Shown: one piece after another, positions 1 to 32,000 of the stretch
Position numbering within the stretch: the stretch's first letter is position 1
How the letters are laid out: the number at the start of each line of letters is the position of its first letter
Origin: Candidatus Thorarchaeota archaeon
Lineage (GTDB): Archaea; Asgardarchaeota; Thorarchaeia; Thorarchaeales; Thorarchaeaceae
Assembly (NCBI GenBank): GCA_003345555.1
Contig: PRDJ01000041.1
Location: forward strand, 30,001-62,000
DNA: 32,000 nt
Direction: 5' to 3'
Translations under genes and position numbers: made by a program
Notes under the pieces: generated by a model
What the model saw: the letters and a program-made list of their open reading frames with translations, nothing else
The model's database searches: none
What the model was told of the DNA's origin: nothing

Positions 1-919
1 CGGTGATATACCCACGATAGGCGAACTCACCGCCCACTGCAGCCACGATAATGCCGAGGATTGCAAGGAGTGTCCATAGCGCCCTCTGCCCTTTCGTGAT
101 AGGAATCTCTCCGACAAGCACTCTGCCAGTGTGTCCGTCCATGGCGCACTTGAAAAGACCACCGCCGAACTTATACCGAATCAGCGCAAACGGGGCTTGA
201 AGGTAAGTCGTACCCCGAACAGCCGTTGTTGTTCTGCAGTCGAAAAGCTCAGAAAGACCGGACTTGGCCTGAGCCCTGTGCCTGTCAGCGACTTGACCAC
301 TGGCACTCTTCTCGTATTCATCTGCTCCTATCTCGGCATTGAGCATGGTGGGCTTTAGGTCCTTGATCTTCTCGAAATCGTATCGCACTGTGTCTTTCAA
401 GTCAATCGCCTTGAGGTAATCTTCCAGACCGTAGAAACGGGACCCTTTCCTTGCCAACAATGGTTCATCTGTATCGGAGTGAATCTCACTTTGCACCGGC
501 ACATAACCGGTCTCGTACGCGGTGTAGGTTTCAGTACGAGTGTGGCCCTGCGAATCTCTCACGGTCCGTGTTCGTTGCACCGGAACCTGTACTGTCTTGT
601 AGCCCTTGTACCAGCTATCAGCCTTCACCTTGGAAGTCCAGACGGGAACGAAGATCAGATTGTTCTCCACGACTTGAGCGCCTTGCACGAGAGCCTTGTT
701 CGCCCCCTTGTGCTTCCCAAGATACGCACGAAAACCATCTGTTCGCTCTCTGTCGCCTATGGCCATTTCCATAAGGTGGTCCCCAATTGCTTTCCCTTCT
801 ATGGTCGTCGTACTGCCACAATAGCTGCAGGTAATGACCATATCATCGGGACCAATTCGGACGTTACCATTGCAGACCGGGCACTTGAAAATGTCCGCTG
901 CCTGTGCTTCTGTCCCCAT
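1..919 (-). CDS. YdjG-like zinc-ribbon membrane protein (3' end runs off the window)
   Basis: Not in the ORF track. My manual translation from ATG 919 is open for 306 codons to the edge: MGTEAQAADIFKCPVCNGNVRIGPDDMVITCSYCG...IFVPVW...YLQAPFALIRYKFGGGLFKCAMDGHTGRVLVGEIPITKGQRALWTLLAILGIIVAAV. The CxxC...CxxC ribbon, the (Y/F)xPxW motif and the late AMxGxTG(K/R)V...PI...W plus TM segment match Bacillus subtilis YdjG as I recall it. Confidence 0.8.
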   Translation of the reverse strand, partial: MGTEAQAADIFKCPVCNGNVRIGPDDMVITCSYCGSTTTIEGKAIGDHLMEMAIGDRERTDGFRAYLGKHKGANKALVQGAQVVENNLIFVPVWTSKVKADSWYKGYKTVQVPVQRTRTVRDSQGHTRTETYTAYETGYVPVQSEIHSDTDEPLLARKGSRFYGLEDYLKAIDLKDTVRYDFEKIKDLKPTMLNAEIGADEYEKSASGQVADRHRAQAKSGLSELFDCRTTTAVRGTTYLQAPFALIRYKFGGGLFKCAMDGHTGRVLVGEIPITKGQRALWTLLAILGIIVAAVGGEFAYRGYIT

Positions 920-1066
920 GTTTAGTTCTCCGCGATTTGTGAACTAGGATAACCATACGGTCATTCTCTATTATTAATTCCTATTGTATATACCCAGCGC
1001 GGATTGCCAATAGTGGGTTGGCTTTGAATCGGTGCCATCAGATGTGCACTTAGGAAATGGTAGACA

Positions 1067-2221
1067 CTACCTTCTGACTTCGTCACGGAGGCGCGCCGCA
1101 GAAAACTCATCCACTCGATCTTTCATTTCTTCTCGTGCGGCCTGATGGCGTTCCAAGAATTCAACCATCCTTGGCGCAAGTATTTGTTTGCATTCACCAC
1201 AAAGAATCGCTCCGCTTCTGCATTTCTGGTCGATGTCTGCGAGTTCTCTGTCGTCCGGCATGAAGATGAATGAGTAATACTTGAAGACCGAACACACGTC
1301 GGGATTTGCTCCAAGCCTCCTCTGCTCCTCTGCTGTGGCCCTGCCGCCTGTGAACGCGTTCATGACTTTCTTCCTAGCCAGTTTCGGTTTGTCAGTCGTA
1401 AAGATGGCCGACATTGGATCAGAAGAGGACATCTTTCCCCCTTCACCCAAGCCTGGGACAAATTTGTTCTGGATAGACGCGGGCTTGTAGTATCCCAGCT
1501 TGTCTGCAACATCGCGAGTGACTCTCCAATGCGGGTCTTGGTCTATCGCACAAGGAATGAGACAGGGAACGTTCTTGCCAACAATCCAAGAATGCAGAAA
1601 CGCCGGCACAGCTTGAAGAGCTGGATACCAGATACCTCCGATATTCATGGAGTTCTCAAAGCCGTAGACTGCCTTTGCAGTGGAGAACGTCACTTTCTTG
1701 GCAACCTGAACACCAAGCTCGTATAGCAGGTCAATGTGTTTGATGTCATCAATCAGGAACGTCGTTTCAGGTTCAAATCCTAAGGCCAGAAGATCCAAGG
1801 AGTTCTCGTAGGTATAATGACGGACCTCCTCGATTGTCATGCACTCCTCAAAGAAGAATTTCTCATCATTGGTCAGCTGGAAGTACAGGCGCGTCTTGAA
1901 ACGGTCCTTCAACCATTTGGTGAACATCCAAGGTATGAGGTGACCAATGTGGACTTGGCCGCTAGGTCCTCTGCCTGTGTAGATGAAAAACGGGTGGCCT
2001 TTTGCATATTCGTCCAGTAACCAGTCAAGGTCTCTATGTGAGAAGAACAGACCTCTTTCGAGAAGGAAATGCTTCTCGCCCGCGGCCTTGTAGATTCGCT
2101 CTCTTAGCCTCTGGTCGATCCTTTGCGTGCCAAACAACTCGATTAGACGATCATAGTCAATCTTGCCTCTGACTTCCCAAGGGGTAACGACCATCTCTTC
2201 ATCCTTGTCGGCCATGAACAT
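1067..2221 (-). CDS. trpS: Tryptophanyl-tRNA synthetase (archaeal/eukaryotic type)
   Basis: Class I motifs HIGH and KMSSS; VTPW N-terminus, TGRGPS, AIDQDP, C-terminal CGECK. The start could be the ATG at 2215. Confidence 0.98.
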   Translation of the reverse strand: MFMADKDEEMVVTPWEVRGKIDYDRLIELFGTQRIDQRLRERIYKAAGEKHFLLERGLFFSHRDLDWLLDEYAKGHPFFIYTGRGPSGQVHIGHLIPWMFTKWLKDRFKTRLYFQLTNDEKFFFEECMTIEEVRHYTYENSLDLLALGFEPETTFLIDDIKHIDLLYELGVQVAKKVTFSTAKAVYGFENSMNIGGIWYPALQAVPAFLHSWIVGKNVPCLIPCAIDQDPHWRVTRDVADKLGYYKPASIQNKFVPGLGEGGKMSSSDPMSAIFTTDKPKLARKKVMNAFTGGRATAEEQRRLGANPDVCSVFKYYSFIFMPDDRELADIDQKCRSGAILCGECKQILAPRMVEFLERHQAAREEMKDRVDEFSAARLRDEVRR

Positions 2222-2309
2222 TTCCTCGCTGGCGCATCAGATTCGCTGGAGTTGTCTATGACCGATTGTCATGGCAATTAAGCGTGATGGTTCCAAAAAA
2301 TGTCGACTC

Positions 2310-2966
2310 TCAAAAAGTGACATTCTTGTAGGCATCCGGTACCCTGATTCCAGTCTTTCCTTGGAATATCTCTCGAAGAAGCTCGTAGTGCTCGTCCAAG
2401 TCCTTCAATAGCTTCTCCAACGCATGCGGCTCGATGTTCGGTTCAGCAGTCCAGATAGTAAGGTAGTTACTGATGATACCTACGTCAGCCGCGCCTTCTT
2501 CCAAGTCATTGTAGATAGTGATCTTCACCAGAAACTCTGCTTCGAACATATTGAGTATGTCATGCACACTCATTACTATGAGATCCAGAAAACCAATGAG
2601 GTCCTCGAGCTCCGGCGACTCTTCGGCATTGCTTCTCAATGATTCGGCGAAGGTCTGAATGCTCGATACTTTCTGTCGAAGGGTCTCGAACATTTTCATC
2701 AGCTTAGTGAACTCCCTGATCGATGCCTCGAGAGAGGGCACAAGCTTATCGAACAGGGTGACCAAGAGCTTGCCCCGAGCATTTTCCCTGATGTCCTTGA
2801 AGCCATCCAATTTGCCCATTGGACCATCTAGGTGCTCGACTTGAACAAGAGTGTTGGTGACTGCCTGAATGGATTTGACTGAGTTTCTCTGTATCTTGGA
2901 CCAGCGCTCGACAAATGAGTCGATGCCCTCGCGAAGGTCCTCCAGAACTTCGAACTCTTGAGTCAA
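2310..2966 (-). CDS. All-helical protein resembling eukaryotic CINP/C1orf109 (about 218 aa)
   Basis: The ORF track gives 2310..3113. A TTG at 2966, preceded by GAGGGA and with a TTATAA box about 35 nt upstream, is a more likely start. The C-terminal MFEAEFLVKITIYNDL...SNYLTIWTAEPNIE resembles the CINP C-terminus as I recall it. Confidence 0.7.
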   Translation of the reverse strand: MTQEFEVLEDLREGIDSFVERWSKIQRNSVKSIQAVTNTLVQVEHLDGPMGKLDGFKDIRENARGKLLVTLFDKLVPSLEASIREFTKLMKMFETLRQKVSSIQTFAESLRSNAEESPELEDLIGFLDLIVMSVHDILNMFEAEFLVKITIYNDLEEGAADVGIISNYLTIWTAEPNIEPHALEKLLKDLDEHYELLREIFQGKTGIRVPDAYKNVTF

Positions 2967-3000
2967 GTCCGTTCCCTCTAGTGAGAACTTCGCTTGACGA

Positions 3001-3008
3001 CTTATAAC
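3001..3008 (-). promoter_or_regulatory. Putative TATA box of the CINP-like gene
   Basis: TTATAAG on the minus strand, about 35 nt upstream of TTG 2966. Confidence 0.45.
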
Positions 3009-3128
3009 CTCTCCTGCGAGGACATGAAAACGTGGAAGCGTTAAAGGCGAACATTCGTCGTTTCGACGTTCCAAGCGAACCTGCGTGAGTACGCTCATCG
3101 AATCGGTTATCATCTGTGCGTTCGGAAT

Positions 3129-3680
3129 TCAGTGCGCAGACTTCATGGCATCAGCTCTCGTGACGACACCGATGAGACGTCCTTGCTTCTGAACAAGTAC
3201 AGCCTGAAAAGATTCGAACAGGGGCAGAATGAAGCTCAGAGGTGTGCTCTCGTCGAACATTGGGGGAGCAATAGGATCCATGATTGCTTGTACCGAAACT
3301 TGTGCAAGATTGCGTCGTAGATTCCGGACGATGCCAAGTTCGGTGATGATGCCAATGACCCGTCCACTCCTGACCACGGGTAGCTGAGAAAATGCACGTT
3401 CCTGCATAATCAGAACAACACTCGAAACTGAATCACGTGCGTCCACAGTCGTGGGATCAGCGGTCATGACATCACCCAGAACCGGACCGGAATGCTCGCT
3501 GAGAACCTCAAGTATCTTGTTCGCTACGGAGAGCTTCGGGTCGAGAGTGCCAGACTCGATTCGCGCTACGTAGGATTGCGATACACCCACGGCATGCGCC
3601 AGCTCTCCCTGAGTCATCCCCGCTTGCCGCCTCAATGCCGTCACGAGTTCAGGTGTGAGTATCAAGATGGTCATCTCCAA
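3129..3680 (-). CDS. XRE-family HTH plus CBS-pair transcriptional regulator (COG3620-like)
   Basis: LRRQAGMTQGELAHAVGVSQSYVARIESG HTH, followed by two CBS repeats (DVMTADP...FSQLPVV...GIIT; IMD...LIGVVTRAD). The start may be ATG 3674. Confidence 0.92.
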   Translation of the reverse strand: MEMTILILTPELVTALRRQAGMTQGELAHAVGVSQSYVARIESGTLDPKLSVANKILEVLSEHSGPVLGDVMTADPTTVDARDSVSSVVLIMQERAFSQLPVVRSGRVIGIITELGIVRNLRRNLAQVSVQAIMDPIAPPMFDESTPLSFILPLFESFQAVLVQKQGRLIGVVTRADAMKSAH

Positions 3681-3701
3681 TTCCTAACAGTTATCTAGAA
3701 G

Positions 3702-3746
3702 ATGATAATCATTACCGGTAGTAATCACTATCCAAAGCTATTTAAG
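3702..3746. promoter_or_regulatory. Divergent promoter region with overlapping palindromes and the mat TATA box
   Basis: ATGAT-A-ATCAT (3702-3712), ATTAC-N5-GTAAT (3711-3725) and TATTTAAG (3739-3746). Confidence 0.45.
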
Positions 3747-3780
3747 AAGCGCCCTCAGGGCACGATGAAAAGAAAGTGAG

Positions 3781-4995
3781 TTGAGCCTTATGGGCCTGAA
3801 CCTAGAAGTCACGAAAGGAGAAGGTATCTGCGTTGCAGACCGAAAAGTGGAGATAGTTGAAAGGAAGGGCAAGGGCCATCCTGACACTCTCTGTGACAAG
3901 GCCGCTGAGGAGCTCTCAATACACCTCAGCGAATACTACCTGAAGGAATTCGGCAGAGTCCAGCATCATAACGTGGACAAGGTTCTGCTAGCAGGAGGTT
4001 TGTCCAATGTTCATTTTGGTGGAGGAGACGTAATCGAACCGATATACATCCTGATGAGCGGCCGCGCTGTTGATGTCATCGGGAGAGACTACACCCGTCA
4101 GGTTCCAGTGGGAAAATTCGCAGTGGAACACACGCGCGAATGGATGAGCAAGGACTTGCCTCATCTTGATGTGAACTCTGATGTCATCATCGACTACAAG
4201 ATACGTGCGGGTAGCACTGATCTTGTCGGTAACTTCGACGCGGGAGTGGAAATCCCGAGGTCAAACGACACGAGCTTTGGCGTCGCCTATGCGCCGATGT
4301 CAGCAACAGAGAAACTTGTTCTGGAATCTGAGCACCTCTTGAACTCCCCAGCGGTTAAGAAGAAGTGGCCCCAAATCGGCGAGGACATTAAGGTCATGGG
4401 TACGCGCGTAGGCAAGAAGATCCACTTGCAGGTTGCTGTTGCTGTAATTTCAACAGAGACAAGAGACGCAGACGAGTACGCCAACGTGATGCAGACTGTG
4501 AAGGATCTATTGATTGACCAGGCCGTCAAAATCACGGACATGCCCGTGACTGTTGCAGTCAACACCGCAGACGATCCATCCAAAGGTCTGTTTTACCTAA
4601 CTGTGACTGGCACATCAGCCGAGCACGGCGATGATGGCCAAGTCGGCCGTGGCAACAGAGCCAATGGTCTAATCACTCCATACAGACCGATGACGCTTGA
4701 AGCTGCAGCGGGCAAGAATCCCATATCACATGTTGGAAAGACATACAATGTGGCTGCCAGAGAAATCGTCGACCGAATAGCCGGTGAGCACCCCGAACTG
4801 AAGCAGGTCTACTGCTACGTTGTCAGTCAGATAGGAGCTCCAATAACTGAACCTCAGGCTGTAAACGTTGAGCTATATGGAAACGTCAATCTCAGCTCGG
4901 TGAAGAGTTCCGTGGAAAGCATATGCGATGAAGTCATTGCCAAGTTGCCTTATCTCTGGAAGGGATTCATCAAGCGCGAGTACCAGCTGTGGTAG
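3781..4995 (+). CDS. mat: Archaeal-type S-adenosylmethionine synthetase
   Basis: VEIVERKGKGHPDTLCD, HHNVDK, NDTSFGV, GEDIKVMG, YLTVTGTSAEHGDDGQVGRGNR, EAAAGKNPISHVGK. The start may be ATG 3790. Confidence 0.97.
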   Translation: MSLMGLNLEVTKGEGICVADRKVEIVERKGKGHPDTLCDKAAEELSIHLSEYYLKEFGRVQHHNVDKVLLAGGLSNVHFGGGDVIEPIYILMSGRAVDVIGRDYTRQVPVGKFAVEHTREWMSKDLPHLDVNSDVIIDYKIRAGSTDLVGNFDAGVEIPRSNDTSFGVAYAPMSATEKLVLESEHLLNSPAVKKKWPQIGEDIKVMGTRVGKKIHLQVAVAVISTETRDADEYANVMQTVKDLLIDQAVKITDMPVTVAVNTADDPSKGLFYLTVTGTSAEHGDDGQVGRGNRANGLITPYRPMTLEAAAGKNPISHVGKTYNVAAREIVDRIAGEHPELKQVYCYVVSQIGAPITEPQAVNVELYGNVNLSSVKSSVESICDEVIAKLPYLWKGFIKREYQLW

Positions 4996-5019
4996 GCTAT
5001 TGGATTAGTCTTCTTGTGA

Positions 5020-5037
5020 GGCATCCTTACGGATGCC
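5020..5037 (+). terminator. Hairpin after mat
   Basis: GGCATCC-TTAC-GGATGCC, a perfect 7-bp stem followed by a pyrimidine-rich tract. Confidence 0.55.
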
Positions 5038-5145
5038 CCTTCCCACCTTCCCAGCATCGACTCGGCATCCAAACGCCGAATGTGAAGCCGAGCGGACACG
5101 AGCGTGAGATTCTTTTTAAGGGTAGGCGGCCACAGGATTAGCAGG

Positions 5146-5179
5146 TCAACCCCGGTCCTGTGCCAAACAGGGGGGTTGA
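5146..5179 (+). promoter_or_regulatory. Stable 5'-leader hairpin upstream of the 186-aa gene
   Basis: TCAACCCC/GGGGTTGA plus CCTGT/ACAGG with a 3-nt bulge. It lies between a TTTTTAAG box (about 5113-5120) and AGGAG (5190-5194). Confidence 0.5.
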
Positions 5180-5203
5180 GCAACTCTCTAGGAGAAACCA
5201 CAA

Positions 5204-5764
5204 TTGGGCAAAGTAACTGATGACATTGCCAAGCGAATCAGGAAGAAAGCAGCCAAGGACATCAAGGGTGGCTTCTTCGGCAAGATTACCCACTACATCC
5301 CTGGTTGGCACGGATACCAGGAGAAGGAAGAACGCCGCGCCGCAGACAAAGTCCTTCGTGAGTTCCTCGCTGACCAGCTCCGCCTAGTCAAACAGGACCT
5401 CGAGAAGCTGCAGGGCATGATGGTGGATTACAATCTGACCAAGACGTTCGAGACCTTTGACCGAATGCTTGCTTTAACAGACAAGATCGAGTCCGCCATA
5501 CGATATGCGGACTATGGCTATTCGTCATGGGGCTCGAAGGAGAAGATTGGCTCGAAATCCCTCGATCGGATGTATGAATTCGATGCTGTCATTATTGACG
5601 ACATTGGTGCAATCAACGATGTCGCCGAGGAGTTCACAGACAAGATGAATCAAGGCAAGTTCGATGACGCATGGAATTACACCTACAGAATGTGGCAAAT
5701 CGTGCAGCGTCTTGAGGAAAAGTGGAACCAGCGCGAAGGTTTCATGAAAGGTTACCAGGAGTAG
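5204..5764 (+). CDS. Conserved all-helical protein (IPGxxGYxxKExRR...ADYGY...YEFD family), function unknown
   Basis: AGGAG ribosome-binding site, TTG start, strongly amphipathic helical pattern. I recall this motif set from hypothetical proteins of archaea and Chloroflexi. Confidence 0.85.
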   Translation: MGKVTDDIAKRIRKKAAKDIKGGFFGKITHYIPGWHGYQEKEERRAADKVLREFLADQLRLVKQDLEKLQGMMVDYNLTKTFETFDRMLALTDKIESAIRYADYGYSSWGSKEKIGSKSLDRMYEFDAVIIDDIGAINDVAEEFTDKMNQGKFDDAWNYTYRMWQIVQRLEEKWNQREGFMKGYQE

Positions 5765-5773
5765 GAATCTTGA

Positions 5774-5818
5774 GGATTGTCACGGGATTCCTCTCCCTGA
5801 CAATCCCGTCTTCTTTTC
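5774..5818 (+). terminator. Hairpin plus U-tract terminator
   Basis: GGATTGTCA-c-GGGA-ttcctc-TCCC-TGACAATCC (13-bp stem with one bulge) followed by cgtcttcttttc. Confidence 0.7.
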
Positions 5819-5945
5819 AATGGATCATTGTCGTAAACAATTCACAGCTGACGTGAAGCAACATACGACCATGCTTTGCTAGTGCCGGGCATCAACTGAA
5901 TGAGAAGACTGATTACCTAGCCTGCTGACTGCAGACCCGACAACA

Positions 5946-6701
5946 ATGAGAATCACGTTGTTAGGTACTGGCACATCACTGCCGGATACCAAGCGAGTGC
6001 AGTCCGGCATCCTTGTTGAGCAAGGCGACAGGTCGTTCCTGTTCGATATAGGTTCAGGAGTACTTCACAGATTTGTCGAGACTGGAACTGACGTGAAGAC
6101 CCTCGACAGTGTCTTCATTAGCCACCTCCACGTCGACCATTCGTCAGATTTCATCGCTTTGTATCAGACGCTATGGCTTTCAGCATTTGACAAGATTCTG
6201 CATCTCTACGCCCCTCCTCCTGCTCGCGAATGGTTCCGCATGCTCAACGAAGTCATCTATCCCTACCTCAGGGGCAAGGTCAACGTTGAAGTAACAGAGC
6301 TAAAGGAGCGCGATATCGTCAAGACCGGGTTGTTGACAGTAATGTGTCGAAAGACGCAGCACGGCATCATGGACTCAAGGGCGTTCAGAGTGGAACAAGG
6401 AGGCCGCTCAGTAGTAATCTCTGGTGATACTGCCCCCTGCAAAGAAGTCATTGAACTCGCGACAGGCGCAGATATCCTCATACACGAATGCAACTGGTTG
6501 GATGGAAGACACTCGGAAGGAGTCCACACTTCGCCAAGCCAGCTGGCAGAGGTTGTCAGAAAGGCAAGACCTAAGAAGCTCATAATAGTGCATGCCTTCC
6601 CTGAAGTGGTCTTCAACATCCAGAAAGTGATATCAACCATCGGTGCGGATCAGGGAACAGAGGTCGTTCTTGGCGAGGACATGATGACAATGGTTCTCTA
6701 G
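5946..6701 (+). CDS. Metallo-beta-lactamase-fold hydrolase, ElaC/RNase Z/AtsA-like (no exosite)
   Basis: LLGTG, FDIGSG, HLHVDH, SGDT, HEC, H-T-S and a C-terminal H. It lacks the flexible-arm insertion of canonical RNase Z, so the substrate is uncertain. Confidence 0.88.
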   Translation: MRITLLGTGTSLPDTKRVQSGILVEQGDRSFLFDIGSGVLHRFVETGTDVKTLDSVFISHLHVDHSSDFIALYQTLWLSAFDKILHLYAPPPAREWFRMLNEVIYPYLRGKVNVEVTELKERDIVKTGLLTVMCRKTQHGIMDSRAFRVEQGGRSVVISGDTAPCKEVIELATGADILIHECNWLDGRHSEGVHTSPSQLAEVVRKARPKKLIIVHAFPEVVFNIQKVISTIGADQGTEVVLGEDMMTMVL

Positions 6702-6757
6702 TGTGACCGAGTGAGGATGCGGTCATGTCAGGCTTTCTTTTATATACCGGACACTGC

Positions 6758-6827
6758 TAGCATGCTACCCGACCGACCTAAGGGCTGAAGCATGCAACCG
6801 CGAACCCTAGCATGTCAATCTTTAAAA
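6758..6827 (+). promoter_or_regulatory. Three AGCATG-core sites plus a TATA box upstream of the SPFH gene
   Basis: TAGCATGCTA (6758), AAGCATGCAA (6788) and TAGCATGTCA (6808), then TTTAAAA (6821-6827). Confidence 0.45.
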
Positions 6828-6875
6828 CGGATTACAGCCCAATAGGCCGCAGTACTCCAAGTTCTGGTGTAATAA

Positions 6876-7760
6876 ATGGCCGACTCAATTGAATGGACCA
6901 ATGCGAGCCCGGACGACATCGTCTGGCGCTTCCCGGACAACAGAATAAAGTGGGGCTCTTCGCTCACTGTTATGGAGAATCAGGTTGCCATCTTCTACAG
7001 AGACGGCAAGGCACTCGATTCTTTCATCGCAGGGCGCCACAAGTTGACAACAAGCAGCATGCCAGGTTTGGTAGGCTGGCTTCAGAAGAAGCTCAAGGGT
7101 GACGTCTTCGAGGCGACCTGCATCTTTGTGTCACGATCGCAGTTCCAAGGCAAGTATGGTGGCCGAGGACAAACCTCGGACCTTGCGCCTCTGATGTTTC
7201 ACGGCAACTTCTGGTTCCGAATCAAGGAACCAAAGATATTCACAAACGAGGTCGTGGGGAACCAAAACGCATTCACTACTCCAAAGGTCGACGACTACTT
7301 GCGCTCATTCATGAACGAGAAAGTCATCGATGAGTTCGCTCACTTTGACCTGCAGACAGTCTTCACCCAGCTCGATGAGACCTCCTTGAAGGTCAAGACC
7401 AACGTACGGATGGACTTCGAGCGATTGGGATTGGAACTCGTGGACCTCAAGTTCGAGGGAATCGACACGACCGATCAGTACCGTGAGAGGCTCTTCTGGC
7501 TTAAGACGGGCAAGGTTGAAGGTGCTCATCTGGCTGGAATGGAGACAATGAAGAGCGCTGCAGAGTCGCTGGGCAAGAGCCCGGGTGCCGGCTTTGGCGC
7601 AGGAATGGGCTTCATGGGTGCAGTCAGCGGTACAGTAGCTGGGCCACAGACTGGCACAGCAGCACGCACAGCGCCAGCGGGAACCAAGTTCTGTCCTAAC
7701 TGTGGAGCAGAACTAAAGGGCGGCAAGTTCTGTCCCGAATGCGGGCAGAAGGTTAGTTAG
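6876..7760 (+). CDS. SPFH/Band-7 domain protein with C-terminal double zinc ribbon (YdjI-like)
   Basis: IEW...IVWRFP..RIKWGSSLTVMENQVAIFYRDG N-terminus, Gly/Met/Ala-rich linker and KFCPNCG...KFCPECGQKV, the same architecture as B. subtilis YdjI. Confidence 0.9.
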   Translation: MADSIEWTNASPDDIVWRFPDNRIKWGSSLTVMENQVAIFYRDGKALDSFIAGRHKLTTSSMPGLVGWLQKKLKGDVFEATCIFVSRSQFQGKYGGRGQTSDLAPLMFHGNFWFRIKEPKIFTNEVVGNQNAFTTPKVDDYLRSFMNEKVIDEFAHFDLQTVFTQLDETSLKVKTNVRMDFERLGLELVDLKFEGIDTTDQYRERLFWLKTGKVEGAHLAGMETMKSAAESLGKSPGAGFGAGMGFMGAVSGTVAGPQTGTAARTAPAGTKFCPNCGAELKGGKFCPECGQKVS

Positions 7761-7771
7761 TATAGTTCCTA

Positions 7772-7813
7772 GGGCAGGACCTACTCGGTCCCCCCTTCTC
7801 CTTCTTTCTTTTC
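7772..7813 (+). terminator. Hairpin plus pyrimidine tract between convergent genes
   Basis: GGACC-tactc-GGTCC flanked by GGG/CCC, then ttctccttctttcttttc. Confidence 0.5.
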
Positions 7814-7854
7814 TGCTGTATCTTCTGGATTAGTCCTATGCATAGGCTGCTAGA

Positions 7855-9063
7855 CTAGACGAGAAGAGAAACAGCGGCTCCTGGTCTCTTTCGTACAATT
7901 CGGCGTGTCAGTTTTGTCTTGACGGCTTTTGGTGTCAACAGCCCACCAAGCAAAGCTGCAATCAGGTAGTTGGCATACGAGTCGTCCCTGAAGAACTGAC
8001 ACAGCGTTTCCATGTTCTTTGTGCGCTTATAGAAAAGACTCGCCATGGACGAAGAAACCATCAGGTCGCTGATAATGGTCTTTCTGCATTGTTCGCGGTA
8101 GTTGCTTAGCAATCGAGGGTCTTTGACTGCATCTTTTAGAACAGATCCAGCGACTATCCCTGAATGTATCGCGTACGGTATTCCTTCACCCGTAAACGCA
8201 TCTACGAAACCCGCAGCATCGCCCACAAGGAGCGCACGTCCCTTCGCAATTTCCTCGGCCGGAACAATGGGAAAGCGTGCACCAGAATCCGAGACGATTT
8301 CTGGGTCGATGGAGTATTGCGCCTTGAACTTGGCGAACCACTTGTTGAACGTGCCTCGGATGTCCTGCGTAATGTCCTGTCTGCACCATGCCCCGAGACT
8401 CAGCACCGACCGCTTCGGGAAACACCATATGTATCCATTAGGCAGGTCTCCGAACCACAGCAAGAGAAGCTCCGCGTCGTAACCACCGGGTTCTCCACAT
8501 ATCTCTCTGACCTTGCTGGCTCCGACCTCGGCTTCCATCTCGATTGCAACGCCAGCGGTCTTCCCTTCCCAACCACGATAGAATCCCAGTTCCTTTGCCA
8601 CAATACTGTTGATTCCGTCCGCGCCCACGATGAACTTCGCTGAGATTGTCTCGTTCTCTGATGTTGTGGCGACAACCCGATCTAACTGTTGATCAACCTT
8701 TGTGATTCGTGTTTCTTCTTTCGTCTCAGCACCTGCCTCGACCGCCTTTTGGAAAAGCAGATTGTCAAACTGCTCACGCATGACCGTGTATCCCGGTTTC
8801 GAACGATCCTGCGGGACACAGTCCACGCGAAATCCTGACGGCGAAAACAGGGCAAGTCCACTTATGCGCCTGTGTAAGGTCTCTTTTGGATCGAAGTCTA
8901 GCAGCTCTGTGACAAAATGGCGAATGCCCCCAGCACAGGGCTTGTCTCTCGGGAACTTGGCCTTGTCAACCAACACCACTCTCAACCCAGCCTGCGCGGC
9001 TCTTCTGGCAGTCGTTGATCCGGCCGGGCCTGCGCCAACTATGATAGCGTCGTAGTCGCTCAT
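7855..9063 (-). CDS. Geranylgeranyl reductase family FAD oxidoreductase
   Basis: IVGAGPAGS, DKAKFPRDKPCAGG, REQFD, GADG.NS, PNGYIWCFP and GDAAGFVDAFTGEGI. Confidence 0.93.
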   Translation of the reverse strand: MSDYDAIIVGAGPAGSTTARRAAQAGLRVVLVDKAKFPRDKPCAGGIRHFVTELLDFDPKETLHRRISGLALFSPSGFRVDCVPQDRSKPGYTVMREQFDNLLFQKAVEAGAETKEETRITKVDQQLDRVVATTSENETISAKFIVGADGINSIVAKELGFYRGWEGKTAGVAIEMEAEVGASKVREICGEPGGYDAELLLLWFGDLPNGYIWCFPKRSVLSLGAWCRQDITQDIRGTFNKWFAKFKAQYSIDPEIVSDSGARFPIVPAEEIAKGRALLVGDAAGFVDAFTGEGIPYAIHSGIVAGSVLKDAVKDPRLLSNYREQCRKTIISDLMVSSSMASLFYKRTKNMETLCQFFRDDSYANYLIAALLGGLLTPKAVKTKLTRRIVRKRPGAAVSLLV

Positions 9064-9311
9064 GAAGTGAACCTGAGGTCATGCCTATGTTAGTTGCCTC
9101 TGTTAAGTAATACGGTCAATTGCTTTCGAAACATAGTTCAGTAACTATAGAAATGGCATGTCTGTGGTCCAGGTATGTAGGGCCGGTATTCTTCTCCCAT
9201 ACAATCTGGAATTGCATTCAAATGGGAAGAAAGAGAATAAGGGAAGTCACCTTTCCGACAGGTTACATATGCATTTGAACGGCATTTCAGTTGACGCGAG
9301 GAATGGCTCGA

Positions 9312-9319
9312 TTATATAA
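9312..9319 (+). promoter_or_regulatory. Putative TATA box of the hydrogenase operon
   Basis: TTATATAA about 55-70 nt upstream of the first gene. Confidence 0.5.
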
Positions 9320-9374
9320 GTAGGTTAGTTTCCGAGGCCAGACAACTCACGCAGAATCGGTCGGGTGTCTTCAC

Positions 9375-10409
9375 GTGCGGATATTAAAAATGCAACCCAA
9401 GTTCCTCGAGGTATTCCTCGAGAGTACAGAGAAGTTCGGCACCCTGTATGGTCCTGTCGTCAGAAATGACATACTTACGTATGACAAGGCCCAGAACGCA
9501 GCAGAGTTGGTCCCGAACTTGTGTGAGAAGACTATGATTCCTGCAAAGAAGCTGTTTCATCCGATGAGGTTTGACATGTTCAAGTTCGATGAGAACGGCT
9601 TCGTGCCGGACTACTCCATGATTGAGAGAAGAGTTGTCGTCGGTCTGCATCCTTGCGAGATCCATGGTCTGTTGACCCTAGACAGAGTTCTCGGGAGTGC
9701 TCCTCCTGATCCGTATTACATGGAACAAAGGAAGAACTCAGTGATCGTTGGCTGGTCCTGTGCCGTCTGCAACAACGCCCTCTGCAAGAGTACCAACACG
9801 GACATGATTCAGGAAGGATTTGATCTATTCTTTGTCGACGTGGGCGAATTCTACTTAGTATGGATTGGCTCAAGTATCGGCTATGATATGATTCACGAGA
9901 AAGAGGAGTTCTTTGACGATAAGGTCACGCATGAGGATTTGGATGCTTACACCGAATGGCGCAAAAAGCGCAATGCTTCGTTCCTGAAATCCTTCAATTT
10001 CGACAACATGCCCGATATTATGGACATGACCTTTGCAAGTGAGGTCTGGAGCTACTTCGCTGACAAGTGCATATCTTGTGGTCAGTGCTCAATGGTCTGT
10101 CCCACATGCAACTGCTACAATGTCACAGATCAATTTGATGTGACGAACGCCTTGAAAGGAAAACGCGAAAGAATGTGGGACAGTTGCATGTTTGCTGACT
10201 ACAGCCTTGTGGCCGGAGGCCACAACTTCCGAGGTGCAAGAGCAGACCGCCTGAAGCTCTGGTATACCCACAAACTGAAGGCCTATGGAGGAGAGTTCGG
10301 AAAGCCTGGTTGTGTCGGTTGCGGCAGGTGCGTTGAGTACTGTCCCGTTGACATCAATGTCCTGACGATTTCGGAGGCGCTCACAACTGGGGAGGTGCCC
10401 AAGCAATGA
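9375..10409 (+). CDS. hydB: Group 3b [NiFe]-hydrogenase beta subunit (Fe-S, AsrA-like)
   Basis: GLHPCEI, CISCGQCSMVCPTCNC, WDSC and GCVGCGRCVEYCP; ATGA overlap with the next gene. Confidence 0.93.
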   Translation: MRILKMQPKFLEVFLESTEKFGTLYGPVVRNDILTYDKAQNAAELVPNLCEKTMIPAKKLFHPMRFDMFKFDENGFVPDYSMIERRVVVGLHPCEIHGLLTLDRVLGSAPPDPYYMEQRKNSVIVGWSCAVCNNALCKSTNTDMIQEGFDLFFVDVGEFYLVWIGSSIGYDMIHEKEEFFDDKVTHEDLDAYTEWRKKRNASFLKSFNFDNMPDIMDMTFASEVWSYFADKCISCGQCSMVCPTCNCYNVTDQFDVTNALKGKRERMWDSCMFADYSLVAGGHNFRGARADRLKLWYTHKLKAYGGEFGKPGCVGCGRCVEYCPVDINVLTISEALTTGEVPKQ

Positions 10410-11257
10410 TTGCAGCACAAGAGTATCAGAACCCCTTCCAGCCAGAACCAGCGAGGATTGTGCGTCAGTACGATCTCATTGACAATCATAGATTCCTGCA
10501 AGTCAGGCACAGAAACATGAACCGTGCTATGTCCTTCACATACAGGCCCGGTCAGTTCATGATGGTTTCCTTGCCCGGAGTAGGTGAGTCCCCCTTCTGT
10601 CTGTCCTCTACTCCAAGCCGTCCAGGCATTATCGAGTTCGGAATACGCAGAGTTGGTAAGGTGACAAAAGCAATCTTCCAGAAGAAGGACAATGACACAG
10701 TTTACATACGGGGTCCTTACGGCCAAGGTTTCTCTCTGGAAGACATGATTGGAAAGGATATCCTCATTGTGGCCGGAGGACTTGGAGTCATGCCCTTGAG
10801 GTCGATTCTGTACTACGTCATGGACAACAGAGACCAATTCGGTAGGGTATTCTTCCTATATGGTGCAAGAAACCCCGATGAGATTCTGTTCAAGACCGAA
10901 TTCTTCCAGCTAAAGGAACGAGAAGACATAACTTGCCTGTACACAGTGGACAAGGATACAACAGGGAAGTGGACGGAGAACGTCGGAGTTGTGACTACTC
11001 TCTTTTCCAAGCTTCCTCCAATCGATCCTTCGAATGTCAATGCTATTGTGTGTGGGCCACCTGTCATGTACCGGTTCTGCATCGAGAAATTCCTGAACCT
11101 CAAGATTCCCAAGACGCAGATTCAGATGTCACTGGAGAGGCGCATGCATTGCGGTATCGGCAAGTGCGGACACTGTGTCTTGGATCACCTTTACACCTGC
11201 ATTGACGGGCCCATATTCACGTATTGGGACACACTTCACTTCAGGGAGTTGATATGA
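10406..11257 (+). CDS. hydG: Group 3b hydrogenase gamma subunit (FAD/NAD(P), [2Fe-2S])
   Basis: PGQFMMV, RGPYG, GGLG, CGPPVM and SLERRMHCGIGKCGHC...CIDGP. Confidence 0.95.
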   Translation: MIAAQEYQNPFQPEPARIVRQYDLIDNHRFLQVRHRNMNRAMSFTYRPGQFMMVSLPGVGESPFCLSSTPSRPGIIEFGIRRVGKVTKAIFQKKDNDTVYIRGPYGQGFSLEDMIGKDILIVAGGLGVMPLRSILYYVMDNRDQFGRVFFLYGARNPDEILFKTEFFQLKEREDITCLYTVDKDTTGKWTENVGVVTTLFSKLPPIDPSNVNAIVCGPPVMYRFCIEKFLNLKIPKTQIQMSLERRMHCGIGKCGHCVLDHLYTCIDGPIFTYWDTLHFRELI

Positions 11258-11258
11258 G

Positions 11259-12050
11259 ATGGCCGATCAAAAAGAGAAGGTTTTGGCAAAGCCCAAAGTG
11301 GGCATTTACGGCTTCACGGGTTGCGCAGGGGACCAGCTCCTCATCATCCACTCGGAGGATCACCTGCTGGACCTATTCAATGCTGTTGACATCAGATCCT
11401 TCGTGATGGCCTCAAGCAAGCCGATAGAACAAGAGCTCGATGTTGCACTAGTCGAGGGCAGTATCAGCACCGAAGAGGAAAAGGCGCACGTGAAGGAAAT
11501 CCGGAGCCGAGCAAAGGTGCTTGTAGCGATAGGTAATTGCGCGGTGAGCGGTGGACCCCAAGCCATGTTCGCCGCAGATGGCGAGTTTGCGCAGAGACTA
11601 AAGCAGGTGTATGGCGAGACCAAGTTCATCACTGACCCCGTCGAAGCAACGCCGATTGATGCCCACATTACCGTCGATTATTATCTGCCCGGATGTCCCA
11701 TCAGCGCACCGCAGACGTTCGCTCTTCTTTCCAGACTCATTCATGGGGCTTCACCAGATGACTATATGCATCCGGTCTGCCATGAATGCAAGATGAACGA
11801 GAACCGGTGCTTCTTAGTTGACAAGAAATTCTGCCTTGGGTCCATAACCGCAGGAGGATGTGGTTCTGCTTGTATCAACGTCGGCCTTCCCTGTGTTGGA
11901 TGTTGGGGTCCGAACCGAGATGGCAACTTCGCCAGTGTGGTCAAGCAGCTTATTTCCTACGGGATTGCGTACGAAGATATCATGCGACGCATTCGCAACT
12001 ATGGGGGACACAAGATACTCCAGTACATCAAGGATGTCAAAGTGAGGTGA
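11259..12050 (+). CDS. hydD: Group 3b hydrogenase small (delta) subunit
   Basis: GCAGDQL, VEGSIS, GNCAVSGG, PGCP, VCHECK and CLGSITAGGC...C...CVGCWG. Confidence 0.93.
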   Translation: MADQKEKVLAKPKVGIYGFTGCAGDQLLIIHSEDHLLDLFNAVDIRSFVMASSKPIEQELDVALVEGSISTEEEKAHVKEIRSRAKVLVAIGNCAVSGGPQAMFAADGEFAQRLKQVYGETKFITDPVEATPIDAHITVDYYLPGCPISAPQTFALLSRLIHGASPDDYMHPVCHECKMNENRCFLVDKKFCLGSITAGGCGSACINVGLPCVGCWGPNRDGNFASVVKQLISYGIAYEDIMRRIRNYGGHKILQYIKDVKVR

Positions 12051-12056
12051 CTGTGA

Positions 12057-13349
12057 TTGGCAGCAAAAAACAGCATCATGATTGAACCCCTGGCAAGAGT
12101 CGAAGGTCACGGCGGCATCAAGGTAGACATCAAGGGTAACAAGGTCAGTAACGTCGAGGTTCAGGTCTTGGAAGGGCCAAGGCTCTTCGAAGCACTAGCC
12201 GTGGGCAAGACAGCTGAGGAAGACTTGAGCCTTGTGCCTAGGATATGTGCAATCTGTAACCTATCTCACAAGTACGCAGCACTAAGAGGTCTTGAGAAGG
12301 CCCTCGGTGTCCAGGTTCCAGAGATGACAAGGACCTATCGACAGCTCATGCACCATGGTGAGATGATAGAGAGTCATAGTCTCCACCTCTACTTCTTGGC
12401 GCTCCCCGACTTCCTCGGGTATCCAAATGCAGTCGCCATGGCCGGCAAGTACGGTGAGGTCGTTACGAATGCTCTGAAGATGAAGAAGTTCGGCAACTTC
12501 GTCATGAGAACTATGGGAGGGAGAATGATTCATGGAGAAAATCCTATACTGGGAGGGTTCGGAAAACTCCCGGATGACAAGACGCTAGTTGCAATACGCG
12601 ACGAGGCTTCCGAGTTGATTCCGTTTGCACTCGAGACAATCGACATGCTAGGAATCTTGCAGGTTCCGGACTTCATGGAGCGGGATACGCAGTTCCTGTG
12701 TCTCAAACCTCCGCATAATGAGTACGACTACTATGGTGATACTCTAGTCACATCAGACGGCAAAGAAACGCTAATCGAAGACTACAGAGACGCAATTACT
12801 GAACGCGTCGTTGCCCACAGTTTTGCCAAGCGTTGCGCCTACCTCGGAAAACCATTTACCGTTGGCGCACTTGCAAGAGTCCTCCTGCTCGGTGATCGTT
12901 TGAAAGGCGAGGCCAAGAAGAGCTACAAGAAGCTGGCCAACAAGCGCTGGCCGAGAAACCCTCTGTACAATAACTTCGCTCAGGCAGTGGAGATGGTCTA
13001 TTCTCTCGAAGGGATAGTTTCGACTGTAGACAAGCTCTTGGGACAAGATCAACCGAAGATAGCCAAGGCCACGAAGCAAACAGGCGTGGGCACTGGCGGC
13101 GTCGAGGCACCGCGAGGCACACTGATCCACCATTACGAGATGAAAGACGGGAGAATCACTTCCGCCGACATAATCACCCCTACAGCCATGTTTCTGGATG
13201 ACATTGAGGCGTTCATTCGTAAGGGCGGTGACGACCTCCTGACCAAGGGCCAAAAGCAGAACCTTGAACTTCAATTCGAGATGGTCGCTCGGGCGTACGA
13301 TCCATGCATAAGCTGCAGTGCTCACTTCGTGAGCGTTGACTATAAGTGA
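12057..13349 (+). CDS. hydA: Group 3b [NiFe]-hydrogenase large (alpha) subunit
   Basis: ARVEGHG, L1 motif RICAIC, EAPRGTLIHHY, L2 motif DPCISCSAH (all Cys, no Sec) and a short cleavable tail FVSVDYK. Confidence 0.97.
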   Translation: MAAKNSIMIEPLARVEGHGGIKVDIKGNKVSNVEVQVLEGPRLFEALAVGKTAEEDLSLVPRICAICNLSHKYAALRGLEKALGVQVPEMTRTYRQLMHHGEMIESHSLHLYFLALPDFLGYPNAVAMAGKYGEVVTNALKMKKFGNFVMRTMGGRMIHGENPILGGFGKLPDDKTLVAIRDEASELIPFALETIDMLGILQVPDFMERDTQFLCLKPPHNEYDYYGDTLVTSDGKETLIEDYRDAITERVVAHSFAKRCAYLGKPFTVGALARVLLLGDRLKGEAKKSYKKLANKRWPRNPLYNNFAQAVEMVYSLEGIVSTVDKLLGQDQPKIAKATKQTGVGTGGVEAPRGTLIHHYEMKDGRITSADIITPTAMFLDDIEAFIRKGGDDLLTKGQKQNLELQFEMVARAYDPCISCSAHFVSVDYK

Positions 13350-13453
13350 GTTAATCGTCCCACACAAATCGGACTCACACTCCGCAAGAAGGTCCCGTCT
13401 CGGGCAACCAGACGTACGGAGAGAACCCCCTCGTCCAACACGTCGAGACTCGG

Positions 13454-16111
13454 GTGTGGCTAGAGCTCAGTGAAACATTGGGGGATTATCCCACGAGATA
13501 CAATCTGCAGTTTCTCAAGAGCCGCGGAATCATGGCTGATGCCGTTGAGCACACTGCAGTCATTGACGGGAGGACGATTCGCTATGCTCACAGCGGCTCA
13601 GCAGGCATGGTGTACACCGAGATTGAGAACGGCACTGATCCCTGTCACATCGTTGAATCATTATCGTCTAATCTCATGTTCGATTATGCGTGGGTGCTGG
13701 GCGAACAGGCAAGCATCCACAGGACTTTCGGTGATATGAGATGTGTCAAATTGGATGAACAAGATTGCTGCTACTCCAGTGAACGTCACGCCGCACTTCG
13801 CCTCCGTATTGAGGCAGGTTCGATTCCCAAGCTTTTCGACAGCAAGAAGGATTACGAGCGGCTGGGCTCACGAATCTGGACCTTCGCCCTTGCATATGCT
13901 CAAGCAATGGATGATTCGCACCCAATGAAGGACAGGCTCCTCGAGGTGATGGGTGTAATTAACGAATTGTTGATTGCTGCTCTCCGCAAGCGAACAGCCG
14001 AGAGTGGTTCTGACGCTTGGCAACACTCTTTGCAGAGCGGCATCAGAACATCATCTGCCAATGGACTTCAGGAGGAACTTCAGACACTTCTCACGGCAGA
14101 TTCCTTGCTGCTTGAATCAACGGAAATGATAAGACCGGGCTTTCTTAACTGGATTTACGAGAACATTACCTGTTCACTCTTGAACGTCCGAGATGATTCC
14201 AATTCTGCAATGCTTCAGCCGAGAGGACTGAAGCGCAACAACAGAAGAACCGGCTCCTATTACACGCCAGATCACATAACTCGGTACATAGCCAGCAACT
14301 CATTGCGGCACTGGCTGAAAAAAAGAACGAGCATTGATTTAGCCGACCCGGAGCAGCTGTTGAAAATCACAGAGGAACAACGTGACAAAGCTCTCAATCT
14401 GCTTCGGAATGTGAGGATACTCGACCCGGCTGTTGGCGGCGGCGTGTTCCTGATAGCGGCGGGCGAATGGCTTGAGGCCGCCAGACTACTCCTTGGAGAT
14501 CAATCCCCACGGCATATTCTCCGTGCGAACATAATCAACATGAATCTGAATGGTGTCGACATAATGACAGGAGCGGTGGACCTCTGCAGAGCGAGATTGA
14601 GGCTTTGGTATCTCTCATCATTGTCGGAGAGTTCAGAACCCGAGGAACTTGAGATCGACCAAACAATAAGATGTGGCAATAGTCTCATTGGAGCCGCGGT
14701 CACAGAATCGCTCAAGAAAAGAGGAAGACAAAGCTGCAGAAAGATAGAGAATTCAAAAGGCGCAGGAGAGACTCCACGCCCACTTTCAGAACCTCAGTCA
14801 TTCGATTGGGGTCTGGAATTCAGTGAGATCATGGGCGACGAACTTCATGGTTTTGATCTCGTAATTGGAAATCCCCCTTACGGGAGCATCCTAAGTACTT
14901 CTGAAAGGAAAGCACTATCTAATACGTATGGAAGGCTCGCAAGCGGAGGAGAAGACGGAACTTGGAACACCGCTGCCTTCTTCATAGTTCGTTCCAAGAT
15001 GCTCCTGAAGGCAGGTGGCGAAATCGGACTCATTGTGCCGAATAGTGTTCTGAGGGTCCGCCAGTTCTTCAAGACAAGACTGTTCTTGCTTGAGCAAACG
15101 AAGATGTGGGAAATAGTCGATGAGGGCAGTCCATTCGAGGGCGTTACACTTGAAATGGTCAGCCTCTTTTGCACGGCAGAAGACGACGGCGGAGATCATG
15201 ACATCAGAGTTGTCTCCAGAAGACCGGGCATGGAAGGCGTGAACCATGTCCCATGGGATGTTTTGAAGTCGGCAAGAATCTTCGTTCTTTACTACGACGA
15301 TATTCTTGCCGGAATACTCCAGAGGGGTGTCAGAAACCTCGTAAGGGCTTCACGAGGAAAGGACATTCCAAGAGCCCATGTGAGTGAGAGGAGGAAAGGA
15401 AGATACACGACTCCGTATGCAACAAAAGGGCGCAGCGTAAAACGCTATGCTATTGACACTGGACACCTCATTCATGCCGACAAGTGGTTCAAGAAGGACG
15501 GCATCTTGATGGACTCATATTCAAACCGCTTTCTTCTCGCGACAAAGAACTATCCCTATCCCAGGTGCGTGATGAAACCAAAAGGAATGATTCATGGAGG
15601 GGGAGCCGTGAGAATTCAGCCAACAGATCAGAACGTCGACCCTGAGGCGCTAGGTGCAATACTCAACTCGCGAATGGTCAGATTCATGTGCACTCGCTAC
15701 TGGACGAACTACTCTCAGCTGACCACATGCATGAACACAGGCATCTTCGAGGACTTGCCTGTCGTATATCCAAAGGAGGACAGACCTCTAGCTCTTCTCT
15801 TCAGAAGCCTCAGTGAACTCTATAGCAAGCAGGCACCAAGCCCAGACGAACTGAAAGCAATCACATACCTTGAGAGAGTGACAGATGCAATCACGTATTC
15901 CTTGTACCTTGGTCGTGAACCCGACCTGGTCAAGGCGGTGAGCGATGTTCTCGACGGCCGAAAGGAACTGAATAGTGCGCAAGAGGTCTACGGCGAACTC
16001 GACCGTGTCGATGTCGAAAGGCACGTCACGAAGGTAATGGAGGACCCCATCGTCAAGAGGATTGAGTCCTCGCCGTTTATGCAAACAAGGGAGAACTCGC
16101 GCAGACGCTGA
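13454..16111 (+). CDS. N6-adenine DNA methyltransferase, Eco57I/TaqI-C (type IIG-like) architecture
   Basis: GSYYTP (motif X), ILDPAVGGGVF (I), GVDI (II), IRCGNSL (III), FDLVIGNPPY (IV) and a C-terminal TRD with LGAILNS. ATG 13532 is a likely alternative start. Confidence 0.9.
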   Translation: MWLELSETLGDYPTRYNLQFLKSRGIMADAVEHTAVIDGRTIRYAHSGSAGMVYTEIENGTDPCHIVESLSSNLMFDYAWVLGEQASIHRTFGDMRCVKLDEQDCCYSSERHAALRLRIEAGSIPKLFDSKKDYERLGSRIWTFALAYAQAMDDSHPMKDRLLEVMGVINELLIAALRKRTAESGSDAWQHSLQSGIRTSSANGLQEELQTLLTADSLLLESTEMIRPGFLNWIYENITCSLLNVRDDSNSAMLQPRGLKRNNRRTGSYYTPDHITRYIASNSLRHWLKKRTSIDLADPEQLLKITEEQRDKALNLLRNVRILDPAVGGGVFLIAAGEWLEAARLLLGDQSPRHILRANIINMNLNGVDIMTGAVDLCRARLRLWYLSSLSESSEPEELEIDQTIRCGNSLIGAAVTESLKKRGRQSCRKIENSKGAGETPRPLSEPQSFDWGLEFSEIMGDELHGFDLVIGNPPYGSILSTSERKALSNTYGRLASGGEDGTWNTAAFFIVRSKMLLKAGGEIGLIVPNSVLRVRQFFKTRLFLLEQTKMWEIVDEGSPFEGVTLEMVSLFCTAEDDGGDHDIRVVSRRPGMEGVNHVPWDVLKSARIFVLYYDDILAGILQRGVRNLVRASRGKDIPRAHVSERRKGRYTTPYATKGRSVKRYAIDTGHLIHADKWFKKDGILMDSYSNRFLLATKNYPYPRCVMKPKGMIHGGGAVRIQPTDQNVDPEALGAILNSRMVRFMCTRYWTNYSQLTTCMNTGIFEDLPVVYPKEDRPLALLFRSLSELYSKQAPSPDELKAITYLERVTDAITYSLYLGREPDLVKAVSDVLDGRKELNSAQEVYGELDRVDVERHVTKVMEDPIVKRIESSPFMQTRENSRRR

Positions 16112-16136
16112 CGCTTAAATAAGAGACAAGTGAACA

Positions 16137-16754
16137 GTGAGTCTGACGCCTATGGAACACAAAGATGAGAAGCCATCGGACACAGAGGATTCCTCAGACC
16201 TGTCAGATGAAATCGTCAGGTCAGTGCGGGAAGAGCAGAAGACTGATGATGGCCTCACAAGGCGTGAGCGTTTCATAGAAGAAAGCAAGCAGGCTGAGAG
16301 AATACGAAAGGCCAAGGAACTGAAGAAACAACTGCGTAAGAAGGAACTGGGGCTTGTAAAATACAGGTGGTCGCTGCTGATTCTGCTTGTGGCAGGGTTC
16401 CTATCTATTTCGACTCAGTTCCTTCCTGTAATGGTGCACCCCTCGGATGCAGGTTTTGACAACTTCGTTGACGGGTTCGTAAAATCGGGTAGTGTATTCT
16501 TCTTCTTTCCATTCATTGCTGGCGTAATCATGGTTGTTTGCGGTCTTCTAGCTTATAACAATCCAAAGTTCGCTTGGATTTCTCTGATACCAGGTATGAT
16601 GATGGCAATGTCCGGCATGACTGTCTACTTCCTGATCTCCTTTGGGTTGGAGGTAGACCCCTCAGCAACCTTCTCGGCCACAGGAACACCATTCACAATG
16701 CTGCTGATTGCCCTAGTCTCTGTTCTTGCAGTCCTTCTTCGCAACAGGGAGTGA
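16137..16754 (+). CDS. Hypothetical membrane protein (charged N-terminal helix plus about 4 TM)
   Basis: Acidic N-terminus, basic coiled segment, then four hydrophobic stretches. Confidence 0.8.
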   Translation: MSLTPMEHKDEKPSDTEDSSDLSDEIVRSVREEQKTDDGLTRRERFIEESKQAERIRKAKELKKQLRKKELGLVKYRWSLLILLVAGFLSISTQFLPVMVHPSDAGFDNFVDGFVKSGSVFFFFPFIAGVIMVVCGLLAYNNPKFAWISLIPGMMMAMSGMTVYFLISFGLEVDPSATFSATGTPFTMLLIALVSVLAVLLRNRE

Positions 16755-16800
16755 TGCATCTCGAATCGGACGCATTCTTGGCCTGAGTGGCGGCACTAGG

Positions 16801-17475
16801 TCAGCTCTCGGCCAAGATGAGATCGATGTATACTGTGAAGTACTGATGAGTGTTCTTCCATTGCACAGAGGTAGGCACTCCATCTGATAGAGTGATATTG
16901 CCAGGCCAGCCCCACATGGCGTCGATGCCATTGGACTGGATGTGTGCAAAGAAGAAATGATCAGGATAGACTTTCGAAGCAAAAGACCCCGGGTACGGGG
17001 GGAACCAAGGGGTCTCATCTGGATAGAGAGAGTCAATGAATGGCAATCCGCCAATGGGAAGAATGCATCCAGATGGTGCAGAAGCGATTATTCCCTCCAC
17101 GGCGTTCTGCAGCTCACTTCCATTCGCAAGTACGCAGTCCACTCTTGAAACGTTGACGATAGCTGAAAAGAATGTCGAGGAATCGAAAACGCCATCTAGA
17201 AGCGGTAAACTTGTCATGTTCGCCACTACTGTCGTGCCATTCAGGCCGAGTATGTCTTCGTAAGTCTGGTTTGATACGCCAAACATGAGAGACCAGGGAT
17301 AAGTCGCGTGGGTTCGGAGCTGATACCGAAACGTATCGCCGATGTGAACCCCCCATTCAAAGTTGGGTTCCGGGACAGGCAAGGGGCGTGTGACCCAGAA
17401 GACTCCAAAGCCTGCCAGAAATACTATGACCATCGTCGTAGCTGCAAGGCAGCGCCACTTCATTCTCCTTGCCAC
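16801..17475 (-). CDS. Hypothetical exported or membrane-anchored protein
   Basis: Basic N-terminus, one TM or signal segment (CLAATTMVIVFLAGFGVFWV), a Pro-rich linker and a beta-rich ectodomain. Confidence 0.75.
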   Translation of the reverse strand: MARRMKWRCLAATTMVIVFLAGFGVFWVTRPLPVPEPNFEWGVHIGDTFRYQLRTHATYPWSLMFGVSNQTYEDILGLNGTTVVANMTSLPLLDGVFDSSTFFSAIVNVSRVDCVLANGSELQNAVEGIIASAPSGCILPIGGLPFIDSLYPDETPWFPPYPGSFASKVYPDHFFFAHIQSNGIDAMWGWPGNITLSDGVPTSVQWKNTHQYFTVYIDLILAES

Positions 17476-17555
17476 ACTTCTCTCTTGTACGCCTTCTATT
17501 TCTGTATTGGGGTTTCGAGATGTGTCAAACTTGACAGCCGTATAGGGCGATTTGC

Positions 17556-18125
17556 TCAGTCACTCAAGAACTTATCAAGCCGTCCCTCATTCTCAAGAAG
17601 CTCCATCCAGTCATACCTCGGCGAACGTGCTCGCGGCTTCATCAATTCAACGATCTTGTCCGCAGTCTCAGTGGGTGTCAGGTCCGTCGTATCTATCTCG
17701 AATACCTTTGGCTCACCAAACGACTCGATTGCATCCATCTGACATACTCCAATGACTTCGGCCTCCACGTTTTCAGCGACCTTCTCCTTTGAGTAGCCGC
17801 GCGATGTCAGTCTCTCTTTGAGAGTCGCGGGGTGTGTCCGCAAGACAAACGCCCTCTCAACGGAGCTATAGGGTACCAGATCTATGTAATGTCCTTCGAT
17901 TATGACACGGTCTGACTCTCCTTCGAGAGTGTCTATTATTGCATCGACCAGACAGTCTTCGTCAATGATCTCTGTGTCCCGTTCTGTGTCCTCCTCAGCG
18001 ATGCAACCTGCCTTCTTGGAGAGGTCGCCCAGCGAAATGACCTTGATCTTCAAACGTTCGGCCAGTATCGCAGCGACCTCCGATTTCCCTGTGCCCGGAG
18101 TACCGCCAACAAGTATGGCTGTCAC
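17556..18125 (-). CDS. Adenylate kinase 6 / Fap7 (hCINAP) family NTPase
   Basis: GTPGTGKS P-loop, IIEGHY, L..RL..RGYS.EKV.ENVEAE; GTG start. Confidence 0.93.
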   Translation of the reverse strand: MTAILVGGTPGTGKSEVAAILAERLKIKVISLGDLSKKAGCIAEEDTERDTEIIDEDCLVDAIIDTLEGESDRVIIEGHYIDLVPYSSVERAFVLRTHPATLKERLTSRGYSKEKVAENVEAEVIGVCQMDAIESFGEPKVFEIDTTDLTPTETADKIVELMKPRARSPRYDWMELLENEGRLDKFLSD

Positions 18126-18309
18126 ATTGTGTACATGAAAAAGAGGACAGATAAGAGATTAGCTCTCGCAGTTGCATGCTATTTGAGTCACATAATATAA
18201 GGTCCAATAGACTGGATGCAGTCTAACTGCCGTATTCTATCCTCGGCACAATTCATAAAAACCGCAATCATGCCGCCATGAACACCCGAACGGGAATGGA
18301 GCAACGAGC

Positions 18310-18819
18310 ATGGCATGGGTCCTACGGCAATTCGAGCGAGATGACCTAGACAGCGTCATGGAAATCAACAGGACCTGCCTACCTGAGAACTACCCAGATA
18401 GCTTCTTCCTTGGCCTGTACTATCACGCTCCCAAGGCGTTTCTTGTAGCCGTTGCCGACAGTCGAGTCATCGGATACATAATGTGCAGGATAGAACGGGG
18501 AGTGTCCAGCTATGGTCGACTTCCAGTCAAGAAGGGACATATAGTCTCTGTGGCCGTCGTACCAGAGATTAGACGGCAAGGTGTGGGGTCCGACCTCGTG
18601 AAGGCGGCAATGAACAGCATGTCAACCTACGGTGCGGCAGAGTGCTTTCTTGAGGTTCGGAAATCCAACGAAGCCGCAATCTCCACTTATGAGACTCTTG
18701 CCTTTGAGATCAAGCGCGTTCTCAAGGGGTACTATCGTGATGGAGAAGACGCTTACCTCATGACGAGAAAGCTCGAACCTCAGCCGGGGGCCGAGGCCAT
18801 TGTCGAAGAAGGATATTGA
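18310..18819 (+). CDS. rimI: N-terminal acetyltransferase, Ard1/Naa10/RimI family
   Basis: INRTCLPENY, KGHIVSVAV, RRQGVG, LEVRKSN and YYRDGEDAYLM. Confidence 0.93.
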   Translation: MAWVLRQFERDDLDSVMEINRTCLPENYPDSFFLGLYYHAPKAFLVAVADSRVIGYIMCRIERGVSSYGRLPVKKGHIVSVAVVPEIRRQGVGSDLVKAAMNSMSTYGAAECFLEVRKSNEAAISTYETLAFEIKRVLKGYYRDGEDAYLMTRKLEPQPGAEAIVEEGY

Positions 18820-19723
18820 AGTTCCCCTCATACCCGAATGCTCTTCGTGCATCCTGAACAGTCTTCAGACGCTGTTGCCTCTCATAGCCAAGAATAAGGA
18901 GGAGCAGTTTGAGCTGTACAGGCTAGCCTTCAAGCGACTATCTGAGGGCTACAAGAAGAAGACGCCGCCCGTCGAACTGTCAATTCTGCTTTACAGAGAA
19001 CTGTATTCATTGAAAGGAACGGAGAACCCCCTGAGTGAGATAAAGAGACTCAGCATTGAAGCAGCTAGGAAGGCTCTACCTTGGGTCGATGAGCAGGTAC
19101 TGTCGAAGTCTGGCTATGACCGTCTCAGGGCTGCACTCGCAGCAGCAATTGCGGGCAATCTAATAGACTACAACACGGCGAACTACGAACCCGACTTGGG
19201 CGGACTCAGGTCTTCGTTCACTCGAATAATCGAAGAAGGGTTCGCTATCGACGACTCAAAGCAGCTTTGGGAGTCGCTCGACTCAAGAACCGGTTTGTTA
19301 ACATACCTTGCCGATAATGCTGGAGAGACCTACCTCGACATGCCCTTCCTGAGGCTTGCCAAGGAATTGGGATGGACCATCAACTTCGTGGTCAAAGGCG
19401 AAGCTATGGTGAACGACGCAACAGAAGAGGATGTGGAGGGGTCAGGCATCGAGGAAATCGCCGAGGTTTCCAATACGGGTGCTTGGGCACTCGGAGTTCC
19501 CAAGAAGTGGGTGAGCCACCAATTTCTTGAACTGATAGCGAGAAGCCAACTTGTGATCTCAAAAGGTCAAGCAAACGTGGAGACTTTCCCTGAGATTCAG
19601 AGCGATTTTGGTGTTGAAACCTACTATGTGTTGAACGCAAAGTGCCCTCACATAGCCGAAGCCCTCAATGCAAAGAAGGGTGACAACATCGTGCTGCGGA
19701 GACCGGTCGATTCAGAATCGTGA
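18800..19723 (+). CDS. DUF89/ARMT1-like damage-control phosphatase
   Basis: CSSC N-terminus, IAGNLID, DNAGE, NDAT, SKGQANVE and AKC. It overlaps the rimI stop by 20 nt. Confidence 0.9.
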   Translation: MSKKDIEVPLIPECSSCILNSLQTLLPLIAKNKEEQFELYRLAFKRLSEGYKKKTPPVELSILLYRELYSLKGTENPLSEIKRLSIEAARKALPWVDEQVLSKSGYDRLRAALAAAIAGNLIDYNTANYEPDLGGLRSSFTRIIEEGFAIDDSKQLWESLDSRTGLLTYLADNAGETYLDMPFLRLAKELGWTINFVVKGEAMVNDATEEDVEGSGIEEIAEVSNTGAWALGVPKKWVSHQFLELIARSQLVISKGQANVETFPEIQSDFGVETYYVLNAKCPHIAEALNAKKGDNIVLRRPVDSES

Positions 19724-19904
19724 GACAAGAGTCAGTGATAGCCCGTGTTCTTGCCGACAACCTTTTTACTGCTACAAACGCAGCCGGCCACCTACAGGCG
19801 AGGTTCGAAGATAATCCTTAAATGCTGTATACGAAGTCCATGTACAGTTTTGGCTGGACCCGTCTAGGTTAGGCCAATGATTATTCCAAATGGAGGAAAT
19901 GATT

Positions 19905-21566
19905 GTGAGTCAACAGGGTGGCCAAAGTGTTCCGGTCTTGATACTCAGAGAAGGCACAGAGCGGAGCACAGGCCGTGATGCACAACGCAATAACATCATG
20001 GCGGCAATCGTAGTCGCTGAAGCAATCAAGTCGGCCCTGGGTCCAAAAGGCATGGACAAAATGCTCGTGGACTCTTTTGGTGACGTGACGATTAGCAACG
20101 ATGGCGCCACGATTCTCAAGGAGATGGATGTTGCACATCCAGCAGCAAAAATGGTGATAGAGGTAAGCAAGACAGTCGACTCAGAGGTGGGCGATGGTAC
20201 AACCACTGCCGCTGTCCTTACGGGTGAGCTCCTGAAACAAGCTCAGACGCTCCTCGATCAGAAGATACATCCTACGACGATTATCAGCGGCTATAGGAAG
20301 GCCGCTGAGAAGGCAATGCAAATCATCGATTCCGCAGCGGAGACTGTTGATCCGAAGGATCCTGCGTACAGAAAGCTGTTGGTTGATGTTGCCAAGACTG
20401 CTATGTCGAGCAAGTTTGTGTCCGCCTCGAAAGATAATCTGGCTGAAGTCGTAGTCGATGCAGTCCTCTCGGTTGCAAAGACATTGCAGCCTGGTGAGGA
20501 GATAGACATGGAAAACCTGCCCCGTCAGAAGCAAATGGGTTTAACATTCCAGTCAAGCGAACTCGTGAAGGGCATCGTGCTTGACAAGGAAGTCGTCCAT
20601 TCGGGTATGCCGACAAAGGTGGAGTCAGCCAGAATAGCTCTCTTGGAGTGCCCGCTTGAGATTACAAAGACTGAGATCACGGCCAAGATTGCGATACATG
20701 ATCCGCAGTCGATGCAGGGCTTCCTTGGCGAAGAGGAGAGACTTCTCAAGACAATGGTTGACAAAGTTATCGAATCTGGAGCGAATGTTGTGATTTGTCA
20801 AAAAGGCATTGATGATGTGGCTCAGCACTACCTTGCCAAGAATGGTATCTTGGCTGTGAGAAGAATCAAGAAGTCAGATGTGGAGAGACTTAGCAAAGCC
20901 ACGGGAGCTACTATTGTTTCCAAGATACACACGCTCTCAAAGGCAGACCTTGGAAAGGCGAAGCTCGTCGAGCAGAGGAAAATCGGCGATGACAAGATGG
21001 TCTTCATCGAAGGGACTCCGTATTCATCTGTAGTGACACTTCTCATCAGAGGTGGCACTCAGCATGTTGTCGACGAGGTTGACCGCGTGGTGAATGACGC
21101 TCTTTGGGTCGTGCGCGACGTCATAAAGTACCCAAAGATTAGCTACGGAGGCGGTGCCATCGAAGCTGAGGTCGCTATGAAGCTGCGTCAGATGGCATCA
21201 ACTCTCGAAGGGAGAGAGCAGTACGCTGTGAATTCGTTCGCGGATGCAGTAGAATCTATTCCCGCAGCGCTGGCAGAGAACGCTGGCCTAGAACCCATTG
21301 ATACGTTGGTTGACCTCCGGACAGCCCATACTGAGGGAAAGGTCACATTCGGAATCGACATCGAAAAGGGCAAGGTTGGAGACATGAAGAAGACTCGTGT
21401 CATTGAGCCAACACTTGTCAAGAGGCAGGTTATCGCTTCTGCCGCAGAGGCCTCACAGATGATTCTGAAGATTGATGACGTGATTAGCTCGAAAGGCAAG
21501 AAGGGAATGGGTGCACCTGGCGGGAAGGGCCGGGGAGAACACGACAAGGAACTAGATGAAGACTAG
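19905..21566 (+). CDS. Thermosome (group II chaperonin) subunit
   Basis: [29 protein letters not shown] and GGGAIE. GTG 19905 (MSQQGGQ...), 8 nt after GGAGG, is preferred over the ORF-track start at 19890. Confidence 0.97.
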
Positions 21567-21600
21567 AGATCCAGTTGGCGAGCAGAAAAAGGTGCGATTA

Positions 21601-22263
21601 ATGGCGGAAGACTTCGACCCGGAAGAGAATGAGAACGAGGAGTTCATCGAGGAAGAACCAGAGCCGGCTTTTGTGCTGACACGCATTCCGGGCGTTGGAC
21701 CAAAGACGGCTGAGAAGCTCGTGGCTTCTGGCTATGGCGATGTCCAGAAGATTGCTGCCGTGGATGCCGAAACTCTTGCTGGAGCCGTTCCAGGTTTGAG
21801 TGAAGCAAAGGCGGAGATTATAATCAATGAAGCCAAGTCATTCTTGGAGGAAACCGCAGCCGAAGCTGAAGAAAAAGGCAAGAAGTCCAAACGCAAGAAG
21901 AGCACTGAGGTTGAGCCGACAAAGGTAGGACTCCCGCCCGCAACCGAACGCGCTCATGAGGACGAGGTCGCATCACTACAAACAGGCTACGACAGGGAGA
22001 AGAAGGAGCTGGGCATAGCCATCGGCCCGAAGTGGTTGACGAAATACGAGAGGGCAAGAGTCGTCGGTGCCCGTGCGCTTCAGATTTCAATGGGTGCCCC
22101 TGTACTCATTGATATCAACACTGCGCCGAAAGGACTGTTTGCTCTCGCAGAGGCAGAGCTGAGGGCCGGGGCCCTTCCCATGACTGTCCGAAGAACCCTT
22201 CCGTCCGGGGAACATTTCGACATCCCTCTTTCAATCCTGCTGAAGAGCACGAAGTTCAGCTAG
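21601..22263 (+). CDS. rpo6: RNA polymerase subunit Rpo6 (K/omega) with N-terminal acidic tail and helix-hairpin-helix domain
   Basis: C-terminal [22 protein letters not shown]...[17 protein letters not shown]; N-terminal [12 protein letters not shown]...[12 protein letters not shown] tandem HhH. Confidence 0.95.
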
Positions 22264-22373
22264 TGTCCAACTTCAGTCCCTCTTTTTCTGATAGAGCAGT
22301 ATTACCCAGATTCGTGATAAAACGCCTTAAGAGCCATTGAATACGATGCTGTAGGTCCCGATGGTGATAGTGC

Positions 22374-23726
22374 ATGCAGATTGTTGTCACTCCTGACCTC
22401 GTGATGATGTGCCTAATCGGTTTTGCAGTAGGCGCTCTGATAGGTCTTGAGAGACAGAAACGCATGACGGAAGAGATGTCCTTGGGAGTGAGGACGTTCG
22501 GACTCCACAGTCTGCTCGGCACAATATCGGCCTACATATTCCGGGTCTACGATAATCCGTACATCCTGATATACGCCATATGTGTCTCAATTGTGTTCTC
22601 TGCAGCTTCAGTTGTCTACAAGATATTCAGGACAACACGGAAAGGCCTGACCACCTCGATAGTGTTCGCATTGTCCTTCGTCTTGGGCGCATTGGTCGGT
22701 ATGGACCCAACGCCAAGCCCGAGTCAGCCTCTTGGAGAACTAGAAGTCCTTGCGATGACAATATCATTTCTGGTGTTCCTAGTTCTGAGCTTCAAAGAGG
22801 AACTGGCTGCTGCAGTAGCTTCTGTCAGCCACGAAGAAATGATAGGTGCAGCCGAACTAATGGTTCTAATTGCCTTTCTATGGCCGATCCTCACACAATA
22901 CCCCAATATTGCCGTTGGCCCACTTACATTTCCACTCTTCCAGACCTATTTCCTAGTTGTCGTACTACTATCCATCAGGTTTGCCAGCTACATAATCGTA
23001 AAGAAGTACAAGGACCGTGGTCCCTACTTCTTCGGCTTCTTTGGAGGTTTCGCCAATAGCGAAGCCACAGTCTCAAGTATAACGGACTTCCACAACGCAC
23101 TTGAGGAGAAATACCCCGGTAGGATGTCTCTAGCCATCATACTTGCTAACCTCGCCATGGTGCTCAGAAACGCAGTGCTCGTCGTAATCCTCGACCCTAC
23201 CCTCAACATATTCAGGTTGTACTTGGGGCCTCTTCTAATCCTCTTGTTCGTTGGCGTGCTGAGGTTTCTATATGAAGGAAGAAGAAGACTGAAGCCAGAA
23301 GCCAAAGAAGATATCGGCGCGCGAATTAAGGTTGGATTCGGATCACCGTTCTCTCTGCATGCTGCACTTCGGTTTGCCATTATCTTCTCGTGCGTGTCTC
23401 TACTGGCGCTATGGGCCCAGCAGTCTTTCAGTCAGCTAGGCATGATAGTTGCTGCGTTCATCGGAGGATTTGCTTCGGCTGGAGCAGTGGTTTCCATAGC
23501 TGCTCTTTCATATTCAACAGGAGCAATCACACTCGCTACGGCAGCATTTGCCGTAATCATCGCCACAACTACATCGGTGTTCAACAAGATCATTTACGTC
23601 TTCTTGGGCGACTACCAAGGCCGACGTGACTTGTCGAGAATGGCCGCAAGAGATGCACTGGTCATGGGAGCCGCCGTACTCGGCTTTCTGGTGTTGCTGC
23701 AACTGGGATACATTCCGATTGAGTAG
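22374..23726 (+). CDS. MgtC/SapB-DUF4010 integral membrane protein
   Basis: GALIGLERQ...GVRTF MgtC motif, about 13 TM, GGFANSEAT and C-terminal IAxxxxxxNK. Confidence 0.9.
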   Translation: MQIVVTPDLVMMCLIGFAVGALIGLERQKRMTEEMSLGVRTFGLHSLLGTISAYIFRVYDNPYILIYAICVSIVFSAASVVYKIFRTTRKGLTTSIVFALSFVLGALVGMDPTPSPSQPLGELEVLAMTISFLVFLVLSFKEELAAAVASVSHEEMIGAAELMVLIAFLWPILTQYPNIAVGPLTFPLFQTYFLVVVLLSIRFASYIIVKKYKDRGPYFFGFFGGFANSEATVSSITDFHNALEEKYPGRMSLAIILANLAMVLRNAVLVVILDPTLNIFRLYLGPLLILLFVGVLRFLYEGRRRLKPEAKEDIGARIKVGFGSPFSLHAALRFAIIFSCVSLLALWAQQSFSQLGMIVAAFIGGFASAGAVVSIAALSYSTGAITLATAAFAVIIATTTSVFNKIIYVFLGDYQGRRDLSRMAARDALVMGAAVLGFLVLLQLGYIPIE

Positions 23727-23884
23727 AGCAACTGATGACAAGCGGAAGACTTAAAGAACAGAGAAACATTGACCTGCTTGGTGACAAGCATGAGCGGTCG
23801 TGGCTCTGTTCATCCCGGCTTCTGAGTTTTTCAGCGCAGAGCAGGCCTTGCTTGTTGTCACGACCAATTCTGGAGGATTTTGCC

Positions 23885-25195
23885 TTGAGTGAGATGAGAT
23901 TAGTGCGAGGTATGAGAGACCTCATGGGGCCGGAGCAATACATCAACGACTACCTCATTGAGATGGCGGTGAACGTCTTTCGGCTTTTCAACTACGAGCC
24001 CCTTGATACACCTGTCATGGAGCTATGGGAAACACTTGCTGCCAAAGGTGGCGAAGAAGTAGAATCAGACACCTTCAAATTCGCGGACAAAGGCGGGCGC
24101 GAGGTTGGTCTTCGGTTTGACCTGACAGTTCCTTTGGGCAGACTTGTGGCATCCAATCCCAGTTTGCCAAAGCCGTTCAAGAGATACGCAATCGGCAAAG
24201 TCTGGAGATATGATAGACCACAAGCGGGTCGATACCGAGAATTCACACAGGCAGACGTTGACGTAGTCGGTTCAAGCAGCATGACTGCCGACACAGAGGT
24301 AGTCCTTGTGGCCCTTGAGTTCATGAGACGAGTCCTAGGAGGCGATTACGTCATTCGCGTAAACAACAGAAAAGTCCTGAAGGGACTCACTGAGAAAGCA
24401 GGAGTACCGGATGCACTTGCCTACGAGTGTTTCAGGTCAATAGACAAGCTGGATAAGATCGGGCGGGACGGAGTACTTGAGGAACTCAAGAACAGGGGGG
24501 TCGGCAGGAAACAAAGCAACTTCCTAATGGATAACATCACCTTGAGAGGAAAAGGTAGTTCTGTCCTCGAGCAGTTCGGGGATCTTCTGAATGGATCGGA
24601 AGTCGGCATGCGTGGAGTGGAAGAACTGTCAGCGATGGCGAGCAACTTCGAGGAGTCAGACGTAAGTGATTCTGTAGAGTTTGACATGTCTCTCGCACGA
24701 GGACTGGACTATTACACTGGTCCGGTCTTTGAGGGCACATTCACTGGTGAACCCCGAGTTGGATCAATCGCGGGAGGCGGTCGTTATGACAATCTGATTG
24801 AGAAGTTTGGTGGCCCACCAACTCCGGCGACTGGCATCTCGTTAGGCATTGGTAGGCTTATCGATGTCATGCTCGCAAGAGGACTCGGCGATAAACTTGT
24901 GCCTACTCTTGACGTGTTTCTTGCCCCAATTACTCCATCAATGGCGAGATATGCTGCAAGGTTCCAGTCAGAGCTTGTTAAGGCCGGTTTCTCTTGCGAG
25001 ACGGACCTCATGGAAAGAAACCTAAAGAAACTGCTCGAGGTCGCTGACTCGAAGAAGGCAAGATACGCAGTTATCATCGGCCAACGAGATCTGGAAAAGA
25101 GGGAGGTTAGCGTTCGAGATATGCGGACCAAGGACACGCGCCAGGTCAAGATTGATGATTTAGTGAAGTATATTCAAACCAGCATCAAGAGATGA
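23885..25195 (+). CDS. hisS: Histidyl-tRNA synthetase
   Basis: RGMRD, LRFDLTVP, WRYDRPQAGRYREFTQAD, LARGLDYYTG, GGGRYD and an anticodon-binding domain. The start is TTG 23885 or ATG 23894, not 23735. Confidence 0.98.
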   Translation: MSEMRLVRGMRDLMGPEQYINDYLIEMAVNVFRLFNYEPLDTPVMELWETLAAKGGEEVESDTFKFADKGGREVGLRFDLTVPLGRLVASNPSLPKPFKRYAIGKVWRYDRPQAGRYREFTQADVDVVGSSSMTADTEVVLVALEFMRRVLGGDYVIRVNNRKVLKGLTEKAGVPDALAYECFRSIDKLDKIGRDGVLEELKNRGVGRKQSNFLMDNITLRGKGSSVLEQFGDLLNGSEVGMRGVEELSAMASNFEESDVSDSVEFDMSLARGLDYYTGPVFEGTFTGEPRVGSIAGGGRYDNLIEKFGGPPTPATGISLGIGRLIDVMLARGLGDKLVPTLDVFLAPITPSMARYAARFQSELVKAGFSCETDLMERNLKKLLEVADSKKARYAVIIGQRDLEKREVSVRDMRTKDTRQVKIDDLVKYIQTSIKR

Positions 25196-25199
25196 CCGG

Positions 25200-25233
25200 G
25201 GCAACGCGTCCTCGTCATACGAGGTGTATTGCC
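25200..25233 (+). terminator. Hairpin after hisS
   Basis: GGCAA...CCTCGT-cat-ACGAGG...TTGCC, with a T6 run about 20 nt downstream. Confidence 0.45.
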
Positions 25234-25296
25234 TAGCTCTGGTGTCGACCGAAGCCTTTTTTCTCAGGCACTGCAATCTGTAACCAGGGATTACTG

Positions 25297-26145
25297 ATGA
25301 CACGAATGCCTGTGGTCGCAGGATCCTTCTACGAAGGAAAGCCTGAAGCATTACTCAAGCATCTAGAAAGCTGCTTTGTCAAGAGTCCCGGTCCCGAACG
25401 GCTGCCGAAGGGTGGGTCAGGTAAGTCGAGGAAAATTAAGGCACTTGTATCCCCTCATGCAGGATACATGTATTCTGGAATGGCGGCAGCCCACAGCTAT
25501 CTACATCTCTATGAGGATGGGCAACCAGAGCACATAGTCATCCTCGGTCCAAACCATACTGGCCGAGGTCTGGATCTCTCCCGACTTGCTGTCTGTGAAG
25601 ATAACTGGGAAACGCCTCTTGGACTAGTCAAGTATGACAGGAAAATCGGTCCGATGATTCTCGAACAGAACGAATATGCCATGCCCGATTGCATTGCACA
25701 TACTGGAGAGCACTCGATTGAAGTGCAGCTGCCTTTCCTCCAGTTTGCCTTTGGCAAAGAATTAAGCTTCGTTCCCATCTGCATTAGCGACCAGAGCTAT
25801 GAAATCTGCGAATCCATTGGAAAGACTGTAGCCAATGTCGCTAAAGATAACGACATAGTGGTAATCGCGAGTTCTGACTTCACTCACTTCGAGTCTGCAG
25901 AGAGCGCGAGGAAGAAAGACAACCAAGCAATCGAATACCTTGAGAACCTCGACCCGGAAGGATTCCTGAGATTCGTGCACGGTCATCGGTTGAGTATTTG
26001 TGGCGCCGGTCCCATTGCTGCGGCCTTGGTGTTCGCTATCGAGCGAGGAGCAACTCAGTTCAGTCTCCTGAAGTACATGAACAGTGGTGACGTGACCGGC
26101 GACGGTGGTCATGTCGTCGCATACGTGGCTGCAGAGATTACCTAG
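25297..26145 (+). CDS. MEMO1 family protein (AmmeMemoRadiSam protein B)
   Basis: R.PVVAGSFY, PHAGYMYSG, GPNHTG, EHSIEVQLPFLQ, SSDFTH, CGAGP and VAY. Confidence 0.95.
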   Translation: MTRMPVVAGSFYEGKPEALLKHLESCFVKSPGPERLPKGGSGKSRKIKALVSPHAGYMYSGMAAAHSYLHLYEDGQPEHIVILGPNHTGRGLDLSRLAVCEDNWETPLGLVKYDRKIGPMILEQNEYAMPDCIAHTGEHSIEVQLPFLQFAFGKELSFVPICISDQSYEICESIGKTVANVAKDNDIVVIASSDFTHFESAESARKKDNQAIEYLENLDPEGFLRFVHGHRLSICGAGPIAAALVFAIERGATQFSLLKYMNSGDVTGDGGHVVAYVAAEIT

Positions 26146-26162
26146 GTGAACTGCGGCCCGAC

Positions 26163-27449
26163 TCAGTCTTGAGGCCCAGCAATTGCGTCTACGGCATCGT
26201 GGCTCTTGGAATTCGGCTTGACGCTTGGAAGCCCGACTATTGCGGTCACGCAGCCAGCGAGTGACACTATCGATGCGAGGAATAGACTTCCAGTAGCGAC
26301 CCCAGTTTCAGAATAGAGATATCCAGCAAGAAGAGGACCTATCACGTACGCCGTGTTGTTGACCATGCCAAAGACGCCCATGACAGCACCGTAGGCATTC
26401 TTGTCAGTGAGGTCAGCCACCATAGCCTGTGTGGTTGGGCCTCTCAATGAGATTGCTAGGCCCAGCACCGCTGCCCCCTCAAGAAGCCCTACAATCTCGG
26501 TAGCCTGCATGAATATGAGCATCGATACTGCGCCCAAGAACGATCCTAGCACAATTGGCCATTTCCTGCCAAGCCTGTCTGACTCTAGACCGAATCCAAT
26601 GCTGCCGCATATGGTAATAGCTCCAACGACCCCAAAGAACAGACCTATCTGTAGCGGGGTTACCCTGAATCTCTCCACAGCATCCAGCGTGAAGGCTACC
26701 TCAAGGATCCCGATAGCGAAAACATTGGCAAACACAGAAACGGCCAAGGCGGCATAGGCACTTGAGTTGCGGCTGAGTATCTCAAAGACATGAATCCCTC
26801 GCTCGTTCACTGTAGACTCACGATGGTGCTCAGGTTCTGTAATGAGCAAGTGAAGCGCGGCGAGTGTCACAAGAGTGATGATAGCCGTGATGATGAACGG
26901 TAGTCTGAAGCCAAAGAACTCTGCCAAGACCCCTCCCAAAGTGGGTCCAATGATAAAGCCCACCATGCCGCCAGCACTGAGAAAGCCCATGGCTTTTCCG
27001 CGGGCCGTCGGAGCAGTCACATCCGCCACAAATGCATTGGCGGCAGGAAAGAATCCTGCTGATACTGCGCCCTCTACTATCCGCGCGACAATCATGACGT
27101 ATATGTCGGTAGCCAGAGAGTAGAGGACGTTTGCTGCAGCAAAACCAACCATAGCAGTCACAAGAACAGGCTTTCGACCAGTCCGGTCGGATAGATGGCC
27201 AAGTGGTCCAGCGAGAAGGATTTGTGCCATTGCGTACGCTGCCGCTAGAATGCCCAGCTCCATGCCACCAAGACTCATTGAAAGAATGTAGTATGGAAAA
27301 ATCGGAATGACGATTCCAAAGCCGATTTGTAGTATGGCCATGCATACAGCAAGGGTCAAGACCTGATGCATACCGACACTGACTCTGCTTGCTGCCAAGC
27401 TCTGGCCTTGTTGGTTCGACAATTGCGGGTCGACATCAGCGTCAGTCAA
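26163..27449 (-). CDS. MFS transporter (DHA1/TetA-like)
   Basis: 12 TM, motif A GHLSDRTGRKP and its second-half counterpart ESDRLGRK. Confidence 0.93.
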   Translation of the reverse strand: MTDADVDPQLSNQQGQSLAASRVSVGMHQVLTLAVCMAILQIGFGIVIPIFPYYILSMSLGGMELGILAAAYAMAQILLAGPLGHLSDRTGRKPVLVTAMVGFAAANVLYSLATDIYVMIVARIVEGAVSAGFFPAANAFVADVTAPTARGKAMGFLSAGGMVGFIIGPTLGGVLAEFFGFRLPFIITAIITLVTLAALHLLITEPEHHRESTVNERGIHVFEILSRNSSAYAALAVSVFANVFAIGILEVAFTLDAVERFRVTPLQIGLFFGVVGAITICGSIGFGLESDRLGRKWPIVLGSFLGAVSMLIFMQATEIVGLLEGAAVLGLAISLRGPTTQAMVADLTDKNAYGAVMGVFGMVNNTAYVIGPLLAGYLYSETGVATGSLFLASIVSLAGCVTAIVGLPSVKPNSKSHDAVDAIAGPQD

Positions 27450-27519
27450 AGCGTGCGCCGCCGTCGGCCTATCTTCCGCGCTTTTCAGTCTTCCTCAATG
27501 CCAGATGCATACTGACCGG

Positions 27520-28104
27520 CTACGAAGGTTTGTCGATTACTACCCTGCTTACACCCTTTATCTCTCTCAGTGAATCGATCACCGATCCGGAGAGCGGCTC
27601 TTGAGTGATTATCTTAAGACACGGTTCTTCATAAATGGCGACATCTTCCGCGATTACTTGCCGGATAGGTACACTGTATCCAGCGATCGTGGAAGCTACT
27701 TCAGAAAGGATACCTGGAAGCTGTGGTGACTCGACATAGACTTTGACTACCCCGTAACCGAAAACCTTACTGACCTTTTCAAGGGAAGGGCCGGCAGGCT
27801 CTATTCTGGAAAACAGCTCAAGCATTTTGGGATTGGAACAAATAGCCTCGGTCGTAGATCGCACGGTTCGCCGGTCTATTCCCAAGCCATCGCCAATAGA
27901 CTTCAAGGCAATCCTGATGGATTTGCACTTGACCACGCCGGGCGATTCCACACGGAAGCCATGCGTCAATATGGATTGAGCTACCTTGAGCCTTCCTGGG
28001 GACTCATGGAAGAATTCCACAATCGTCTGCCAGAACAGATGATCACGTGTTGTCTCAGTTGCAGTCTTAGACTGCCTGGATGATTTTTTCCATGAGGATT
28101 TCAT
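27520..28104 (-). CDS. ACT-domain putative amino-acid metabolism regulator (COG2150-like)
   Basis: FHESPGRLKVA...GF, HTH-like GIDRRTV and C-terminal ACT PGILSEV...IRQV. The true start is probably downstream of 28104. Confidence 0.85.
   Translation of the reverse strand: MKSSWKKSSRQSKTATETTRDHLFWQTIVEFFHESPGRLKVAQSILTHGFRVESPGVVKCKSIRIALKSIGDGLGIDRRTVRSTTEAICSNPKMLELFSRIEPAGPSLEKVSKVFGYGVVKVYVESPQLPGILSEVASTIAGYSVPIRQVIAEDVAIYEEPCLKIITQEPLSGSVIDSLREIKGVSRVVIDKPS

Positions 28105-32000: not shown

What the first reader, a model, noticed from the sequence alone, without database searches (positions are those of the whole stretch)
21601..22263. RNA polymerase subunit Rpo6 fused to an acidic tail and a tandem helix-hairpin-helix domain
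Seen: one ORF of 220 aa containing an acidic N-terminus ([19 protein letters not shown]), a tandem HhH ([12 protein letters not shown]...VPGLSEAKA, about 21673-21847), a basic linker (KGKKSKRKK) and a canonical Rpo6 core (about 22021-22245). Established: typical archaeal Rpo6 is much shorter; eukaryotic RPB6 has an acidic disordered N-tail that binds TFIIH p62 but has no HhH; HhH-type folds occur in the Rad51/RadA N-domain, the NusA AR domains and the bacterial alpha-CTD. Inference: this RNAP carries a flexibly tethered DNA- or protein-binding module, functionally analogous to the alpha-CTD or a platform for coupling to repair or translation. The acidic tail may foreshadow RPB6.
Basis: partly seen in the sequence, partly recalled or inferred. 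Interest (0 to 1): 0.6.

Follow-up and report, generated by a model that had tools for sequence, protein, structure and literature searches.

The report
Thorarchaeal Rpo6 with tethered HhH domain
In one family of Asgard (Thor-type) archaea, the only copy of the small RNA polymerase subunit Rpo6 carries a DNA-binding-type helix-hairpin-helix domain and a lysine patch on a flexible arm; the fusion is real and conserved, but a 2026 paper already mentions it, its function is untested, and it is not a step towards the eukaryotic subunit.

Summary
Observation confirmed. Window 21601-22263 (+) is one intact 220-aa ORF. Its parts are a disordered acidic tail (aa 1-21), one (HhH)2 domain (aa 22-90; Pfam HHH_5, E 4e-14), an invariant Lys/Arg patch (aa 91-101), a conserved linker, and a full Rpo6/RpoK core (aa 129-220; NCBIfam NF002207, 96.9 bits against a cut-off of 71).

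It is the only Rpo6 in the genome. The fusion occurs in 82 of 86 genomes and 16 of 16 genera of the window's own family. It was not found in the 29 other Asgard families searched. dN/dS of the HhH part is 0.07-0.16, so it is under purifying selection.

The sister family keeps the same gene order (thermosome, rpoK, MgtC-like gene). Its Rpo6 has the acidic tail and basic patch but no HhH, so the HhH was inserted once between them. Similar HhH-plus-lysine cassettes sit on a Topo VI-A paralogue and, in some genera, on ribosomal protein L32e of the same family.

Best reading (inferred, untested): a weak, sequence-independent nucleic-acid tether on RNAP. It would work like Sulfolobus Rpo13 or the bacterial alpha-CTD without being a member of either family.

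One sentence in Shematorova & Shpakovski 2026 (PMC13257274) already notes the feature. This scan also found it before in other genomes (e1-5626150, e1-5681279), with the same verdict.

The parts
21601..22263 (+). rpoK/rpo6 CDS, 220 aa plus stop; the sole Rpo6 gene of the genome
21591..21594 (+). GGTG Shine-Dalgarno-like motif 6 nt upstream of the ATG; only 34 nt separate it from the thermosome stop, so co-transcription is likely (inferred)
   Evidence: synteny
21601..21663 (+). Acidic, disordered N-terminal tail (aa 1-21). Net charge in homologues has a median of -7. The composition is conserved but the sequence is not (36% pairwise identity).
21664..21870 (+). (HhH)2 domain (aa 22-90) with five helices. 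Hairpin 1 is [11 protein letters not shown] and hairpin 2 is GLSEAKAE. G33, K39, G65, S67, K70 and A71 are invariant. The hairpin part is about neutral and helix 5 is acidic.
   Evidence: dN/dS 0.07-0.16
21871..21903 (+). Lys/Arg patch (aa 91-101). Net charge is +6. K97 and R98 are invariant. At 74% pairwise identity it is the best conserved stretch (the core is 73%).
21904..21984 (+). Conserved Pro/Glu linker (aa 102-128). P106, L111, L126 and T128 are conserved. pLDDT is low in isolation. It may pack on the RNAP surface (inferred).
   Evidence: PMC13257274
21985..22260 (+). Rpo6/RpoK/RPB6 core (aa 129-220) with the [12 protein letters not shown] and LPMTVRR motifs
19890..21566 (+). Thermosome (Cpn60/TCP-1) gene directly upstream; this neighbourhood is conserved in the sister family and in a distant Asgard family
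22374..23726 (+). MgtC/DUF4010 membrane protein gene downstream; the same neighbour is present in the sister family

Best explanation
This gene encodes the only Rpo6 (RpoK; homologue of eukaryotic RPB6 and bacterial omega) of a Thor-type Asgard archaeon. Its C-terminal 92 residues are a normal Rpo6 core that should sit in RNA polymerase as usual. In the ancestor of this one family, an (HhH)2 domain was inserted once into an older charged N-terminal extension, between an acidic tail and a lysine patch. The result is acidic tail, then HhH, then KSKRKK, then linker, then core. Most likely (inferred, not shown), the HhH hairpins and the adjoining lysine patch bind the sugar-phosphate backbone of duplex nucleic acid without sequence preference. 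Every polymerase would then carry a weak DNA tether on a flexible arm that stabilises polymerase-DNA contacts during promoter search, initiation or elongation. The acidic tail may shield the basic patch when it is not engaged (speculative). This is the same design principle as the Lys-rich tail of Sulfolobus Rpo13, the bacterial alpha-CTD, and HhH fusions that raise polymerase processivity.
For: Identity:
- The RpoK equivalog model scores above its cut-off.
- The core superposes on RPB6/RpoK chains at 1.6-1.9 A over about 73 aa.
- It is the only Rpo6 match in a 93%-complete genome.

Real and selected:
- The fusion is in 82 of 86 genomes, 16 of 16 genera and 23 of 23 high-quality genomes of the family.
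- dN/dS of the HhH is 0.07 and 0.16, against 0.06 and 0.02 for the core.
- The hairpin residues and K97/R98 are invariant in 41 sequences.

Single insertion:
- The RpoK HhH domains form one clade (95/86).
- The sister family has the same synteny and the same tail and basic patch, with a clean gap of about 80 aa where the HhH sits.

Nucleic-acid reading:
- Hairpin 1 is the canonical G-h-G HhH, as in RadA, UvrC and Hef.
- The closest solved sequences are a Topo V (HhH)2 repeat, the RadA N-domain and the N-extension of Haloarcula L32e.
- The nearest paralogues in the same genome are the HhH repeats on the N-terminus of Topo VI-A (39% identity; 48-58 bits against 34 for RadA).
- HhH-plus-Lys-linker extensions of Top6A are confined to the same family.
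- L32e of some of its genera carries a similar HhH-plus-Lys extension.
- A cassette shared by a topoisomerase, a ribosomal protein and RNAP argues for generic backbone binding rather than one protein partner.

Precedent: Rpo13 has an acidic N-tail, a small helical core and a Lys-rich tail that binds dsDNA non-specifically on RNAP (PMC3479171).
Against: - No binding experiment exists.
- The HhH domain as a whole is net acidic (median -5).
- Its best structural match is NusA AR1 (Z 11.3), an acidic (HhH)2 domain that binds proteins, not DNA.
- The position of the Rpo6 N-terminus relative to DNA in this polymerase was not modelled here.
- If the conserved linker packs on the enzyme, the free reach is short.
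- The donor of the HhH is unresolved, because there are only 63 alignment columns and many forks in the tree are open.
Confidence: 0.55

Rival explanations
1. The HhH domain is a protein-docking module, like NusA AR1/AR2 or the RadA/Rad51 N-domain. It would recruit a transcription, repair or chromatin factor to RNAP, or fold back on RNAP or TFE.
For: The best structural matches are NusA AR1 (Z 11.3, rmsd 1.6 over 69 aa) and AR2 in complex with alpha-CTD (Z 9.8). The domain is net acidic. PMC13257274 reports AF3 models with extra Rpo6-Rpo5 and Rpo6-RID contacts in Thorarchaeota.
Against: Hairpin 1 keeps the canonical G-h-G motif with invariant Lys residues. My recollection that the NusA ARs lack this motif is from memory and was not tested. 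No NusA C-terminal-repeat model hit was found for this protein. The acidity lies in helix 5, not in the hairpins (from the sequence). The same cassette type sits on Top6A and L32e, which share no obvious protein partner with RNAP. An invariant Lys patch follows directly.
Confidence: 0.22
2. The module binds RNA (nascent transcript or structured RNA) near the RNA exit and stalk side of Rpo6, coupling transcription to RNA handling.
For: Related cassettes occur on ribosomal protein L32e in the same family and in haloarchaea. From textbook Pol II structures (recalled, not tested here), Rpb6 lies at the clamp base near the Rpb4/7 stalk.
Against: (HhH)2 domains characterised so far mostly bind duplex DNA. 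The nearest paralogues are on Topo VI-A, a DNA enzyme. There is no evidence on geometry.
Confidence: 0.12
3. The HhH is a neutral passenger from a lineage-wide burst of HhH domain shuffling and adds nothing to the polymerase.
For: HhH modules are gained, duplicated and lost on other proteins in this family. L32e has the HhH in some genera but not in the window's genus. Some RpoK genes carry a tandem duplication of the HhH (P0008).
Against: The fusion is retained in 16 of 16 genera. dN/dS is 0.07-0.16, similar to the core. The hairpin residues are invariant.
Confidence: 0.06
4. The fusion is an artefact: two genes joined by mis-assembly or a sequencing error, or the core is translated alone from an internal start.
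For: A few database entries are truncated or frameshifted just after the A-rich Lys-patch codons (P0144, P0210).
Against: Intact ORFs were found in 82 independently assembled genomes. There is no Met between residue 1 and M164, which lies inside the core, and homologues share the N-terminus. The truncated entries read as frameshifted copies of the same fusion. No second Rpo6 gene exists in the genome.
Confidence: 0.02

Closest known systems
Thorarchaeota Rpo6 as described in Shematorova & Shpakovski 2026 (PMC13257274)
   Same: The same protein family and the same observation: a long N-terminal sequence with a folded helical element detected by AlphaFold3, citing the Shao & Grishin HhH paper.
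   Different: [quoted passage not shown] It does not give the family-level distribution, the insertion point, the invariant Lys patch, selection estimates, or the related cassettes on Top6A and L32e.
Canonical archaeal Rpo6/RpoK and eukaryotic RPB6 (RPABC2)
   Same: The core fold and motifs match. It is the sole copy in the genome. Like RPB6, it has a disordered acidic N-tail.
   Different: About 128 extra N-terminal residues including a folded (HhH)2 domain. RPB6 chains match the core only. The RPB6 tail binds the TFIIH p62 PH domain (PMC8754651), a partner that was not examined here.
Sulfolobus Rpo13 (PMC3479171)
   Same: An RNAP-borne small helical element flanked by an acidic N-tail and a Lys-rich tail. 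In Rpo13 the Lys tail binds dsDNA non-specifically and stabilises RNAP-DNA contacts.
   Different: No homology was shown. Rpo13 is a separate subunit with an HTH, docked between Rpo5 and the clamp head. Here the module is an (HhH)2 fused to Rpo6.
Bacterial RNAP alpha-CTD
   Same: A small HhH-class domain tethered to an RNAP subunit by a flexible linker.
   Different: There is no PF03118 match. It is at the N-terminus of the omega homologue rather than the C-terminus of alpha. UP-element or activator binding is not testable here. It was not among the top 50 structural matches, which is inconclusive.
HhH accretions on other nucleic-acid proteins: M. kandleri Topo V (HhH)2 array and haloarchaeal L32e N-extension (NCBIfam PRK12766; PDB 1S72 chain Y)
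   Same: These are the closest solved sequences to the N-module (E 4e-7 and 5e-5; the L32e alignment spans tail, HhH and linker). The logic of adding a backbone binder is the same.
   Different: The host proteins differ. Topo V repeats also carry AP-lyase sites (PMC4838376). The proteome of this genome is not acid-shifted, unlike salt-in halophiles.

Membership tests
Rpo6 / RpoK / RPB6 | Match to a curated family model above its cut-off | tested here: met
   NF002207 scores 96.9 bits against 71 over aa 132-218. Pfam PF01192 alone scores 25.1 against 26.
Rpo6 / RpoK / RPB6 | Rpb6 core fold | tested here: met
   Foldseek matches RPB6/RpoK chains at rmsd 1.6-1.9 A over about 73 aa, with target TM about 0.8. 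Core pLDDT is about 90.
Rpo6 / RpoK / RPB6 | Serves as the cell's Rpo6 (no other copy in the genome) | tested here: met
   It is the only significant match in the own genome, which is 93% complete.
Rpo6 / RpoK / RPB6 | Physical incorporation into RNA polymerase | not testable with these tools
   Needs purification or a structure.
(HhH)2 domain (Pfam HHH_5) | Model match above the gathering score | tested here: met
   53.3 bits against 27, E 4e-14, aa 26-79.
(HhH)2 domain (Pfam HHH_5) | Two hairpins in a five-helix fold | tested here: met
   AF2 predicts helices 22-26, 34-42, 48-52, 56-62 and 68-90. RadA N-domain superposes at rmsd 0.9 A over 57 aa. NusA AR1 gives Z 11.3. The G-h-G and G-h-S hairpins are invariant.
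(HhH)2 domain (Pfam HHH_5) | Sequence-independent DNA binding | not testable with these tools
   Needs EMSA or anisotropy measurements.
Bacterial alpha-CTD | Match to PF03118 and position at the C-terminus of the alpha/Rpo3 homologue | tested here: not met
   No PF03118 hit at E <= 1. The module is N-terminal on the omega homologue.
Bacterial alpha-CTD | Flexible tether to the polymerase | tested here: met
   AF2 gives pLDDT below 50 for aa 90-95 and 47-72 (ten-residue block means) across aa 91-130. pTM of 0.43 indicates independent domains.
NusA acidic repeat (AR1/AR2) | Match to TIGR01954 (NusA C-terminal duplication) | tested here: not met
   No hit for this protein at E <= 1. The structural similarity is high, but it is at fold level only.
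Eukaryotic RPB6 N-terminal tail | Disordered acidic tail | tested here: met
   pLDDT is below 50 for aa 1-6 and 9-19. Median net charge is -7.
Eukaryotic RPB6 N-terminal tail | Homology of the tail, or a p62/Tfb1 PH-domain partner | tested here: inconclusive
   The tail is low-complexity, with 36% pairwise identity even within the family. PDB RPB6 alignments start at aa 120-144. The partner was not searched for.
Sulfolobus Rpo13 | Sequence or fold homology to Rpo13 | not tested
   Only the charge architecture was compared with the description in PMC3479171.

The most novel reading that the evidence does not exclude
One archaeal family spread a portable 'HhH plus lysine linker' cassette onto several nucleic-acid machines: RNA polymerase Rpo6, a Topo VI-A paralogue and ribosomal protein L32e. 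On RNAP it would act as a built-in arm like alpha-CTD or Rpo13, contacting promoter-flanking or downstream DNA and changing how the polymerase finds or holds its template. That would be a convergent solution across the three domains of life.
Probability: 0.3. Interest if true: 0.55.

Novelty: new variant of a known kind. Interest (0 to 1): 0.4.

Why it matters
Archaeal RNAP is the model for the ancestor of Pol II, and subunit-borne DNA-binding arms are rare in it; Rpo13 in Sulfolobales is the known case. A polymerase whose omega/RPB6 homologue always carries an (HhH)2 domain and a lysine patch would be a natural test of what a permanent non-specific DNA tether does to initiation and processivity. 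The module could be grafted onto tractable archaeal polymerases. It also corrects an appealing but unsupported idea: the feature is a derived trait of one Thor-type family, not an intermediate towards eukaryotic RPB6. The value is limited because the fusion is already mentioned in the literature and no function has been shown.

Tried and rejected
- **Salt-in (halophile-like) adaptation as the driver of HhH accretion.** Rejected. For 1103 long ORFs of the genome the median pI is 6.35 and (D+E)/(K+R) is 1.10, so the proteome is not acid-shifted.
- **RadA N-domain as the donor.** Not supported. RadA falls outside the RpoK HhH clade and scores lower than the Top6A and L32e repeats (34 against 40-58 bits). 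The donor remains unresolved.
- **Stand-alone 'acidic tail plus HhH' proteins (P0136, P0144, P0182, P0210).** These read as truncated or frameshifted copies of the fusion that break at or after the A-rich Lys-patch codons. They are not a split form.
- **The 235-aa start at 21556.** Rejected in favour of 21601, from the N-termini of homologues.
- **Long Rpo6-bearing frames outside the family.** G259 (185 aa) and G112 (159 aa) have no HhH. G235 (536 aa) has an Rpo6 core inside a different, unrelated extension.
- **Sigma-70-type promoter and terminator scan.** Uninformative for an archaeon.
- **Literature search for Thorarchaeota plus HhH, Topo VI or RpoK.** Nothing beyond PMC13257274.
- **alpha-CTD as a structural neighbour.** It did not appear among the top 50 VIA matches, which is inconclusive.

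Full report
**1.

Window 21601-22263 (+) is an uninterrupted ORF of 220 codons. Pfam finds one HHH_5 (HhH)2 domain at aa 26-79 (E 4e-14, 53.3 bits against a cut-off of 27). Pfam also gives a just-sub-threshold RNA_pol_Rpb6 hit. NCBIfam's RpoK equivalog NF002207 covers aa 132-218 at 96.9 bits against a cut-off of 71.

The basic stretch KGKKSKRKK is aa 92-100.

An upstream ATG at 21556 would add 15 residues. It overlaps the end of the thermosome gene, and no homologue shares those residues. In the 41-sequence alignment all 21 displayed sequences have the Met matching 21601, and two database entries carry longer N-termini (P0006 shown). A GGTG lies 6 nt before that ATG.

**2. Anatomy.**

An AlphaFold2 model built on the 41-sequence alignment has mean pLDDT 75 and pTM 0.43. 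It shows these parts:
- a disordered tail (pLDDT below 50 for aa 1-6 and 9-19);
- five helices (aa 22-90, pLDDT about 77);
- a low-confidence linker (pLDDT below 50 for aa 90-95, then ten-residue block means of 47-72 up to aa 130);
- a confident Rpo6 core (pLDDT about 90).

Structural matches:
- The core superposes on RPB6 and RpoK chains at 1.6-1.9 A over about 73 residues.
- The HhH superposes on the RadA N-domain at 0.9 A over 57 residues, with 44% identity.
- A model of the HhH alone, compared with 48,161 representative chains, matches NusA AR1 best (Z 11.3, rmsd 1.6 over 69 aa).
- Further matches are NusA AR2, the Hel308/POLQ HhH domain, LigA, the RAD51C N-domain and Hef.

By sequence, the nearest solved relatives of the N-module are a Topo V (HhH)2 repeat (E 4e-7), the RadA N-domain, and the N-terminal extension of Haloarcula L32e.

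Region statistics over the 41 homologues:

| Region | Pairwise identity | Median net charge |
|---|---|---|
| Tail | 36% | -7 |
| HhH | 57% | -5 |
| Basic patch | 74% | +6 |
| Linker | 52% | -3 |
| Core | 73% | +4 |

In the window's own sequence the HhH hairpin part is about neutral, and the acidity sits on helix 5.

Invariant residues include G33 and K39 in hairpin 1, G65, S67, K70 and A71 in hairpin 2, and K97 and R98 in the basic patch.

**3. It is the cell's Rpo6, and the fusion is real.**

The genome (2.28 Mb, 93% complete) has a single Rpo6 match, and it is this gene.

A word-indexed search of 5.8 billion proteins returned 342 relatives of 121-385 aa. The best 120 are 197-325 aa long and nearly all carry both HHH_5 and Rpb6 hits. 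Many are named RpoK of 'Candidatus Thorarchaeota'.

An exhaustive search of 1.84 billion cluster representatives found only three clusters at 50% identity with the full architecture.

Distribution across Asgard genomes:
- Rpo6 was found in 283 of 301 genomes from 30 families.
- Every listed Rpo6-bearing frame of the window's own family is 220-263 aa.
- The frames of other families are about 90-185 aa, with one unrelated exception.
- The HhH-plus-basic segment, used as a query, hits 72 of 76 genomes of the own family and only 4 of 224 outside it. None of those four is in an Rpo6 gene.
- Within the family it hits 82 of 86 genomes, 16 of 16 genera and 23 of 23 high-quality genomes, in ORFs of 218-300 aa.

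Nei-Gojobori dN/dS in two unsaturated pairs is 0.07 and 0.16 for the HhH, against 0.06 and 0.02 for the core. The added domain is therefore under purifying selection.

**4. How it arose.**

In the single genome available from the sister family of the same order, the gene order is the same: thermosome, rpoK, MgtC/DUF4010. Its Rpo6 is 153 aa, with an acidic N-tail and a basic patch but no HhH. Aligned with the fused forms, it shows one clean gap of about 80 residues exactly where the HhH lies.

The charged extension is therefore older, and the HhH was inserted into it.

In a tree of HhH domains, the RpoK copies form one clade (95/86). RadA lies outside it. The two copies in a 320-aa variant (P0008) are a recent tandem duplication.

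The donor is unresolved. The nearest paralogues in the window's genome are the HhH repeats in the long basic N-extension of a Topo VI-A paralogue: 39% identity and 48-58 bits with an RpoK-HhH profile, against 34 bits for RadA.

Other HhH-plus-lysine extensions in the same family:
- The extended Top6A (open frames of 494-954 aa) appears in all 26 other genomes of the own family that were searched. The sister family has a 420-aa frame, and the listed frames of other families are mostly 390-483 aa.
- In two other genera of the family, L32e carries an N-terminal HhH followed by a very lysine-rich linker.
- In the window's genus, L32e has only the lysine-rich extension.

**5. Mechanism.**

Shown:
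- It is the sole Rpo6.
- It carries a folded (HhH)2 domain on a low-confidence linker.
- The hairpins and the Lys patch are invariant.
- The added domain is under selection.
- It arose once.
- Similar cassettes sit on DNA- and RNA-associated proteins of the same lineage.

Inferred: the HhH and the Lys patch bind duplex backbone non-specifically, giving each polymerase a weak tether.

The best functional precedents are these:
- Rpo13 of Sulfolobus, which has an acidic N-tail, a small helical core and a Lys-rich tail that binds dsDNA non-specifically with a Kd of about 2 uM (PMC3479171).
- The alpha-CTD of bacterial RNAP.
- HhH fusions that raise salt tolerance and performance of DNA polymerases (PMC8313265, listed, abstract only).

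Against this reading, the domain is net acidic and looks most like NusA AR1, which is a protein-binding (HhH)2. A docking role is therefore the main rival. RNA binding and neutral accretion are weaker rivals. Artefact is excluded for practical purposes.

**6. Comparison with what is known.**

[quoted passage not shown] They suggest that it stimulates transcription. So the existence of the feature is published, though only briefly and loosely.

This scan had also flagged the same fusion in several other genomes. Two follow-ups (e1-5626150, e1-5681279) reached the same verdict. I found the paper and the distribution independently before seeing those notes.

The RPB6 link is weak:
- RPB6's acidic tail binds TFIIH p62 (PMC8754651).
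- The Thor tail is low-complexity and is shared with HhH-less relatives.
- The HhH is absent from eukaryotic RPB6 chains.

**7. Verdict.**

This is a real, conserved, family-specific variant of Rpo6. It probably acts as a non-specific nucleic-acid tether. Its existence was already noted in print and its function is untested. Interest is moderate.

Noticed in passing
L006:847-3060 (own genome, contig C11): A Topo VI-A paralogue of 738 aa has an N-terminal extension of about 380 aa made of very lysine-rich disordered stretches plus two HHH_5 domains. Extended forms (open frames of 494-954 aa, up to 7 HhH in P0125) occur in all 26 other family genomes searched. The listed frames of other Asgard families are mostly 390-483 aa. 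The family also keeps a Top6A paralogue of 351-388 aa.
   Followed up: partly
L023:651-1430 (-) and L024:357-1244 (-); own genome L025:1429-2169 (-): In two other genera of the family, ribosomal protein L32e (between L6 and L19e) carries an N-terminal HhH plus a long Lys/Ala/Pro linker, as in haloarchaeal L32e. The window's own genome has a 115-aa lysine-rich extension on L32e but no HhH.
   Followed up: partly
L017:1129-1674 (own genome, contig C77): Ribosomal protein L13e has a weak, degenerate HHH_5-like C-terminal segment (aa 125-178, 26.8 bits). Whether this is lineage-specific was not checked.
   Followed up: no
L021:1494-2801 (genome G235, another Asgard family): An Rpo6 core (PF01192, aa 135-184) is embedded in an open frame of at least 436 aa (536 aa by the genome search). 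It has unrelated N- and C-terminal extensions and no other Pfam hit. This is another unusual Rpo6 architecture.
   Followed up: partly
window 19890-23726; L019; L020: The thermosome gene lies directly upstream of rpoK in this genome, in the sister family, and in a distant Asgard family. The MgtC/DUF4010 gene downstream is shared with the sister family. So rpoK here is linked to the chaperonin gene.
   Followed up: partly
window 21556-21600: The public gene call for this contig (P0002, 235 aa) starts at an ATG that overlaps the thermosome stop codon. The N-termini of homologues indicate that the true start is 21601.
   Followed up: yes
P0144, P0210, P0136, P0182 (database entries): Several predicted 'HhH-only' proteins are the same gene truncated or frameshifted at or just after the A-rich codons of the Lys patch. 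This is likely a hotspot for sequencing or assembly errors.
   Followed up: partly
P0008 (320 aa), P0009 (325 aa): Some family members have a tandem duplication of the HhH-plus-linker unit in RpoK. The two copies are sisters in the domain tree (99/94).
   Followed up: partly
L011:1441-3048 (-), L009:1489-3168 (+), L013:793-1656 (+) (own genome): Three further proteins with a terminal HHH_5 have no other Pfam hit (536 aa, C-terminal HhH; at least 560 aa, N-terminal HhH; 288 aa). NCBIfam gives the second one weak hits far below cut-off (KamC ATPase, MutS2, UvrC). Their function is unknown.
   Followed up: no
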